Source of the DNA: a virus | Length of the DNA stretch: 64,000 nt | Reading direction: 5' to 3' (one strand) | Virus record (IMG/VR): IMGVR_UViG_3300029906_000004 | Location: 18,176 to 82,175 of that record | Shown here: positions 1 to 64,000 of the stretch, one piece after another | How the letters are laid out: each line of letters starts with the position of its first letter | Position numbering within the stretch: position 1 is the stretch's first letter | Made by a program: the position numbers and the translations under genes | Notes under the pieces: generated by a model | Told to the model about the DNA's origin: nothing | The model's input: the letters and a program-made list of their open reading frames with translations, nothing else | Database searches by the model: none

Positions 1-1
1 G

Positions 2-1024
2 GATCCTAGAGGGTTAAAGAAATATAAAGTTGGTGAAAGAGTAACAATGCCTGATGGTAGTACTTGGGAAATTATAGAACCTACTTCTACTCTTGCAGGA
101 ACATCTAACTCGTCCTATCGTGCTAGAAGGGTTGCTAATGTAGAAAATGAAACTCTAGATAGGTATTTACCAGAAGTAATAGTAACTCCTAAGAAAGAAA
201 CTACAGTAACTCCCACGCCATACTCTGCTACCGTTTCTAAACCTAGACGTAAGAATACTTTTAAATTAAACCCTTCCGATTGGATTGGTGATAACGATGT
301 AACCCGTAATACTAACCCCGATGGCTGGAGAAAAGAATGGACTTCGGAGGATCTACCGTTACCAGAAACTACTACTACTGTGACTACCCCAAAACAGGAT
401 GATGAAGATCCAGATAGAAATCCTATAGACTGGACCGGTATAGCTAGTGGAATAGCCGGTTTAGCTCCTATTCTGTCCAATCTTAACACTAGGCCTGAAT
501 ATTAGAACACGATATATAATCCGTTTGCTAATGCTATCATGACTACTATGCGTAATCGTAGATACGACATTAGTCCTGCAATAAGAGATATTGAACGGAA
601 TAGAGCTATAGCTAATTACAATGAAAGTTAGATGAACACTAATACTGGAGCTAATATGGCATTTAGATTACAGAATGCAAGTAATACAGCTAGAGCTATT
701 GCAGATATTAGATCTCAAGAGAGTAATGTCAATAATCAGTATTTAGCAGATTACGCTAATACTCTTAATGATCTAGGTAGACAATGGGCTAACGAAAGTA
801 TTAGGGTACAAGATGCTAATATGGCTAATAGGGCACAAGCTAGAAATATACGTAGAGCTGGTCTTAGTGGGCTTAGTCAATGGTTCCAGAATAGGGAATT
901 AATGCGTAATCAACGCAATAGAGATAACATGATGATGGCTTTGTATGATCCATTCTTAGAAGCCGGATTTACTACTGGTGATCTTACTAACTTTAGAAAC
1001 TGGTTAAGGAGGACTAACGGATAA
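2..1024 (+). CDS. Virion-associated protein, 5'-truncated, TAG-recoded
   Basis: Track ORFs 47-505 and 632-1024 share a frame and are separated only by TAG codons; the frame is open from base 2 and ends at TAA 1022-1024. Confidence 0.8.
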
Positions 1025-2919
1025 TGGCAGCAAATAGATTTGATTAGGCAGCGGAAATGCCTATTATTAATACTTATGTACCCATAGATTTTAAGAATCT
1101 GTATATGATTGGAGCTACTTAGAAGGCTGCTGTAGATTAGGCAATAGCGGATATTGGCACAGCTGTATAGACTTTTGGGGAATTCAGATCACCGTCTAGA
1201 ATAGATACAGAAAATTATTATAAATTGACTCTGGGTCAAATGCAGGATCTCATCAATCAGTCCTCTGCAAACCCTGATGCTATGAAAGATGCCGGTTTTA
1301 GAGCTAAATTTTATAGTAAACTCAATAGTTTAGACTACGCAAGTCTTAGTTAGCTTAAAGAGAGTGCAGATAATCAAAGAGCTGGTTTGAGGATGAGAGC
1401 TGAAATGGAAGCTAAAGGTCTTTATAAAAACAGTCCTTATTGGGATAAGGCTAATATTGAAAATTATGATACTCTCGGAACCGGTAAAGTATTTTCAGAC
1501 ATTACTCCTACTAGATGGATGTCTGCAAACGAATTATCCAATCCTTACTTTGATAATTTACAACCTAGTTCTTTAGGCCCGGTGTGGTAGGATGGGGTAA
1601 AATATAATAGAACTGGTATTACTTATGATACTCTATACGGAATAGCAGATGCAAGATTTAATGATTTGGTGTCTACTCCTCAAGGATAGGCCTACTATAA
1701 TGAAATATTGGATAGAGTAGGAGGAGATACTAGTGCTGCTAGACAAGCTTTTGTAGGTATGATAGCCGATTCGTAGAGAGATAGAATACGTAATGTAGAT
1801 ACAGTTGATCCTGCTTGGTTAGCTTAGTTAAGAGCTAATGCATCGCGCAGTGGATCTGTTGACACTGTGTTTGCTACTCCGACTAGATTAAGATTTATAA
1901 GAGAAGGTAATTTACGAGTAGCTCAACGTAATCTCAGGAATAATACTACTGAAGCAGAGATAAATCAACATAACGAACAACAGGCTCTATTAGAAGATAA
2001 TTTTGCAAACGCTTACAGTAAGTATAGATCTAATCCAACTGAGGAAAATCTAGTAGAAGCCAAAAGAGCTTAGAATGCAGTCTATTTAAATCAAGGTAGG
2101 TTTTTACTAGAGAATAATCGTAAAGAGATAGATAAGCAATTTAAGACCGTAACTGGTAGATCTGTATACGACAAGTTCCCAGAAAAAATGAACCATAGAG
2201 ACTATGTTATAGGAGTAAATAAGGCATTATCTAGTGTAGAGAATGACATAGCGTTAACTGGTCAAGATAAGCTTATAACAAATTTAGGAGCTCTGCCGGT
2301 AAATATTGTAGACGAAGGAAATGCTACTAAACAAGCATTTCAATTTAATACTTCAGCTGGTTTTGTGACTCCAGAGAGAATAATGCAAATGATCACAGAC
2401 CCTACTGGATAGAATATTCCTGTAAGAGATGTTAGAAGAGGTACATGGTGGTTAGATAGTGAGAGTTTAGGTTTTGAAAACAATCTTACAGCAGGATCTT
2501 TTGGTACTACTCAATTTATTCCTGATAATAAAATTATACAAGTTAGTCCAGATGTATATGCAATTAAAGGTAAAATAAGGCTGAGTAGAGATGAAGTCGA
2601 GAATGTATTGGGTACTGGTTCTTGGTTCTCTAGATCGTCTGATCAAGGAGCTAAGGGTATAATCGGTTCTCAAAGAACTGATGATGTTCTAAGAGGAGCA
2701 TATAATATGAAAGAAGTAAAGGAAAAATCTGGTGATGACGAGGTTACCTACTATGAAATGGATAGTTATAGATTGTTACCCTCTGTTACTGAGAATCCTG
2801 AATGGTGGACTGCCTCTGAAACAGGTTGGGCTAATACAGATTCATATGGCGGAATAGGTAGTGCGTCTATGGCTAAAGACGCCTTTGGATCTTCATCTCG
2901 TCTTAATCTAGGTTATTAA
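1024..2919 (+). CDS. crAss-type large virion/cargo protein (~631 aa), TAG-recoded
   Basis: ATG overlaps the previous stop (TAATG). MAANRFD(TAG)AAEMPIINTYVPIDF start. Track fragments 1387, 1867, 2188 and 2608 are all in this frame; ends TAA. Confidence 0.8.
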
Positions 2920-2933
2920 TTAAAAAGAATATT

Positions 2934-5900
2934 ATGCAAGATATATTAAATTCTATAGACGAACGACACGCTCTATATAATGCATATGCTACCCCATAGG
3001 TAGATCCGTGGGCGTATGTAAGAGAATTATAGTATGCACCTACTGGTCAAGCTCCTGATAATTATAATCCTAGTGATTATCTTTCTAGTGCTTATTATAC
3101 TTGGCAACGTAATCGTCAAGAGAGTATAATGAATGGAGCTTATGGCGATTATACTATGCTAGACTAGGATTCATAGACTTTAGATAATTTGCGTAGTTAT
3201 CTAAGCTCTTAGAATGCTGAATCTGATCCTCAATATATTACTGCTTTCAATACGGTAATGAACGAGGAGATGAACGACAGTTCTATCAATAATAGAATTA
3301 AATCATACCTACAGAGTAATAGGTATGATTTAGCTATTAGTGAGATTAATCGTCAATTAGACGAGTCTGCTAATGCAACAGACTCCAACACAGGAGCGTG
3401 GAAGGATGATAGCACGTTAGCTGCTAGAAAATCTGCAGCTTTATTTAAAGCAGATGTAGCTAGATAGGAATTAGATGAATATGATGCTAAAGTAGATCCT
3501 TATTTTAAGAAAAAGGAGGCTACATAGGAATTTGATTTTACAGACATCGATACTTATCTGTATAAACTTCCTGGTCTACTAGGTTCATCTGCTGCTACGA
3601 TAGAAGCAGATATTGCTACTACAGCTGGTTCTTGGGCAGCTGGAGCTAGTATTGGTGCTGCTATAGGTGGTCCTATAGGAGTTGGAGTAGGAGCAGTTGG
3701 AGCAGGAGCTGTAGCTATCGCAGGTAACTTATTTAGCAGAGATGCAGATTCTAAAATGGAAGTGTATACTAACTATAAAGATTCTGTAAAGAAACAGTTA
3801 CAAAAGGACGGCATAGATAAGAAGATACTTGCAGATGCTAAATCCGTTATGAGGGAATCCGGTCAGTATACTGAAGAATAGCTTAATGATGATGAGTTTA
3901 TATACGATCAGATACTTACGGATAGAGTGAAGATAAACGATAACCAGCTTAACAAAGCTAAGATAAACAATAGGGATGGTCTTAAATCTCTATACTTAGA
4001 TAATATGGCTCTATCTGCTTCGGATGTAGCTCAAACTATGATTGAGGTAATGCCATTTGGTTTTGGTAAGATCGCTAAAGCCATGAAACTAGATAAACTT
4101 GCTGCTCCTCTTGGAAAATTCAGACAAGGATTATCTAAACGTATTGACGATGTAGTTGCATACGGATTAGATAAGGCAGATGATCTGTCTACTCTTACTT
4201 GGAGAAGAGCAGTTAAAGATCTAGGCGGTAGGATGCTAGTATCTAGTTTTATGGAAGGTGCTGAAGAAGGTACGTAGTATATTAAAGGACAGAACTACAT
4301 CAACGGAAATTATGATAAAGACGCAAATATTGTCGAAAGGTGGTTGGATAATACTGTTGACGGAGCTAGATCTATATTTGCTGCATTAACTCCTTGGGAT
4401 CCTATCTACTCTACCGATAAAGAGTTCATGGATAACTTTAAAGGTGGTATGTTGTTATGCGGTATAATGACTGGTATATACGGTGGAGCTACTATTACAG
4501 TCAATACAGTCAATCAGATGAAAGTAGATAGACTTATTTCTAGCTTATATGCTGAAAATATGGAGGCTAAAGATAGAGTAAGAAAGGACATGCTTTATAG
4601 TGGTTCAGCAGGTAGTAGCAGATTCGATAGAGTAGATCAATCTTTTGATAATTTAAAGACACTAGGTCTGGACGGTATTACTGAGCAAGAGATAGAAGAA
4701 GAACGTACTAGAGCTAATTAGATTAGAAATATACGTAATTCTTCTGTTACTTTATCTGGAGCACGAAAGATTAATATAGATCCTCGTACTAGAGAATATG
4801 ATGCATATGTGGCTCTTACTAAGAGATACTACGATGTATACGACGATACCTTTAAGAATTACCAATCTTCAACGAATAAAGTATCTGAAATATTAAACTC
4901 TGATGAAACTAATAGATATGTTAATGCTTTATCTGAAGAGTTAAAAGATAAAGGTTATGAAACTACTTCGGAAGAAATTAAGAATTTAATTCTCAATAAA
5001 GCTACATTAGATACATACAATTTAATGTATGAACAGTTTGATAAAGATGGATCTATATCGAAAGATATACAAGATAATCTTAATTATCAGACCAATCAGG
5101 CCGATTTGAATAGTTTTGCTCAGATTATAGACAAGAATAGAAAAGAGATAGAAAAGATTCAAGGTCCGTTTAAAGCTCTTCTTAAAGTATTAGAGACCGC
5201 CGGAATATCTCAAGATAGGTTATAGGTTCCGGCTAATTAGGAAGATTTGTAGAAGGCTATTTACGCTCAAATAGGAGCTAAGATTGCATTTGATAGAGCT
5301 GCCGCAGACAATGAGCTTTTTCACTCTGATGAAGAAAAAGAGATTAAGGATAAGATAAATCAATATCTTGATACTGAGAGAAGAGATAATGAATATGTAG
5401 CAGATCTAGATGACTTAAATGAAGGTAGAGATATTAATAGAGCTAACGAAGATGGGAAAGTAATAGAACCTCCTACTATAGATAGTCCTGTTACTCCTGA
5501 GCCTGAACTTGTATCCCCTACTCCGTCACCTTCTCCAGCTCCAGCACCTGCTGCAGTAGAAACTAAGCATGAAACAGAAGAGAATAAAACAGTTGATAAA
5601 ACCCAACATATCTGTCCAGTGTGTGGTAAGCCTATTGATTTCGATTATAATACACAGAAAGGAGTATGCCCTCAGTGTCATACCGATTTGGGTATATATG
5701 TGGATATTAACAATCTAACAGAAGAAGAAGCTAAAGAATTATTAGACGAATTAAATGACCCTAATTCTAAATTATATAATCCTCCTCCAGCTCCAGCACC
5801 TGCTGCAGTAGAACCTGAGTAGAAATAGGGATCTGTTGTAGTAGATCAGTCTAGTGAAAATGAACAGAATGGTTTTGTTAATCAACAGTTAACTCAGCAA

Positions 5901-8900
5901 TATCAAGATGAACTTAATCGAATTTATTCTATTAAAAATGACGATGAATTTGAAAAAGCTGAGAAAGAATTCTCTAATACTCTTCCAGAAGAATACTCTA
6001 CTAAGCTTGTTAACAATGTACCTTCAATATATAATACAAAAAAAGATTATGAATACCGAGAAACTCATGTTCCGGAAGGTCAAATAAATAGGTATAATCA
6101 AAGTGCATTAAACAGTACTCCGAGAAAATTTAAAGTAGGAGATAAATTATAGATTGAACGAGAAGGAAGTTATCCTATAGCAACTGTAACTGAAGTTTCC
6201 GATGATGGTACAATATCGCAAGCTGTGGATGAAGCTGGTTATGTTTTAATAGATAATGGCGCTATTACTACAGGTCTTCCTTAGAGAGTATCTACAGAAT
6301 CAGTTGAATTAACTAAGACTAGATAGAAAGTAAATAAGCTTAGAGAAGATGTATCTGAAATAGAAAATGGTCATGTAAGACTTAAGAAAGGTACTAATGC
6401 TAGAGAAGTATACGATCTTGCTTCAGACGCAATTAGGAATGACTTTATGACTCGTCATCCTAATGTTACTTAGTACAGAGAGTATGTTGCTACTAATGAG
6501 TTGGATAGTCAAGAAGGTCAACAATATGATTTATTACAGAGTATTGTTGATACTAGAGACCGTATGGAAGAAGAAATTCTTACAAACGGTAATACTAACC
6601 GAGCTAGAGGACTACAAGGTTATTTACGTAGATTAGTAAATGACTACAATGAAGTAGTTGCATCTAATTAGAGATAGCAAGAGTAGGCTAAGGAAGAAGC
6701 TACGAAGAATCCTGCTCCCATTACTGATAATGAAGCAGAACCTGTTCCTCCAGTTAAATCTGAAGAAACTCAACCCGCTAAAGTAGAAACTCCTGACTTA
6801 ACACAGATACTCGGAGATTGGTTAGGAGAAGGGGTTGCAGAAGGTATGCAAGCTGGTGCTCAACCACAGCAACCTGTACAATAGCCTGAAGCAGAACAAC
6901 CTACTCAAGAACAGCCTATAGTAGATACTCCTCTTACTTATGATAATAGAGTTGATCCTTACTCACATGAGATCAATTATAGATTAAATAAAGATGGTCA
7001 ACCTATACCTTTCCAAGGTATGGAAGAATATCTGAATAATGAAGCCTTATCAGAAGTATCTACTAATCCTGATTTCATCAGTACAGTGTTGCCTAACGCA
7101 GAAGTAGTAGTAAGACCGTATACTAACGATAAAGGTTAGACTACTCCTGCAATTTATGTAATATTGCCATATAAAGGTAAGAACTATATAGCATCTGTAC
7201 AAGAAGTTGAGAGTTTATAGGGATATCTGTATAAGCGTAGAGATCCTCTTCCTTATGATTAGATTTAGTTGATACTTACTAATTTACAGAATCTGAGGAA
7301 TAAAGTATTAGAACTTAATAAGCAAGTACAAGCTAATCCTAATCTTAAAATTGTTCCTACTGTTATAAGGTCTACTAATGGTCAGTATATTAATGAGAAG
7401 AATCCAGATAATAGTCCTAAAAATCGTAAGTTAACAGAATCGGCTCATTAGGTGGTAAAAGACCCTTATGAGATTACTCCTGAAAATACACATGTTGGTA
7501 TTACTACAGGAAATAGAAGTAATGCTACAATTAGATATAAAGGTAGAACTATATCTGCTAGAGGTGCTGCGTTAGGGCAACCTATGTGGATAATAGAAAC
7601 TCCTAGAGAAGATGGAGGTACTGATACTAAACGGGTAAAGTTAAACTATCCTGATTTTAAGAATGATCCTGAGATGGTAGACTTTATTATTGATCTACTT
7701 GTTAATCCTTCTAATAATTATGTAGATAGAAGTGGAGTATAGACTGGCATAGATACCAAACAATTATTAAGTTTCTTAGTGAATTTTGGTACACATACAG
7801 CAGTTAATCCGAACGATCTTGGATTAGACCAGAGTCAGATAGATAGATTACTGGCTAAACGTTTCTACATTAATGAGAATAATCAACTTATATTAGGTAG
7901 AAATGCCTATAATATTGGAGATATTATTTCAGATCCTACGGTTAGACAGACAGTAAAGGATTACATAATGTAGAATTTCCATCCTGCTATAGATGAATTT
8001 GGACTAAGTACGTAGTACATCGGAGGTGATACATAGTCTCTAGTATAGAGACCCATGTTCAGACCTGCAGCAGCTATGCTTAGAACAAGTAATGTGGATA
8101 AGATTGTAATGATACCAGGGAGATTAGAATTTACTCTAAAGGACTTTGGTATTGTTACAGATAGTAATGGTAGACGTAGATAGGATGACAAACATCCTAA
8201 TGGTATTAGCATACTAGGGTGGTATGTAAAACAAGGTATTCTATTGACAGATATATCGGATAAACTAAAGAATGCTAATCTGTACATTGACGACGTTAAA
8301 CTAGTAAATAAAGACTACATACCTAATTTACAAGAAGCTACTCAACAAGTTAAAGAAACTGTAGATAACTCTAATACCGTTGAAGTACCTACTATGGATG
8401 GTGGTACTAGAGTAATAGATATTAACTCTATGTTATCTTTACTAGACGGTAAGAAAAAAGGACCTAATATGGTATCTGAAGAACGTTATCAAGAAGGTCT
8501 TCTTGTTAATGAAGCAGATAGAATGAATCCTAAACAGGCTACAGAATGGTTGCAGAAGACTCTAGGTATTACTCCTGAAATAGTACAGTCTGTAATAGAT
8601 ATTACTGAAGCAGGTCAAGCTGTAGTTGGTAGAGTAACAGAAGATTCTATACTATTATCTGAACTAGCTCCAGAAGGCGCTGAGTATCACGAAGCTTGGC
8701 ATAGAGTATCTCAATTATTAATTTCTCCTAAGAAAAGAGATAGACTGTACAAACAGTATAGGAGAAAACATAATAGTACTCAGACAGATCAGTAGATAGA
8801 TGAAATGATGGCTGAGGACTTTAGAAGGTTCTAGTTAGAAGAAGCATAGAATTATAACTTTGAAACTAAGAATTGGTTTAGGCGAATATGGGATTTCATA

Positions 8901-11900
8901 AAACTGTGGGCTAGAACTGGTTCATATGCCTTAGCTAATATATATTCTAATATCAATAGAGCTAAGTATAGTGGAGTAGAACCTAATGCTGAAAATGTAG
9001 CTAGATTTAGACAAATTTACTCTGGAGAAGGTCCTAATCTAGAAGTATCTGGTTATAGATTTTAGAACATTAAGACAGTAAAACAGTTAGACGATATTAC
9101 TAAGAGCCTTACTTATGCTTTCTTTAATGTTGCGTTTACTGATGGCAAAGCTATAGATTACGCTGACTTACGTAATGAGAAGCCTAGGTTTGATACTCTT
9201 AAATTAATGTTACAAGCACAGGCTTATAGATATCCATCTCCTGCTATACAAGAGATTGTAGATAAGTTTGATGATATATTCGCTCCAGCTGTAGCTAACA
9301 ATCTTAAGAATCTAGGAATACGCGCTATTGATAGTAATGAAGACTAGACTATTAGTGACATGGAAGAGGGAGCAGAAGGAGTTAACATAGGTCAACATAC
9401 TATAGAAGGTATGAATATATCTATTAAAGATAATGCTCCTGCTGAGGTTAAGTTCTTCTTCTAGACCATTCCTATGTATGAAATAGGTTAGGATGGTAGA
9501 CCTAGAGTAAAAATAGATCCTATTACTCACTGGCCTCAATTTGTAGACACTAATAAGTCATGGGTTAACGTTCTTAAAGATTTACATGGATGTCGTACAC
9601 TGTCTAATCTAGTTTCTAAAGTAGCTCAATTAGCTAAACAAGGTGATCCTTTTTATCAAGCTATTCTAACTAAATTAGATGAAGAGATTTCAATTAAATC
9701 TCAGTCACAAGATCCTAAAGTAGCAATGGCTTCTGAATCATTGTTGACGAAAATAATGACCGTTATTACTTCAGATGTAAATAACTTTGTTACTGCTAAA
9801 ATTAGCAGGGATAGAGAAACCAATCAAATCTCTATGAGTCTGGTAGATAACGGAGTAGATGTAAAAGCTCTTAATTACCCAGGAGTATGGTCACGAGATC
9901 TGTTTAGAAACTCTGGATTATTTGAGTATACAGAAGCAGGTAAACTGAAATCTAATCCGCAAGCTAGACAGAAGTTACTTGAGATAATAAATCGTTATGG
10001 CGCATTAAGAAATGCATTCCTAAATAACAACGGTTTATTTACATACAATGGTCAGCAGTATGATTTGCATTAGGATGCTAATTTAGAGAGAGCTAAAGAC
10101 TATATAGTAGCCATACTTAATTCTGTAGGTATCGGTATAGATAAACCTACCTTAAACAAAGTATTGGCATCTGGAGATTTCGGTTCCGCTACAGATAGTA
10201 AGTACGACATACTTAGAAGATTTGTAGTTGATAGTAACGTATATGGTGGTATTCCTAAGCTAATGAACACTCTTTATAGTGTTTTTAAAGCTATAGATGA
10301 AAAAGGTAATATTGGTGAAATAAAAGTAGAGGAAGGTAGTCTTAATCCGTCTTCCATATATACTAATCTTGGTATTGTTAAATACCTTGCTAATTACTAT
10401 GCTATGACTCATGCCACTGATAGGAGTTTGAGTTCTTTAGGTCCTGATGGTAATAGCTATTATATGGTATCTTAGAATAATTTTGCTAAAGATAGATTAC
10501 ATGAAATAGCTACGGATCCTGAAGTACAAGCTTAGCTTAATTCAGTAGTATATAATCAAGGTTCTATTATACTGTAGGCTATTCGTAATGGCAATACTAA
10601 TTTAGCTATAGAGACTCTAATCAATTTTAAAGATACTACATCTGATGATAGAGGTAGAGACTACTTTGGAATTACAGATAGAGAAGACTATATAGCCAAA
10701 ATGACGGCTGTTCTGAATGATAGAATTATATTTCCTACTGTAGCTGATAAAAAGACTTATCATTTCATTAGAGGAGTACAATTATATCACGGTCCTATTA
10801 CGTTCTCAGGTACTCCTGATAAATTAGGAGTAAGATATTCTGATGAAGCGTTAGATGTAATATTAGGTTACTGTTACGATGAACTGAATCAGATCGAATT
10901 GTGTTTACGTCAAATAGATGACGATCCGGCTCATATAAAAATCATAGACGGCTAGGAAGTACATATTAACGAAGATGGTACAATTAATCATGATTGGCTA
11001 GAACCTAATAGACGTATTAAAAACTTCCATACTCCTAATAAAGTAGAGTGGACTGATAAAGATGGTAAGAAACATAAGCGTACTTTAGAAGGCAATGGAG
11101 CTAGATTCTTATTCTTAACAGGTATATATACGAGTGATGGTTTCATTAATTTTAATGACCCAATGAAGTCTGCTAAAGAAAATCTATAGACTGCTAAAGA
11201 ACATTTCTTTAACATGTCTACAGATACTTAGAAAGTATTCCTTAGTGGGGTAATTAACAATATAGTTAAGAAAGAATTACAAACTGCTAAAGATCTTGGA
11301 TTAATTACTTCAAACGAAAATAACTCAGTATGGAGTATGCGCAACGTCTTATTAGACAGTAAAGAACTTAACAGAAGGCAAGCTAGATATACTAACTTTG
11401 ATGCTCAAAATGCTCAAGGTTATGCTATATTTGATATGATAGCAGACTATACTATTAATAGTATCATTTCTATTAATGAAGTAGAAAAGCTATTTAGCGG
11501 TTCTCCTGCTTACTATAAAGTTAAGTATGATAAAGATGGTATTGTAGACGTATCGGTCGATAAGATTAAACGTTTAGGTTCTCTTACTTCTACAGGTTTA
11601 AATAACCGTTTAGATTTCATGCGAGACAGACTAGATAGTGATGAATACACTGTAGCTGAATTAAAGGATCATGAAATTAGAGATAAACAGTATGCTACAT
11701 TAGAAGAACTATTTACTCGTAGTTACATCAAGGAAACTATTCAACAATTCAATGGTCAAGATGCTTGGAATGAAGTGAAAGATCTCTCTATAAAAGAAAT
11801 CGAAGAGAAATTCCCTGAAGAGATCAAAATAGCTAGAATCGCTGCTAAGAAGGATGTAGCTGGATATAAGGATGGTGTTAATGTAGCAGATGCTGCTGTG

Positions 11901-14900
11901 TATATTAGTCCTAAAATGACTGAAAGACTTCTTAGAATGCGCGGCGTATGGTCTTATGAAATATAGCAAGCCTTTAAAGTTCTTACAGATCCTGAAACAG
12001 CTGATAAGTGGGAATCTGATCCTAAACTATATGCTCAAGCCAATAAAGTAATATTGAATGCTATGAAATATATGGCATTCGGTACACGCTTTAATGAGAT
12101 ACCTGGTTTAGGTATACCTTACTTTAATAAGATGGCGTTATTCCCATTATTTAAGTCTGTAGCTACAGGCGATATGAAAAAGCTGTATGACAGAATGACA
12201 GAACCTAATAATGAAATAGATATGGTTCTTTTTGATTCTTCTGTTAAAGCTGGTTCTAGAAGTCCTTAGAAGATGTATCGTTAGGCTAAAGATAGCGAGA
12301 TAGAACTTAAAGACGGACAAACAGTCTTATCTGCTCAACTTACTGAAACTTTAGAGAACGATCAAGCATTTAGACCAGATGATTTGCATAAGTTAGTTAC
12401 TTATAGGTAGAAATATAAGTATCTGCGGCAACAGTTAGAAACAAATCCGCATACTCATGAAGAATAGATGTTGGGTACATAGTTTATGAAAGTAGGTGTA
12501 TCTAATCTTATAGATGAGGACTTGTACGGTGTAGAAGGCGATCAGACAACGGGTTCTGAGATTAAGCAAACCATTATGTGGTGCTTAAACGAATTGTCTG
12601 ATAGAGGTAAGTAGAAGATATCTGCCGAAGTATTTGATAAAGATGGTAATGTAAATATTACTAAATTAGCTAAAATGCTTCGTGATGATGCCAGAGATTC
12701 TGATGCTAACGATAATGTATTGTCTGGTTTACAAGTTGAAGGAGAAGACCTAATACTGCCATTGGACGCTTTATCCGATAATAACTGGTTAGAAAGTAGA
12801 TTCGTAGCAATGATTGCTAAAGAGGTAATTGATGTTCATCTACCAGGTGGAGCATTCATTCAGCGTTCTGCATTTGCTATGGAAGCTACGGCTCAAGACG
12901 TTATTACTGAGGATATGATTAATGATGGTAAACCGTTGTTAATGATAAATGAGAAAGATGGTTCTATGGACTCTGTAGTTAGTATTAATCTGTTTAAGCA
13001 TTTTATACCTAACTATAAGAAGATGACTTTTAGAGAAGCTAGACAGTGGCTATTAGATCATAATATTATAGGGCAAAATGCTGAAGCTGTTGCTATTGGG
13101 TATCGTATTCCTACTCAGTCTATTGCATCTATTTCTGCACTACGGTTTGTAGACGTATTCCCTGAAATAATGGGCGATACTATAATGCTACCAGAAGGTT
13201 TTACTAAACTCACTGGATCAGATTTTGATATAGACAAGCTATATGTAGCACGTTATGGATTTAATGAAGAAGGCAAAGTAATAACTGATTAGAGTGATGC
13301 TGGTATTAAAAATAGAATGTTAAGTATGTATTTAAGGGTACTGCGTACTTTAGCTAATACAGGTCAGCTTAAAGGTTCTATTGATAATGCTACAGATAAT
13401 GTAAAGGCCATTCTCAAAGATATTGAGGGTACTAGTGTAACTCACCCTGCGCCATTTGAAGTATATTCTCCTACTTATCAAGAAGCTAGAAAAGCAGAAT
13501 ATACGGGTGGTAAAGCTGGTATTGGTCCTTTTGCATTAAATAATGCTCATCATATTCTTACCCAGCTTGTTAAGTTGAAGATGATTAGTACTCCATTTAC
13601 AGATGCTATGTAGATTACAGATTTAGGTAGAATCTTTGACGTACCTACGGATACAGATCCAAGAGGTCAGCGTATATTAGACTGGTTGTCTGCTATGATT
13701 AATGCGTTTGTAGATATAGCTAAGGATCCTTATATTGTAAAGCTGAATGTGAATGGTTGGACATATAACATGGTGTCGTTCTTACTTAGAGCAGGTAAAG
13801 GTAAGCAAACGTTCTATTTCATGTATCAGCCTATTTTAAGAGAAATGGCTCAAGAAGTACTTAAAACTAAAGGTAAGTATGGTGTAGATAGAACAAAAAC
13901 TCCCTCATAGCTTGAACAAGAAGCCATATAGAGAGTTTTAGATAAGTACGATAAGGATGGTAAGTTCTAGAAAAAGTATAGACAAATTAATCAAGATGAT
14001 GAATTAAGCGCTACTACTTATAGTAATCTATTTAAAACCTTTATTAACGATAAAGGTGAAGAATCTTCTGCTCTTAGAGAGATGCTAAAAGATCCTGGGT
14101 ATGTGAGAGATTTTAATGAAAGCCAAGTAATGATATACTATGCTTGGTTGAAGTTAAAACCGTATGCAGATTCTTTAGCGAACCTTGTTAAGTACTCTAA
14201 GATTGATACCAAGAAGATAGGTAAATCTTTCGCTGAACAACAGAATTACTATGACGGTATGATGCGTATGTTAGATGATCCTAATTTTGCAGAAGGTGAA
14301 ATCAGAAAGTTCTATGATGAAACGTTTGTAGGGCATAAGACTGAAAATGCTATACCATTTGGTATTTCTATATTCAAGAACTTACTGTTGCGTAATACTT
14401 AGCTGTTTACAGATCAGAAGAATGTAATATTATCATTACTTGGTAGAAGAGGTATTGCTGATTCAGGTCTAATAAATGCTGTTATCAAGGGAATGGAAGC
14501 ATAGGCTAAAGCTCAATTCTTTAATGACTATATAAAGTCTAATGACATAGACTTACAAAGTATGTTTAAAGGACAAATGTCTATGGCTAAACGACTGAAT
14601 AACTTTAAATAGTTAATACTGCGTAGAGATCCTAGAATGTCTCATTTGATAGATAATACAGGTCATATTACAAATGATTTCATAGAGTTTCTACTTCCTA
14701 ATATATAGAATACAGAGGATAGACCTAATGAATTAGATTTCATAGATACATCTGATTTATTAAATGTAGATTAGGCTAAAGCTAATAATCTTATTAACTA
14801 TTGGAGAGAATTAATAGAAGATCCGAATCCTTAGATAAGTAAGTTATTTAAAGATTTAGTAGTATATGCATTTATTACTACAGGCGATAATCCTACAATG

Positions 14901-16532
14901 AACTCATTCTTCCAGTATGTTCCTAATAGTTATCGTATTCAGATGGGTTATAGAGATTTTATGAGAGGTCAGCTTGATAAGTTCTCTAATGAGAGTACAG
15001 CTTCTTACCCTGATAAAGACGATTTCTTCAGAAATAATTGGCACAATGATAAGCTGGTTAAACCTGTAGAATTAACTAATAGCAGAGGTAATGGTTTACT
15101 TGGTATATACTACAATAATCATATGCCAAATATCATAATGGGAGCTAGATTAGGTAATAGAGGATTATAGTAGGCTATTAAACCTATTAACTGGATAACT
15201 AATGTTACAGATGGTAAGAAATATCCAGTATTTGCACCTTACATTAAAATTTCAGATAGTAGATTCAATAGACCTGAAAACTGGCATCTATATACTCTTA
15301 TAGGTTATAAGTATGATGGAGACTCTAAAAAGTATATCCCTATTTATGGATTGATAAGTAAGAAAGGATATAAGTATAGAGGCCATACTGTTACTGAATA
15401 TGGAGTATAGACTTAGTTTGATTTTAATATAGAACCTGAATGGAACTACGCTGAAGCTTTGAATAACCCTACGGCTATTGCTGATATGGCAGAATCATCA
15501 TTTGCTGGTATGGGAGACTTCTGGTACGACGTTAAACCGATATCGTCTTTAGTTACTTATTAGAATTCTAACTATTTACATTCTATGATAGATACTGTAG
15601 TAGAAGAAGATACTCAAGCTGATAACATACCTTTAGAAGAAGTAGATGAACCTGCAGAAGCAGCTCAGCCTAGTACATAGTAGACTATTAACACGGTAAA
15701 TAATCCAGATAGCTTTACGTTACATTCTGGTGGTGCATTAGGAGCAGATTCTATGTGGGGCTAGATAGCAGAAGAGTATGGTATACCTAATACTCCAGAT
15801 AGACAGATGCATTACTATAATAATCAGCCTACTCCTAAAGGTAATGTACAAATATCTACTGAAGACTATGAAGAAGGTAGGTATAAGGTAGCAGAAGCTG
15901 CAAAAGCTAATTGGGGTTATTAGTATAAGACTATGAAAGATGATAGACTTATCCGTAACTGGTCATAGGTTAAACATTCAGATGCTATTTACGCTATTGG
16001 TACTATGGTTAGAGAAGGTGAAAGAATATTCCCTAATCAATCTGGAGATACTAGGACCGCTAAACATACAGCTGTTACAGGTGGTACTGGTTATGCAGTA
16101 GAAATGGCAATACAAGCAGGTAAACCAGTTTATGTGTTTGATCAATCTAGAAATAGATGGTTTAAGAATATAAACGGCGAATGGTCTGTATCGGATGTTC
16201 CAACTCTTACTCCTAACTTTGCAGGTATTGGTACTAGACAAATACAATAGAATGGCATTGATGCTATTAGAGCAGTATTTGAAAAGACGTTTGGTAATCC
16301 TTAGTAGAATACTCAACAAACTATACAAAGTGTTGATTAGATGTAGTATAAATAGTATATAGACGTTGAATAGCTTAAATAGAGTGTGGTGCAAACATTA
16401 AACGAACTTGTTGATGAAGGTACTATTACTAGAGAAGATGTAAGTAAGTTTAGAGAATTACTAAATAAAGAAAATCCTTCTACTAAAGAAGAAGTTGAAG
16501 GACTATTAAATAAATTTATATGTAACTTATGA
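2934..16532 (+). CDS. Giant virion RNA polymerase polyprotein (~4532 aa): Gly/Ala hydrophobic segment, Zn-ribbon insert, zincin HExxH, DFDID catalytic motif, C-terminal SLOG-like domain; TAG-recoded
   Basis: Twenty track fragments from 3258 to 16005 lie in one frame. The gaps I read contained only TAG, no TAA/TGA. EYHEAWH...EMMAEDF near 8680-8825; SDFDIDKL at 13218-13241 matches the crAss-like/phi14:2 vRNAP catalytic loop. Ends ICNL-TGA. Confidence 0.85.
5533..5813 (+). repeat. 29-bp exact direct repeat (CTCCAGCTCCAGCACCTGCTGCAGTAGAA) at 5533-5561 and 5785-5813
   Basis: Read directly. The copies flank a CPVC...CPQC Zn-ribbon coding segment. Confidence 0.9.
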
Positions 16533-19500
16533 TGAATATAAAATGTCCAAATAAAACTCTTCCTGAATGGAAGGAACTAGTTGAAGCGGTTGGTGAAAAT
16601 AGCGCCTACTATCTTTGGGATTAGAATAACGGTTATGGCTTAGATCGTGCTCCTAATGGAGCACTTTCTAAGTTATTTTCAGACCTTCTGAGCCATTATA
16701 ATGGTGATAGGAATGCTGCTATAGCAGCAAAGGCTAAAGTGTATTCAGAAGCCTTTAAAAACTGGTTTGGAGATTGGTTATCAGATGATAAGACTAGTGT
16801 ATCTAAAGTAGTAGATGAGAACGGGGAGCCTTTACTTAGTTCAGTAATTAGTAATTAGGACTTATTATAGTGGTTACAGAATAATCCTGTATAGATAACT
16901 CCAACTACATTTGATCCTTCGATTATACGTTAGATAAGTGATACTTATGAACACATTCAAAAAGGTCTCAAAGATCGTCTAAAATCTGTTAAACGTTATT
17001 CTACCAAGAATCCTAGGCTGTGGAATCAATTATCTACTGTAATATCTCAGTTAGCTAACAGTGAAGCGGAATAGGGTATCTTATAGTTCCTATAGCATAT
17101 ATCAGATACTATTAACGATGCTATTAAATTCTTACAGAAGCCTATAGATGAAATTAATGCTAAACAGATAAGACAATTGTCTTAGGACTACGTAGGATTC
17201 TATAAACCTCTTCTAGATGATATAATTTATCTATTTGATACTACTGATATATTTAAAGACTTACCTAATTATGTGGAACTACAAAGGAATGCTTATAGAT
17301 TGTCTACTGAAATGGATTAGGTCTATAATAGATTTGTCCATTTACTTAAGGCGAAAGGTATATCCGAACTAGTAAGTTATTTGTAGTCAAATAATGTACC
17401 GTAGTCATATATAGATAAAACTTTAGAATGGCTTAATAACCCTACTAACGATATTAGTATATTCCTTAACTGGTTCGGTATGGCATCTAATAGTAATAGT
17501 ATGGTTACATAGGCTATAGCTAAGATGCTAAATGATACTATAAATTAGACGTAGAGAGAGACTATGTCTAAAGGTATTGAGTTAGTTAAGTTAGCATAGG
17601 CAGCTAAAGAAAAATATGGAGTAGATGTATAGAAGTTGTTATACGAGAGACTTAATGATGGTACATATTCGGGTTATAGAGTAAGACCTATCAATTATGG
17701 TTAGTATAAGAAGGATAAACAATAGTATCTGGATAAATTAGCTAATAAGTTAGGTATAACTAAAGACAAAGAAGGTCATTATAACTTACCTAATGATGAA
17801 GCTATCCAAAAGAAATGGTTTGATGGTATTAATAAGTTTTATTCGGAGAGAGTAAATAGAAGATTTACTTCTGAATATTATACTACTAGAAATAGAATGT
17901 TATCTGTTAAGACTAGAGAAGCAATAGATGAAATACAGGATTACATAGATTCTATTGTATCTAGAGTAACTAGAGATGGTATTCAACACGATGAAGAACT
18001 CACTACATCTGAGTATTAGCAGTTACTTATGCTTAAGAGATAGAAACAGTTATTAGCTAATAGATATAACTTAGATGGAAGTATTAAGACTGGTGATGAT
18101 TTGCTAATAGCTAATGAACTATCTGCTTTTAATGAAGAAGTAAATAAGAATGTAAGTAGAGAAGTAGACTAGGAAAGATATGATAAAGATTATAAGGCTA
18201 TAGTAAAGCAATATGGTAGTAAAGATGATCCTAGAGTTAAGTTATGGGTATATAGAAATACTGTTACACGCTATAATTAGGCGTTTTACGACCGTTTAGA
18301 TAGACTAAACAAGACTCCATAGTCTGATTTATATAAAGAGCTTGTACAACGCCGTAGAGAGCTTACGTAGCTATTTAAAGATCCTGAAACTGGCTAGATA
18401 AATGTTGATATGTTATCTGATGAATAGAGAGCAATGCTTCTACAATTGGATAAAGATATAGATGCAGCCAGAACTTATTCTAGCAAAGAAGAAGATTCTG
18501 ATAGTTTTGGTAGTTTTGCCGAAGTAGTGTATACTTAGAAGTATTATGATGATGCTAGAGCTGCTCAAGCAGCCGGTTCTACTTAGTATCAACAATGGTA
18601 TGAATAGAATCATTACGAAGACCAGAGAGGTTATATGAAACCTGCTAGGTATTATACTGTATTAAGGCCTAAAGACTCTGTAGCTGACAGATATACTGAA
18701 ACAGTGCCTACTGGTAGATATACTAAAATAGATCCTACCTCTAATTGGTATAATCCTGATTATGATAATAACGGTCCTGCAATATAGCCTAAAAAGAAAT
18801 ATTATGACAATAGTAAGGCTTATAATGAAGTAATGAGTAAACCTGAAGTAAAAGCTTTGTACGAAGCTATTGTGGATACAATGAATCAGGCAAACTCGTA
18901 TATACCGTTCTTAAATACGGCTGATGATGGTAGAATGTCTTAGATGCCAGCTAGATTTGCACAGGTATGGGCTAGAATGACCGGTATTACTGATAGATTG
19001 AAGTATGCAATTGATGAAGTAGTTACTACTTAGGCTGACGATTTTGACTATGTAGAAGAATTTGCTACAATGCCTAATGGTGATCCTATTAAAGTAATAC
19101 CTACTAGATTTATACAGATGTTAGAGAATCCTAATATTATATCTACAGATGCAGTTACAGCTACCATTGCTTACTATAATATGGCTGTTAATTTTAAGAA
19201 TATGTAGGAGCAATAGGACAATATTGAACTAATGTTAGGATTACTCAAAGGTATTACTATTAGAAATAAAAAAGGTACAGTACAACCTGGTAACAGTAAT
19301 CTATATAAGTAGGCTCAATTGTTAGTAGATAGGCTAATGTATGGTAGAAACATGAATTAGGTAACTGCTAATGTATTAGGTAAAGAGATAAATATAACCA
19401 AAATGGCTACTTTATTACTTAGTTAGATACGTAAAGTTAATCTATCTGGTAATATTTGGTCTATTGGTACTAGCTTCTTTACCGATTCTACTTATACTAC

Positions 19501-20707
19501 TTTGGAAGCTAAGCTTGGTAGATATTTTGATAAAGAAGATCTATAGTTTGCTGTTAAAGAGTATGCTAGAAGATTACCTAATATAATGGAGAATATTGGT
19601 AATCCTGTACCGAACGATAAATTATCTTATCTAATGTTACTTAATTAGGTAGTAAGAGATAACAGGGGAGTATTCAATAGGATAGACTAGTCTTAGGTAT
19701 TAAGAAGTATTAATAATAACTTCTGGTATCTTGGTTATACTCAATCTGATTATCTCGTTAAATCTCACACTCTTATGAGTGTATATCATAATTATAGATT
19801 AGTGGATGGTAAATTTATGTCTAAAGCGGAGTTTATAAATACGTATTATCCTAGTAATAAGAAAGCTGGTGAAGCAGCTTTTAAATAGTTAGAAATTACT
19901 GCTTTTGATGCTTACAATGAAGATGGTACTGTTAAAGAAAAGTATAAATCTAAAATAACTACTAAGTTAATGAATGATATAAAGAATAGAATTGATGTGC
20001 TTAGTAGAAGAATAGATGGTACTTTACGTGAAGTAGATAAAGCTTAGATTCACGCTAATTTCTTAGGTCAATACGTAATAATGCATAAAAACTTTATGAT
20101 ACAAGGCTTACACGATAGATTTAAGAAGAAGCAATTTAACTTAGATACTTAGATGGAAGAAGATGGTTATTATAGAAGTATGGCTAGATTCTTACGAAAT
20201 ATAATAGGTAATAGACATTTTGGGCTTACTCAACTATTAGCTGATTATAACTAGTTACAAGAATATGAACAGTATGCCGTAAGACGAGTATTACATGAAA
20301 TTACTTTATTTACTTCAGCTACACTATTGGCATTGAGTTTAGCAGCTTTAGTAGACGGAGATGATGATTATGATAACTGGTTAATGCAATCTATTACTTA
20401 TCTTGCTTTACGTTCTGCATTTGAATTCCGTACTATGTATAATCCTATGGAGTTCTTCTCTTTAATTAAATCTCCAACAGCTGCATTTACTTGGTTTGAC
20501 AATGCTTCTGCTTTTATCAATCTATTTAACCCGTTCTCTTATATTGGAAGTGGAGGTCCGTTTGCTATTATAGATAGAGGAGTATACGAAGGTATGCCTA
20601 GAATACTTAGAAATATTATCAAAGTAACACCAATAAGAAGTATTATAGAAGCAGGAGATCCCGAATCAAAACGTAGTTATCTATAGAATCAATTAATGAG
20701 TTTCTAA
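16529..20707 (+). CDS. Large virion-associated protein (~1392 aa), TAG-recoded
   Basis: ATG overlaps the previous TGA. N-terminal motif KVYSEAFKNWFGDW...SKVVDENGEPL. In frame with track ORF 20327-20686; continues through TAG to TAA 20705-20707. Confidence 0.8.
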
Positions 20708-20752
20708 AGTCGCTATAGTACTTCTCAATTCTAGGAATACGAAGAAAAAGGA

Positions 20753-20782
20753 AAAGGTCTGGTATTAGTTTACCAGACCTTT
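20753..20782. terminator. Bidirectional intrinsic terminator between convergent gene blocks
   Basis: 12-bp inverted repeat AAAGGTCTGGTA/TACCAGACCTTT with a 6-nt loop and A/T tracts on both sides. Confidence 0.85.
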
Positions 20783-20785
20783 ATT

Positions 20786-21268
20786 TTATTCATAAGGATA
20801 ATAGTCTTCCTCAGGTAGTTCAGCTATAATAGACTCACCAAATCTATATGTAGGATAAAACAAACGAGGTATCAAATCTGGAACTGGCACATTATTCCAA
20901 AATGAACATATTTCCTGTTCTGCTTCAGCACTACAAGCTTTTCCTACACTTTTTAGTTGACTAATATCCTTTTTGTATCTTGGATTAGCAAGACAATATA
21001 CTGTATAATGATGTTTATTAATAGTAATATACCTCTTATTATATTTAGAATCTAAATGTTCAAATTTACAATATCTTTCTAAGGACTCTTTAGTATTTAC
21101 TTCACTGTCATATACAAGAAAGACCTTATCTTCAAGATAAGGTCTATTTTTATCACTTGTGTACGCATTAATAAAACCACTTTCTACAGTTAAGTCTTGC
21201 CATGTAAGATTATCGTCCATCAATGGAACAATATAGATACTTACATCATTCAAGTTTTTCAATACCAT
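20786..21268 (-). CDS. Hypothetical protein
   Basis: 160-aa ORF, overlapping operon context. Confidence 0.75.
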   Translation of the reverse strand: MVLKNLNDVSIYIVPLMDDNLTWQDLTVESGFINAYTSDKNRPYLEDKVFLVYDSEVNTKESLERYCKFEHLDSKYNKRYITINKHHYTVYCLANPRYKKDISQLKSVGKACSAEAEQEICSFWNNVPVPDLIPRLFYPTYRFGESIIAELPEEDYYPYE

Positions 21269-22229
21269 TATTCTCGTAATATTTACGAGTATGTTCCCAA
21301 TTTCTAGAATTGATATGGTATGAAATTTCTTTTATAGTATCTGAAATAAGATTCTTACGATTGAGTAACTCCTCTTCGTTAAACATATCAAATACTCTTA
21401 CTTCATAATTACCGTTTGTTTGTACAGCTATAATATAACATTCTAAATCATAATCATCTACATTATAATTTAATACTTCTAGCATATACCAAGTAATAGC
21501 ACAAAGGTAAAAAGCTAATTGTCTATAATAATCAAATTCTTCTACAGAATGTTTGAAATTATAAACGTCACTTGTAGTTTTTAAATCTATCAAAATGATT
21601 TTCTTATTAACATGGTCAAACATTACTCTATCAAGTAATGATTTACAAAGAACCTTATCTAATTCCCAGTTAATATGAAATTCATTATGACATTCGTATG
21701 TAGTAGGTACATCAAATAATAATTTATTAGCTGCTTGATGTTCCTCAAGATTCTTCTTAATCTTTTTAAGCATATCTAGATCTGCAAAAGAAATAGGTAT
21801 TTTATTATCTTTTTCAGATTGTAATGCTTTAATATAATCTGCATACTTATTACATAGCTCTCTTGCTTCATTTAAGGCGATTTCAGAGGACTTTGTATTA
21901 CTGTATGAAGATCTATATGCTTCAAGTAATTTCGTGTCTTCTACGAGCTCTAATGAGTTCGCATAAGCTGTACAGAAATCCTTTTGTTGCTTTACTTTAG
22001 GTACTTCGTAATCTAGAATAATATAGTCCTTCCAGAATTCATCTGGCTGAAGTATATATTCGTGAATCATAGTACCTTTCTTTAATTGAGGAAGGTCTAG
22101 ACCTTTTTCTTTACCATCTAACATATCACGAAGATACTTTGGACCTTTTTTCAAGAACCAACCTATAGCTGAATTCGAGATACGTGACGAATCAGAATAG
22201 TATGGCACATCAATTATCATCTTCTTCAT
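21246..22229 (-). CDS. PD-(D/E)XK exonuclease (RecE/exonuclease VIII, DUF3799-like)
   Basis: CKSLLDRV...IDLKTT...YYRQLAFY motifs. Confidence 0.8.
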   Translation of the reverse strand: MKKMIIDVPYYSDSSRISNSAIGWFLKKGPKYLRDMLDGKEKGLDLPQLKKGTMIHEYILQPDEFWKDYIILDYEVPKVKQQKDFCTAYANSLELVEDTKLLEAYRSSYSNTKSSEIALNEARELCNKYADYIKALQSEKDNKIPISFADLDMLKKIKKNLEEHQAANKLLFDVPTTYECHNEFHINWELDKVLCKSLLDRVMFDHVNKKIILIDLKTTSDVYNFKHSVEEFDYYRQLAFYLCAITWYMLEVLNYNVDDYDLECYIIAVQTNGNYEVRVFDMFNEEELLNRKNLISDTIKEISYHINSRNWEHTRKYYENNGIEKLE

Positions 22230-22491
22230 CTTCTACTTCGCTAAGTAAATAGGCTTTGAACTCTTTAAGCTTTTCTATACGTTCCTTATGTAATTTTATA
22301 CTCTCAAAATACTGAAAAGCTCTATCGTAGCTTCCTTCACGTACCGCTTGTGCTATCCATAATTCAAAATTAGTTATATCATTATGATGGTTAGCAACTC
22401 GACCATTAACGTATGCTTCTAACTTTACTCTTAATTGAGCTTCAGTAAAACCATCTTTAATCTTCTTTACTATCTTCTTTAGTAGATTCAT
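22210..22491 (-). CDS. Hypothetical protein
   Basis: 93-aa ORF overlapping both neighbours. Confidence 0.65.
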   Translation of the reverse strand: MNLLKKIVKKIKDGFTEAQLRVKLEAYVNGRVANHHNDITNFELWIAQAVREGSYDRAFQYFESIKLHKERIEKLKEFKAYLLSEVEDEEDDN

Positions 22492-23329
22492 CGATTATAT
22501 CTCCTGTTATTGGTAGAGGAATTTCATCCTCTTGCTGTTTTAAAAAGAATTCTTTATTAAGCTGTAAATATTCCTTAATTGCATTTACTTGAAAATTGTC
22601 ATAGTGTTTTAATGCAGTATACATAGGAATATTGTTAATCATGGTATCGAATATCTCTTCGATCTTACTTTTTTCAGTTTCCACTTCTACTACAGGTATT
22701 TCAAAATCTTCTTTTATATTATACTCATCATCTCTTATAGAACAATTATACTGTTCCTGAAATTCATCAGATGCCCCATCATGCCAGTGCCCATAAAATA
22801 TCGTTGTATAAGGTAAATTTTCTGCAATCTTATCTAAACAATTATTTTTAAACGGAGTATCGTGAGTAATAAGAACATCAATATCTGTTTTAGGTATTGT
22901 GTCATATACACTAGGACTGTTTATACCTTTATAATCATCTTCAAAAGCCCACTTACCTTCTTGAAATGGTATGGGTCTTATATAAGGAAAACCATAGAAA
23001 TTTATACCTTTATAGGTATACCGTTCATTGATAAGTAGAATAGCTTTATCATTAGAATACTGTTCTAATAGAGCTATAAACTTATAGAACAAGTTACTCT
23101 TATACAATCTTTCAAGAACTATATCATGATTACCCGCAGTAAATATTACTTTATTACATGGTAATCTACATACCCAGTTACAGAAGTCTCTTAGCCACCA
23201 TCGTATGGAAGCAAAAGATTTTCTCTGTATTTGTAAAGGGATAATATCCCCACTTATGCAAAGTACATCACAAGTAGGAATATTATCTGGTAAATAACCG
23301 TGTAAATCACTTAAACCTGCTATTTTCAT
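22457..23329 (-). CDS. Calcineurin-like metallophosphoesterase
   Basis: SDLHG, SGDI, GNHD, ITH and GHWH motifs. Confidence 0.9.
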   Translation of the reverse strand: MKIAGLSDLHGYLPDNIPTCDVLCISGDIIPLQIQRKSFASIRWWLRDFCNWVCRLPCNKVIFTAGNHDIVLERLYKSNLFYKFIALLEQYSNDKAILLINERYTYKGINFYGFPYIRPIPFQEGKWAFEDDYKGINSPSVYDTIPKTDIDVLITHDTPFKNNCLDKIAENLPYTTIFYGHWHDGASDEFQEQYNCSIRDDEYNIKEDFEIPVVEVETEKSKIEEIFDTMINNIPMYTALKHYDNFQVNAIKEYLQLNKEFFLKQQEDEIPLPITGDIIDESTKEDSKED

Positions 23330-23331
23330 AA

Positions 23332-24159
23332 TTAAAAGTCTTCTTCATCATCTTCTGTATCAATGTCTGGTTCAGGTCCTGCTTCACCAACATTAATATT
23401 CATAAATTCAAGAACTTCTTGTAAACTTAAATTCCAATCTTTAGTAAAAATAACTTCATCAATAAACGAAGAAATATTATCAATAGAAGGATACTTAATA
23501 TTATTAACAATAAAGTCTACTACTTCTTCTTTATTGTCAATATTCTTACTATCACAGATGAGTTCGGCATATTCACGTGCGTCATCTTTCATGCTATAAT
23601 GACGATAATAACGAATACGTGAGCATCTATTCTTAATAAAGTGACTTAAACCATCTTCATCATTTGCAGTCATTACTACTAACTTCTTAGCAGTCTTGTG
23701 CATACCATCTAAGAATGTTAGCATCTTCTGAGTACTAAAGTTCTTATCTACTTCATCAAATAGAATACAAACAGGAGTATCAAATTCCTTAAAGAATTCT
23801 TCTAGATACTTTTCTTCTAAATCAGAATTAATAACAATAATAGGTAACTTAGCTTTTTCAGCAAGAACCTTAGCAGTTACAGATTTGCCTGTACCTTTAT
23901 CTCCGGTGAGTAATACACCAGTTGTGTTCTTATCGCTAGAATTAAAATTCTTTAATACGCGATCTATGAATAGCTTATCCTTCTTTGTCTGATAAACAGT
24001 AGGAGGAAGATTCATCTCACCATTTAGTTCAAACTTAGTTACTCGTTCTCCCCATACAGTCTTAATTAGTAGATCGTATACTTTTCCAGGTTCAAGATCG
24101 TATGCATAACCTTTCGGTAGTGGAATAACTCTATTTCCTTGCTTAATAAAATTTGCCAT
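23332..24159 (-). CDS. AAA+ ATPase
   Basis: Walker A GDKGTGKS, Walker B LFDE, SRIRY arginine-finger region. Confidence 0.85.
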   Translation of the reverse strand: MANFIKQGNRVIPLPKGYAYDLEPGKVYDLLIKTVWGERVTKFELNGEMNLPPTVYQTKKDKLFIDRVLKNFNSSDKNTTGVLLTGDKGTGKSVTAKVLAEKAKLPIIVINSDLEEKYLEEFFKEFDTPVCILFDEVDKNFSTQKMLTFLDGMHKTAKKLVVMTANDEDGLSHFIKNRCSRIRYYRHYSMKDDAREYAELICDSKNIDNKEEVVDFIVNNIKYPSIDNISSFIDEVIFTKDWNLSLQEVLEFMNINVGEAGPEPDIDTEDDEEDF

Positions 24160-24174
24160 TGTCTGTAATAGTTT

Positions 24175-24456
24175 TTAAAATTGTTTGTAATACTCTACTA
24201 ATTCCTTAACTACTTTATCTACTGCTTTACTACGTTCTTCAAGAGTATCATTTCCTCCTGTAGGAGCATATTTCTCAATACCATTAGCTATCATTTCCAT
24301 AAAATCAGGATATAGTACTTTACCCGATTTTATTAATGGATCTAATACCTCTATTAGTTCAGTATAATCTCTATGAAAAGAATTCTTCATAGATGCTATT
24401 TCTTGCTCCCATAGAAAATTAGAAAGTTCGAGTATTTTTTTATCTACTTTTTTCAT
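24175..24456 (-). CDS. Hypothetical protein
   Basis: 93-aa ORF in the operon. Confidence 0.65.
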   Translation of the reverse strand: MKKVDKKILELSNFLWEQEIASMKNSFHRDYTELIEVLDPLIKSGKVLYPDFMEMIANGIEKYAPTGGNDTLEERSKAVDKVVKELVEYYKQF

Positions 24457-24838
24457 CTTTTAACTTTTTAACAAGCTCATCTACTTGTTTTTGATTACGT
24501 ACTAAGTAAAAGGAATAGTTAGGCATATTATTAGTAAGATAGTATTTAAATAACTTTTCTCTTAAAGGCCAAGCTTCATTAGGAAATCCTTTACATTCTA
24601 TAATAAAATCACTTCCTACAAAGTCAGGCAGATAGGTTATCGCTCTTACTGTTTTATTTTCAAAAATAAAAGAAGGTAATAACATATATCTATGCTGTTC
24701 ATACTCTGCATATATTTTAGCTTCTTTTAACTTCTTATAAGTATATGCTTCTAATTTACTTCTAAACTTAATACCATCTAACTAAGTAGGAGTAGCGTTT
24801 TTTACTTTTCCTTCTTTCTTAGTTCGTTTTCTAACCAT
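24440..24838 (-). CDS. PD-(D/E)XK endonuclease (DUF1064-like, possible resolvase), 132 aa with one in-frame TAG at codon 19
   Basis: MVRKRTKKEGKVKNATPT(TAG)LDGIKFRSKLEAY...YLPDF...IIECKG. ATG at 24838 is in frame with track ORF 24440-24685; the TAG is at 24782-24784. Confidence 0.8.
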
Positions 24839-25782
24839 TGTTTTATAGTTTCAAACCCATTTAACTTAATAGCATCAGATATATCTTTTGCATGAAATTT
24901 CTTATTAACAAGTATAGGCTCTAAGCCTGTTTTAAGGCTTATTTTGCGTAGATAACGAATGCCTGATACGTCCCTATCAAAACATACTAAAATACGCTTA
25001 AATCGCTTCTTAAGTGCCTCTAACGCTGCATCTGATATAAATGTAGACTCTGATGATGGAGAAATTGCAGGAATACCCATTTCGTGTAGGCACATTACGT
25101 CCTTTAGAGATTTTGTAATAATGAGTATGTCTCCTTCTTTGGGTAGTTGTTCCCATCCTTGGATATCATCTTGGGATAGATTATTTCGCCATTTTGTATA
25201 CTTATCTGCGAGTGGTCTATAGATTTTAAAGTTATTAAAAACCTTATAAGCATACATAGGATTAATATCTTTATATATTCCTTTAACAATTCCATTACAT
25301 AAATAATACTTAATACTGCTTACATTAAACTTTTCTAAAGTTTTTTGACCAATATGATACATAGACCAATAGCCTATATCGGCATAAGTCCAAGGTTGAC
25401 GTACTACACCTATTATAGTTTCTCCTGTAGGTGCATACTGTTTAGTAGAATCTAATTTAGTATTATTAGTTATCTTCAGTTTGTCTACTATATCTTGTAG
25501 AATATCGTTATATTCTGTTTTACCAGTAAGTAATGATACGAACTTAATTATATTACCGCATTCTCCAGTACCATGGTCTTTAAATAATAATTGTTTAGTT
25601 CTCTTACTATAATATACTCCAAAAGAAGGGTTCTTATCCTTTCTAAATGGACTATTATAGATCATACCTACTTTGAATTGTCCTAGATAATGAGAATATA
25701 TTTCATATTCTGTTACTTTAGATAATATCCAATCTAAAGTCAATGGTCTTTTAGGTTGTTTAACCCTTCTTTTATCATACAT
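24802..25782 (-). CDS. dnaG: DNA primase (TOPRIM)
   Basis: SPFRKDKNPSF N-terminal region, ITKSLKD and CFDRD TOPRIM motifs. Start moved to ATG 25782 (MYDKRR). Confidence 0.85.
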   Translation of the reverse strand: MYDKRRVKQPKRPLTLDWILSKVTEYEIYSHYLGQFKVGMIYNSPFRKDKNPSFGVYYSKRTKQLLFKDHGTGECGNIIKFVSLLTGKTEYNDILQDIVDKLKITNNTKLDSTKQYAPTGETIIGVVRQPWTYADIGYWSMYHIGQKTLEKFNVSSIKYYLCNGIVKGIYKDINPMYAYKVFNNFKIYRPLADKYTKWRNNLSQDDIQGWEQLPKEGDILIITKSLKDVMCLHEMGIPAISPSSESTFISDAALEALKKRFKRILVCFDRDVSGIRYLRKISLKTGLEPILVNKKFHAKDISDAIKLNGFETIKQWLENELRKKEK

Positions 25783-25797
25783 AATACATATCTTTAG

Positions 25798-25895
25798 AAG
25801 GCTATACAGGAGTCGAACCTGTTCCGCGTATACTTTGTATACTTGTACTACCATAAACTTTTTCTCACTAAAGTTTAATTCTATACTAATAGCCC
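25798..25895 (-). ncRNA. tRNA-like element, identity undetermined
   Basis: Acceptor-like stem GGGCTAT/ATAGCCT and canonical T-arm ACAGG-TTCGACT-CCTGT. D and anticodon arms are non-canonical. Confidence 0.45.
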
Positions 25896-25904
25896 CAAGT
25901 TTTG

Positions 25905-26075
25905 AATAAATAATTACGGAATCGAACCGTTTCATGACTTTGCACAGTTAACCACATCATCCGCTTGGTACCTGTAGTCTAGCCTGCAATAGGGGAGACA
26001 TCATACGTCTGGGCCTATAGCCGTTGACAATTATTGTCAGTAATTATGTCTCTATCTCTGTGCATTACTCTTCCC
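25905..26075 (-). ncRNA. Candidate structured RNA
   Basis: Nested 7-bp stems TGCACAG/CTGTGCA and GAGACAT/ATGTCTC followed by a T-arm ACGG-TTCGATT-CCGT, in intergenic space. Confidence 0.4.
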
Positions 26076-26085
26076 ATTAGAGTAT

Positions 26086-26907
26086 TTATTCATCAAAACT
26101 AAATTTTTCTGCAAGTTCCTTAATTCTACGATTACAACTTTCTTCATCTAGACAAGAACCTGTTTGAAAATAAATATCAGTGTTTGTGTCCTTATATCTT
26201 GTTTCTAACGCATGACCTAGACCATAGTTACATTTAAATTTTGCGGTCCAAAGTTTAAACATATGGTAACGTAACATCCACGGAGAAATACAAGTAAGAA
26301 TAAGTCCTTTAATTAAAGGATCTTCAGGTTTCTTAATTTGTACTTCAACATGAAGTTTGTTTATTCTCTGGTCTTTATAATAACCAAGATGGCCTACATC
26401 TTCATATACAGTAACACCAACACGATAACCCATGTTCTCAAGATAGTCGATAACTCTCATTACAGTATAACTACGCTTAAGCATATCTTCATACTTTACA
26501 TTACAGTTTTCTCCTATTGAAACATGAATATTTATTATTTTACCACGACCACTACCTTTCTTAATAATTCGTTTTTGTAGACATGGTAAATTTTCTAGAA
26601 AACGATCATAATTCATATCATCTCCATCTGTTTCATCCCATTTATATGATCGCTTCTTACCGCCAAGATTTAGATCAACTTCAATTGCCTTTAATTGATC
26701 TAAACCTTTTCTATACATGTATTTACTTTTCTCAATCTCGTCTTTACTTAAACCAACCCAATTAGGATTAATTTTTTTCATTTCATCCCAACCGTAATTA
26801 TTTCCATCACTAGTTTTGCAACCAGTTTCTTCAATTTCGTTGGTCTCATGATAAAAACGCTCTAAGCTAGAAAAGATTAATTTAAAATTTCCATCTTGTG
26901 CTTCCAT
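26086..26907 (-). CDS. VWA-like partner of MoxR ATPase
   Basis: Lies directly downstream of a MoxR-type AAA; beta-strand INIHVSIGENC region. The family call is partly from context. Confidence 0.6.
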   Translation of the reverse strand: MEAQDGNFKLIFSSLERFYHETNEIEETGCKTSDGNNYGWDEMKKINPNWVGLSKDEIEKSKYMYRKGLDQLKAIEVDLNLGGKKRSYKWDETDGDDMNYDRFLENLPCLQKRIIKKGSGRGKIINIHVSIGENCNVKYEDMLKRSYTVMRVIDYLENMGYRVGVTVYEDVGHLGYYKDQRINKLHVEVQIKKPEDPLIKGLILTCISPWMLRYHMFKLWTAKFKCNYGLGHALETRYKDTNTDIYFQTGSCLDEESCNRRIKELAEKFSFDE

Positions 26908-28073
26908 TATGCTGCTTTTAAATGTTCCATTACTACTCGTCGTTCTTCATTAGACCAATTAATAATTAATTGATCTTTCCAGTCCATAACGTATGCCTTT
27001 TTCAAAGCACAACCTGCCTGAATCATACGAGTAGATGCAATTCTACGAAAATCATATGTTTTAATAATATTTCGTAATGAATTAACATAATTAACTACTT
27101 CTGGATCATACTGAGATTCAAATGATTCAGAATAGTTTACTTCAATAATACCACCAATAAATCGGTCGATTGTTGAAGCATCAAGCTGATTATTAGCAAC
27201 ATACTGACGACTTGCACCACCGCCAAAAGTATTACTTGTAGCGATAATAATACAATTAGGATCTCGATATACTGTACCTGTAGTAGTCTCAATTTCATCA
27301 TTGGCTAAAGCCGCATTACAAATCTGAGCTACAGCAGGATCAAGTGCAGTAAACTCATCCAGTAAGATGATAGACGGTTTAGAATAATATTCTGCGAATT
27401 TAGTACTTTCACGAGTAGGATATTTATACCCAACAAATTCAGTTGAAGAAGTACCAATACCACAAGAAATACATAAATACGGTAAGCCTAATTCAGCAGC
27501 TACTTGACGTGTCATCATACTCTTTCCTGAACCAGCAGGACCACAAAGCCAAATATTCTTAATACCTGCTTCGATAGTTCGCTTAATTCGAGTAGGAGTA
27601 TCTGAACTACTGAATTTAATACCTAATTCTTGCATTAGTTTACGTTCCTTCTCAGCTTTAGCAAGTGCTTCTTCTAAAGCTTGCTTTACTTTTTGTTCTT
27701 CTACAGATAGTGTTTTAGAAAGTAATTTAGTACCTCTACGAGAAGTATTATAGATATTATCGTCTTCAATATCTTTTACCAATAAGCGATCTGTATTACG
27801 CTTATTATCTAACATTTCAAAAGTACTGGTAATCTGAGTACGTACTTTCTTTCCTGTTTTAGGATCCTTAACTGTCGTAGTAATAGTTCCATAGAACTTC
27901 TGACCTTTTTCAATATCTCTTATTGGAATTTTAGATTTAACATCAAGAATGTTTTCATTCTTACAGAACTCTTTTAATTGTTCTTGAATAGATTCAATAG
28001 TTCTATCTGCTGTTCCATCACTATTACTAATTTTAGTAGCTACCTTTGATATATCTTTTTCAATAATTACCAT
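26907..28073 (-). CDS. MoxR/CobS-like AAA+ ATPase
   Basis: GPAGSGKS, LLDEF, ATSNTFG...QLDASTIDRF. Confidence 0.85.
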   Translation of the reverse strand: MVIIEKDISKVATKISNSDGTADRTIESIQEQLKEFCKNENILDVKSKIPIRDIEKGQKFYGTITTTVKDPKTGKKVRTQITSTFEMLDNKRNTDRLLVKDIEDDNIYNTSRRGTKLLSKTLSVEEQKVKQALEEALAKAEKERKLMQELGIKFSSSDTPTRIKRTIEAGIKNIWLCGPAGSGKSMMTRQVAAELGLPYLCISCGIGTSSTEFVGYKYPTRESTKFAEYYSKPSIILLDEFTALDPAVAQICNAALANDEIETTTGTVYRDPNCIIIATSNTFGGGASRQYVANNQLDASTIDRFIGGIIEVNYSESFESQYDPEVVNYVNSLRNIIKTYDFRRIASTRMIQAGCALKKAYVMDWKDQLIINWSNEERRVVMEHLKAA

Positions 28074-28102
28074 AATTTGATATAATTTGATAGATTAATA
28101 AT

Positions 28103-28135
28103 AAAAGGGGTTAGCTATTACACTAACCCCTGTTT
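28103..28135 (-). terminator. Intrinsic terminator
   Basis: AGGGGTTAG/CTAACCCCT stem followed by a U-tract on the minus strand, downstream of the SSB-like gene. Confidence 0.65.
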
Positions 28136-28200
28136 TAATTCCTAAAACGTATCGATACGTATCGCTTATAAGTCAGCGTCGACTAGAATACGTATTATGA

Positions 28201-28791
28201 TTAAAATGGCAATCCGTTAGGATCGTCATTGCTTGTTTCAGTTATAGATAAAGTATCTACTACTTCTTCCTTATCTGCAACCACAGGTCTTGTAAATTTA
28301 TCAATACCTAATTCAATAATTGCAGAATCTTCTTTGCTTACGCTCATAGGTTCAATAAACGTATATTTAGCGTAAGTAGGAAGAGTAGTATAGCCTTTAT
28401 TATTATAAACAATCTTTACTCGTAAGAGCTTAGATTTATCTGCCTTATTAAGATAATTTGCAATCTCTGCTGCCCAATCAGCAAAAGAAGTTGCATTAAA
28501 AATAAGCTCTTCATCTTTATAAAAACATAAGAGAATTTGCATCATACGTGAGAACTGAGTATCCTCTTTCTTCTGCAAATCTTCTTCTGTCATATTACCA
28601 AATTTTGTAGGTTTCCATTCAGTTTGAGTTAGAGTAGCTCCATCTTTCTCAAATACAATCTCAAGGAACATATTACCTTGAGGAGATGTTGTTACTCTTG
28701 CACTTTTGAGTGCTACATTCTCTTGAATGCCTGCAGGAATATATTTGGTATCGTTCTTTTCAATCTTCTGAGCTCTTTCCTTACTATACAT
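28201..28791 (-). CDS. Putative single-stranded DNA-binding protein
   Basis: Next to a Sak4-like ATPase; acidic C-terminus ending DDPNGLPF. Confidence 0.55.
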   Translation of the reverse strand: MYSKERAQKIEKNDTKYIPAGIQENVALKSARVTTSPQGNMFLEIVFEKDGATLTQTEWKPTKFGNMTEEDLQKKEDTQFSRMMQILLCFYKDEELIFNATSFADWAAEIANYLNKADKSKLLRVKIVYNNKGYTTLPTYAKYTFIEPMSVSKEDSAIIELGIDKFTRPVVADKEEVVDTLSITETSNDDPNGLPF

Positions 28792-28805
28792 ATCTCTAAT
28801 TTATT

Positions 28806-29462
28806 TTATTCTGGTAAAAATATTTTTGTCATATCAACAGTGATTTTGTTATTTTCATCACTTGTTGCTACTATTATGTTCTTCCCTCGTAAATGATCTG
28901 CACGTGCTTCTCGAATAGTATTTTCTCCGCCTTCAAATGAAATATGTGTTTCATTCTTTTTACGGTATACGTATCCAATTGCATCTGCTTCTCCACATAG
29001 TATATCGCCTAACTTCCCAGTTAGATCTATAGACATTTCGCTTTGCTCTTCTCCTTCTTTATTGATCATCTTTTCCTTAACATGAGCGATTAGAATTAAT
29101 GAGTCACAAAGATCACGAAACATGTCAACTACTTTACGAACTGCTTGTCTTAAGTACATATAACCGCTTCCTTGTGGAAGAGTTCTAATATCTGTACCTT
29201 GCCAACTTTTACCTTGCGGAGTAGCTTTATAAAGTTGTGCTGCATAGGATAGACACATTTCTTCAAGTCTAGTAGCATTGTCTATAGTAATATACTTATA
29301 CGGATAACGTCCTAATTCTTTAATTTTCTCTCGTAAAGCATTAGCAATTTCAGCAAAATCTTTAATAGATCGTGCTTGTACTACTAATGCAGAAAGTGCT
29401 TGATAGCCATTTTCTAGATCAATAATAAGATTATTATCTAAAGCGGCCATAAGTGTTGATTT
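28806..29462 (-). CDS. Sak4-like (AAA_24) recombination ATPase, exon 2
   Basis: Begins KSTL (second half of Walker A); TIDN Walker B; LIAH. Confidence 0.85.
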   Translation of the reverse strand, partial: KSTLMAALDNNLIIDLENGYQALSALVVQARSIKDFAEIANALREKIKELGRYPYKYITIDNATRLEEMCLSYAAQLYKATPQGKSWQGTDIRTLPQGSGYMYLRQAVRKVVDMFRDLCDSLILIAHVKEKMINKEGEEQSEMSIDLTGKLGDILCGEADAIGYVYRKKNETHISFEGGENTIREARADHLRGKNIIVATSDENNKITVDMTKIFLPE

Positions 29463-29688
29463 CAATTTTGTTATCGTTAGGCTTTTTATCCTAACTTCTA
29501 TAGATTCTTTTTCTCTATAGTTCAGCGTACATTTTCATCCTATTTCTAGGAGTCGAGCACTCTTGGAGATATTATATTTATTCAATCTCTACGCGTTACG
29601 GTGACAATTAGCCTTTCGTAATCTAATTGTTTACCTCGGTATTAGCGTCACAGCCTTCACCGATTTTGCTCGATTATAATCTATACAA

Positions 29689-30477
29689 TTACTCGTATAA
29701 ACGGCAGAAATCTTTATATCTATTAAATTTTCTTTCTAAGTATACTGTAGAATCTTCGTAAAGCCATTTTATAAATTCAAAAGCGGCTTTTCCAGAATAT
29801 GCTATAAGTTTAGTTATTTCTTGTCCTTTATTAGCATTTTGATATTTATGATTAGAACCATATACTTTTTGAATTCCGTCTAAGAACTCTTTCGTACCAA
29901 GTATGGTAACGTTAGGATAAGTATGTTCTTTATTTCCATAACTAATGCAACCGTCGCCATCAAAATATCCACGAATAAAATGTCTTATAAGACTTTCATT
30001 CTTAAAAATACTTTTATCTGGAAATTTTAGAATAAGAGATTTTCTAAGAGTACAACCATATTTAACTAAAGTATTAAACATGTTTTTACTTCCTAAAACA
30101 CATCTTGCTCTATATACTTTCTTCATAGTATATTCTTTTCTAATCGCTTTTGCGAATTTTTCTACATGAGCCGCATCTTCTAATTTTAAACTAAGTTCTA
30201 TTCGATATGAATTTTTATATTGGCTCAAAGCTCCATCTGCAAATAAGAAACCAAGCCAATAAGCTTTTTCTTCAGTATCAATAGAATCGAAGTATTCAAC
30301 ATCAAAATATTTAGATGCTCTTCTATTATAAACAGAATACCCTTTTGCAAGTAACCATCCATAAAATGCTTCTCTTGCAAGAGAATATTTCTTACTAATT
30401 TCTCGTATACTTTTATAAGAATTAGCGTACTCTTCTTCGGCTAATCTAAATCTATCTAATTCTTCGTTGGTTTTCAT
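29689..30477 (-). CDS. Intron-encoded LAGLIDADG homing endonuclease
   Basis: YWLGFLFADGAL and HFIRGYFDGDGCI motifs. Confidence 0.9.
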   Translation of the reverse strand: MKTNEELDRFRLAEEEYANSYKSIREISKKYSLAREAFYGWLLAKGYSVYNRRASKYFDVEYFDSIDTEEKAYWLGFLFADGALSQYKNSYRIELSLKLEDAAHVEKFAKAIRKEYTMKKVYRARCVLGSKNMFNTLVKYGCTLRKSLILKFPDKSIFKNESLIRHFIRGYFDGDGCISYGNKEHTYPNVTILGTKEFLDGIQKVYGSNHKYQNANKGQEITKLIAYSGKAAFEFIKWLYEDSTVYLERKFNRYKDFCRLYE

Positions 30478-30487
30478 ATAACTATAT

Positions 30488-30510
30488 AACGTAAGTTATA
30501 CAGTTTGGTT
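30488..30510 (-). promoter_or_regulatory. Putative ECF-sigma promoter inside the intron (AAC-N14-TACGTT)
   Basis: Ends about 10 nt upstream of the homing endonuclease ATG; same motif as four plus-strand sites. Confidence 0.6.
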
Positions 30511-30553
30511 TGCCAAAGAAAAATTAAATACTAAAAATTTAATAGCGTTCTCT

Positions 30554-30637
30554 ACCCGACTTGGGGCGCCCAAAAAGAATTAAAAGTTTAGGATTGTTTA
30601 CTTTAGGAACACTTTTCTCAGTTGGTAGTATTAACAT
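30554..30637 (-). CDS. Sak4-like ATPase, exon 1 (28 aa)
   Basis: MLILPTEKSVPKVNNPKLLILFGRPKSG. Confidence 0.85.
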
Positions 30638-30714
30638 AAATAATTAAGTTTCTACCTTATTTTAAAGATATGTAATTATTTGTAAGAATCTGATAATATA
30701 TAGTTAAGGTAAGA

Positions 30715-31233
30715 TTAGAAGTTATATTCTGTATTGTTAATCATAACAATGAAATTATTGATTACAATATGTTCTTTTTCTCGTAAATTGTTTAGTGTGT
30801 AACGAATATTATTCTTCGGAATGATAGTACGACCTACCTGAATAAAATTCTGATATTCTTTTACAGGCGTACCGTCTTCTAATACAAAATCATATAGTTT
30901 CTTATAACCATACTTCTGTTTAGAATATTCGTCAAGTTTCTTCATAGCTAATTCAAAATTAGTTGCAATATCGTAATTCTTCGGTTCATTATAGAACGGA
31001 CAATACTTACATGTCTGATACTTTGCAACATCACACTTTGAATAGTAGTTAGCACCGAACATAATCCGACTATTCGGACCTAAATACTGATAACTATTCT
31101 CAGTTTCTTCTGAATCAATTCCATCAATGGTTAACTCGGGATATGATAATAACAGACGTTTTAATAAATAATTTTTATATACGCCTTCACTATCTGCCTT
31201 CTTGTTCGGTAATGTTATTGTAAATGTTTTCAT
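30715..31233 (-). CDS. Hypothetical protein
   Basis: 172-aa ORF. Confidence 0.7.
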   Translation of the reverse strand: MKTFTITLPNKKADSEGVYKNYLLKRLLLSYPELTIDGIDSEETENSYQYLGPNSRIMFGANYYSKCDVAKYQTCKYCPFYNEPKNYDIATNFELAMKKLDEYSKQKYGYKKLYDFVLEDGTPVKEYQNFIQVGRTIIPKNNIRYTLNNLREKEHIVINNFIVMINNTEYNF

Positions 31234-31242
31234 AATTCAGCC

Positions 31243-32199
31243 TTAAAAATTGTTAATACTACTTTTATCCTGCTTAGTAGCATTTGCTGAATCTGACTCT
31301 ATTAAATTACCATATTTAAGGTCGTTATCGAATTCTAATATACATGGTTCTCCAGCATCTCTTACTTTAAGAAAATGCATATATACTTTATTTTTTACAG
31401 GTAAATGTCTTACTCCGTAACTACTTAAATTCTGTAATTCAGGTCGATTAATGACTATAACATAATCACTAGCGTGAAATAACGCATCAGAAGCAGCTAA
31501 ATCACTTCTTAAAGGATAATGCATAGCAGGATTGTTAATCCTTTCAGGTTGCTCAATATTTCGATTCATCTGTGAAAGCTGTATAATACTAGTTTTAGGT
31601 AATTTCTTTTTTCGTATAAACATCTTCTGTAAATCGACTATTGTTCCTCTTTCAGTATCTCCTTCAACTAATAAAGTATGGTCTAATATTACTATTAACC
31701 ACCAGTCTTCAGAGAACTTATTACGGAAAAAATCTATAGTATTTTCGATTTCTGGTACAGTACAAGGAGTATCTATATAGAATATAGGATAATCCATAAG
31801 CTTTTTAGCTTCTTCTTGTACTCTATTAAAAGTGTCGTCATCGACACTATAGGAAGAACTATATAATTCCGAGGTAGTCTTCCTTAAACGATAGCTAAGT
31901 TTTCTAGTAACGGAACGAAAACTAACCATCTCAAACGAAAAATCTAAGATTGCAACTTTTTCTGTAGGATTTAAATCGATTAAATCAGTTTCAATCATAT
32001 TAGCAACTGCACTTTTGCCAGTACCTGATACACCAGCAATAGTAACAATCATATTAGGTTCTATACCTCCACAACAAACTCGATTGAATTTATTCCATCT
32101 TGTTTTAAGAGGTACTATAGTATGGTCTTTTCTAGCTCTAATATAATCTACTGACTCCTTTGCGGCTTGTGCAATAGTCTTATAAGATATCTGTCCCAT
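31243..32199 (-). CDS. dnaB: DnaB-like replicative helicase
   Basis: GVSGTGKS, FSFEM, ILDH and LSQMNR SF4 motifs. Confidence 0.9.
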   Translation of the reverse strand: MGQISYKTIAQAAKESVDYIRARKDHTIVPLKTRWNKFNRVCCGGIEPNMIVTIAGVSGTGKSAVANMIETDLIDLNPTEKVAILDFSFEMVSFRSVTRKLSYRLRKTTSELYSSSYSVDDDTFNRVQEEAKKLMDYPIFYIDTPCTVPEIENTIDFFRNKFSEDWWLIVILDHTLLVEGDTERGTIVDLQKMFIRKKKLPKTSIIQLSQMNRNIEQPERINNPAMHYPLRSDLAASDALFHASDYVIVINRPELQNLSSYGVRHLPVKNKVYMHFLKVRDAGEPCILEFDNDLKYGNLIESDSANATKQDKSSINNF

Positions 32200-32749
32200 A
32201 ACTATATTCTTCTTGATTGTTTACTTGTAGTTGTTCTTCGTAACATTCCCATTCATGTTGGGTAAGCCATTTCCACATAGTCTTCATATAACCTAACTTA
32301 CCAGTACGGGTTTTATCGTCTAGTTCATATTGTAAACATTTCATAATATGCTCGTGCATACTACGAGATTTACCTATTATTCGATTATATTCTTTCCTAC
32401 ATTTGTTTACATTAGCTCTAAGGAATCCTTTAGTTCCATCAGGACGTACTACATAAACTGGAAATGCTTCATAAAACTCATCAAACATACTATCTTGTTT
32501 TCGCTTTATACTATTGATAATATTATCTGAGAGTTTATATGATACTCCATTATTAAGGTAAGTCTTAATAACTATGTTACGTTGTATTAATTCTTGTATT
32601 TCTTCTTCTTTAACTCGGCTGAGAAGTTTTAGAATGTCTTGATGTTTATTTTGATTTTCATTCAATACAAGACTAATAAATACTAACTGATTTATTGAAA
32701 TGTTTAATGTTTCTAACAAAGATGTATCTAATTCTAGTATCATAAGCAT
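32180..32749 (-). CDS. Putative replication initiator / helicase-associated protein
   Basis: Lies between polymerase and helicase; FDEFYEAFP and WKWLTQHEWE resemble replisome-organizer C-termini. Inference. Confidence 0.45.
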   Translation of the reverse strand: MLMILELDTSLLETLNISINQLVFISLVLNENQNKHQDILKLLSRVKEEEIQELIQRNIVIKTYLNNGVSYKLSDNIINSIKRKQDSMFDEFYEAFPVYVVRPDGTKGFLRANVNKCRKEYNRIIGKSRSMHEHIMKCLQYELDDKTRTGKLGYMKTMWKWLTQHEWECYEEQLQVNNQEEYSYGTDIL

Positions 32750-32792
32750 TTAAAGATTATGACAAAACTAAAATATGATATACTCTGTTATT

Positions 32793-34730
32793 TTATGTAA
32801 ATAAATTTAATTGTCTTGGTTGTAATTCTTCAATTATCTTAAGAGCTTCCTTAAGATAATATCGATAATTTATCTTACGTTCTTCAATGGGTTTATTATC
32901 AAAATTGTTTAGAATAGTAACACCAGAGGAAACAAGCATATTTTGATATGCTCTAACTCCTTCATTATCTTTCCATTTCCATAAGTATCCACCATCTGTA
33001 GATGCATAGAAACGGTTAGTTCTCTGTTGTTCTTTACTTAGATATTCAACATGCCATTGTTTACCAGTTTTTTCAGACATAAGAAATTTCTTAATATCTT
33101 TACAATTATAAATTGTATATTTAACTGGAATGCCATCTGCAAAGTATTTAATTATTGCTTCTGGTATTATCTTAGGAGTAAGTCCTTTACCTAATTTAAC
33201 TTCAGTAATAAATATACCTTTAGTCTTAATTAGTTTAGGATCTTTACTTTGACTATACCCTTCTTTAATAGCGATATAGTCGTTAATGGCATATTGATAC
33301 ATGGCTTCAAAACGATCTTCTTCGAGAGTAAGTTTAGTAAGTTGTTCCCAATCTTTACAGATTTGTTGATATTCTTGCAACTTATTCTTCTTAACTACTA
33401 CAAATAGACCATCTGTATTAGCTTGTACTATTCTACATTGAATCTGCGTAAGTTTTTCAGCTAACATAAGTAATAGTAATTGACCGTTTATACGAATCTT
33501 CATTACTGCTTCAGGACTATAGCAGAAATTATGTTCATTCTGTAAGTTACCTGATAATCCATTAAGAGCAAGTTTTAATGTCTCATTCTTAACTTTATTA
33601 CCGTTATGTTTAGCTTCTATTCTTTCATCTTTAATTTGCTTATATACTTCTAGAAATTCAGGTCCCAAATGCTTGGGATAAAAACCATATTCGATAAGCA
33701 TTGATGGATATAGACTAGCTACGTCTACATCAACTAGTATTTCATCTTCTTTAGGAATAATTATTTCAGGATCGTTTTTACTATGGATTCCTCCTACTCC
33801 TATAGTATATCGTAAGCCATCAAATATAAAGTTATTTTCATAACCTTTTCTACCAGGAGATACTATTTGTTTTTTCATATCTTCTAGTACGTTTTGAAGA
33901 ATAGGAGAATCATACTTAATAAATGGTAAGATTATATTCTTTAAAGGAATATAATCCATTGGAGATCTTAGATCTTTAATGTCATTCCAGGTTAATCCAG
34001 TTTTCTCAAGATATTTTTGAGTTAGGATTTTCATTCCAATGTTTACTCCATCTTTACTAAGTACTCTTACTCCATATTCATCTTCAATAGCTATACGTAA
34101 ATCAATGTCTTTCTTACATCGATTTAATAATTCTGTAGTAGATTCAATATCATTTATATTATATTGAATCATACTATCAAAATCTTCTATAGGTAGAGGT
34201 TTATCCCAATCTGTGACAAATTCTTGTACATTAGGATATTCCATAGTTACTTGTAGTTCTTTTAAGCCCACTCTTAATTTACTACTATATAACATTGTAA
34301 GTAAATCAAATGTGTCAAACCATATTTGATATTTCCAATGTTTCCATGCATCTATATTATCTTCAGTAGAGGTAGTTATAGTCTTACTCATACTGAATAA
34401 AGATTCACATATAGTAGCTACATTATATTGTAGAAGTTTCTCTTCATACTCTATAATGTAATTAATAATAGGATTATCATAGTGAAGATTATTATAGCCA
34501 CAGAATATATAATTACTTGTTATGGAAACTCCTGTAGTATAATAATCTCCCCATGATATAGGTTTATTAACCTGCTTAAAGTATTTAACGATCTCTCTTA
34601 ATTGATTCTTTCTAGGTGATATCTCAAAAGTAGTAATATCACCTGTTTCACTGTTCTTTATAGAACAATGAAATATATTATGAAATACTTCTATATCGAA
34701 TACAAGTACTGTTTTTCCTCGTATTTGCAT
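32793..34730 (-). CDS. polB: Family B DNA polymerase
   Basis: Exonuclease FDIE; DVDVASLYPS; KLALNGLSG; ANTDG. Confidence 0.92.
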   Translation of the reverse strand: MQIRGKTVLVFDIEVFHNIFHCSIKNSETGDITTFEISPRKNQLREIVKYFKQVNKPISWGDYYTTGVSITSNYIFCGYNNLHYDNPIINYIIEYEEKLLQYNVATICESLFSMSKTITTSTEDNIDAWKHWKYQIWFDTFDLLTMLYSSKLRVGLKELQVTMEYPNVQEFVTDWDKPLPIEDFDSMIQYNINDIESTTELLNRCKKDIDLRIAIEDEYGVRVLSKDGVNIGMKILTQKYLEKTGLTWNDIKDLRSPMDYIPLKNIILPFIKYDSPILQNVLEDMKKQIVSPGRKGYENNFIFDGLRYTIGVGGIHSKNDPEIIIPKEDEILVDVDVASLYPSMLIEYGFYPKHLGPEFLEVYKQIKDERIEAKHNGNKVKNETLKLALNGLSGNLQNEHNFCYSPEAVMKIRINGQLLLLMLAEKLTQIQCRIVQANTDGLFVVVKKNKLQEYQQICKDWEQLTKLTLEEDRFEAMYQYAINDYIAIKEGYSQSKDPKLIKTKGIFITEVKLGKGLTPKIIPEAIIKYFADGIPVKYTIYNCKDIKKFLMSEKTGKQWHVEYLSKEQQRTNRFYASTDGGYLWKWKDNEGVRAYQNMLVSSGVTILNNFDNKPIEERKINYRYYLKEALKIIEELQPRQLNLFT

Positions 34731-34749
34731 ATTATAGATTACTAGTTAG

Positions 34750-34821
34750 TGATCCTACCACGACTCGAACGTGGATATACACCTTAGAAGGGCGTTGTTC
34801 TATCCGTTGAACTATAGGACC
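34750..34821 (-). tRNA. tRNA-Arg(TCT)
   Basis: Full cloverleaf GGTCCTA...CT-TCT-AA...TTCGAGT...TAGGATC-A. Confidence 0.92.
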
Positions 34822-34828
34822 TACCTAT

Positions 34829-35461
34829 TTAAGCAGCTGATTTAGTCTTACCAATCGTATAACGATAATTAGTAAAACGATCACCTGCTAATTTCTTCAT
34901 ATATTCAGATCTTTCCCAGACCTCGATATTGAAGAAATCTTTCATAGATACACTAAGTTTGCTAGCCATATCGTTAGCTATTTTACGAAGTGTATCAATT
35001 GTATGAGAAGAAGGAATTGTCATGAACGGACTAATATTCCACTTATGTTCTCTATTAACAATAAGAAGATTAGGTTTATTCTTATCATTAGTAAAGGTTT
35101 TCATTGAAGCTTGTATACTACGTTTAATCATAATGCGTTCGATAGCAGCTTCATGGGCAGCTTCTAACGCACTCTTCTTTATAGCATCTACTTGTTTGCT
35201 ATATAAGTTATTTACTAACTTATTATGCAAGTCACTATAAGGAAGGTTAGCTAATTTCTCAGCTTTACTTTTACGTTGTTCTTCAAATCTCTTTCTTCGT
35301 TCTTCTCTACTTAATTCTGGTAGTGGTGTTACTTCTTTCTTTTCAAAAGTAAGATCACTAAGTTTAGGATGTCGCTTATGATGTAGTTTTGCATCATAGA
35401 TTTTTTGCGACTGTAATGCCTTTTTGGCAGCTAAGCCAATTTCTGTCCAATAACTTTTCAT
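34829..35461 (-). CDS. Hypothetical basic protein
   Basis: 210-aa ORF. Confidence 0.7.
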   Translation of the reverse strand: MKSYWTEIGLAAKKALQSQKIYDAKLHHKRHPKLSDLTFEKKEVTPLPELSREERRKRFEEQRKSKAEKLANLPYSDLHNKLVNNLYSKQVDAIKKSALEAAHEAAIERIMIKRSIQASMKTFTNDKNKPNLLIVNREHKWNISPFMTIPSSHTIDTLRKIANDMASKLSVSMKDFFNIEVWERSEYMKKLAGDRFTNYRYTIGKTKSAA

Positions 35462-35462
35462 A

Positions 35463-35978
35463 TTATGCTACTAAATAAGTGGGTACTGTATTATCAATCT
35501 CTGTATTGTTATTAAAATCCTCGATTTCTTTACGGATCTTATTTGCTAATAAGGTATAACGATTCTTTTCTCGTTCAAGATAGGAATAAGTAAGTTCTTC
35601 AGTTACTGCTAACTTACGTTTTCCTTTCTTAATCTTTACTAAAGGATTAATTGTATGCTTCTTCATCATTTCATCTACTTTAACAATATAGTTATTATAT
35701 GCTGTTAATCTATAGATGTTGATGATATTAGCATTTTCTGGTAAATCTTTTAGTTTAATACCCATATTAGCGCATTGGATTTGTAACTTCACATTTATTA
35801 CCTTATCGTATAAATGTTTAATATGAGTAAGAGTCATTTTCATATCATAATTACGTACACATCCTTTACGTATTACATTTTCTGTTGCGATAATATCCCA
35901 CATTTTAGCTATTTGAACTGTTAATTGGTCTCGCTCTTCGATTAGCTTATTGCATTTTATATTTAAATTTGTCTTCAT
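35463..35978 (-). CDS. Hypothetical protein
   Basis: Likely start MKTNLN at 35978. Confidence 0.7.
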   Translation of the reverse strand: MKTNLNIKCNKLIEERDQLTVQIAKMWDIIATENVIRKGCVRNYDMKMTLTHIKHLYDKVINVKLQIQCANMGIKLKDLPENANIINIYRLTAYNNYIVKVDEMMKKHTINPLVKIKKGKRKLAVTEELTYSYLEREKNRYTLLANKIRKEIEDFNNNTEIDNTVPTYLVA

Positions 35979-36119
35979 ATACTTTTTGATTATTATTTGA
36001 TAATTAAAATAGTATATTAGGACATTTACCTGTGTGCCTATAGCTCTATCCAAAGAGTAGCTTTTATTATTTCAAGCTGGGCTTATTAACCTTACGGTCA
36101 TTATCTATAGGCATATTAG

Positions 36120-36200
36120 TAGCACTGATGGGACTTGAACCCACACGCATTTCTACACTTCGTTCTAAGCGAAGCCTGTCTACCATTCCAGCACAGTGCT
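36120..36200 (-). tRNA. tRNA-Leu(TAG)
   Basis: AGCACTG/CAGTGCT acceptor stem, CT-TAG-AA loop, long variable arm, TTCAAGT T-loop. Confidence 0.92.
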
Positions 36201-36208
36201 AAGTGCCT

Positions 36209-36261
36209 TACTTTACATCTTTCAGGCAAAGTAAATAAAGAAGTCCTACTTTACATCTTTC
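36209..36261. repeat. 15-bp direct repeat TACTTTACATCTTTC, two copies
   Basis: Copies at 36209-36223 and 36247-36261, just upstream of tRNA-Leu on the minus strand. Confidence 0.8.
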
Positions 36262-36354
36262 GGACTGTAAAAGGAACGAATTGTTTTTAAGATTATCTAT
36301 AAATGTATAGAACATTTACATCTAGTTCTATACTAACTTATTGATAATCAAAAG

Positions 36355-36870
36355 TTAATCTTCAAAAAGATGAATAGCAATTGGTATAGATCCCCCACCA
36401 AGATCTACATAAGCTACGCCATCACCTTTTCGTTTGCAAGTTCCACGTTGCTGTGGTTCTTCATCAATCAATTTAAGTTTGTTCAACTTGTAATCGCCTT
36501 CTGTTACACCTAGAAATGCGTACATTACAAATCGATCAATTACACTCTCGTAATCCTGTTTTTCAATAGCATTACGAATTACTTCTTCTGTAAGCAATTT
36601 AGTTAAACCACTACCTTTCGGTAAGTAGTTATTAAACGCTTTTACCATGCGAATACAAACTGTTTCAAAGTCTTTTGTGACGGTATCATTAAAAAGCCAA
36701 TTCCACCAATGCTTCTTAGTTCTACCAAAAGTAATAGACCCATCATCATTTACTCTAATAGACTCTGGTATTTCATCATTAGTAAGGACAATAGAATTAA
36801 TTCTCTTATCTTGTAATAATAACGCAAACAGTTTCTTCTTAGGCTCTGATATTAATTGAATCTTTGCCAT
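36355..36870 (-). CDS. Hypothetical protein
   Basis: 171-aa ORF. Confidence 0.7.
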   Translation of the reverse strand: MAKIQLISEPKKKLFALLLQDKRINSIVLTNDEIPESIRVNDDGSITFGRTKKHWWNWLFNDTVTKDFETVCIRMVKAFNNYLPKGSGLTKLLTEEVIRNAIEKQDYESVIDRFVMYAFLGVTEGDYKLNKLKLIDEEPQQRGTCKRKGDGVAYVDLGGGSIPIAIHLFED

Positions 36871-36881
36871 TGTTTAAAGTA

Positions 36882-37439
36882 TTAAGACTGGATATCTTTA
36901 CCCAATTCTTCATAATACCGTTCATTTGCATCAGCCTGCAGCTTGTTAAGATCATTAAGCATCTTAGACAAGGATAACATTTCTTCTGCAACATCATCAC
37001 ACTTCTGTGCTTCAAGAGCATTCAGACGATTTACCTGATCGGTAAGAGTATTGCAATCCCGGAAGAAAATAGGAGTACGACCTACCTCTTTCTTCTCATT
37101 GAACTGAATAGCTTCCTTGATCTTGTCCATTGTCACTTCGCAGAACTTCGCCGGAACAAGCTTGAACTGCAAGGACGGATCATTATTCAGCTCAATTAAC
37201 AATGTAGAATTGTCTGGAGCAACAATAAGCCGAGTAGAGATAATCTCAATCGACTCAATGAAATACTTCATAATTGGCTTGACAAGCCGTAATGGGTTAT
37301 TGTTCTTAATCTTATCGTTGTACTGCAAATCTGCAGGTTCACACTTTACGGTAAAAAGTTTCTTACCGAGAATACCCCAAGTCTCAATAGTTGCCCGATA
37401 CCGACCGATCAGAGCAGGATCAATAGTCTTTGTTTCCAT
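36882..37439 (-). CDS. Hypothetical protein
   Basis: 185-aa ORF. Confidence 0.7.
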   Translation of the reverse strand: METKTIDPALIGRYRATIETWGILGKKLFTVKCEPADLQYNDKIKNNNPLRLVKPIMKYFIESIEIISTRLIVAPDNSTLLIELNNDPSLQFKLVPAKFCEVTMDKIKEAIQFNEKKEVGRTPIFFRDCNTLTDQVNRLNALEAQKCDDVAEEMLSLSKMLNDLNKLQADANERYYEELGKDIQS

Positions 37440-37444
37440 ACTTA

Positions 37445-39470
37445 TTTCTTTTTTGATTTTACAATTGATTTTGTTTGACGAAAAAGTTGGCAGTATTACC
37501 CTTACATGTATCCTGTTCTAATCTTTTAGAACCGCTTTAAAAAGCTTTGAAAGAGGATAGTTTAATTCAATAAACTAGGTAATACTCGCTAATTTTAAAT
37601 TATGATAATGTCTGTAAAAATACGAAAATTGTGTTGTAATATAATGAAACTCACTACTAGATTGTACGATATTTCGTACTCAGCATTCCCCGTAGGACTT
37701 TACTCATTAGACAGATGAGTCAACTGTTCTTCGTTTATTCATTTCTATTACGATAAAATCTGAAATACTTATAGTTATTGTCATATTAGACAGTGCAGAT
37801 TCAACACAGTGATGCTGCACGCACCTTGCCGTACCTTATATCGCGATTAGATGCAATATAAAGAGTCTATCATCAGGACACGATAATCCCTACAGACATA
37901 TAAGCTTACGACACTAATGTGAAGGTTTTTCCCTGTTGAGGAAATTACTAAAGCTCTAATATTCAGAGTCGTGTAATTCTTCCCACGCCTACTCTGCGTA
38001 AATTCACTTCCTGCATTGCGATAAATCCAGGGTTACTATGTAATACATGGTATTTCCAACCATTCAACAGCTATTCCCTAATGAGAGGAATCATAATTGC
38101 CGTCTCAGCGATCACTTAACATATTATGTTGCGCATAATACTTTAGGCGTTTCTTATGTAGCGTATTCTATAATAGCGGGGTGGCTCATATGCTTACGAA
38201 CATACTACCATTGAACTTCCCAATTGTTTTTAAATAGTTAAACATTAATTTACACTCACCTTATTTGTTATAGCTGTTCGTTTCAGCGTAGGTAAACTGA
38301 GCAAATTGTCTTACATTCCGCACTTCTCCAGATCAGGCTGCAATACTCAGGCACTATGTGTCTACCCCTTCAAACCAATTACTTTCATAATACGCTGGAA
38401 TGCGTATACAATTGTAATCCGAGTCTTAGTTAAAGATACTTTGCTTACTTTGACTGAGTTTTATGGGTGGCCTCAGTCCCACCTTTTTGCGTTTCCCATT
38501 TATACACTTATACTAATCATGTATAAAACTATATGTAGACTTTTCGCGGTCTTTATACGCTAGTTAGTTTATGTCCTGGTACAAAGTACGCTAGGTTTAT
38601 AGTAACATTACTAACAAGTTACTTTGTTATATAGTAAACTTCATTTCATTATGCTTCTATAAGAAACACTGTATTAGTTGCAAATACAATCGAAATGTAT
38701 TGCAAGCTGTAAGACACCTAATTTACTTCACAGCTGCTAACTCTAACGTTCACAGCATTAGGCACAAGCTCTACTCTTGCTCCAGTTAATCTGTCATAAA
38801 GCTTATAAACAACATAAGGTCTTTATGGATCATAGCTACTCAGCCATGTCTTGCTTCAATTTCTGCTAATTACTATATAACTTCCTCCTTCATATTACTC
38901 TATTTAAGATTTTGCCCTCCAATCGACAAATTCCCATTCCCAATTGAATCATACACTTATCTACAATATAAGCTTTTAAATAAAGTAAGAACACTAAGGT
39001 AGTATTTCTTTAGCCCAACGGATTGGTTACCGTCCAAACAAGGACGCTTTGGACACGCCCTAGATGCTAGTCGATCTAAAATAAAACATATTACTGGCCT
39101 GGAACGGCACGTGTTTGCATCCTCTTTTGATTTTGCCAGTGATACGACTTAACGGATGCATAAAGAGGTGAACGATACCCCTTCGTATTGTTTGTCTATA
39201 CTCTCTGCTCAGGTATAGTACGCGTCTTTGATTACTTATAATATCGCCAAACGGTTCTCATATTCATAAGGTCATGGGTCATACACGCTCTCCCATTTTC
39301 TTACTAACTTTTCAGCTATATGGTAACTTTATAGCATAGTAAGTTATCATGATATATTTATAGATATTAGTGGTAGCTAATTCTATAACATTTCATCATC
39401 CTGTGTTACCTACGTTACACGGCTTAGTTGGGCTCAAGCAACGAATATCAGTTTATAGCTCTTATATACC
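37445..39470 (-). other. ~2-kb ORF-free, hairpin-rich region; candidate large ncRNA(s)
   Basis: No credible ORF on either strand; many short stems read by eye. Confidence 0.45.
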
Positions 39471-39482
39471 GCTCTACTAATT

Positions 39483-39851
39483 CTAGTTGCGGTCTGCGTT
39501 TATCTTCGGCAGAGTAAGAGGAGCAATATGTTTCAAAAGCTTATGATTGTTAATAAGATCTGGCTTATATATAATCTCTCTTACTTTCTTTTCTATGTAC
39601 ATAGGAACTTCTTTAATTTCTCTCTGTACATTTACTGTAGCATTCTCAGTGTTTCCACTGATTGATACTTGATCTTTCTGTAAATCAATGCTAATAGTCT
39701 TAGGTAAAGACACGTCTGTCTTGGGTACGTCTACCCACCTAATCATAACAGGATTTGCATTCAGATTCTGACTATTGTTATTTACATAACCGATAGTCCC
39801 ACCTATAACTATTGCTAGAGTTATAGCTAACATTTTACTTATCTTCCACAT
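39483..39851 (-). CDS. Membrane-anchored/secreted hypothetical protein
   Basis: Hydrophobic N-terminus. Ends at TAG under code 11; under code 15 it extends to TAA at 39462-39464. Confidence 0.65.
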   Translation of the reverse strand: MWKISKMLAITLAIVIGGTIGYVNNNSQNLNANPVMIRWVDVPKTDVSLPKTISIDLQKDQVSISGNTENATVNVQREIKEVPMYIEKKVREIIYKPDLINNHKLLKHIAPLTLPKINADRN

Positions 39852-39856
39852 ATTGA

Positions 39857-41218
39857 TTATGCAGTATATGCACTCTTGTCAACATACTTAGACAATCGTG
39901 CAATAGGTTTAACATAATACTTCACAATGTCGTTGAGCTTGTCCTTCAGTAAGTTGTCGGAATCACCGTAAACACATACGAGACTCTTACGAATTGCAGC
40001 AGTATTTACTGCAACTTTGTCCTTGCTGTTTGGATAATCTACTACGACTTGTTCTTTCTTGTTTAGAATTGCATCAATAACTTCAGATGCGCAGCCAGCT
40101 GCGATATCGCGTGTTACCAATGCTAATCCGTTGTCCAAAGATAACTGTTTGCCAGTCTTTTCCTTCCAATCCTTCTGATTGGATTCTTCCTTGTAAGATA
40201 AGCAGACTTGCGCAATTTCTGCTATCTCTTGATCGGAATAGTTAGGCAACCACTGGTGCAAAATAGCATGAGCTCCAAAGATAGAATGATCATTGTTCAG
40301 CTTTCCTCTGACCATACCGGTGAGACCGTTAGTTAAAGTAGTTCGCATATCGTTAGATAACAAACTTGCTAATACAACAGATTTTCTTTCATCTTTTCCA
40401 AATCCAAATGCGATCTTACCCCAGTCAAGACCTTTCTGAATATTGTTTCCAATACCCTTACCAGTCTGAGAGAAGATTGCGCGAAGCGTTTTAAGCTTCA
40501 TGTCTTTCGACATATTTACATCAGGTTCTGGAATTTCAGGAACTTCATCCTTTGCTTTTAAGTCTTTCTTTACTTGTTCTTTAACTTCTGGAGTCATAGA
40601 CTCTGAAAAGTTAATAGTTAATTGATTCGGATCACTACTCGGTAATGCTTTCAAACCAATACCAAACATATTACGAGCAAGCTGTTCCATCTGAACAAAT
40701 TGCTCTTTATTTACTTTTACTCCAAGCTGTTGAAGATCGTTTTCAAGCTGAGCATTGTAGAACATGAGCTCTACCATTGCCATAGCATCAAACTGTTTCT
40801 TCATAGCTCTACCTAGTTCTGGAGTAGTTGCTGGATTAGTAACATATTCACCGTGGATCATTTTCATCAAGTCAACAGCGTGATTATGATCAAGACGATC
40901 ACCATTTGCAAGCTTATTCAAGCCTGCAGAAATACTGGGTACTGGAGTTTCATCTTCTTTCTTCTTTTCAGACTCCACTACTTCTGGAGTAATGGGTTCC
41001 TCATTCTTTACTACGGGAGCTTCATCTTCCTTCTTTACAGGCTCTTCAGGAGTCTTTACTGGTTCCTGTACTTGAGGAGGATATTCTCCTTCTTTCTTTG
41101 CTTGTTCTACTACTTCTGCTTCAATAGTTTCTACTTTCTCTTTTTGGTCTTTTGTAATTGTTGCTGTTTTAGTTGCAAGAGTCCTCTTGGGCTCTTTAGT
41201 TTTAGTTTTCTTTGCCAT
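39857..41218 (-). CDS. Hypothetical protein with acidic low-complexity N-terminus
   Basis: 453-aa ORF. Confidence 0.8.
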   Translation of the reverse strand: MAKKTKTKEPKRTLATKTATITKDQKEKVETIEAEVVEQAKKEGEYPPQVQEPVKTPEEPVKKEDEAPVVKNEEPITPEVVESEKKKEDETPVPSISAGLNKLANGDRLDHNHAVDLMKMIHGEYVTNPATTPELGRAMKKQFDAMAMVELMFYNAQLENDLQQLGVKVNKEQFVQMEQLARNMFGIGLKALPSSDPNQLTINFSESMTPEVKEQVKKDLKAKDEVPEIPEPDVNMSKDMKLKTLRAIFSQTGKGIGNNIQKGLDWGKIAFGFGKDERKSVVLASLLSNDMRTTLTNGLTGMVRGKLNNDHSIFGAHAILHQWLPNYSDQEIAEIAQVCLSYKEESNQKDWKEKTGKQLSLDNGLALVTRDIAAGCASEVIDAILNKKEQVVVDYPNSKDKVAVNTAAIRKSLVCVYGDSDNLLKDKLNDIVKYYVKPIARLSKYVDKSAYTA

Positions 41219-41286
41219 TTTTGATAAATGTTTAAATTGTTAAATACTAGGTTAAATAAATCACTATAACTGAGTTAAAAACTCAT

Positions 41287-41631
41287 TCATGAGTCATCTA
41301 TATAACCAACTTCTATTCTCACTGTAGGTTCTCCTTCTACATCAGTTTCTACACTGTCACGTGCTGTCATTTCCTTACTCACAGGATCCGGACAGGCTGC
41401 AGTATCAATCTTATAAAGATTAATACTATCCTGTGTGGGAACAGCTTCTGTAGAAACTACTGTAGCTTTCTCAGGAGTTGAAGCAATTGCTTGCTTCAAT
41501 CCTGCACCTACAAGCGCACTCACTGCTAAGATGGCCATCAGTCGAGTGAATGCTTTAGCATCCTTCATAAGTCTCGCAATAACGAACATTACTACAGCTG
41601 CCAATAACATCAGTAAGATACTTTCTGTCAT
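41287..41631 (-). CDS. Two-TM membrane protein
   Basis: Two hydrophobic N-terminal segments. Confidence 0.65.
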   Translation of the reverse strand: MTESILLMLLAAVVMFVIARLMKDAKAFTRLMAILAVSALVGAGLKQAIASTPEKATVVSTEAVPTQDSINLYKIDTAACPDPVSKEMTARDSVETDVEGEPTVRIEVGYIDDS

Positions 41632-41648
41632 AATTTGTAAGTGATTGG

Positions 41649-42200
41649 TTAGTAGTTCTCTTTGACTAATTGTTTTAATCTTCGTCTTGCTTTATTGAGG
41701 TCTGTTCTTACAGTTGCCTCAGGTATAGCAAGCGTTTCAGCTATTTGCTGATAACTCTTTCCTTCTATTCTCATATTTAGCATATCTCTATATTTTTTCT
41801 TTAATAGATTTATGCATTTTAATGTTATATCTACTTCTTGTTTGTAAATATAATCATCTTCAGGACTATATTCTCGTCCATCTAATTGAATAGTAGATTC
41901 GTCATCATCAATATAGCTATTTAATTGTTCCTTCTTATTTCTCCGTATATAATCTATTGCTGTGTTTAAAGTAATAGTCTTTAACCACATTTCAAAAGAT
42001 ATATGCTGAGTATAAGTATCAAGCTTTGTAAATGCTTTTGTAAATACCATAGACACAATGTCGTCTGCAACATCGATATTTTTGACAATCTTAAAAGCTG
42101 TCCACCATATCGTTTCTTTATACGTGTAATACAATTCATTAAAAGCTTTTTCGGAACCTTGTCTAGCTTGCTCTACTAAAAGTTTTACTTCTTCTTTCAT
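41649..42200 (-). CDS. ECF (sigma-24-like) RNA polymerase sigma factor
   Basis: Region 2 (LVEQARQGSEKAFNELY...WLKTITLNTAIDYIRR) and region 4 (GKSYQQIAETLAIPEATVRTDLNKARRRL). Confidence 0.88.
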   Translation of the reverse strand: MKEEVKLLVEQARQGSEKAFNELYYTYKETIWWTAFKIVKNIDVADDIVSMVFTKAFTKLDTYTQHISFEMWLKTITLNTAIDYIRRNKKEQLNSYIDDDESTIQLDGREYSPEDDYIYKQEVDITLKCINLLKKKYRDMLNMRIEGKSYQQIAETLAIPEATVRTDLNKARRRLKQLVKENY

Positions 42201-42265
42201 AACAGCTAGATTTTAGTGAGTAGTAGTGAACCCAATCACTACTACCCTTAGTTGCATTACTTTAG

Positions 42266-42733
42266 TTAAAAAGGTAATACATTCTCTATATACCATTGAT
42301 TTAAAAGGACTTTTCTATTCCAATAAAGTTCCTTTATCCAGTTAGCCCATGCCATTTTATGTTCTGCAGGTACTATTGGTAATGCGTATATAAAGTTAAC
42401 ATTTATCCTTAATTGGACAAGTTCACGGTTATTGTTTGCAAATTCCGCAGTATCTATAATTTCATTAAAGAAATTATCTAGTCTTTTCCAAAGATTCCAA
42501 ATGTTATTTCTTAAGTTGATTTGATATTCAACTGAATGAGGCAGACCTAATAAGATTCTACCGTCTAAATTCGTGCGAAAAAAACCATATTCTAGATTGT
42601 TTTCTTTAAAAGTTCCTGTACAGTATATTTCTCCATCTTTTATAAAAGGATGGCATCTACCTGTAGTAATGAGAGGTACTGAACCCTTAAATCTAGAATA
42701 ATCAGATTTATCTATGCATTCTGCGGCTGTCAT
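42266..42733 (-). CDS. Hypothetical protein
   Basis: 155-aa ORF. Confidence 0.65.
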   Translation of the reverse strand: MTAAECIDKSDYSRFKGSVPLITTGRCHPFIKDGEIYCTGTFKENNLEYGFFRTNLDGRILLGLPHSVEYQINLRNNIWNLWKRLDNFFNEIIDTAEFANNNRELVQLRINVNFIYALPIVPAEHKMAWANWIKELYWNRKVLLNQWYIENVLPF

Positions 42734-43182
42734 AATCTCGTTCTTATTCTGATTTTAGATTCAACTTGTCGAATGATAATATCAGCTTGAGATTTACTGT
42801 AGCCTTTACCAATGATTACGGCTTGCATCTTAACAATATACTTGTCGGGATACATAATACGTAAATCTTGATAACGATCGATGAGATCCTCCAACTCTTC
42901 CTCTTCTAAGTCTGTGGACTTATTAGATTCTTTCATTGGATCTTGTTTAATTGCGTCAGATACTGCTGGTAAATCGAAGATATAATTCTTCGGATTCATG
43001 AGAATATCTTGAATAATATAAGAATCTTGGTCTAGTTTCGTTATTGTACCATCTTTCTCCATATCATTCAATAATACTCCACTAACAATATCTAGCATAG
43101 GAGCTTCACCTGTAACTTTAATAAGTACAGATACATTTTTACCGTTGGCTATGTATAAGCCAGCTTTTTTTAATTCTAACAT
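42730..43182 (-). CDS. Hypothetical protein
   Basis: 150-aa ORF. Confidence 0.65.
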   Translation of the reverse strand: MLELKKAGLYIANGKNVSVLIKVTGEAPMLDIVSGVLLNDMEKDGTITKLDQDSYIIQDILMNPKNYIFDLPAVSDAIKQDPMKESNKSTDLEEEELEDLIDRYQDLRIMYPDKYIVKMQAVIIGKGYSKSQADIIIRQVESKIRIRTRL

Positions 43183-43185
43183 ACT

Positions 43186-43368
43186 TTAATCTTTTTGATA
43201 AAAATTGTTTGCTACTACATCAGCATCTGCTAGAGTTAATTTGTACTTATCTCTTACAGCTCTGAGAAAATCCATTTTAGAGTTACTAGCTTTCGCTAGC
43301 TCTTTCACTTCTTGTATGAGTCCTTGTTTATTAAACTTAACCCATTGTACGATTTCAATGTCTTTCAT
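43186..43368 (-). CDS. Small hypothetical protein
   Basis: 60-aa ORF, operon packing. Confidence 0.55.
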   Translation of the reverse strand: MKDIEIVQWVKFNKQGLIQEVKELAKASNSKMDFLRAVRDKYKLTLADADVVANNFYQKD

Positions 43369-43670
43369 TTTAACTGTTCTAATCTATCTAAGTATTCATG
43401 ATAGATATTAGACCAAAAACTATAACCTTCTTTAGTTTCCTCCCAAAGAAAAGCATCTACAATATTTTTATTGTTTCTTGCTAATTCTCTTACTTTTCTT
43501 TGATATTCTAAAGTATTCATTCTTCTTGTTTTAAGAAGACTATTTGCACGAGTTATAACTACTTTATATGCATATTCTACATAATTTGTTAAAACTCTAT
43601 GCTTTCTTAGAACATCCTCTAATGGTTGAGGAATATTCTCTTTAATAATAAAGCGTATTCCTTTTGCCAT
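43365..43670 (-). CDS. Hypothetical protein (F-x-W-x-x-T-x-E-G-Y-x-F-W family)
   Basis: Shares this motif with 46302-46598. Confidence 0.6.
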   Translation of the reverse strand: MAKGIRFIIKENIPQPLEDVLRKHRVLTNYVEYAYKVVITRANSLLKTRRMNTLEYQRKVRELARNNKNIVDAFLWEETKEGYSFWSNIYHEYLDRLEQLK

Positions 43671-43672
43671 AA

Positions 43673-43933
43673 TTAGTTAGGTTTAAACATTGAATGCCAA
43701 GTTAGACCATTCTGCCCAATAGCAGTATCTTCTACATCATTAGGTAGACTCTTGAATCTATTACCTGCAGCTTCTATAGCACGTATGGCTACGTTTAGTA
43801 TGTCTTTTAAATACCAGGATCTGCAATAATGATCTCTAAATCTTCGTAGATTCGTGTGCATACCAGTAAGAGACATAATAATTTCATTACGCCTCTGAGC
43901 TTGAATCTGTTTTATTGTTCTTTTTTTGTGCAT
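43673..43933 (-). CDS. Hypothetical protein
   Basis: 86-aa ORF. Confidence 0.55.
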   Translation of the reverse strand: MHKKRTIKQIQAQRRNEIIMSLTGMHTNLRRFRDHYCRSWYLKDILNVAIRAIEAAGNRFKSLPNDVEDTAIGQNGLTWHSMFKPN

Positions 43934-43963
43934 AATTTTGATAATTAACGTTAATAATCTATT

Positions 43964-44008
43964 TGTAGTGTGGGAGGACTTGAACCTCCCTGTATGCCGT
44001 TACACTCC
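43964..44008 (-). ncRNA. Mini tRNA-like element (acceptor stem plus T-arm only)
   Basis: GGAGTGT/ACACTAC (6 of 7 pairs), GGGAGG-TTCAAGT-CCTCCC T-arm, A discriminator, short linker replacing the D and anticodon arms. Confidence 0.6.
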
Positions 44009-44312
44009 AGCTTTCTACGACATTAGCTTAGCCGTTCAGTCTATACTCACGCTACGCGAGAATAGTCTGTAACATAAGTTGTATTGCCACTTATTCGCAT
44101 TCTTAGCCTATTCATTACTGTGTCTGCGGATCAATACCTGTTAGGCCCTCGTAGAAGCCATTTTAAGGCGATTCTAGACACTTTCATTATCATCTAATAG
44201 GAATGTATTACTTTGTGTCTAAAATGTTTTAAACGGCTTAAAATGAGTGGACCTAGGTCGACTTGAACGACCGTCTCCTTCAGGCATATAATGACCTAAC
44301 AGCTAATTTCTC
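44009..44312 (-). ncRNA. ssrA: Circularly permuted two-piece tmRNA: acceptor piece ~44312-44248, intervening segment 44247-44149, coding piece 44148-~44009; tag (A)GNTTYVTDYSRVA
   Basis: GGGCCTA pairs with TAGGTCC-A giving a G3:U70 pair and A73. GAC-GGTCG-TTCAAGT-CGACC T-arm. Inter-piece helices TCC/GGA, TAATGA/TCATTA, GCTAA/TTAGC. AATAAGT-GGC resume context; the tag stop codon lies in a hairpin. Confidence 0.8.
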
Positions 44313-44477
44313 TTAAAAAGGAGTAGAAATTAATCTACTCCTTGGGGTTGACCACCTAGTAGTATAAATCGTGTCCATAGAGCTCTGGCGGAGGCTCTTG
44401 GACTACTACTGTTTTGTTGTCAGCAAACTGACATACATCACAATGAGTTTTATCACATTGTGACGGACAATCGTTCT

Positions 44478-44657
44478 TCATACGATTGCGTTTTGTGTCT
44501 TTGATCTTTTCTTTGTTTGGTAATCTACACATCTTTTAAAGTTCTGGCGATTATAAGCGTCCATCTTGTGGTGCTTAATCTTTTTCTTACTTTGATATTC
44601 TGCAGCTAGTTTAGCTTGTTTAGAGCCATAATATGACTCTTTATAAGTCTTTCCCAT
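44478..44657 (-). CDS. Small basic hypothetical protein (59 aa)
   Basis: MGKTYKESYYGSKQAK...; ATG overlaps the upstream stop. Below the track cutoff. Confidence 0.5.
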   Translation of the reverse strand: MGKTYKESYYGSKQAKLAAEYQSKKKIKHHKMDAYNRQNFKRCVDYQTKKRSKTQNAIV

Positions 44658-45067
44658 TACAAAGTTTCACTAAGCGCAAGCGCTGTTCTACAAATTGAAA
44701 TGAATTCCTGTCCACCGGCATCCTTTAATGCATTAAGTTCACGTCCAGATTTTGGTCCGAATGCGAGTACTTCAAGGATTGGTCTTTCAATGGTTTTCTT
44801 TACTACTAATTCGTAGAATTTGCTTCTGTCTTCTACTCTGTGAACAATATCACCACAGGTTTCCATGATTTTCTGTACAGCTTGAATGAATTCACTTTTT
44901 TCCTTTCTGCTAATGAACAAAGGCTCATTTTCAGGGGGACAAATGTCGTTCTTCTCAAGAATAGTACATTTTACATTTACGCCAAGATTCTCAGCAATAT
45001 TAGCCATAGCTTCAATGATCTCTTCGTTACCTACTTGATTAGGTAAACCAAATACAATTACTTTCAT
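44657..45067 (-). CDS. Hypothetical protein
   Basis: 136-aa ORF. Confidence 0.65.
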   Translation of the reverse strand: MKVIVFGLPNQVGNEEIIEAMANIAENLGVNVKCTILEKNDICPPENEPLFISRKEKSEFIQAVQKIMETCGDIVHRVEDRSKFYELVVKKTIERPILEVLAFGPKSGRELNALKDAGGQEFISICRTALALSETL

Positions 45068-45079
45068 TTTCTTTTTAGT

Positions 45080-45310
45080 TTATTTATTAAACAATTGAAT
45101 TAATATATCTTCATAGTTATCTTCTGTAAGAAGATAAGAAGAATCTCCACAATATATACATCCGCGACCATCCTCCATTTGTATAATGGTGGTGATAGAT
45201 TCTTTTTTTATTGCGGCAGGAAATGGTTTAAATTCATCATTTACTGCATTAAAAAAGAAAAAATCATTTTTGTTCATTATGATACTTATGTTTATGATAG
45301 TATACACCAC
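45080..45310 (-). CDS. Small hypothetical protein
   Basis: ORF; the true start may be the internal MNKND. Confidence 0.5.
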   Translation of the reverse strand: MVYTIINISIIMNKNDFFFFNAVNDEFKPFPAAIKKESITTIIQMEDGRGCIYCGDSSYLLTEDNYEDILIQLFNK

Positions 45311-45437
45311 AACGAGTACAGAAAGTTCTACCTTCTATAGGTTCATCGATTTTACCTTTTGCATTGAATATACTCTGCCATTTATGACCGAATATCATAC
45401 AATACATACTTTTGATAGTTCTTTTTAATTTGTTCAT
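45264..45437 (-). CDS. Small Cys/His protein (DUF1660-like)
   Basis: CMIFGHKW...CTRCG motif, 57 aa. Confidence 0.55.
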   Translation of the reverse strand: MNKLKRTIKSMYCMIFGHKWQSIFNAKGKIDEPIEGRTFCTRCGVYYHKHKYHNEQK

Positions 45438-45619
45438 TTTAATACGTATTAAAAGTTAATTAATTAAGGACGACCTGCTTACTCAGGATTTGTTTGTTAG
45501 GTTAGTAAGAACCGCTTTTGAATAAACCAGGATAACAACTTCTACATAACAGAAAAATATGGCAATCGCATAGTTTTAACTCATAAGCAGGATTGCGGCC
45601 AAGCTTTCCTTATTGGAGT

Positions 45620-55030: not shown

Positions 55031-55330
55031 ATGAATTATTATATTATAAACGGAGCAGTAGTAAGTCTTAAAGATAACAAAATAGGAAAAACAGAGAAAG
55101 GTTGGGTTAGCATTAATAATTGTCATCGCATTCCCGAAGACGGGACACTTGATGGTAAAGAAGTACATGCCGGAGATATTGTAATTACTACTTACAATGA
55201 CGAGTGTTTTATTATAGTTGATAAAGATTCTGCCTTTGCAGACGCAATAAATGCAGATATCGAAAATAGAGAGAAATACCTAGCGAACGGCCAAGTATCT
55301 GGTGAATGTGAAAGTTGTAGTCCCGCATAA
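55031..55330 (+). CDS. Hypothetical protein
   Basis: 99-aa ORF. Confidence 0.6.
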   Translation: MNYYIINGAVVSLKDNKIGKTEKGWVSINNCHRIPEDGTLDGKEVHAGDIVITTYNDECFIIVDKDSAFADAINADIENREKYLANGQVSGECESCSPA

Positions 55331-55878
55331 TGAAACTATTTGATATTTTGGCAGGTTCAGTTACAATCCACGAAGATGCTTTAGCGATACCAGCTTTTAA
55401 GAAAGTATGGGAACTTGATAAAGATAAAAAGCATGCTACTGACATACTTAGTTACATAGTCTTACAAAATAAATGGAATAGCCCGTATGTGACTTCGATA
55501 ATAGACGAGAACGAACGCGCTAAACGTCTAAAGCAGCAGTTCTTTAATGATTCTAACTATTCTCTTACTATAGAGGAGAAGCTTGCAGAAGATGAATTTA
55601 ACTTCTTACAGAATACTTCTACTCTTCAATTACTTAACAACATCAGACTTAAATTAAATAGTATTAGCGCTTACTATAAGGATTCTTTAGATGAAGAATT
55701 GAATGAAAAGAAGATTAAGGACTTATTAGCAGGTATGGCTAATGCTGATAAAGTATTAGAGTCTATTGAGCATTTAGAGGATAGAGTTAAAGCTGAAGAG
55801 AGTATGAAGTCTAAGAAAGTTAGAGGTGACGCTAAGATTAACCCGTTTGAGTTACCTACTCAGAATGTTGGGAAGTAA
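55330..55878 (+). CDS. Conserved crAss-like protein upstream of the terminase
   Basis: 182-aa ORF, TAATG coupling; function not assignable. Confidence 0.65.
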   Translation: MKLFDILAGSVTIHEDALAIPAFKKVWELDKDKKHATDILSYIVLQNKWNSPYVTSIIDENERAKRLKQQFFNDSNYSLTIEEKLAEDEFNFLQNTSTLQLLNNIRLKLNSISAYYKDSLDEELNEKKIKDLLAGMANADKVLESIEHLEDRVKAEESMKSKKVRGDAKINPFELPTQNVGK

Positions 55879-55889
55879 CAACAGAAATA

Positions 55890-55911
55890 AACCAATAATT
55901 ATTAATACGTT
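55890..55911 (+). promoter_or_regulatory. Putative ECF-sigma promoter AAC-N13-TACGTT
   Basis: Upstream of a 50-aa ORF, the suppressor tRNA, HNH and tRNA-Met. Confidence 0.6.
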
Positions 55912-55924
55912 AAAATAAACAGAT

Positions 55925-56077
55925 ATGGAAAAAGCAACAATGACACCTAATGTGATTTTAGATCTTACAGATGAAACTAAGACCGTTACTGAAGCTATTG
56001 CAGAATGCGAAGCTAATAGACAAAAGGTAATGCCTTGGTATAAGAAGATCGCTAAGCGAATCAAGCGCTTGTTTTAA
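55925..56077 (+). CDS. Small protein (50 aa) with amphipathic basic C-terminus
   Basis: MEKATMTPNV...PWYKKIAKRIKRLF. Confidence 0.5.
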   Translation: MEKATMTPNVILDLTDETKTVTEAIAECEANRQKVMPWYKKIAKRIKRLF

Positions 56078-56158
56078 GACTTATCAGGTGTGTAAGTCGA
56101 TTTTGTAAGCACCTGCTCCGCTACATGGACGGAGGGTAAATTAATATCCATGTTTCAT

Positions 56159-56234
56159 TTCGGGTTTGTGTATGAGGCTTAGCACACAACTCTCTAAAAG
56201 TTGAAGATCTGGAGCGAACCGGAACCCGGGACCA
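56159..56234 (+). tRNA. Amber suppressor tRNA (anticodon CTA), atypical
   Basis: 76 nt with encoded CCA. D stem GTGT/GCAC; anticodon stem CAACT/AGTTG with loop CT-CTA-AA; T stem TCTGG/CCGGA with non-canonical loop AGCGAA; acceptor stem TTCGGGT/ACCCGGG. Confidence 0.85.
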
Positions 56235-56275
56235 ATAATTCGCGTAGGTTAGAGATGCGCATAAATATATATATT

Positions 56276-56716
56276 ATGAATAAAATATGTACGAAATGCG
56301 GTATTGAAAAACCTATAGAAGAATTTTATAAAAACAAAACTAAACGTGACGGTCACAGTTCAATTTGCAAAGATTGTCAAAAAGAAGCAGATAGACGTTA
56401 TTATTTATCTAATAAAGATAAAGTAAGAGAAAGAGCTAAAAAATTCCACAAGAAAGTAATGAATTACGTAAATTCTAAAAAGAGCATTGGTTGTTATATT
56501 TGTGGCGAAAAAGATATATCTTGTTTAGACTTTCATCATTTAAGAGATAAAGTAACAGAAATTGCTAAATTAATTGGTAATGATAATCTCACTCAAATAA
56601 AAACTGAAATAGATAAATGTGTAGTACTTTGCGCAAACTGTCATAGAAAATTACACTATTACAATTTAAGTTTAGAAGAATTAAAGCAGCAAGTTTCCGT
56701 TCCTAGTGCTGCTTAA
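56276..56716 (+). CDS. HNH endonuclease with Zn-finger
   Basis: CTKC...CKDC, CYIC...LDFHH...CANCHRKLH. Start revised to ATG 56276. Confidence 0.85.
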   Translation: MNKICTKCGIEKPIEEFYKNKTKRDGHSSICKDCQKEADRRYYLSNKDKVRERAKKFHKKVMNYVNSKKSIGCYICGEKDISCLDFHHLRDKVTEIAKLIGNDNLTQIKTEIDKCVVLCANCHRKLHYYNLSLEELKQQVSVPSAA

Positions 56717-56852
56717 ACTAACAGAAGTATGGCGCGCATACAACGTAAATACCTAAGTCACTTACTGAGTAATTAACAGTAAATACAGCTAATCAAGGTC
56801 CGAATCGTAAGTCGGCGAGTTGTGAGGAGTTCTCGTATAAGCCTCACTAGAT

Positions 56853-56924
56853 CGCGGGTTGGAGAAGTGGTATCTCATCAGGCTCATAATCTGAAGATCG
56901 CAGGTCCGAATCCTGCACCCGCAA
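56853..56924 (+). tRNA. tRNA-Met(CAT), initiator-like
   Basis: C1:A72 mismatch and CT-CAT-AA loop; the anticodon stem lacks the usual three G-C pairs. Confidence 0.85.
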
Positions 56925-57027
56925 CAATTTTAGCCGAAAGGCTCTTCTTTGATTTTTTATCATAAAAAAAGAAAGGGGGTTCGTTGTGAAACGCACCCCT
57001 TTTATTATAACTTTTTCCATATATAAA

Positions 57028-57255
57028 ATGAAGATTAATAAATAGAAAATAATACGCAATATTAAACTTTTTCTATTAGCAACATACGTGTTTGCAGCAA
57101 TAGGCTCTAGTTCTGTAGCGATTAAATCAGATGAACTTTACTTTGTAATATGTGGTATAGCTAATTTAGTAGGTAACTTCTATAATATGTTTACTATAGG
57201 ACATGAACTAATTTACCTAAAAGGAGTAGAAAAGAGGAAGAAAGAACATGATTGA
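57028..57255 (+). CDS. Two-TM small membrane protein (holin-like), TAG at codon 6
   Basis: MKINK(TAG)KIIRNIKLFLLATYVFAAIG...YFVICGIANLVGNFY...KRKKEHD. Confidence 0.55.
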
Positions 57256-60200
57256 TTTTACTAAGAAAATACATTAGAGTGATAAATTTCGTCAGCCAGC
57301 CTTAACGTATATTAGGACTGGCTAGTATTGTTAGTATCCTAAAGGTACTTCAGAATACATGAACTACTGGTCTACAGAATAGGATAGGTGCATCAATGGT
57401 TATACTGCTGATGATGGAGATTTCATTAGCGGGTATAACTATTTTTATTTGAACTACTGCCCTATACTTAGGATTGTCAATAAAGAGGTAAACGGTAAAG
57501 TTAAAGCTGTATCAGAAGTAACCTTTCCAGATTTTTGGGATTATGACTATTACTATTTCTAGACAGTAGAAGAGGCTCAATTACAAGGTAAACATTTATG
57601 TGTTCTAAAAAGTAGAAGACGTGGGTATAGTTATAAAGCTGCATCTATGATGTGTCGTAATTATTATCTTGTGCCTAATACTTCTTCATACGTATACGCT
57701 TCAAATAAGCAGTATTTAACAGACGACGGGGTGCTTACTAAAGCGTGGAACTATATGGACTTTATAGATGAACACACTGCTTGGGGTAAAAAGAGAACGG
57801 TTAATACCCAATTACGCCGTAGAGCTGGTATGTGGGTTAAAGATGAATACGGCAATCAAATAGAAGTAGGTTATAAATCTGAGATTATTGGTGTCACTTT
57901 AAAGGATAATCCGGATGTTGGTCACCCGTATGATCAAATAGTTTATACTCCCGAAGGTAAGAAGAAATGGGAAGATATCACAGTTGGATCAAAGTTATTT
58001 GATTCTAGAGGAGGAATTACGACTGTTACTGAAGTAAATGAACTTGGTAAAGTACCTGTGTATAGACTCACATTAAGCGACGGTAGAATTGTAGAAGCTA
58101 CGGCGGATCACAAGTGGAGAATATTCCGGTATAGGCATAAGCAACATAGTTGGAACGGTAAAAACGAAAAAAGAGAAATAAGAGAAATCGAGCTCACTAC
58201 TGAAGAAATATTTGGGCTTACTAAAAACAAGTCTTATAAGACGAATAGATGCAGAATTAAGACTAGATTCTCGGTACCGTTTAATCATCAAGAAGTTCCT
58301 ATTGATGCGTATACAATGGGGTTCTTATTAGGAGACGGTAGTCTTACTAAGACTTCTAATCATAAGGCTTACTTTGTTCAGTCTGCAGAAGATTATGAAA
58401 GCATAAAGCATTTATTCCCCTATAAAGTAGATAAACAATATGGTATTACTTATGCTGTTAACATACCCAACGCTAAACAGATAATTAAAGATCTCGGCTT
58501 ACTAGATAAAACTTCTGATAATAAATTTATTCCAGATTGTTATAAATATAATAGTGAAGAAATAAGAATTGCTGTATTAAACGGGTTGTTAGATACAGAC
58601 GGTAGTATTACTAAAGACTATGGGGTAATAGAATACGTAAGTAAATCTTATCAACTCGCACAAGATGTAAGATGGCTATTGTTTAGTTTAGGTATAAATA
58701 ATTCTTTACATATTAAATATATAAAAGGAATCCCTTATTATAGAGTATACGTATACTGTTCTGGAGAAGAACACAGGTTATTTTGCATTCCTAGAAAAAA
58801 AGAAAGAATTTCTATTAAGAAATCGACTCCCTTTGCTCTTAGCAAAGTCCAATATACATATATTGATAAAGTAGAAAAAATAGAAGATAAAGTATCCAAA
58901 TGCGTTACAGTTGACGCGGAAGATCATGTGTACATGATTGGAGATTTTATTGAAACTAAGAACTGTCGTGGTAAACGTGCAAACTTAATTCTATTTGAAG
59001 AAGCTGGATCGTTTAAGGAACTTTCAGCCGCTTGGCAAATAGCTCGTCCCTCGGTTGAAATTGACGGTAGAGCTTTCGCCACGATGATAGCATACGGCAC
59101 CGGAGGAGACGAAGAATCTAACTTCTTTACTCTAAAAGACATGTTCTATCATCCTGAAGGATACAATTGTTTAGCGTTGCCTAATATATGGGATGAAAAC
59201 GTATCAAATACGTCGTGTGGTTTTTTCGTTCCGTAGTATACTAATATGGACTTACGTGACGATCAAGGTAAACGTCTTTATATGGACAAAGACGGTAATA
59301 CTCTTACTATACCTGCTCGTCAATACATACTAGAAGAAAGACGTAAAGTAATAGAAAACTCTACTAATTCTGTAGCAGTAGACAGATATGTTGCAGAAAG
59401 ACCTATTACTCCTGCTGAAGCGTGTCTAGAATTTAATGGCAATATATTCCCTAAAAAAGAATTACAAGAGCAACTAGGTAAGATACGTACTAATAAGTTA
59501 TTAAGTAATCATAAGCAGATTGGGGATCTTATTTGGGAGTCAGACGGTAGTCTTAAATGGCTCTTAAAGAAGAGCGGTGATATTACTCATTATCCTCTTA
59601 ATAAGAATGATGATCCTACCGGTTCTATCGTTATATGGGAACATCCTGTAAAAGACGCTCCTATAGGTTTATATATAATCGGCGTTGACCCTTACGATCA
59701 TGATCAATCCGGTACTAATTCGTTAGGTTCTTGTTTTGTTTATAAACGGTTTTAGAATTTTGAGAATTACTATGATTTAATAGTAGCTGAATATACAGGA
59801 AGACCTTCTACGGCAGAAGAATTTTATGAAAACGTACGTAAGTTAGCAATATACTACAATGCCCATATAATGTATGAAAATCAGAATAAAGGACTATTTC
59901 CTTACTTCGTAGCTAAACATTGTGACTATTTACTCGCTGATTAGCCTGATATACTTAATGATATTATTGGTAGCAGTAAAGTAAACCGTAAAAAGGGTTG
60001 TCATATGAATAAGTAGATTAAACAGTGGGGAGAAGGTCTTATTAAGGACTGGCTCAATGACGAGAAAGCTCCTGGTCATAAAAATCTACACGATATACTA
60101 TCAGAGCCATTGCTAGAAGAACTAATTAGTTATAACGACATTGGCAACTTTGACCGCGTAATGGCTCTAATTTAGGTAATGATATATAGAGAACAACTCT

Positions 60201-60334
60201 ACAATATAGTAGTAAAAGAAAAAAAGAAACAAAATAAAAGTAGGTTACTATTCGACGGACCTATTTTTAATGAAGATTCATGGTATGACGATATTGTGAA
60301 TAACGTCGAAGAAGATGTATATACATTTAATTAA
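57248..60334 (+). CDS. terL: Terminase large subunit with intein, TAG-recoded (~1028 aa precursor)
   Basis: KSRRRGYSYK, RGKRANLILFEEAG, YIIGVDPYD, YENQ and FDRVMAL motifs. Track fragments 57647 and 59246 share the frame and are joined across TAGs. Confidence 0.9.
57920..58963 (+). mobile_element. Class 3 intein (348 aa) with LAGLIDADG endonuclease
   Basis: Starts GHPYDQIVYTPEG; block B TADHKW; block F KCVTV; block G IETKN followed by Cys+1; GFLLGDG and NGLLDTDG motifs. Confidence 0.88.
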
Positions 60335-60340
60335 CAGAAT

Positions 60341-62851
60341 ATGATAAGTAGAAACTTAGATTCGATGCCTCTTTAGAAGCTTCCTATGAGTAAAAAGACA
60401 AAGGAATGGCGAGAGGCAAATTTAGACTATATTATCGGTAAATCCGGATTTACTAGTGGTCTTGGCAATAATGGTTCTACTAAGTATGAGGAAATGTAGA
60501 CGTACTATAATCTATATAACAGTATATATGATGAGAAAGACTTACTGTACGTTACTAATCCTTTCAAGTAGAAAGACGGATTCCCTGCAACTGCACAAGA
60601 CTATAATATAATTAAGCCTAAAGTAGACTTACTATTAGGTGAAGAGACTAAACGTCCTTTTAACTTTAGAGTAGTACGTACTAGTGATGACGCTACTAGT
60701 GAAGTACAAGAAACTGCTAAGCAAATGCTTACTGATTATATAATGGCTACTGTAATGAGTAAGCTAGGTCCTGAAGAAGCGTAGAGATATCAAGAAGCAT
60801 TGTAGTCAGGTGAGATAATGCCTCCTGAGGCAATATAGAAATATCTTAGTAAAGATTATAAAGATATTGCAGAAACTACTGCATAGCATACCTTAAATTA
60901 TTTAAAGAATAAGCTTAATGTTACGCACGAGTTTTTTAAAGGGTGGAAAGATGCTTTAATAGCTGGTGAAGAAGTATATTACGTTGGTATTATTAACGGT
61001 AATCCTTACTTAGAAAGAGTCAATCCTTTATTCTTCAGTTATGATCAATAGGCTGATTTGGAATTCATTCATGATGCAGATTGGTGCTGCAGAAAGATGA
61101 TTATGTCTGCTACTTAGATATATGATAGATTCTATGATAAAATGTCTGAGAAGCAGTTAAACTAGCTCCTAGAAATGATTGAAGATACTGGTAGAGGAGG
61201 TATTAATCCAGAGGTGCGTAAGACTTCTCTAGATTATCCTCATATCAAAACCCATACTATTGGTGGATTTACTACTAATCCGTTTGATGACGTAGATGAC
61301 ATTAACGTATGGCATTGCTGCTGGAAATCCTTTAAAAAGATAGGTTTTGTCACTTACATAGATCCTGAGACAGGTGTGCCTGATGAACTATAGGTAGACG
61401 AATCTTATAAAGTAACTGGTAACGAATTAAACGTGGAATGGACTTGGATTATTGAAGTATGGGAAGGATATAGAGTTGGAGAAGATTTGTACATTGGTAT
61501 TCAACCTTTAGACTACCAACACGTATCTGCAGATAATCCTAATTCGTAGAAATTACCTTATACCGGTGTAGTATATAATAATACCAATAGTAGACCTAGG
61601 TCTTTAGTAAGCATGATGAAGCCTTTACAATATATGTATATTGTACTATGGTATAGATTGGAATTAGCAATGGCTAGAGATAAAGGTAAGATACCTGTAG
61701 TAGACGTTACTCAGATACCTAAAGACATGGGTATTGACGTTAATAAATGGATGCACTACTTATCTGCTCTTGGTGTGATGTTTATCAACCCTTATGAAGA
61801 AGGTTGGGATATACCTGGTAGAGAAGGAGGTAAACCTAGCTAGTTTAATCAATTTACCGCTCTAGATCTTACTATGGCTCCTGTAATTGATCAGTATATC
61901 AACTTAATGGCTAAGATTGAAGATATGGCATCTGAAATTACTGGAGTAAGTAAACAGCGAGAAGGGGCTATTTCGTCTAATGAGCTCGTCGGTAATGTAG
62001 AACGAAGTGTAATTCAATCAGCCCACATTACTGAACCTTGGTTCTGGGTGCATAATCAAGTAAAGAAAGAAGTACTTACTATGCTGTTAGACACTTCTAA
62101 AGAAGCTTGGAAAGGTAATAAGCGTTGTTTACATTATATACTAGACGATGCTACTAGAGCTTTTCTTACTTTGTCAGATTCGTTCTTCTACGAGGATATG
62201 GACGTATTCTTAGATGATTCTACGAAGAATCAACAGCAGATAGAAGCTCTCAGGAACCTTATGCAACCTGCTATGCAGAATGGTGCTAGCCTACTTGACA
62301 TAGCTGAGATTATTACTATGGATAATGTCAACATGATTAAGAATAGGCTCGAAGAAATTGAGCAAAAACGTATGCAACAACAACAAGCTATGGAGGAGGC
62401 TCAAGCTCAACGTGAACAGCAAGCTATTCAAATGCAGAATGAGATTAAGGAAGAAGAGCTAATGATTAAGGAAGCCGAGATGGATCTTAAGAAGTACGAG
62501 ATCGATCAGAATAATCAGACTAAGATTGTAGTAGCTCAACTTAATGCTTATAGAGGTAGTGAGAATTAGGACGTTGACTAGAACGGCGTACCTGATGTTT
62601 TGGAGATAGGAAAACAAGCTCTAGAGCAATAGAAGATTAATTCAGATGCTGCTGCTAAGCAATTAGAACTCAATAATAAGCGTAGAGAGACTGAGATGAA
62701 ACGTGAGATTGAGAATAAGAAGATTGAGTTAGAGAAGCAGCGTATGAAACAAGAAATAGAGCTTTAGAAGATGAAAGATGAAGAAGCTTATAAACGTGAA
62801 CAATTAAAAGCCCGCACTGCAATTCGCAATAAAGTATCGGGTGAAAAGTAA
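60341..62851 (+). CDS. Portal protein (~836 aa), TAG-recoded
   Basis: Directly after TerL. NYNIIKPKVDLLLGEE, WKDALIAGEE, GVSKQREG motifs; track fragments 61175, 61613 and 61874 are in this frame. Confidence 0.88.
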
Positions 62852-62877
62852 AACTTAAATAAATGGAGGACTTAACT

Positions 62878-62916
62878 ATGGCATGTAAAGGTAAAGGTGG
62901 TAAGAAAGGTAAGTAA
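62878..62916 (+). CDS. 12-aa Lys/Gly micropeptide MACKGKGGKKGK
   Basis: GGAGGA 7 nt upstream of the ATG; fills the gap between portal and protease. Confidence 0.5.
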   Translation: MACKGKGGKKGK

Positions 62917-62918
62917 TT

Positions 62919-63332
62919 ATGAAACACGAATTTGATCAATAGGTGAGCGTTACAGATAAGCGCTTACTTATACCTTTAAAGTTAAACGGTAAAGTAGTAT
63001 ACTTCTTAGCCGATACAGGAGCTTCTTTATCTTTAGTAGATAGTTCATAGGTAGATGATTTGAAGTTTGGATTACGAAACAAGTTATCTGGAACTATTAC
63101 AGGTGCAGGTGGAGAAACTGGAGAAGTTTGGCACGTCAAAGACTTAGAAGTAGAATTTGATGGTAAGAAGATTTATCAGTTTCTGGCAACAGACATCTCT
63201 AATGTAAGAGAGAGTATTAAGAAAGAAACTGGTTACACTATTGCAGGTATACTGGGTTTACCGTAGATGAAAGAGCTTGGATGGATAATAGATGTAGCTA
63301 ATTCTAAAATATATTATGAAGATAATCTATAA
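62919..63332 (+). CDS. Retropepsin-like aspartic protease, TAG-recoded
   Basis: FLADTGASLSLV and IAGILG motifs. Confidence 0.8.
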
Positions 63333-63696
63333 TAAGTTTATACCTTTTGGTGGGTATGACGCAATAAATATATGTGGGTTCTTATTTGTCAATGAGAAGA
63401 ATGTAACTCATTATGATGATGAAGATTTCCAAAGAATGGTACGACATGAGTCTATTCACAGTGCTTAGATATTTGAGATGCTAATCATCTTTTTCTATAT
63501 ATGGTATTGTATAGAATGGTTTATTAAATTATTCAAATATGGTGATAGCGATGAAGATGGTAGAGGAGACGCTTATCATAATATAAGTTTTGAAAGAGAA
63601 GCTTATGACAATTAGGATGATCTAGACTATCTAAAGAATAGAAAGAGATTTAGCTGGTGGTACTACTTAACTCATAGAACGCATGAACAGAACTGA
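63316..63696 (+). CDS. HExxH metallopeptidase-like membrane protein, TAG-recoded
   Basis: RHESIHSA(TAG)IFE...hydrophobic stretch...SFEREAY. Confidence 0.7.
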
Positions 63697-64000
63697 GTTT
63701 AAGAAAAGAATGTAGTCCCTGAAGTCTTACCGGGAGAACAATCCCGGTAAAGGCTATTGGGATTGGAAGGTAGAGTAGTTTGATGAAGGTGGAGAAGTAC
63801 CTCCTTCAGATTATCAGGGAAGTAATGAACCAGCTAGAGTAAATCCTATTACCGGTAAACCGTTAGCTAATGGTGTAGTCTATACTACTATTCCACCTAC
63901 ATTAGGCGATACAGAAGAACCGTCCGCAGCTATAGAAACTGCATTAAGTTTTATTCCGTACGTTGGTGACGTAATGTCTGTAAGAGATGCGTATATCGCT
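63683..64000 (+). CDS. Protein truncated at window end, TAG-recoded
   Basis: MNRTEFKKRM(TAG)SLKSYRENNPGKGYWDWKVE(TAG)FDEGG. Confidence 0.65.

Follow-up and report, generated by a model that had tools for sequence, protein, structure and literature searches.

In the window analysed here, 64,000 nucleotides of DNA from a crAss-like gut phage, the minus strand from 37481 to 39512 probably (we would put it at roughly 60%) encodes a structured non-coding RNA of very large size that is specific to the Suoliviridae, a family of crAss-like phages. The preliminary description had suggested one very large or several novel non-coding RNAs, and this suggestion is borne out by nucleotide conservation, by helices with compensatory changes distributed across all 2 kb, by the asymmetry of the pairing signal towards the minus strand and by the lack of a matching Rfam family. 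The structured element measures ~2.03 kb, and its 5′ end lies slightly past the one first given:

37481-39512, minus strand: whole candidate structured non-coding RNA locus, starting with the outermost conserved hairpin on the 5′ side and finishing with the U-run past the terminal hairpin

The gap between genes (37440-39482) is bordered by a 122-aa ORF (39483-39851, minus) and a 185-aa ORF (36882-37439, minus), and contains no credible ORF in six frames or under any stop-codon recoding, in agreement with the earlier claim of 2 kb free of a credible CDS under either code. Its longest table-11 ORF, of 85 aa, is on the opposite strand, and reading TAG as Q, TGA as W or TAA as Q opened nothing credible. 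Each stop codon is present in 7-29 copies per frame in all six frames, both in this gap and in those of seven relatives. A string of conserved short ORFs had been named as an alternative; when the sense strand was read with table 11, no run of 60 or more alignment columns stayed open over at least 35 codons in 4 of 5 lineages. In public records the tract is either unannotated or given spurious small ORFs.

The locus is conserved at one fixed spot in every Suoliviridae lineage examined. A gap of 2.0-2.5 kb occupies the same syntenic position in four subfamilies, namely Uncouvirinae (cr114_1, cr125_1 and cr115_1), Bearivirinae (cr6_1), Loutivirinae (cr60_1) and Boorivirinae (cr55_1), and conserved blocks from 39409 to 37678 are found in 9 lineages. 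Nucleotide-level constraint on the tract exceeds that on its neighbours, with identities to the relatives L001 and L003 of 0.65-0.80 in the gap against 0.51-0.67 for the CDS on either side; in amino acids, the 453-aa protein beside the tract reaches only ~40% identity.

Comparison of ~14 lineages places helices with compensatory changes along the full tract, which comprises dozens of helices maintained by compensatory substitutions, in collinear modules. Covariation had been proposed as a check on the RNA, and it is found: a 7-sequence alignment yields 54 supported helices (363 bp, 136 compensatory) and 32 strict ones, at an E of -650, compared with 33 supported and 8 strict helices, at an E of -409, for an upstream coding control from the same 7 phages passed through the same pipeline. 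RNAalifold applied to three independent lineage groups gave energies and compensatory pairs better than column shuffles, a null that is lenient, as a coding control beats column shuffles too. Hairpin density in the single sequence, to which attention had first been drawn, does not rise above chance or background, since the minimum-free-energy z-scores of the tract's two halves (-1.86 and -2.53) are weaker than the -4.87 of the neighbouring 453-aa CDS; what does exceed chance is the lack of ORFs, together with conservation and covariation. All six stems initially quoted are present, and four of them are helices with compensatory support:

38483-38466, minus strand: GGTGG/CCACC, compensatory support
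inside 39221-39194, minus strand: CTATAC/GTATAG, compensatory support
37679-37664, minus strand: GTACGA/TCGTAC, compensatory support
37720-37702, minus strand: ACTCAT/ATGAGT, compensatory support

The other two, GTCCAAA/TTTGGAC and GCTGT/ACAGC, show no conservation in relatives, which is a weak negative from an alignment view offset by 2 nt. Read 5′ to 3′ on the minus strand, the modules include a pseudoknot and a three-way junction and are joined by invariant single-stranded motifs:

39468-39512, minus strand: 5′ hairpins, with covarying CUGC/GCAG, UCAGA/UCUGA and GUAGA/UCUAC
39239-39415, minus strand: domain D1, six helices (model R1, 14 lineages)
39116-39221, minus strand: three covarying hairpins (39221-39194, 39183-39163 and 39160-39116)
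38883-39000, minus strand: domain D2, a long stem (39000-38984 with 38899-38883) around a variable insert
38627-38880, minus strand: largest closed domain, with a 12-bp closing helix (38880-38869 with 38638-38627)
38525-38625, minus strand: domain D3, an H-type pseudoknot and two hairpins (model R3)
38006-38230, minus strand: conserved block GGGAAGUUCAAUGG...CCACCC and its enclosing helix, then three hairpins; conserved blocks and strict helices
37636-37750, minus strand: 3′ domain E3, a 12-bp closing helix around a three-way junction (model R2)
37481-37586, minus strand: terminal branched hairpin and U5, a covarying stem with a terminator-like 3′ end

Among the 5′ hairpins, the one with the stem CUGC/GCAG has a conserved loop, GAAGAUAAA, and in another, ACCGCA/AGCGGU, the loop holds ACUAGA, within which lies the TAG (39485-39483) that ends the 122-aa ORF upstream. 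These hairpins are visible by eye in cr60_1, and none were seen in L055, L036, L060 or L083. The invariant single-stranded motifs of D1 are CUGAA, an AGCGUG loop and GAGAACCG..UGG. The three hairpins that follow hold 9, 3 and 6 compensatory pairs, respectively, in an 11-sequence RNAalifold, and are also found in the 7-sequence alignment. In D2, the helix 38991-38984/38899-38889 has 9 pairs, 6 of them compensatory, with 1 of 98 cells bad, and the helix 39000-38996/38887-38883 adds 4 compensatory pairs. The helix closing the largest domain has 8 compensatory pairs across 3 lineages and 7 across 11 sequences, and encloses a multi-helix core of 170 nt (38863-38694) with 8 supported helices, 49 bp and 17 compensatory pairs.

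The pseudoknot of D3 is formed by a GUAAC/GUUAC helix that crosses a GUUAG/CUAAC helix, with 91% pairing and 2 compensatory pairs in the crossing helix, and the loops of the two hairpins read GCUUUGC and CGCRAUAA. With the pseudoknot included (alignment A2), D3 is 93.8% paired, with 15 of 23 pairs compensatory. Downstream of the conserved block, the hairpins 38141-38121, 38091-38073 and 38033-38006 are strict, having 5, 5 and 3 compensatory pairs and zero bad cells. The junction of E3 is composed of CAGU/GCUG, ACUCAU/AUGAGU and UCC-UACG-GGG, its closing helix (37750-37738/37648-37636) has 6 compensatory pairs, and the domain further contains a hairpin with a variable stem and an AAUA loop, an invariant UCUAGUA and the invariant 22-mer AGUAAAGUCCUACGGGGAAUGC. 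The terminal hairpin pairs GUAUUACC with GGUAAUAC in its outer stem and UAUCCU with AGGAUA in its inner one, and compensatory changes affect 15 of its 15 predicted pairs in 11 sequences. U5 (37485-37481) follows the terminal stem after a 7-nt spacer, 42 nt upstream of the next start codon, and a T-run occurs after the hairpin in most lineages; at ~105 nt, branched and 7 nt away from U5, this structure is non-canonical as an intrinsic terminator.

In the models of D1, D3 and E3 (14, 14 and 13 lineages), 98.1%, 98.4% and 95.3% of cells are paired, and 22 of 28, 14 of 18 and 10 of 20 pairs are compensatory. None of 500 shuffles equalled any of the three in percentage paired, in pairs and cells changed on both sides, or in covariation score; the count of further pair types was equalled by 0, 79 and 2 of the 500, respectively. 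Slid controls for the three domains gave 2-10 pairs (4-10 for D1). The models also reach beyond their training sets: R1 matches cr55_1 (107.6 bits), L106 (90 bits) and cr60_1 (80.7 bits), R3 gives strong matches in L170, L177, L209 and L106 and a weak one (27 bits) in cr60_1, at the collinear position, and R2 finds L170, L177, L019 and L106. R3 did not detect D3 in cr55_1, and R2 did not detect E3 in cr55_1 or cr60_1. In L209, E3 is replaced, although the phage is otherwise 93% identical to L003. D1 is universal, and modules such as E3 and D3 can be lost or replaced. A 17-mer of E3 occurs in 84 IMG/VR loci and the invariant 22-mer in 77 metagenome loci; the metagenome scan gained a single further lineage, and the 185-aa neighbour, used as a single-protein query in IMG/VR, retrieved no relatives.

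The pairing signal favours the minus strand, the one used by the surrounding genes: on the sense strand G-U stands at 91 against 11 for A-C, on the antisense strand at 57 against 23, and folding energy is lower on the sense strand. A sigma-70 scan found sites no more numerous than in shuffles, and neither the Bacteroidetes -33/-7 motif nor AAC-N-TACGT was found upstream of the tract. Co-transcription with the early arm, as the preliminary description had it, is plausible because the tract lies on the same strand, no promoter motif was found and the 5′ hairpins overlap the stop of the upstream ORF. On the same grounds, no promoter of its own being seen, the tract would be transcribed within the operon of early and replication genes whose last gene is that of the DNA polymerase. 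The transcript would end at the covarying terminal hairpin and its U-run and may accumulate as a stable folded RNA, most likely as a single multi-domain molecule of ~2 kb. The action of such an RNA would depend on its shape and not on base-pairing with a single target; it could serve as a scaffold, as a decoy or as the RNA component of a ribonucleoprotein. We propose this operon transcription, 3′ end, stability and shape-based action because of the analogy with the long non-coding RNAs of phage phi14:2 and with GOLLD and ROOL, which as far as function goes is an analogy only, since homology to them was not detected.

The closest published precedent is the set of early, abundant long non-coding RNAs of Cellulophaga phage phi14:2, whose long intergenic regions are reported to be transcribed already at the first time point, above most genes, and to persist, with a function given as unknown (Drobysheva et al., bioRxiv 10.1101/2020.03.07.982082). 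Both are crAss-like phages with a long ORF-free tract on the early-gene strand, kilobases upstream of the DNA polymerase gene, but phi14:2 belongs to Steigviridae and not to Suoliviridae. Its ORF-free gap of ~1.7 kb lies at 2905-4601 of NC_021806, with PolB from 9636; in the window, the gap and the DNA polymerase gene (32793-34730) are both on the minus strand. On phi14:2 (L211), R1, R2 and R3 gave noise only and Rfam returned nothing. Our literature search found no published description of an RNA from the Suoliviridae tract, and Yutin et al. 2021 (PMC7886860) make no mention of a non-coding region.

Rfam models matched nothing in the tract, whether the whole window was searched at gathering score or 36800-40000 at E<=10, and nothing in the gaps of 10 relatives. 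These searches cover GOLLD (RF01998) and ROOL (RF03087), so the earlier failure to match the tract to either holds at both thresholds. GOLLD and ROOL are often encoded by phages or prophages beside tRNA genes, and the setting here is GOLLD-like, a complete 103-kb phage genome with tRNA genes near the tract:

36119-36200: tRNA-Leu, ~1.3 kb downstream of the tract
34749-34821: tRNA-Arg, nearby
43956-44339: tmRNA, nearby

The tract shares with GOLLD and ROOL the character of a large, ornate, multi-domain non-coding RNA near tRNA genes to which no function is assigned. Its length is ~2.5 to 3.5 times that of GOLLD and ROOL, it is two to three times larger than the classes GOLLD, ROOL and OLE taken together as a group, and no ornate RNA known from a phage reaches half its size. 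In GOLLD and ROOL, long-range helices close the structure and the RNA assembles into homo-oligomers free of protein (cryo-EM, bioRxiv 10.1101/2024.12.08.627333), two features in which they differ from what is seen of the tract. In size class, in its many covarying helices and in its conserved single-stranded joiners, it also resembles rRNA, group I/II introns and RNase P RNA. No Rfam match at E<=10 was obtained for SSU or LSU rRNA, for RNase P RNA or for group I/II self-splicing introns; the flanking ORFs, moreover, are complete genes, separate from each other in relatives as well, with no split host gene. The likeness of the cUACGg tetraloop hairpin to 16S rRNA helix 14 rests on a generic stable motif and does not count as evidence for homology. 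The resemblances of GUCCUACGGGG to that helix and of AAAGUCC to RNase P were judged generic (UNCG tetraloop) and have no Rfam support.

Within the reading as a structured RNA locus, the tract could be a single ~2 kb RNA folding into one defined particle with its own activity during infection, which we advance tentatively, as a possibility below even odds. Were this true, the activity could be that of an RNA-only cage or scaffold, of a ribozyme or of the core of a phage ribonucleoprotein acting on host translation or RNA-processing machinery, and the molecule would be the largest structured non-ribosomal RNA so far known in a virus, universal in one of the most abundant animal-gut phage families. 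Apart from rRNA, few structured RNAs of very large size are known. The new classes GOLLD, ROOL and OLE each opened new RNA biology. The Suoliviridae tract, better conserved than the surrounding proteins, offers a concrete testable target and a link to the early long non-coding RNAs of phi14:2, themselves still unexplained.

It is somewhat unlikely, yet deserves real weight, that the tract is instead a string of separate structured RNAs of 50-250 nt each, cut from one precursor. The ~32 top-level modules, of which the largest closed ones measure 115-250 nt, suit such an arrangement, as do the replacement of E3 in L209 and its non-detection in two lineages beside a universal D1. The same operon also carries a hatchet, the tmRNA and tRNAs as separate units, which makes it an RNA-processing context. 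Nothing seen here ties the modules into one fold, because helices spanning more than 150 nt have no covariation support and their prediction shifts with the lineages: a systematic search for long-range (>150 nt) covarying stacks returned 3 antiparallel ones against 2 in a parallel control, and the long-range helices of RNAalifold differ between alignments as lineages are added. The ACUAGA loop at the 5′ end could pair with the UCUAGUA at the 3′ end, ~1.85 kb apart; both are invariant, with four lineages lacking the 5′ motif. Against separate RNAs, however, the modules keep the same order and stay together in all lineages examined, and the distance from D1 to E3 is constant within ~10% (1595-1763 nt in 12 lineages ~50% identical), although the sequence between conserved blocks has fallen to ~50% identity. 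As would be expected if they made tertiary contacts, the linkers that join the hairpins rank with the best-conserved parts of the tract, and markers of cut sites (an internal tRNA-like element, a ribozyme or an Rfam match) do not occur in the tract.

Far less probable is a giant structured leader or inter-cistronic spacer that works in cis and not as a free RNA; equally improbable is the role this would give it, control of read-through, mRNA stability or translation of the genes from the 185-aa and 171-aa ones through the DNA polymerase. A leader would account for the strand shared with the flanking genes, for a start inside the upstream ORF and for a terminator-like hairpin ending 42 nt before the next ATG, but 2 kb with at least 50 conserved helices is far above the need of known bacterial or phage leaders, and the conserved cores lie hundreds of nucleotides from both neighbouring genes. 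That the tract works at the level of DNA, for instance as an origin of replication or a site of packaging or recombination, with hairpins in single-stranded DNA, seems very improbable. Its position would suit, among the replication genes and with the DNA polymerase gene 2.7 kb downstream, and DNA hairpins would likewise be preserved by compensatory changes. A replication origin had indeed been named as an explanation that would displace the RNA, but we found no iterons, tandem repeats or direct repeat families of note in the tract, its GC of 0.356 against a window mean of 0.336 is not AT-rich, and cumulative GC skew runs monotonic through it with no inflection. The excess of G-U over A-C on one strand fits RNA, and the motifs of the tract include a UNCG-type tetraloop besides the pseudoknot and the three-way junction. 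Protein coding through an unrecognised decoding scheme, or through conserved microproteins, can be virtually dismissed: the phage does recode TAG in its late genes and a 53-aa ORF is annotated inside the tract in cr114_1 and cr125_1 (L001 4131-4292), but that ORF, which overlaps covarying D1, is not open in the window, TAG, TGA and TAA all occur frequently in every frame of the eight genomes, and the sense strand has no common open frame of at least 35 codons.

The four flanking ORFs have no match in PHROGs or Pfam, and a PDB sequence search with the 453-aa and 185-aa proteins gave none. An AlphaFold model of the 453-aa protein (pLDDT 72) had no Foldseek match at E<=0.001 and only helical-hairpin matches by VIA-align (Z<=6.3). 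For the same protein, a protein atlas returned a sub-threshold lead (0.81-0.83) to an HD domain.

Comparative sequence evidence strongly supports the ORF-free tract as a real RNA family: a structured non-coding RNA of very large size, or several RNAs in a tight array. The source record is a complete virus of 103,003 bp with direct terminal repeats, assigned by DNA similarity to the crAss-like family Suoliviridae, closest to Uncouvirinae. The tract lies within a minus-strand series of genes whose flanking proteins offered no functional clue.

Gene order around the tract (window positions).
41649-42200, minus: ECF-type sigma factor, first in the order
between the sigma factor and the gap, minus: ORFs of 114, 453 and 122 aa
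37440-39482, minus: ORF-free gap, between the 122-aa and 185-aa ORFs
after the gap, minus: ORFs of 185 and 171 aa, then tRNA-Leu
after tRNA-Leu, minus: two further ORFs, then tRNA-Arg
32793-34730, minus: DNA polymerase gene, last in the order

The preliminary description had seen no credible coding sequence here, and this holds: no table-11 ORF in 37440-39482 exceeds 85 aa, the longest being on the opposite strand, and recoding TAG, TGA or TAA as sense yields no credible ORF. Each stop codon occurs 7-29 times in each of the six frames in the window and seven relatives. No sense-strand stretch of at least 60 columns stays open under table 11 for at least 35 codons in at least four of five lineages. 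Within the tract, RefSeq annotates a ‘hypothetical protein’ of 53 aa at 4131-4292 of both cr114_1 (L001) and cr125_1 (L002); it is probably a spurious call, since it overlaps the covarying domain D1 and its frame is closed in the window. The upstream ORF is also annotated longer in these two phages (155 aa, against 122 aa in the window). In the window, the TAG stop of the 122-aa ORF falls within the conserved ACUAGA loop motif of a covarying hairpin (39482-39487, minus), and reading TAG as Q, as in the phage’s late genes, would add 7 codons, giving 129 aa.

Comparison with crAss-like phages located an unannotated gap of 2.0-2.5 kb at one syntenic position in four Suoliviridae subfamilies: Uncouvirinae, Bearivirinae (cr6_1), Loutivirinae (cr60_1) and Boorivirinae (cr55_1). 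Against cr114_1 and cr125_1 (Aurodevirus) and cr115_1 (Birpovirus), the tract is 69-71% identical across 89-95% of its length. An invariant 17-mer in its 3′ part recurs in 84 IMG/VR loci, and a 22-mer was recovered from 77 loci in metagenomes. Dereplication reduces these to about 11 lineages, to which two were added by a profile search with the neighbouring 453-aa protein. Between 39409 and 37678, conserved blocks follow one another in unchanged order in nine lineages whose identity is otherwise about 50%. Relative to cr114_1 and cr115_1 (L003), nucleotide identity is 65-80% in the gap and 51-67% in the flanking coding sequences, and identity in the 453-aa protein amounts to only some 40%, which makes the tract the best-conserved sequence of its neighbourhood.

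The tract had been called hairpin-dense on the strength of its single sequence, a feature that proved not to be distinctive: its halves fold with MFE z-scores of -1.86 and -2.53, whereas the neighbouring 453-aa coding sequence (39860-40850, minus) reaches an unusually low -4.87 (20 dinucleotide shuffles). All six stems quoted in support are present, and four coincide with helices backed by compensatory changes. Structural conservation was assessed with RNAalifold on three independent lineage groups, each of which, set against column-shuffled alignments, gave far lower consensus energy and a larger number of compensatory pairs.

Consensus folding of three lineage groups against shuffled alignments.
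g1: energy -821, shuffled -597 to -638; compensatory pairs 135, shuffled 51-75
g2: energy -998, shuffled about -800; compensatory pairs 145, shuffled 86-98
g3: energy -999, shuffled about -800; compensatory pairs 141, shuffled 77-99

This null is lenient, because coding sequence used as a control outdid its shuffles too, if by a smaller margin. The gap was therefore compared, in a single pipeline and for the same seven phages, with a 2,090-nt coding stretch upstream of it.

Gap and coding control in the same seven phages.
Consensus energy: gap -650; control -409
Non-canonical cells: gap 258; control 433
Supported helices: gap 54 (363 bp, 136 compensatory); control 33
Strict local helices: gap 32; control 8

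A terminal branched hairpin (37586-37492) carries compensatory changes at 15 of 15 predicted pairs and is followed by a U-run. Three domains were modelled individually.

Modelled RNA domains (minus strand).
D1, 39239-39415: 14 lineages; 98.1% of cells paired; 22 of 28 pairs compensatory; slid controls 4-10 pairs
D3, 38525-38625: 14 lineages; 98.4% of cells paired; 14 of 18 pairs compensatory; slid controls 2-5 pairs
E3, 37640-37740 (closing helix 37750-37636): 13 lineages; 95.3% paired; 10 of 20 compensatory; slid controls 2-4

For all three, none of 500 shuffles matched the observed percent paired, the pairs and cells changed on both sides, or the covariation score; the observed value of further pair types was attained by 0 (D1), 79 (D3) and 2 (E3) of 500. 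D3 contains two mutually crossing helices, each supported, and thus an H-type pseudoknot. E3 folds as a three-way junction that includes a cUACGg hairpin and a second hairpin with a freely varying stem. Covariance models of the domains also find sequences outside their training sets: R1 (D1) in cr55_1 (107.6 bits), L106 (90) and cr60_1 (80.7); R3 (D3) in L170, L177, L181 and L209 (102-105 bits) and L106 (72), with a weak match in cr60_1 (27 bits, E about 0.006) collinear with D1; and R2 (E3) in L170, L177, L181, L019 and L106.

These modules could belong to one molecule or to a string of separate RNAs. The latter would suit modules that are exchangeable: the domain models detect no E3 in cr55_1 and cr60_1 and no D3 in cr55_1, and in L209 unrelated sequence (about 7550-7650) replaces E3, otherwise the most conserved module and the one holding the invariant 22-mer, while the remaining tract is 93% identical to cr115_1, which suggests module exchange. 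Against it, the modules remain in collinear order, and D1 and E3 keep a distance of 1,595-1,763 nt in 12 lineages. On balance, we give a single multi-domain RNA roughly twice the odds. A search for covariation across more than 150 nt found three stacks, against two in a parallel-strand control, and the long-range helices from RNAalifold shifted as lineages were added. A contact between ACUAGA in a 5′ hairpin loop and the 3′ UCUAGUA is possible. Both motifs are invariant, and four lineages lack the 5′ one.

Among helices with support, the gene-sense strand shows 91 G-U against 11 A-C pairs, whereas the mirror analysis of the antisense strand gave 57 against 23, with a smaller number of supported helices; the sense strand also has the lower consensus energies. 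These asymmetries fit an RNA that, like the genes on either side, is read from the minus strand, and argue against a purely double-stranded DNA element such as a replication origin, as do the absence of iterons in the tract, a cumulative GC skew running straight through it and its slightly raised GC content. The scans for promoter motifs upstream of the tract found none, and its earliest conserved hairpins reach into the 3′ end of the upstream ORF; both results suggest that it is co-transcribed with the early operon, its transcription, ends and processing being inferences throughout. About 2 kb upstream of the tract, the phage encodes an ECF-type sigma factor (Sigma70_r2, Sigma70_r4_2; 41649-42200, minus) that is conserved in relatives.

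Neither in the window nor in ten relatives does the tract match any Rfam 15 family, GOLLD, ROOL, introns, rRNAs and RNase P included, in line with the earlier failure to match it to GOLLD or ROOL. The original proposal of one very large or several novel ncRNAs is thus borne out by a conserved, covarying tract with no Rfam match and a favoured sense strand. The ornate phage RNAs GOLLD and ROOL (bioRxiv 10.1101/2024.12.08.627333) are nearest by kind; they are smaller by a factor of two to three and not related to the tract in sequence. Judged by context, the closest published analogue is phi14:2, in which two long intergenic regions, termed long non-coding RNAs of unknown function, are reported to be transcribed early, above most genes, and to persist late (Drobysheva et al., bioRxiv 10.1101/2020.03.07.982082). 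There too the gap is located upstream of the polymerase gene and shares its strand, but it matches none of R1, R2 or R3. The corresponding 1.7-kb tract (NC_021806, 2905-4601) had about eight small ORF calls that RefSeq removed in 2020. Yutin et al. 2021 (PMC7886860), who described these phage groups, make no mention of the tract, and literature searches found no description; within a limited sampling of closer relatives, the family is specific to Suoliviridae and apparently undescribed.

Other RNAs occur nearby. A Hatchet self-cleaving ribozyme lies in the same minus-strand operon (45620-45732; 96.9 bits, gathering score 51) and also in the relative L083 (1297-1421). RAGATH-9 RNA (RF03146), with no match reported within the window, sits directly upstream of the tmRNA in the related lineages L170 (1094-1261, 122 bits) and L177 (525-692, 143 bits). 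The window’s own tmRNA is permuted (43956-44339, minus; ARAGORN), with tag peptide GNTTYVTDYSRVA, and the Rfam tmRNA_permuted model matches L083 (4233-4467) and L177 (880-1135).

Follow-up and report, generated by a model that had tools for sequence, protein, structure and literature searches.

In plant mitochondria, t-elements are degenerate tRNA-like structures that combine an acceptor-like stem with a conserved T arm of the form GGTTCRANYCC (Forner et al. 2007, PMC1920247). They lie at the ends of transcripts, where RNase P forms the upstream RNA's 3′ end and RNase Z the 5′ end of the downstream RNA, and the excised t-element can carry a non-encoded C or CCA (PMC1920247). A related arrangement is found at the 3′ end of MALAT1, where RNase P produces the mature 3′ end of the long RNA at the mascRNA and RNase Z trims the small RNA (Wilusz et al. 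2008; Torabi et al. 2021, PMC8457004). For bacterial RNase P, a simple hairpin made of an acceptor stem, a T stem, and a T loop is sufficient as a substrate and is cut at its canonical site (McClain, Guerrier-Takada and Altman 1987, reviewed in PMC11143913). The RNase P RNA of Escherichia coli cuts such model substrates at this site whether or not the protein is present, and the E. coli enzyme favours substrates with a 3′ CCA, the T4 tRNA-Pro/tRNA-Ser precursor being an example (PMC11143913). RNase P and tRNase Z are the presumed maturation enzymes for the precursors of circularly permuted, two-piece tmRNAs (PMC3985003, PMC11915505). The permuted tmRNAs described from bacteria are not reported to have a tRNA-like element where the coding piece ends at its 3′ side (Keiler, Shapiro and Williams 2000; RF04321; PMC11915505).

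The window analyzed here, a stretch of 64,000 nt, comes from a crAss-like phage whose complete 103-kb genome has direct terminal repeats (DTR). Its nearest annotated relatives are Suoliviridae, for example, cr52_1, cr114_1, and cr60_1. ARAGORN identifies a circularly permuted tmRNA on the minus strand, on which the element after it and the next ORF are also located, with the acceptor piece first and the coding piece second. The gene is of the same kind as the described bacterial permuted tmRNAs, its pieces being joined by a helix with G3:U70. The acceptor piece comprises the 3′ tRNA-like domain called by ARAGORN (44247..44285), with a T arm at 44272-44256 and the acceptor strand UAGGUCC at 44255-44249, followed by A73 at position 44248. 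The coding piece begins with the 5′ tRNA-like domain (44122..44148, G1 at 44148), whose acceptor strand GGGCCUA (44148-44142) pairs with 44255-44249, including the G3:U70 pair. The tag frame, GNTTYVTDYSRVA followed by a stop, was located by ARAGORN at 44047..44088, and tags related to GNTTYVTDYSRVA were found in 54 ARAGORN-called relatives.

The coding piece ends with a conserved 3′ block (44007..44035), delimited by a shared 19-mer, by alignment, and by hairpin prediction. In this block, ACGGC (44035-44031) pairs with GUCGU (44021-44017) around a loop at 44030-44022, and the hairpin is followed by a single-stranded tail, AGAAAGCUGG (44016-44007), of which G44007 is the predicted mature 3′ end. 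Co-folding predicted this hairpin in the window and in five relatives, and its stem is kept in L013 despite a different loop; an alternative AGCU/AGCU hairpin in the block was dropped for this reason. A matching acceptor piece with G3:U70 and A73 is present in 97/114 relatives, with nine different covarying acceptor helices. Five relatives score above the gathering score of the Rfam permuted-tmRNA model RF04321, and the window itself gave no match to RF04321 at E <= 10. The comparison indicates that the permuted tmRNA next to the element described below is real, and this tmRNA is already annotated in RefSeq records. We also observed a putative helix between the two pieces, at 44307-44301/44108-44103 of the window, where AUUAGCU pairs with GGCUAA; in relatives, the pairing strands are AUUGACU and GGUCAA, a compensatory swap.

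The tail of the coding piece is followed directly, on the minus strand, by a minihelix that combines an acceptor stem with a T arm and is devoid of D and anticodon arms, as the first-pass annotation had noted. This 41-nt element (43966..44006), referred to as the mini-tRNA, is defined by its sequence, its minimum free energy (MFE) fold, the register provided by relatives, and the covariation of both helices. It consists of an acceptor 5′ strand AGUGU (44006-44002), an 11-nt spacer (44001-43991), a T stem GGGAGG (43990-43985) pairing with CCUCCC (43977-43972), a T loop UUCAAGU (43984-43978) closed by G43985:C43977, an acceptor 3′ strand ACACU (43971-43967), and a discriminator A (43966). CCA is not encoded; the discriminator is followed by the trailer CAA (43963..43965), which marks the predicted RNase Z-type 3′ trimming site. 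The 5-bp acceptor stem and the 6-bp T stem stack as 11 perfect base pairs, a possible 12th position being a G44007.A43966 mismatch, and the spacer is so short that it leaves no room for a D or an anticodon arm. The mini-tRNA starts 38-40 nt past the tag stop (44049-44047), which agrees with the distance of about 40 nt first given. The MFE structure of the isolated 41-mer is exactly the minihelix (RNAfold, -13.3 kcal/mol, z = -2.4). In an 87-nt context, a competing GCUG/CGGC pairing displaces the 5-bp acceptor stem in the MFE structure, which counts against a role in processing.

The boundaries of the element had to be revised. It had been described as 45 nt long, and relatives reduce it to 41 nt (44006-43966), two bases inside the original 5′ edge. 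The 7-bp acceptor stem drawn initially (44008-44002 with 43970-43964) requires a G.A mismatch at its second pair, and its two outer pairs (G44008:C and G44007.A) are left unpaired by RNAfold and find no support in relatives. As the acceptor begins directly after the conserved GG in all relatives with the normal 7+5 geometry, the 5′ end is, by homology, A44006 and not G44008. Homology therefore displaces the predicted cut, previously put 5′ of 44008, to the 5′ side of A44006, with the coding piece ending at G44007.

Features of a decoding tRNA are only partly found in the mini-tRNA of the window. The acceptor/T stack, a UUCRANY loop closed by G53:C61, and a discriminator base are present, and a cloverleaf with D and anticodon arms is absent. 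ARAGORN makes no tRNA call for the window element, and a search of the window tmRNA region against Rfam at E <= 10 yielded no RF00005 match, the sole match being a 6.9-bit T-arm match to a tmRNA model. Two other structures were considered at this position. A one-piece tmRNA using the T arm of the mini-tRNA as its acceptor domain was rejected since ACACU(AC) is not complementary to GGGCCUA and since the proper G3:U70 partner lies upstream at 44255-44249. A possible clamp of 8 + 3 bp between leader and trailer, in which the 11 nt immediately 5′ of tmRNA G1 (44159-44149) pair with 44020-44009 in the coding-piece tail, was discarded because the leader is not conserved in relatives; this pairing was taken as window-specific or fortuitous.

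The 19-mer of the conserved block was found exactly in more than 115 IMG/VR contigs, a lower bound, and with 13 GenBank phage records this gave at least 129 loci, all crAss-like and of the Suoliviridae type. The 29 nt preceding the mini-tRNA are nearly invariant among these relatives. Among the matches listed, a T-arm-bearing, tRNA-shaped element occupies the same slot in 129/129 loci sharing the tmRNA 3′ block, so that the co-occurrence with the permuted tmRNA expected by the first-pass annotation is observed, and in each of these loci the tRNA-like element lies at the fixed boundary anticipated for a tRNA-like processing signal. The slot element begins 0-1 nt after the conserved ...GC(U/A)GG, with the exception of seven lineages (L017, L035, L049, L050, L022, L075, and L020) in which an extra hairpin-rich module of 60-75 nt follows ...AAAAGC ahead of the slot element.

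The slot elements among the matches listed represent 49 distinct sequences of 40-122 nt with 21 distinct outer acceptor helices. After exclusion of the misparsed L011, the 48 remaining distinct elements comprise 15 minis (<=60 nt), 31 tRNA-sized elements, and 2 long ones. They range, among the matches listed, from a good tRNA (52.8 bits) down to minihelices of 40-45 nt. The Rfam tRNA threshold is reached by only 3/20 tested slot elements: L036 (52.8 bits), which ARAGORN calls as a good Ile-GAU tRNA, the 45-nt mini of L018 (31.6 bits), and L005 (31.5 bits). At a relaxed threshold, ARAGORN calls about a third of the slot elements, many of them with malformed anticodon loops. The same acceptor stem, AGUAAGU/ACUUACU, encloses a 74-nt body in L007 and a 43-nt body in L004, from which we infer that the minis arise by internal deletion. 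At least six mini lineages are differently shortened, and their spacers share no common motif. Since some relatives hold a full tRNA in the slot, the element appears to be a whittled-down tRNA, comparable to tRNA punctuation or to a t-element, and not a purpose-built mimic. Versions of 122 nt (L015:140-280, L055:1759-1899, and L074) have normal acceptor and T arms and carry a G-rich insert of about 70 nt in place of the anticodon/variable region.

The tRNA-sized elements of relatives, together with at least one good tRNA in the slot and the internal deletion visible around the AGUAAGU/ACUUACU stem, are also what would be seen if the mini-tRNA were a decaying tRNA pseudogene devoid of any selected role, tRNA and tmRNA genes merely clustering in phages. 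Neutral decay would, however, also erode the T loop and the two stems (acceptor and T), which are kept in 129/129 loci among the matches listed. We built an anchored alignment (A2) of 29 distinct slot elements and scored the structure formed by a 7-bp acceptor and a 5-bp T stem; a MAFFT alignment made without the flanking block (A3) misaligned the 5′ strands, and the anchored alignment was used. In A2, 95.0% of the cells are paired, versus 62.8% after shuffling, with 0/500 shuffles reaching the observed value, and this proportion drops to 41-53% when the partners are slid by 1-3 columns. Changes on both sides are found in 11/12 pairs, and the covariation score is 0.807 versus 0.207. Among the matches listed, the acceptor and T stems add up to 12 bp in 40/48 distinct elements (110/122 loci), to 11 bp in 6/48, and to 13 bp in 2/48, the 12-bp sum being maintained whether the stems are split 7+5, 6+6, or 5+7. 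The T loop is, among the matches listed, always UUCRANY, i.e., UUC(A/G)AN(U/C). A pseudogene would not be expected to show such a proportion of paired cells with compensatory changes, a T-loop core without variation, and a stack that stays near 12 bp, nor a 5′ end fixed 0-1 nt after the conserved tmRNA tail. Nor would decay be expected to stop at one minimal architecture in at least six differently shortened lineages. We therefore regard the pseudogene explanation as quite unlikely.

Att sites of phages are often copies of the T arm and acceptor strand that form the 3′ part of a tRNA or tmRNA gene in the host. By analogy, the element could be a DNA-level feature, namely an attP-like or recombination site derived from part of a host tRNA gene. 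This origin does not account for the presence in the element of its own complementary 5′ strand, nor for the joint changes of both strands, which reflect selection at the RNA level. A PHROG scan of eight flanking ORFs left seven without a match and related one to families of unknown function only, with no integrase among them, and the genome is that of a 103-kb DTR crAss-like phage. An attP-like site is thus extremely improbable.

The occupation of the slot in the matches listed and the strong covariation indicate that the element is far more than a chance resemblance. They point to selection on the acceptor and T stems, on a stack of about 12 bp, and on the T-loop consensus, which are exactly the features that RNase P, RNase Z, and the CCA-adding enzyme recognize. 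By the same comparison, the D and anticodon parts appear dispensable and to have been lost repeatedly. What is kept and what is lost corresponds to the pattern predicted under selection on the top half of the tRNA alone. This pattern fits a role as a processing signal, and the conservation fits equally well recognition by any factor that reads the top half of a tRNA.

The sequences around the mini-tRNA give further indications. The four real tRNAs of the window have the trailer CUA or CAA after their discriminator, and the tmRNA acceptor piece has CUC. With its CAA, the mini-tRNA thus bears the same CCA-less trailer signature as genuine 3′-processing substrates. Among the matches listed, the tail following the acceptor 3′ strand in the 48 distinct elements is ACAA in 37, ACUA in 4, and ACCA in 2. 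The next gene is an 86-aa ORF without assigned function (43673..43933, from the ORF listing), for which the PHROG scan returned no match. Its AUG is located 32 nt past the discriminator of the mini-tRNA, and relatives are equally tight. A simple terminator scan detected no minus-strand terminator between the mini-tRNA and this ORF.

On these grounds, we think it probable that the mini-tRNA is a tRNA-derived punctuation signal, similar to t-elements and mascRNA, cut by RNase P and RNase Z; the processing-signal interpretation initially put forward is in this respect partly supported. According to this model, a tRNA gene located where the tmRNA coding piece ends on its 3′ side was reduced during evolution to a minimal substrate for end processing, in which a T stem-loop carries a stacked acceptor stem. 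The mini-tRNA would be co-transcribed with its flanking genes, within a longer transcript reaching the next small ORFs. Host RNase P would cut between G44007 and A44006 (+/-1 nt), generating the mature 3′ end of the coding piece, and an RNase Z-type activity would cut after A43966, freeing the downstream mRNA. The minihelix of about 41 nt would be a by-product and may receive CCA. The presence of a hatchet ribozyme in the region around the tmRNA is consistent with the cutting of one long transcript into pieces.

Several features of the locus call for caution about this punctuation model. The stack of the mini-tRNA in the window has 11 bp instead of 12, and the base at position -1 is a G, both of which count against processing. 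The window encodes ACAA instead of the 3′ RCCA by which substrates pair with the P15 loop in the RNA of bacterial RNase P. Because of this -1 base, of the non-encoded CCA, and of the preference of E. coli RNase P for a 3′ CCA, the efficiency and the order of the two predicted cuts are uncertain; 3′ trimming and CCA addition may have to precede the RNase P cut. In addition, directly upstream of the tmRNA acceptor piece, at 44341-44315, there is an 8-bp hairpin followed by UUUUU, which was not listed by the simple terminator scan. This hairpin and U-run leave the 5′ limit of the transcription unit undefined and count against the processing interpretation. U-runs of this type also precede the acceptor piece in Uncouvirinae-type relatives.

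The mini-tRNA resembles t-elements in being a degenerate tRNA with a T arm and an acceptor stem located exactly at the boundary of another transcript. It differs from them in that it belongs to a bacteriophage and bacterial enzymes are expected to act, in that the upstream RNA is the coding piece of a tmRNA and not an mRNA, and in its further reduction to a bare 41-nt minihelix; the cuts are predicted here. Like mascRNA, it is a tRNA-like element placed directly after a non-coding RNA, and in both a leader-trailer extension with a mismatch at position -1 is possible (in the phage, G-2:C74 with G-1.A73). However, mascRNA is a eukaryotic, nuclear cloverleaf with D-like and anticodon-like arms, whereas the phage element has no such arms. 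Moreover, the mascRNA cut exposes an end protected by a triple helix, whereas the upstream end in the phage would be a small hairpin with a 10-nt tail. The acceptor/T-stem/T-loop architecture, free of D and anticodon arms, is the same as that of the RNase P model substrates (PMC11143913). Those are laboratory constructs ending in NCCA, whereas the phage element is natural and has a CAA trailer, and in the window it shows a bulge-like spacer of 11 nt on the 5′ side and an 11-bp stack, 12 bp being the tRNA length.

The strong purifying selection on the helix and the T loop might also be due to a working small RNA or to a cis-acting part of the tmRNA, beyond a mere cutting signal. The element could remain attached as a 3′ tRNA-like cap blocking exonucleases, or it could be released and CCA-tailed to titrate a factor recognizing the top half of tRNAs; candidates are SmpB/EF-Tu, modification enzymes, and a host defence that targets tRNAs. 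Tag-less tRNA-like RNAs are known in phages, and the TLD-only RNA of mycobacteriophage DS6A has been proposed to titrate SmpB (PMC4131195). In the mini-tRNA, position 3 is U44004 paired with A43969 and not G3:U70, and G3:U70 is absent from all 21 outer acceptor helix types among the matches listed. Without this alanine identity, the element is not a tmRNA-type TLD, and a TLD-only decoy of the DS6A type was excluded on this basis. A sequence-specific partner is not favoured either, as the acceptor sequence varies freely between lineages and the spacers have no motif in common. Furthermore, when a transcript contains a free acceptor/T-arm hairpin, cutting by RNase P is to be expected in any case. 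A working RNA of this type is therefore unlikely. A related scenario starts from the slot itself, at which tRNAs would repeatedly be whittled down to a minihelix: after release and CCA tailing, the mini-tRNA would persist as a stable RNA and do a job of its own, for example, soaking up a host factor or a tRNA-directed defence that reads the top half, and punctuation would be only part of its role. We consider this scenario quite improbable.

In the literature searched, we came across no account of the tmRNA of Suoliviridae or of a tRNA-like element following it, no phage tRNA-like processing signal of this kind, and no transcriptome of a cultured member of the Suoliviridae. If RNase P and RNase Z cut as the punctuation model predicts, the mini-tRNA would represent in nature what the classic minimal RNase P substrate represents in the laboratory. 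Within the literature searched, this would be the first case of mascRNA- or t-element-style 3′-end formation in a bacterial virus. Such processing would account for the defined 3′ end of a two-piece tmRNA in a long phage transcript without a terminator, and it would imply that phage tRNA genes can persist as pure processing signals after decoding has been lost. The series of slot elements, from a full tRNA to a 40-nt helix, represents a natural deletion series for the minimal in vivo needs of bacterial tRNA-processing enzymes. The element also offers a compact RNA-cutting module driven by host enzymes for Bacteroidales genetics. For annotation purposes, tRNA finders miss most slot elements.

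Another tRNA is found within the tmRNA genes of some relatives. In cr114_1, a 63-bit tRNA-His(GUG) lies within the intervening segment between the two tmRNA pieces (L002:1316-1388), and the same arrangement is found in L118. Processing of this tRNA would release both tmRNA pieces. Judging from the sequences, the tRNA-His of cr114_1 and the slot tRNA of L036 are further instances of tRNA punctuation in this gene family. We also considered punctuation throughout the 103-kb genome by other candidates combining a T arm with an acceptor stem. Besides the known tRNAs and the tmRNA, two odd, adjacent tRNA-like candidates are located on the minus strand of the window, at 26035-25908 (128 nt) and 25896-25797 (100 nt). 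In each, a 7-bp acceptor helix accompanies a T arm with TTCGAYT, and the second is followed by the trailer CUA. They were called by ARAGORN only with introns allowed at a relaxed threshold, and gave no Rfam match at E <= 1 and no blastn match in the phage collection. This pair lends no support to genome-wide punctuation, and the idea was dropped.

The intervening segment of the tmRNA varies from 15 nt to about 600 nt across relatives. In L010 (cr113_1, 811-1392), L011 (cr56_1), and L017, it reaches about 600 nt and contains an annotated endonuclease CDS on the opposite strand. Other structured RNAs are present a few hundred nucleotides upstream of the tmRNA in relatives: RAGATH-9, RAGATH-7-assoc, and RAGATH-20 were identified with Rfam at 102-159 bits, none being above the Rfam threshold in the window. 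These RAGATH RNAs are located at L014:1133-1312, L012:606-785, L002:792-959, L006:1021-1148, L010:464-564, L005:906-1007, and L004:853-955. In L014, the end of RAGATH-9 coincides with the start of the annotated tmRNA.

Follow-up and report, generated by a model that had tools for sequence, protein, structure and literature searches.

A half-sized, split and swapped tmRNA with its own peptide tag in a crAss-like phage from the chicken gut

Results and Discussion

Identification of a circularly permuted tmRNA gene

We analysed a 64,000-nucleotide stretch of a phage genome (hereafter the window; IMG/VR record IMGVR_UViG_3300029906_000004, positions 18,176 to 82,175) and found that region 44007-44309 on its minus strand is very probably a functional gene for a circularly permuted, two-piece tmRNA (SsrA), of a family common to Suoliviridae-type crAss-like phages. 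The half-sized, "split and swapped" tmRNA of this chicken-gut phage, with a peptide tag of its own, is thus a real entity. When we read the sequence directly, each element listed in the initial annotation was found at its position on the minus strand. ARAGORN, which the initial annotation had suggested running, returned a permuted tmRNA ('tmRNA*') at 43956-44339(-) with the tag GNTTYVTDYSRVA, identical to the tag first read, and it called no tmRNA when the 64-kb window was dinucleotide-shuffled 60 times. The parts of the locus are as follows.

44319..44342, minus: terminator-like hairpin, GGAGTAGA-TTAATT-TCTACTCC then TTTTT (sequence read directly)
44248..44309, minus: acceptor piece, 3' half of the tRNA-like domain (ARAGORN 3' tRNA domain, covariation; 5' end undefined)
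44306-02, minus: acceptor piece, P2c strand TTAGC
44301-295, minus: acceptor piece, invariant loop TGTTAGG
44294-89, minus: acceptor piece, P2b strand TCATTA
44283-76, minus: acceptor piece, P2a strand CTG..GGA
44275-73, minus: acceptor piece, GAC
44272-56, minus: T arm GGTCG-TTCAAGT-CGACC
44255-49, minus: acceptor 3' strand TAGGTCC
44248, minus: discriminator A (A73); CCA not encoded after it
44149..44247, minus: spacer of 99 nt between the pieces, folding as one long hairpin
44007..44148, minus: coding piece (ARAGORN 5' tRNA domain and resume consensus; 3' end uncertain by about 2 nt, 44007-44009)
44148-42, minus: acceptor 5' strand GGGCCTA
44141-31, minus: D-loop analogue ACAGGTATTGA
44130-24, minus: coding piece, P2a strand TCC-G-CAG
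44117-12, minus: coding piece, P2b strand TAATGA
44111-08, minus: coding piece, loop ATAG
44107-03, minus: coding piece, P2c strand GCTAA
44102-089, minus: coding piece, single-stranded resume context
44047..44088, minus: tag reading frame, GGC AAT ACA ACT TAT GTT ACA GAC TAT TCT CGC GTA GCG TGA
44037..44069, minus: P5-like hairpin over the last tag codons and the stop (RNAfold)
44016..44035, minus: invariant 20-mer ACGGCTAAGCTAATGTCGTA, hairpin ACGGC/GTCGT with a 9-nt loop, then GAAAGCTGG to 44007
43966..44006, minus: tRNA-like minihelix abutting the coding piece, AGTGT...ACACT acceptor-like stem, T arm GGGAGG-TTCAAGT-CCTCCC, then A

Together the two pieces measure about 205 nt, compared with about 395 nt for Bacteroidota tmRNAs, and the resume codon follows the last P2 helix after only 14 nt, which agrees with the earlier description of a compact RNA of about 200 nt with no obvious PK1-4. 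Between the end of the terminator-like hairpin, which closes a small upstream gene (44356-44532), and the acceptor piece lie 9 nt. This hairpin is absent from the output of a simple terminator scan, which gave 2 terminator-like sites, neither on the tmRNA strand, against 0.7 (sd 0.8) in shuffles; promoter-like sites numbered 3 against a mean of 3.1, and there was no clear excess of either kind.

The window's own copy was matched by no Rfam tmRNA model, RF00023 and RF04321 included, even at an E-value of 10, and RF04321, RF01849, RF01850 and RF01851 gave nothing at the locus when run on the whole phage genome. Since the scans of the window were empty, relatives were tested against the Rfam models instead. 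RF04321 (tmRNA_permuted) matched three relatives with 50.9, 41.3 and 40.3 bits (E 7e-8 to 2e-5), of which only the 50.9-bit relative lies above the gathering score of 47. The Infernal comparison proposed earlier was thus divided, since the permuted model recognizes relatives at 40-51 bits but the window copy is unmatched by RF00023 or the permuted models. Because no Rfam model matches it, the family membership of the window copy rests on ARAGORN and on alignment to relatives. The window copy is a divergent member of the family, below detection by RF04321.

The tRNA-like domain and inter-piece helices

The homologue set comprises 74 distinct sequences from IMG/VR and RefSeq crAss-like phages, with 97 parsed in all. 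In the window, GGGCCTA and TAGGTCC form a 7-bp acceptor stem with G3·U70, followed by A73 at 44248, as first described. Across the 97 parsed homologues, G1-C72, G2-C71, G3·U70 and A73 are unchanged and positions 4-7 covary, giving ten acceptor-stem types, each perfectly paired. The 7-mer that pairs perfectly with the acceptor 3' strand sits where expected in all 97; in the 85 sequences of the first parse it was unique and lay 110-119 nt upstream of the invariant 20-mer. The discriminator is followed by C and then T, A or G in 97/97 homologues, and by CCA in 0/97. When we tested the T arm, GAC-GGTCG-TTCAAGT-CGACC gave a 5-bp stem with a 7-nt loop of the TTCRANY type that adjoins the acceptor 3' strand. 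The D-loop analogue of the window, ACAGGTATTGA, is a variant common to one subgroup and stands without a D stem or anticodon arm; in relatives it is TATGGTTTTGAC, identical over 13 nt to Bacteroidota tmRNA.

The two pieces are linked by P2a, P2b and P2c. These contain the three helices proposed in the initial annotation, namely TCC/GGA (44130-28 with 44278-76), TAATGA/TCATTA (44117-12 with 44294-89) and GCTAA/TTAGC (44107-03 with 44306-02), all of which are present. Because MAFFT aligns the variable P2 region out of register, RNAalifold found no more than the acceptor stem, T arm and 3' hairpin in the re-joined alignment, and this approach was replaced by extraction anchored on invariant motifs. 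Using this extraction with fixed columns, we counted covariation in 31 representative homologues. Paired cells amounted to 92%, compared with 80.7% in shuffles (0/500 reached 92%) and 34-48% with slid partners, and two-sided changes were found in 117 cells against 33 expected. Compensatory changes occurred in 4/7 pairs of the acceptor stem, 5/5 of the T arm, 6/7 of P2a, 2/5 of P2b and 2/6 of P2c. The covariation that had been called for at the outset is therefore found in the acceptor stem, the T arm and all three inter-piece P2 helices.

Permuted order and spacer

The permuted order (3' half, spacer, 5' half with the tag frame) is supported by ARAGORN and by swapped matches to a Bacteroidota profile of 102 tmRNAs and 395 positions. 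The profile matched the acceptor pieces of relatives at positions 350-395 of 395 (E down to 5.5e-9) and their downstream 5' piece at E 0.006, that is, in swapped order. The spacer at 44149-44247 folds at -21.1 kcal/mol (z -3.43); the self-pairing reported earlier stands as a long hairpin, although its register differs in part from that first given. Among homologues the spacer is unconserved and ranges from 15 to 193 nt, and in cr114_1 it contains a tRNA-His. It would be removed during maturation to give two RNAs. Four metatranscriptome runs contained relatives only, at 88-95% identity and as assembled contigs only, possibly derived from DNA. The end of one of these contigs, at 44011, falls close to the 3' end predicted for the coding piece; contig ends prove nothing.

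Tag reading frame and 3' elements

The AATAAGT-GGC resume context and the 13-codon tag were both recovered as first read, with GGC at 44088, TGA at 44049-47 and the same tag from ARAGORN. The frame at 44047..44088 encodes (A)GNTTYVTDYSRVA. Conservation of this frame, one of the checks named in the initial annotation, was found in 74/74 distinct homologues, where it is open over 13-15 codons. First, the 20 peptide variants of 13-15 residues all end in A, mostly as AA or VA. Second, the stops are TGA in 47 homologues, TAA in 27 and TAG in 0. Third, indels among the 74 homologues are multiples of three only, and variation at the third codon position is double that at positions one and two. Finally, in 73/74 homologues the D-Y codons lie 18 or 21 nt from the resume codon. 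The tag stop lies within a hairpin, as had been noted: TGA is in the 3' strand of the 44069-44037 hairpin, and such a hairpin was predicted in 46/46 distinct homologue versions, its outer stems varying among CAGAC/GTCTG, GGACT/AGTCC, AGATTAC/GTAATCT and TGAACT/AGTTCA (RNAfold, 46 versions). Treated as an inner stem only, in fixed columns, the stop hairpin was 70% paired with no compensatory change, and folding of each sequence gave the longer hairpin instead.

P2c and the resume codon are just 12-14 nt apart, which leaves no room for PK1. PK2-4 were not found, the region 3' of the tag containing only the P5-like hairpin and one small invariant hairpin. The latter is the 20-mer, with exact matches in >115 IMG/VR contigs; it yields no covariation information because its sequence is invariant. 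A similar element, cTAAGCATGTAGAAAGC, is present in 82/102 Bacteroidota tmRNAs at a fixed distance of 47-48 nt from their 3' end; over this stretch the Bacteroidota profile aligns only marginally (E 0.014-0.05). A loop-tail AGCU/AGCU pairing of 3-4 bp is possible, with CGGCU/AGCUG as an alternative; one side is invariant and no covariation signal is possible. The variants AGCA, AGCG and AGCC weaken the case for such a loop-tail pseudoknot.

The minihelix at 43966..44006 gave a weak local RF00023 match on its T arm. A tRNA or tRNA-like element of 43-80 nt follows the coding piece in at least 56 of the 97 homologues, with covarying acceptor stems, and ARAGORN labels some of these elements tRNA-Leu(taa) or tRNA-Ile(gat). 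The minihelix is probably an RNase P substrate that would set the 3' end of the coding piece. One idea, drawn from the marginal profile alignments (E 0.014-0.05), is that it might be a relic of the ancestral 3' tRNA-like half, left by a tandem-duplication route to permutation.

Proposed mechanism

Starting from the anatomy, the covariation of the tRNA-domain and P2 helices, the coding-type conservation of the tag and the swapped-order homology observed above, we suggest the following model, in which processing sites, charging, SmpB use, tagging and phage benefit are predicted. The RNA would be transcribed within the minus-strand, standard-code early/middle gene block. The upstream acceptor piece would pair in trans with the 5' part of the coding piece through the 7-bp acceptor stem and the three P2 helices, rebuilding a tRNA-Ala-like domain with G3·U70, A73, the T arm and the D-loop analogue. 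Host RNase P would cut at G1 of the coding piece and probably also at the 5' end of the tRNA-like minihelix, setting the 3' end of the coding piece, and host enzymes for 3' trimming and CCA addition would finish the acceptor end. Alanine would then be attached by host AlaRS, and delivery of the RNA to stalled ribosomes would fall to SmpB and EF-Tu of the host. No SmpB gene was found in the 103-kb phage genome; SmpB and CCA must be supplied by host enzymes because neither is encoded by the phage. Translation would resume at GGC and add AGNTTYVTDYSRVA, whose small non-polar terminal pair, like that of bacterial tags, would mark the product for proteolysis. The lack of an evident pseudoknot, the absence of a phage SmpB and the non-canonical T loops of some relatives (see below) count against this model, PK1 being normally important for tagging. 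Pseudoknots are typical of tmRNA, not universal, and here the extended P2b/P2c helix sits where PK1 would be. The likeliest benefit to the phage would be extra ribosome-rescue capacity in infection.

TAG recoding and alternative explanations

The initial annotation had called the phage recoded, and the window agrees: its plus-strand late genes use TAG as a sense codon, examples being the portal gene, with 17 in-frame TAGs, and a 4541-codon frame. The tmRNA might then be kept because of the TAG reassignment, which would require a rescue and tagging system of the phage's own with a TAG-avoiding tag frame. Late amber suppression would lead to read-through of host and early phage TAG stops to the mRNA ends, or early termination at in-frame TAGs would give defective products. 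The late genes of the window do require TAG to be read as sense, each of the 11 tmRNA-bearing relatives with an identified portal gene has 9-17 in-frame TAGs in it, TAG occurs neither as stop nor within the frame in 74/74 tag frames, and the tmRNA is located in the standard-code early/middle block. However, the 12 tested carriers are one clade (portal 70-82% identical), so the co-occurrence of tmRNA and recoding counts as one phylogenetic event at most. TAG stops are likewise avoided in the tags of host Bacteroidota, a comparison that is no independent check, since the search pattern itself required the 102 sampled for the profile to end in TAA. We consider retention through recoding unlikely.

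The RNA might instead be a non-tagging mimic, whose tRNA-like domain competes for host SmpB, AlaRS or ribosomes and so blocks host trans-translation. Its small size, the lack of pseudoknots and the absence of a phage SmpB would suit such a role, as would the non-canonical T loops in a minority of relatives (GGCAGTA, TATCGTAT and the 6-nt TTCGCC), loops that one would not usually expect in a tRNA-like domain able to work with SmpB or EF-Tu. A reading frame would be superfluous in a decoy, but here it stays open throughout the homologues with codon-sized indels and third-position excess, and the peptide core, resume context and stop-codon hairpin are conserved, making a mimic very unlikely. That the locus is no tmRNA, ARAGORN having joined pieces of a tRNA/tRNA-like processing cassette in an early RNA-rich region with tRNAs, ribozymes and minihelices, is hardly credible: although tRNA-like elements abound (the minihelix at 43966-44006, tRNAs in or next to the gene of relatives) and Rfam models miss the window copy, acceptor strands 15-193 nt apart covary perfectly around an invariant G3·U70, the D-loop analogue and 3' half give specific matches to tmRNA profiles, conservation extends to the tag frame, and the shuffles gave no ARAGORN tmRNA calls.

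Based on these observations, we favour a tagging, two-piece tmRNA. In vertebrate guts, crAss-like phages rank among the most abundant viruses, and there has been hardly any study of their early RNA biology; a conserved ribosome-rescue RNA of their own would mean that they invest in translation quality control. With about 205 nt, two pieces and no pseudoknots, the RNA may approach a natural minimal tmRNA and could test which parts are needed. In practice the gene can also serve as a marker: its 20-mer was found in >115 viral contigs and in crAss-like contigs mis-binned into bacterial MAGs. Its value as a discovery is limited by the records of sister phages, which already annotate the gene.

Comparison with known systems

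The initial annotation knew of no such RNA from Bacteroidota phages, which no longer holds: 5/13 BLAST-related phage records annotate 'transfer-messenger RNA, SsrA' at the homologous place. These are the RefSeq Suoliviridae records cr52_1 (NC_055888), cr60_1 (NC_055891), cr114_1 (NC_055897), cr115_1 and cr125_1, three of which were inspected directly. The gene is therefore not new as a kind, being already annotated in these public records. Full-text literature searches found no description of a crAss-like phage tmRNA, the matches being ARAGORN method citations, and the supplement of a 2025 tmRNA database paper has no phage entries by name. The RefSeq copies share the permuted order, the invariant 20-mer, the TGTTAGG loop, related tags (GNTSYVTDYTRLVA, GNFYVTDYTRIAA and GNTSYVMDYTRLAA), a coding piece followed by a tRNA or tRNA-like element, and the synteny, small early genes lying upstream and the gene for a sigma factor some 2 kb downstream. 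The window differs in its own acceptor stem GGGCCTA/TAGGTCC, its D-loop analogue ACAGGTATTGA, its unique tag, P2c (GCTAA/TTAGC versus GTCAAT/ATTGAC) and its chicken-gut environment; BLAST identity is 71-86% and confined to the tag region, and RF04321 matches RefSeq copies, not the window. In bacterial genomes the 20-mer was found in six contigs only, all crAss-like-looking DNA binned into unrelated MAGs, and in no Bacteroidota chromosome.

One-piece phage tmRNAs, such as those of cluster C1 mycobacteriophages, are likewise phage-borne and dependent on host SmpB and AlaRS, but they are not permuted, nor is the RNA of mycobacteriophage DS6A. The latter, as cited in PMC11915505, is a tmRNA-like RNA without a reading frame, reported to inhibit host trans-translation; by that account it lacks the tag frame that is conserved in the crAss-like family.

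Two-piece tmRNAs have been published for marine phages, e.g. Melnitz, of the alphaproteobacterial type (PMC9004378). These and the two-piece tmRNAs of Alphaproteobacteria, some Betaproteobacteria and Cyanobacteria have the same order of acceptor piece, spacer and coding piece, the same joining of the pieces by acceptor stem and P2, and the tag frame after the 5' tRNA-like strand, and they presumably use tRNA-processing enzymes as well. The crAss-like family differs in having no pseudoknots, a size of about 205 nt and a GGC resume codon in a Bacteroidota-like context of the TAAYTGGC type. When relatives were searched with the corresponding models, whose cut-offs are 50-84, alpha_tmRNA (RF01849) gave no match, beta_tmRNA (RF01850) gave 18.9-19.6 bits on the tRNA-like part of the model only (cut-off 84), and cyano_tmRNA (RF01851) gave 16.2-25.4 bits (cut-off 70). 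The independent permutation proposed earlier is thus plausible as an origin apart from the alpha, beta and cyano lineages, these models scoring at most about 25 bits and the domain being Bacteroidota-like.

A broader scenario would be a fourth independent circular permutation from the Bacteroidota one-piece gene, with the break 3' of GUAGAAAGC, loss of four pseudoknots, trans P2b/P2c replacing PK1, minihelix-aided maturation, and retention because late amber suppression creates read-through and non-stop ribosomes that need a TAG-free tag; as a whole it seems rather unlikely.

The standard Bacteroidota tmRNA is one piece of about 395 nt in normal order with four pseudoknots, whereas the phage version is split and half that size. 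The tags also differ, GENNYALAA in Bacteroidota versus a 13-15 residue Y/F-V-T-D-Y-T-R-L/I-x-A type in the phages. On the other hand, the strings TGGTTTTGACAGC, GTTTGGACGAGGGTTCGA and TAAYTGGC before the resume codon are common to the family and the host tmRNA: the 5' tRNA-like strand with the D-loop analogue TGGTTTTGACAGC and the 3' half GTTTGGACGAGGGTTCGA...CTCCAC are near-identical in relatives, and both share the P2a geometry, the GUAGAAAGC element, the Gly resume codon and UAA at -6 to -4. The break point of the family maps just 3' of the GUAGAAAGC element, in the Bacteroidota P2 region. The tRNA-like domain and resume context of the phage RNA appear to derive from a Bacteroidota tmRNA.

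Organization of the tmRNA gene

When we ran ARAGORN blind over the whole window, it called one permuted tmRNA ('tmRNA*') at 43956-44339 on the minus strand, and there was no tmRNA call in 60 dinucleotide-shuffled copies of the 64-kb window. The 3' and 5' tRNA domains, the resume consensus aataagtGGCaatacaac and the tag GNTTYVTDYSRVA* are exactly those read in the initial annotation, and the observation of permuted tmRNA elements at this locus is confirmed.

Elements of the tmRNA locus, in reading order
44342-44319, minus strand: terminator-like hairpin
44309-44248, minus strand: acceptor piece (62 nt), in the order TTAGC, loop TGTTAGG, TCATTA, CTG-AA-GGA, GAC, T arm GGTCG-TTCAAGT-CGACC, acceptor 3' strand TAGGTCC and discriminator A
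44247-44149, minus strand: spacer (99 nt)
44148-44007, minus strand: coding piece (142 nt), starting with GGGCCTA
44006-43966, minus strand: tRNA-like minihelix

GGGCCTA of the coding piece and TAGGTCC of the acceptor piece form seven pairs, and the third pair is G·U.

Homologues and covariation of the helices

The BLAST search of the phage collection revealed 13 crAss-like records matching the tag region and the sequence that follows it with 71-86% identity. The initial annotation knew of no permuted tmRNA from Bacteroidota phages, but a 'transfer-messenger RNA, SsrA' feature is already present at this place in five of these 13 records, and RefSeq already includes annotations of the crAss-like tmRNA gene family. 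The three annotated records that we inspected are all Suoliviridae, and ARAGORN called permuted tmRNAs in them with the tags GNTSYVTDYTRLVA, GNFYVTDYTRIAA and GNTSYVMDYTRLAA. An invariant 20-mer, ACGGCTAAGCTAATGTCGTA, was seen in a four-way alignment, and searching IMG/VR for exact copies gave more than 115 contigs among the matches listed, from which 97 genes (74 distinct) were parsed as the homologue set. Only six bacterial-genome contigs (L119-L124) contained the 20-mer, and their MAGs carry the labels Mollicutes, Sphaerochaeta, Intestinibacter, Clostridium and Erysipelotrichaceae. These contigs, two of which have a length of about 100 kb, appear to be mis-binned genomes of crAss-like phages.

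Each of the 97 parsed genes has, where expected, a 7-mer pairing perfectly with the acceptor 3' strand. Among the 85 sequences resolved by the first parse, it always lies 110-119 nt upstream of the 20-mer, and the interval from the acceptor 3' strand to the tag region contains no second such 7-mer. The acceptor stem has ten different types, in which G1-C72, G2-C71, G3·U70 and A73 are invariant.

Acceptor stem types among the parsed homologues (5' strand / 3' strand)
GGGCCTA / TAGGTCC (the window)
GGGGCAT / ATGCTCC
GGGGCTG / CAGCTCC
GGGGCTA / TAGCTCC
GGGGGTA / TACCTCC
GGGGGTG / CACCTCC
GGGGTAT / ATACTCC
GGGGATG / CATCTCC
GGGTGTG / CACATCC
GGGCGTG / CACGTCC

We found 13 versions of the T stem, each with 5/5 pairs. 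Some homologous loci (for example L102, L103, L109 and L095) contain non-canonical T loops (GGCAGTA, GGCAGTG, the 8-nt TATCGTAT and the 6-nt TTCGCC), and their T and acceptor stems are still perfect. The inter-piece helices vary as well. P2a is TCC-G-CAG/CTG-AA-GGA in the window, and its relatives have CAGCGAC/GTCG(T)TTG, CTGCGAC/GTCG(T)TAG, TTGCAAC/GTTGTAA, CAGCAAT/ATTG(T)TTG, TTG-G-CAG/CTG-AG-CAA and others. TAATGA/TCATTA and ATAGA/TCTAT are alternative versions of P2b, and P2c is GCTAA/TTAGC in the window where GTCAAT/ATTGAC is usual, with GTCATA/TATGAC in one genome.

We then counted covariation formally in 31 representatives, aligned with MAFFT without any fitting to the structure. Paired cells amounted to 92.0%, the few unpaired ones being rows shifted by one column by MAFFT (the window's row included), compared with 80.7% in shuffled controls (0/500 as high) and 34-48% with slid partners. 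Compensatory changes were observed in 19 pairs (shuffled, 12.7; slid, 6-12) and 117 cells (shuffled, 33; slid, 13-30). The compensatory pairs were distributed as acceptor 4/7, T arm 5/5, P2a 6/7, P2b 2/5 and P2c 2/6, indicating that the inter-piece helices proposed in the initial annotation covary across homologues.

Tag reading frame

The tag frame proposed for the window is conserved, being open over 13-15 codons in all 74 distinct genes. The resume codon is GGC, or GAC in one subgroup, and the stops are TGA (47), TAA (27) and TAG (0). There are 20 peptide variants, each with the core Y/F-V/I-T/M/S-D/N-Y-T/S-R/G-L/I/V-x-A and a final A, and the third codon position is twice as variable as the first and second. 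In 73 of the 74 genes the D-Y codons lie either 18 or 21 nt from the resume codon, so tag indels are in frame. As judged from these sequences, the tag is a coding frame. A hairpin over the last tag codons and the stop, as noted earlier for the window, is predicted in every lineage with a differing outer stem sequence, and corresponds to P5 of tmRNA. Next come a second hairpin, ACGGC/GTCGT, which is invariant, and a short tail.

Compact design and processing

The two pieces together comprise about 205 nt, with 61-63 nt in the acceptor piece and 139-148 nt in the coding piece among homologues. Only 12-14 nt separate P2c from the resume codon, thus there is no room for PK1, whose place is occupied by the trans helix P2b/P2c, and PK2-4 are absent from the phage tmRNA, in agreement with the compact design of about 200 nt described initially. 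The tmRNA of E. coli can dispense with PK2-4, and a stable helix can stand in for its PK1. Since CCA is encoded in none of the 97 homologues and no SmpB gene was found in the 103-kb phage genome, the host would have to supply RNase P, 3' trimming, the CCA-adding enzyme, AlaRS, SmpB and EF-Tu.

The spacer varies from 15 to 193 nt among homologues and its sequence is unconserved. That of the window is predicted to fold as one hairpin (z -3.4), consistent with the self-pairing seen earlier. The spacer of the Suoliviridae phage cr114_1 contains a complete tRNA-His(gtg) (63 bits; L002 1316-1388), showing that the spacer can carry another RNase P/Z substrate. At least 56 of the 97 genes have a tRNA or tRNA-like element directly after the coding piece, from a minihelix of 43 nt up to tRNAs of 80 nt that are called Leu(taa), as in the related phage cr60_1, or Ile(gat). 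The acceptor stems of these elements covary (AGTAAGT/ACTTACT, TTACGGA/TCCGTAA, AATAGGA/TCCTATT), and the window's element (43966-44006, minus strand) is reduced to an acceptor-like stem and a T arm. In the simplest reading, RNase P would cut at this element and form the 3' end of the coding piece. In four metatranscriptome runs, relatives of the locus (88-95% identity) occur only as assembled contigs that may include DNA, which give no information on ends or abundance.

Genome context and recoding

The 103-kb record has terminal repeats and represents a complete phage genome, whose DNA is present in chicken-gut metagenomes. With TAG as sense, the plus strand contains long frames of 4541, 1393, 1037 and 838 codons; the 1037-codon frame is the terminase, whose N-terminal part also matches primase/helicase-loader families. 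The late genes at 2-20707 and 57221-62851 (plus strand) require this reading and the portal gene has 17 in-frame TAGs, supporting the earlier description of the phage as recoded. The minus-strand block at about 21-56 kb, including the tmRNA, is readable by the standard code. The portal gene contains 9-17 in-frame TAGs in 11/11 tmRNA-bearing relatives where it was found, which fits the possible link between the tmRNA and recoding raised in the initial annotation, although these genomes all belong to one clade with portals 70-82% identical. In the record behind the homologous locus L074 (17419-20991), the portal appears as two matches about 1 kb apart within one 1197-codon open frame, suggesting an inserted element, and two full copies of the portal are present in the 118-kb record behind L009, suggesting a concatemer or an assembly artefact.

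The tmRNA gene is followed, about 2 kb downstream, by an ECF-type sigma factor (41649-42200, minus strand; phrog_1740, E 1.5e-26), whose syntenic counterpart in cr52_1 and cr60_1 is the 'sigma-W factor'. A Hatchet ribozyme (45620-45732, minus strand; 96.9 bits, gathering score 51, E 2.6e-19) is positioned about 1.3 kb upstream on the same strand. In cr114_1, cr52_1 and cr60_1, RAGATH-9 (153.7 bits) and RAGATH-20 (120-122 bits) RNAs (L002 792-959; L001 853-955; L003 906-1007) lie 250-430 nt upstream. The tmRNA is thus located in an RNA-rich early region in the window and these three RefSeq relatives.

Comparison with known tmRNAs

Two-piece tmRNAs are known from marine phages (PMC9004378) and RefSeq viruses were screened for a 2025 tmRNA database (PMC11915505); our full-text literature search found no paper describing the crAss-like family. 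The window's copy is a divergent new example of this known, barely studied family, which might interest specialists for its probable independent permutation, pseudoknot-free minimal design and abutting, putative tRNA-like processing signal.

In the Infernal comparison suggested in the initial annotation, matches were obtained only for the relatives. The general permuted model RF04321 (gathering score 47) matched the RefSeq relatives with 50.9, 41.3 and 40.3 bits (E 7e-8 to 2e-5), while the window's locus had no Rfam match. Among the lineage models, alpha did not match the relatives, and beta (at most 19.6 bits, confined to the tRNA-like part of the model) and cyano (at most 25.4 bits) remained under the cut-offs of 50-84.

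We also fetched Bacteroidota tmRNAs by tag pattern, and ARAGORN yielded 102 genes of the standard type, which are about 395 nt long and encode the tag GENNYALAA. Their profile matched the phage acceptor pieces at host positions 350-395 (E down to 5.5e-9) and the phage 5' strand, further downstream, at host positions 1-25 (E 0.006), indicating that the phage tmRNA has the host order swapped. The phage relatives and hosts have in common the strings TGGTTTTGACAGC and GTTTGGACGAGGGTTCGA, a Gly resume codon after TAAYTGGC, and the motif GTAGAAAGC. Since this motif lies 47-48 nt from the 3' end in 82 of the 102 host tmRNAs and is the end of the coding piece in the phages, the permutation break maps just 3' of it. 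Judged by similarity rather than by a tree, the crAss-like tmRNA family was most likely derived from a Bacteroidota-type tmRNA and permuted apart from the three bacterial lineages.

What the first reader, a model, noticed from the sequence alone, without database searches (positions are those of the whole stretch)
56159..56234. Structurally aberrant amber-suppressor tRNA
Seen: anticodon CTA in a clean cloverleaf, but the T-loop is a 6-nt AGCGAA instead of TTCRANY, the top two acceptor pairs are U:G, and the discriminator is A. It is the only tRNA in the window with an encoded CCA. Known: suppressor tRNAs accompany code-15 gut phages, and E. coli GlnRS identity includes G73, G2-C71 and G3-C70, which this tRNA lacks. 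Inference: it may be missed or called pseudo by scanners, and may need a different or phage-encoded synthetase (none in this window), or evade host tRNA-targeting defences.
Basis: partly seen in the sequence, partly recalled or inferred. Interest (0 to 1): 0.68.

Follow-up and report, generated by a model that had tools for sequence, protein, structure and literature searches.

The report
Odd-elbow amber suppressor tRNA gene
This gut crAss-like phage writes glutamine as the stop codon TAG in its late genes and carries one real TAG-reading tRNA whose T-loop is abnormal and one base short, so standard tRNA finders miss it, which helps explain why many recoded phages seem to lack a suppressor tRNA.

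Summary
Window 56159-56234 (+) folds into a regular cloverleaf with anticodon CTA, a 6-nt T-loop AGCGAA, U1:G72 and U2:G71, A73 and an encoded CCA.

ARAGORN in standard mode and the Rfam tRNA model both miss it. It is nevertheless a genuine gene. It sits where related Suoliviridae phages keep their annotated CTA tRNA (small ORF, tRNA, HNH, tRNA-Met, TerL).

It belongs to a family of at least 11 distinct sequences with T-loop AGC(N)GAA and D-loop AUGA..GCUUAG. Every helix covaries: 100% of cells pair and 13 of 21 pairs change on both sides. Three different 6-nt-loop sequences, from at least four assemblies, differ from each other by compensatory pairs, so the short loop is a selected lineage trait and not an error or decay.

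The complete 103-kb genome has about 179 in-frame TAGs in the window alone. It has no other CTA tRNA, no synthetase or amidotransferase domain of the families searched, and no release factor. TAG aligns with Gln.

The family was found only on phage-type contigs, only with CTA, and not in GenBank phage records. Defence evasion remains untested.

This scan has already reported similar remodelled-elbow suppressors on other genomes. The new points here are the 6-nt loop and cassette-like swapping of tRNA types behind a conserved structured leader.

The parts
56159..56234 (+). tRNA(CUA) amber suppressor, 76 nt, cloverleaf 7/2/4/10/4/1/5/7/5/4/5/6/5/7/1/CCA
   Evidence: Sequence read and fold. ARAGORN -mt calls it. 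The family covariance model R1 scores it 91.5 bits, the only hit in the genome. Covariation supports every helix.
56194..56196 (+). Anticodon CTA inside the loop CTCTAAA (56192-56198)
   Evidence: CTA is invariant in all family members. An anticodon-free pattern returns only CTA carriers.
56213..56218 (+). 6-nt T-loop AGCGAA with A54 and G55 in place of T54 and Psi55; the usual family form is the 7-nt AGCAGAA
   Evidence: Alignment A4. The same 6-nt loop occurs in L012/L043 and in L070/L071.
56172..56181 (+). D-loop AUGAGGCUUA, the shortest in the family; the family motif is AUGA..GCUUAG
   Evidence: Alignment A4. The 10-nt D-loop occurs only with the 6-nt T-loop. 7-nt T-loops go with D-loops of 11-12 nt.
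56117..56153 (+). Conserved leader with two interleaved helices: S1 is 56117-56121 with 56131-56135, S2 is 56124-56130 with 56147-56153. It is shared by all tRNA types at this slot.
   Evidence: Alignment A5. 99.2% of cells pair and 6 of 12 pairs change on both sides, with 0 of 500 shuffles as high. Homology with L066 ends at 56153.
55925..56077 (+). 50-codon ORF upstream; a syntenic neighbour of the suppressor in relatives
55330..55878 (+). 182-aa protein of unknown function, TAG-free; used as the synteny anchor
56276..56716 (+). Free-standing HNH endonuclease inserted between the suppressor and the spacer that leads to tRNA-Met
   Evidence: PHROG 2255, E = 3.5e-33. It is absent at this place in L027, L029 and L032.
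56853..56925 (+). tRNA-Met(CAT), the second tRNA of the unit
57248..60334 (+). TerL with a LAGLIDADG intein; the first TAG-containing gene downstream (10 in-frame TAGs)
60341..62851 (+). Portal gene with 17 in-frame TAGs, used to infer TAG = Gln

Best explanation
56159-56234 is the phage's own, functional amber-suppressor tRNA. It lies at the end of a standard-code gene block and just upstream of the TAG-containing packaging and structural genes. Inferred steps: it is transcribed behind a conserved structured leader; host RNase P and 3' trimming mature it to its encoded CCA; host GlnRS charges it with glutamine, which fits the CUA anticodon (U35) and the weak U1:G72 pair; EF-Tu delivers it so that UAG is read as Gln in late genes, in competition with host RF1. 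It is a member of a phage-specific suppressor subfamily in which the D-loop/T-loop elbow has been rebuilt (T-loop AGC(N)GAA, D-loop AUGA..GCUUAG). In this lineage the T-loop has additionally lost one base. That rebuilt elbow is why standard tRNA models fail to find it.
For: 1. Need: the window holds about 179 in-frame TAGs in late ORFs, including 84 in one 4532-aa ORF. The genome is complete, with direct terminal repeats and 100% CheckV completeness.
2. It is the sole candidate. ARAGORN, Rfam and the family model find no other CTA tRNA in the 103 kb.
3. Synteny: cr125_1 and cr114_1 have an annotated tRNA-Gln with anticodon CTA in the same place. So do 14 further contigs reached through the neighbouring protein.
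4. Structure under selection: across 9-10 distinct family sequences, 100% of 189 cells pair and 13 of 21 pairs change on both sides, with 0 of 500 shuffles as high. Slid controls pair in only 32-49% of cells. RNAalifold finds the same cloverleaf on its own.
5. The 6-nt loop is not an error or decay. The window, L012/L043 and L070/L071 share it. The window differs from L012 at 9 positions, 8 of which form 4 compensatory pairs. It differs from L070 at 3 positions, including one compensatory pair.
6. The tRNA is 88-96% identical to those copies, while the flanks are 55-82% identical.
7. TAG = Gln: 54 of 133 residues (41%) opposite the window's 17 portal TAGs are Gln, against a 6.4% background. 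TAG replaces invariant Gln in p182 of relatives.
8. All carriers tested have in-frame TAG in TerL.
9. The complete genome has no synthetase, amidotransferase or release-factor domain of the families searched. B. thetaiotaomicron, like E. coli, lacks GatB and GatA among the control genomes, so a Bacteroides-type host would use GlnRS directly.
Against: A 6-membered T-loop without U54 and U55 is far from the bacterial elongator consensus, and its fitness for RNase P, EF-Tu and the ribosome is assumed rather than shown. The acceptor stem lacks the E. coli GlnRS elements G73, G2-C71 and G3-C70. The host and its tRNA-Gln were not identified. Part of the family was collected with a pattern that fixed the T-arm, the end of the D-loop and CTA, so invariance of those motifs is partly by ascertainment. 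However, L031, L034, L035 and L070 were reached through the neighbouring protein and show the same motifs. One portal TAG lies opposite an almost invariant Tyr.
Confidence: 0.85

Rival explanations
1. It is a decaying relic of the canonical suppressor. The one-base T-loop deletion inactivated it, and TAG is read by a host suppressor or some other mechanism.
For: Standard tRNA models reject it. The T-loop is one base shorter than in the rest of its own family. Papers allow for host-encoded suppressors (PMC7886860).
Against: Three distinct 6-nt-loop sequences keep every pair through compensatory changes that arose after the deletion. The loops are invariant, while the flanks diverge to 55-82% identity. 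The anticodon, CCA, U8 and A14 are intact.
Confidence: 0.07
2. It is a real decoding tRNA, but it is charged with a residue other than Gln or by an enzyme other than host GlnRS.
For: A73, U2:G71 and C3:G70 differ from E. coli tRNA-Gln identity (established knowledge). Class II-type CTA tRNAs occupy the same slot in L030 and L036. One portal TAG lies opposite a conserved Tyr.
Against: Gln is enriched sixfold opposite the window's TAGs. TAG replaces invariant Gln in carriers of types a, b and c. Metaproteomics has shown TAG = Gln in crAss-like phages (PMC9523058, abstract). No phage synthetase or amidotransferase domain of the families searched was found.
Confidence: 0.08
3. It is a tRNA-like element with a non-decoding role, such as an RNase P processing signal for the operon, an attachment site or a primer.
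For: It lies in a structured, highly conserved non-coding unit made of the leader, the spacer block and tRNA-Met.
Against: The anticodon loop and CTA are invariant, and the architecture occurs only with CTA and only in TAG-recoded phages. A processing or attachment element would not need this. Different CTA tRNA types replace each other at the slot, so the shared requirement is the CUA anticodon.
Confidence: 0.03

Closest known systems
Annotated tRNA-Gln(CUA) suppressors of Suoliviridae crAss-like phages (cr125_1 KNV58_gt002, cr114_1 KNV55_gt002)
   Same: They occupy the same syntenic slot before HNH, tRNA-Met and TerL. They share the anticodon loop YUCUAAA/C, U1 with a weak or mismatched 1:72 pair, A73, an encoded CCA and a TAG-recoded genome. 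The family model scores them 41-48 bits.
   Different: They have the normal T-loop UUCGA(A/G)N and a G18G19-type D-loop, and ARAGORN calls them. Other canonical copies at this slot reach the Rfam cut-off (L032 and L029). The window's gene has AGCGAA (6 nt) and is missed by both.
Phage suppressor tRNAs of stop-codon-recoded phages in general (Yutin 2021, PMC7886860; Borges 2021, bioRxiv 10.1101/2021.08.26.457843)
   Same: A phage-borne CUA tRNA sits at the boundary between standard-code and recoded late genes, TAG is read as Gln, and host charging is assumed.
   Different: [quoted passage not shown] This is a concrete family of that kind.
tRNA-Pyl
   Same: It has anticodon CUA, and its D- and T-loops lack the G18G19 and T-Psi-C motifs (PMC7609411).
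   Different: tRNA-Pyl has a small 5-nt D-loop and a single connecting nucleotide between the acceptor and D stems (PMC7609411); a 6-bp anticodon stem and 3-nt variable loop are recalled, not checked here. The window's gene has the standard 7/2/4/../5/7/5/4/5 layout with a 10-nt D-loop. Its TAG codons align with Gln.
Type II mitochondrial tRNAs
   Same: The G18G19 and T-Psi-C motifs are not conserved, and only ARAGORN's mitochondrial mode recognises the gene (PMC7609411).
   Different: The window's gene has stable GC-containing stems, full-size loops and an encoded CCA, and it is a phage gene working in a bacterial translation system.
Eukaryotic initiator tRNA T-loop (A54, A60)
   Same: It has A at position 54 instead of T54. 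This is recalled from memory and was not tested.
   Different: The initiator keeps Psi55 and a 7-nt loop and is not an elongator.

Membership tests
tRNA (cloverleaf; Rfam RF00005) | Four helices of 7, 4, 5 and 5 bp with standard spacing and a 7-nt anticodon loop | tested here: met
   Covariation gives 100% paired cells and 13 of 21 pairs changed on both sides.
tRNA (cloverleaf; Rfam RF00005) | 7-nt T-loop with T54-Psi55-C56 (UUCRANY) | tested here: not met
   The loop is AGCGAA, 6 nt; only C56 is kept.
tRNA (cloverleaf; Rfam RF00005) | U8, A14, U33 and a discriminator followed by CCA | tested here: met
   T8 and A14 are invariant in the family. The window has U33, A73 and CCA.
tRNA (cloverleaf; Rfam RF00005) | G18G19 in the D-loop | tested here: inconclusive
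   The window has GG in AUGAGGCUUA, but the family has G-N(1-2)-G, so the motif is not conserved as such.
tRNA (cloverleaf; Rfam RF00005) | Score at or above the 29-bit gathering threshold | tested here: not met
   There is no hit even at E <= 10 on 1.2 kb. None of seven other family members passes.
Phage amber-suppressor tRNA (code 15) | Anticodon CUA in a genome with in-frame TAG in late genes | tested here: met
Phage amber-suppressor tRNA (code 15) | Orthologous position to annotated suppressors | tested here: met
Phage amber-suppressor tRNA (code 15) | TAG corresponds to Gln | tested here: met
   41% Gln opposite the window's TAGs against a 6.4% background.
Phage amber-suppressor tRNA (code 15) | Aminoacylation and read-through activity | not testable with these tools
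   This needs an experiment.
E. coli-type GlnRS substrate | G73, G2-C71 and G3-C70 | tested here: not met
   The gene has A73, U2:G71 and C3:G70. The identity set itself comes from established knowledge of E. coli GlnRS.
E. coli-type GlnRS substrate | Weak 1:72 pair, U35 and G10 | tested here: met
   U1:G72 is invariant in the family. U35 lies in CUA. The window has G10.
tRNA-Pyl | Small 5-nt D-loop and one nucleotide between the acceptor and D stems (PMC7609411); 6-bp anticodon stem and 3-nt variable loop (recalled) | tested here: not met
   The gene has a 5-bp anticodon stem, a 4-nt variable loop, a 10-nt D-loop and two connecting nucleotides.

The most novel reading that the evidence does not exclude
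The AGC(N)GAA T-loop and GCUUAG D-loop form a rebuilt elbow. This could be a short loop-loop helix of G19-C56, C20-G55 and U20a-A54 that replaces the T54/Psi55 architecture. It would make the suppressor invisible to T-loop-directed tRNA nucleases such as the UUC-specific CRISPR-associated Schlafen enzyme, and to T-loop modification enzymes. On this reading, the suppressor slot behind its conserved pseudoknot-like leader is an arms-race cassette in which unrelated CUA tRNA bodies (class I, class II, intron-split, rebuilt elbow) are swapped. The 6-nt variant would also show that bacterial RNase P, EF-Tu and ribosomes accept a six-membered T-loop for routine decoding of hundreds of codons.
Probability: 0.2. 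Interest if true: 0.85.

Novelty: new variant of a known kind. Interest (0 to 1): 0.62.

Why it matters
Two large surveys found suppressor tRNAs in only about 40% of TAG-recoded phages and guessed that non-canonical ones escape detection (PMC7886860; bioRxiv 10.1101/2021.08.26.457843). A 2026 preprint still reports amber-reassigned Crassvirales with no suppressor (10.64898/2026.08.21.746148).

Here is a defined, covariation-supported family of that kind, together with a covariance model (R1) that finds it. The missing-suppressor question can now be tested by rescanning recoded phage genomes.

The family is also a natural example of an elongator-type tRNA that apparently works in bacteria without T54 and Psi55, and in one lineage with a 6-nt T-loop. 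That is relevant to tRNA structural biology and to the design of orthogonal suppressor tRNAs.

The swapping of at least five different CUA tRNA types behind one conserved leader suggests strong, still unidentified selection on the suppressor body.

Tried and rejected
- The search for related loci with the single 182-aa protein in IMG/VR found no relatives.
- The 16-mer T-arm pattern gave 12 chance hits and one true hit, L012.
- The D-arm 18-mer found only L012.
- A loops-only pattern gave 11 chance hits without a cloverleaf.
- ARAGORN -mt is too permissive to count as evidence: 38 calls per 103 kb, including a second, spurious cta call inside a coding ORF.
- Single-sequence folding energy is uninformative (z = -0.28).
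- tRNAscan-SE is not available here.
- I could not fetch a Bacteroidota tRNA-Gln, so host identity rules were not compared.
- I considered and rejected tRNA-Pyl because the architecture does not fit, and an intron-split canonical tRNA at this locus because ARAGORN's intron mode gave only implausible calls.
- My first impression that ARAGORN's tmRNA call at 43956-44339 was spurious is withdrawn.
- The loop-loop helix idea cannot be tested within the family, because both trinucleotides are invariant.

Full report
**Observation.** Window 56159-56234 (+) reads as a 76-nt cloverleaf.
- Acceptor stem TTCGGGT/ACCCGGG, with U1:G72 and U2:G71.
- Two connecting bases, then D-stem GTGT/GCAC with a 10-nt loop, then A26.
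- Anticodon stem CAACT/AGTTG with loop CTCTAAA; the anticodon CTA is at 56194-56196.
- Variable loop AAGA.
- T-stem TCTGG/CCGGA with the 6-nt loop AGCGAA (56213-56218).
- A73 and an encoded CCA.

The minimum-energy fold is this cloverleaf, but it is no more stable than shuffled sequence (z = -0.28). The other four tRNAs of the window have no encoded CCA.

**Scanners.**
- ARAGORN does not call the gene at default settings, at ps80 on the whole genome, or at ps50 on the locus.
- The Rfam tRNA model gives no hit at the gathering score, or at E <= 10 on 1.2 kb.
- ARAGORN's metazoan-mitochondrial mode calls exactly these coordinates. That mode makes 38 calls in this genome, so the call alone is not evidence.

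**Context.** The window is bases 18176-82175 of a complete 103,003-bp phage genome with direct terminal repeats.
- TAG is a sense codon in the late genes. Reading TAG as Gln opens a 4532-aa ORF with 84 TAGs, a 1392-aa ORF with 47, TerL with 10 and portal with 17. That makes about 179 TAGs in the window. TGA=W opens nothing.
- The + strand genes 51081-56716 upstream of the tRNA are TAG-free.
- The genes that follow are an HNH endonuclease, tRNA-Met, an intein-containing TerL and portal.
- The nearest GenBank genomes are Suoliviridae crAss-like phages.

**Orthology.** In cr125_1 and cr114_1 the same gene order holds a tRNA annotated tRNA-Gln with anticodon CTA and a normal T-loop. The order is a 180-aa protein, a 50-codon ORF, the tRNA, a homing endonuclease, tRNA-Met and TerL. 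I reached 14 further contigs through homologues of the 182-aa neighbour, which does not bias the tRNA sequence. All contigs that extend through the slot carry a CTA tRNA there.

**The tRNA at this slot comes in several types.**
- (a) Canonical class I: L001, L002, L029, L032, L068, L069.
- (b) Class II-like, 91 nt, with a long variable arm: L030, L036.
- (c) The AGC(N)GAA T-loop family: the window, L012, L031, L034, L035, L070/L071.
- (d) A canonical type split in the anticodon loop by a probable group I intron: L027/L028 (RF00028, 26.6 bits, E = 8e-5).
- Another variant with C33: L066.

The type does not follow the identity of the neighbouring protein. The 97%-identical L066 has a different type. 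Its homology with the window, 89.7% over 824 nt, stops at 56153, six bases before the tRNA's first base.

**The family.** Pattern scans that left the acceptor, anticodon and most D-stem bases free added members from IMG/VR, metagenomes and two rabbit-gut MAG bins.
- Ten distinct sequences form alignment A4, and L070/L071 add an eleventh.
- All have U1:G72, U8, A14, D-loop AUGA..GCUUAG, anticodon CTA, T-stem YCUGG/CCGGR, T-loop AGC(A/U)GAA or AGCGAA, and A73.
- All but two have an encoded CCA.
- On the nine sequences of A3, 100% of 189 cells pair and 13 of 21 pairs change on both sides. 0 of 500 shuffles reach this, and slid controls pair in only 32-49% of cells.
- RNAalifold predicts the same structure unaided.
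- Caveat: four T-stem pairs, the end of the D-loop and CTA were fixed by my pattern. However, the members reached through the protein neighbour (L031, L034, L035, L070) show the same motifs.

**The 6-nt loop.** AGCGAA occurs in three distinct sequences: the window, L012 (identical to L043) and L070 (identical to L071). These come from at least four assemblies.
- The window and L012 differ at nine positions. Eight of these form four compensatory pairs (4:69 and three anticodon-stem pairs). The ninth is the unpaired base 26.
- The window and L070 differ at three positions, including a compensatory 6:67 pair.
- The helices were therefore kept under selection after the deletion arose. This excludes an assembly error and argues strongly against a pseudogene.
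- The 6-nt T-loop always goes with the shortest D-loop (10 nt), and 7-nt T-loops go with 11-12 nt. This may be co-adaptation or merely shared ancestry.

**Detectability and distribution.**
- None of seven other family members reaches the Rfam cut-off. Canonical type (a) copies do, at 30.8 and 46.7 bits.
- ARAGORN at default finds 3 of 9 members and at ps90 finds 7 of 9. It never finds the 6-nt copies.
- A covariance model of the family (R1) gives one hit in this genome, at 91.5 bits. It gives about 90-100 bits for the family members searched, 36-48 bits for most canonical suppressors (L069 only 22), 25 bits for class II suppressors, and nothing for the window's other tRNAs.
- Ten RefSeq Suoliviridae genomes hold no family member.
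- blastn of the commonest member finds nothing in 50,697 GenBank phage records.
- In 596 Gb of cellular genomes an anticodon-free pattern hits only two ~98.9-kb contigs, phage-genome-sized and carrying in-frame TAGs. In IMG/VR it returns the same loci as the CTA-constrained pattern.
- The architecture is therefore seen only on phage-type contigs and only with CUA.

**Which residue.**
- Opposite the window's 17 portal TAGs, nine Suoliviridae portals have Gln in 54 of 133 aligned residues (41%), against a 6.4% background. In 19 further cells they have TAG themselves.
- In the 182-aa gene of relatives, TAG replaces invariant Gln in carriers of types a, b and c.
- All carriers have in-frame TAG in TerL.
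- The genome has no domain of the GlnRS/GluRS, class IIb synthetase, GatB, amidase or RF-1 families.
- In the control genomes, B. thetaiotaomicron lacks GatB and GatA, as E. coli does. A Bacteroides-type host therefore makes Gln-tRNA directly with GlnRS.
- Charging by host GlnRS is thus the simplest inference. The invariant weak U1:G72 pair and U35 fit what is known of GlnRS recognition, while A73, U2:G71 and C3:G70 do not fit the E. coli rules. A73 is also found in the canonical class I CTA tRNAs at this slot, two of them annotated tRNA-Gln.

**Literature.**
- Yutin et al. note imperfect agreement between recoding and detectable suppressors, and suggest extremely divergent suppressors (PMC7886860).
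- A 2026 preprint reports an amber-reassigned Crassvirales phage without a suppressor and cites a Suoliviridae case (10.64898/2026.08.21.746148).
- I found no paper describing this T-loop family.
- A CRISPR-associated Schlafen nuclease cleaves tRNAs at the T-loop UUC motif and is blocked by U54 or U55 mutations (PMC13462974). This makes the defence-evasion idea concrete. Against it, the Arg and both Leu tRNAs of this phage keep UUC.

**Earlier notes of this scan.** Remodelled-elbow amber and opal suppressors have been reported on other genomes, and one note concerns the sequence I call L038. These are unverified leads, and my evidence above is independent of them. The additions here are the 6-nt loop lineage, the evidence for selection after the deletion, the restriction of the architecture to CUA, and the cassette-like exchange behind a conserved leader.

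**Verdict.** This is a genuine suppressor tRNA of a known functional kind in a new structural variant. Its function as a Gln-inserting amber decoder is inferred, not shown.

Noticed in passing
window 56085-56153: A ~75-nt leader just upstream of the suppressor is more conserved than the neighbouring genes and is shared by all tRNA types. It contains two interleaved helices (56117-56121 with 56131-56135, and 56124-56130 with 56147-56153) in H-type pseudoknot topology. 99.2% of cells pair and 6 of 12 pairs change on both sides. It could instead be a promoter or operator: AAG-N13-TACGTG resembles a motif noted by another reader.
   Followed up: partly
L030:3332-3422, L036:3345-3435, L066:3355-3431: The suppressor slot holds unrelated CTA tRNA bodies in close relatives. 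These include a 91-nt class II-like tRNA with a long variable arm and a C33 variant ending ACTA. Homology with the 97%-related L066 ends at window 56153, so the tRNA body is exchanged like a cassette.
   Followed up: partly
L027:3335-3775 (also L028): A canonical-type CTA suppressor is split inside its anticodon loop (CTCT | ~330 nt | AAC) by a probable group I intron (RF00028, 26.6 bits, E = 8e-5, below the cut-off). The anticodon would exist only after splicing.
   Followed up: partly
window 56717-56852: The spacer between the HNH gene and tRNA-Met is nearly identical in L012 and L027, although the coding flanks diverge. It contains a hairpin, GTATG-GCGCG-CATAC, that covaries (GTACA/TGTAC in L027; GTATC/GATAC in L029 and L032). 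It may be a structured RNA or a processing element. No Rfam family matches.
   Followed up: no
window 56276-56716: A free-standing HNH endonuclease is inserted between the suppressor and the spacer. It is absent in L027, L029 and L032, and a GIY-YIG gene lies nearby in L027 and L069. Homing enzymes may drive the cassette exchange.
   Followed up: no
window 56853-56925: tRNA-Met(CAT) has the T-loop UCCGAAU, with C55 in place of the near-universal U55. In L012 the tRNA-Met appears to be interrupted after its 5' half by an insertion carrying another HNH gene.
   Followed up: no
window 45620-45732 (-): A Hatchet ribozyme match at 96.9 bits (cut-off 51, E = 2.6e-19).
   Followed up: no
window 43956-44339 (-): ARAGORN calls a permuted tmRNA with tag peptide GNTTYVTDYSRVA. 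I did not test it.
   Followed up: no
window 57248-60334: TerL carries a LAGLIDADG intein (PF14528, E = 3e-11). Relatives have TerL with or without it (680 aa against about 1030-1050 aa).
   Followed up: no
window 60341-62851: One of the 17 portal TAGs (alignment column 182) lies opposite Tyr in 8 of 9 relatives. TAG is one transition from TAT or TAC. This may be a recent mutation that is tolerated because it is read as Gln.
   Followed up: no
L038:4422-4500 (-), also L041, L044-L047, L049, L063: In another group of ~100-kb phage contigs the same odd-T-loop suppressor lies directly behind another tRNA, in an array, and without the leader element.
   Followed up: no
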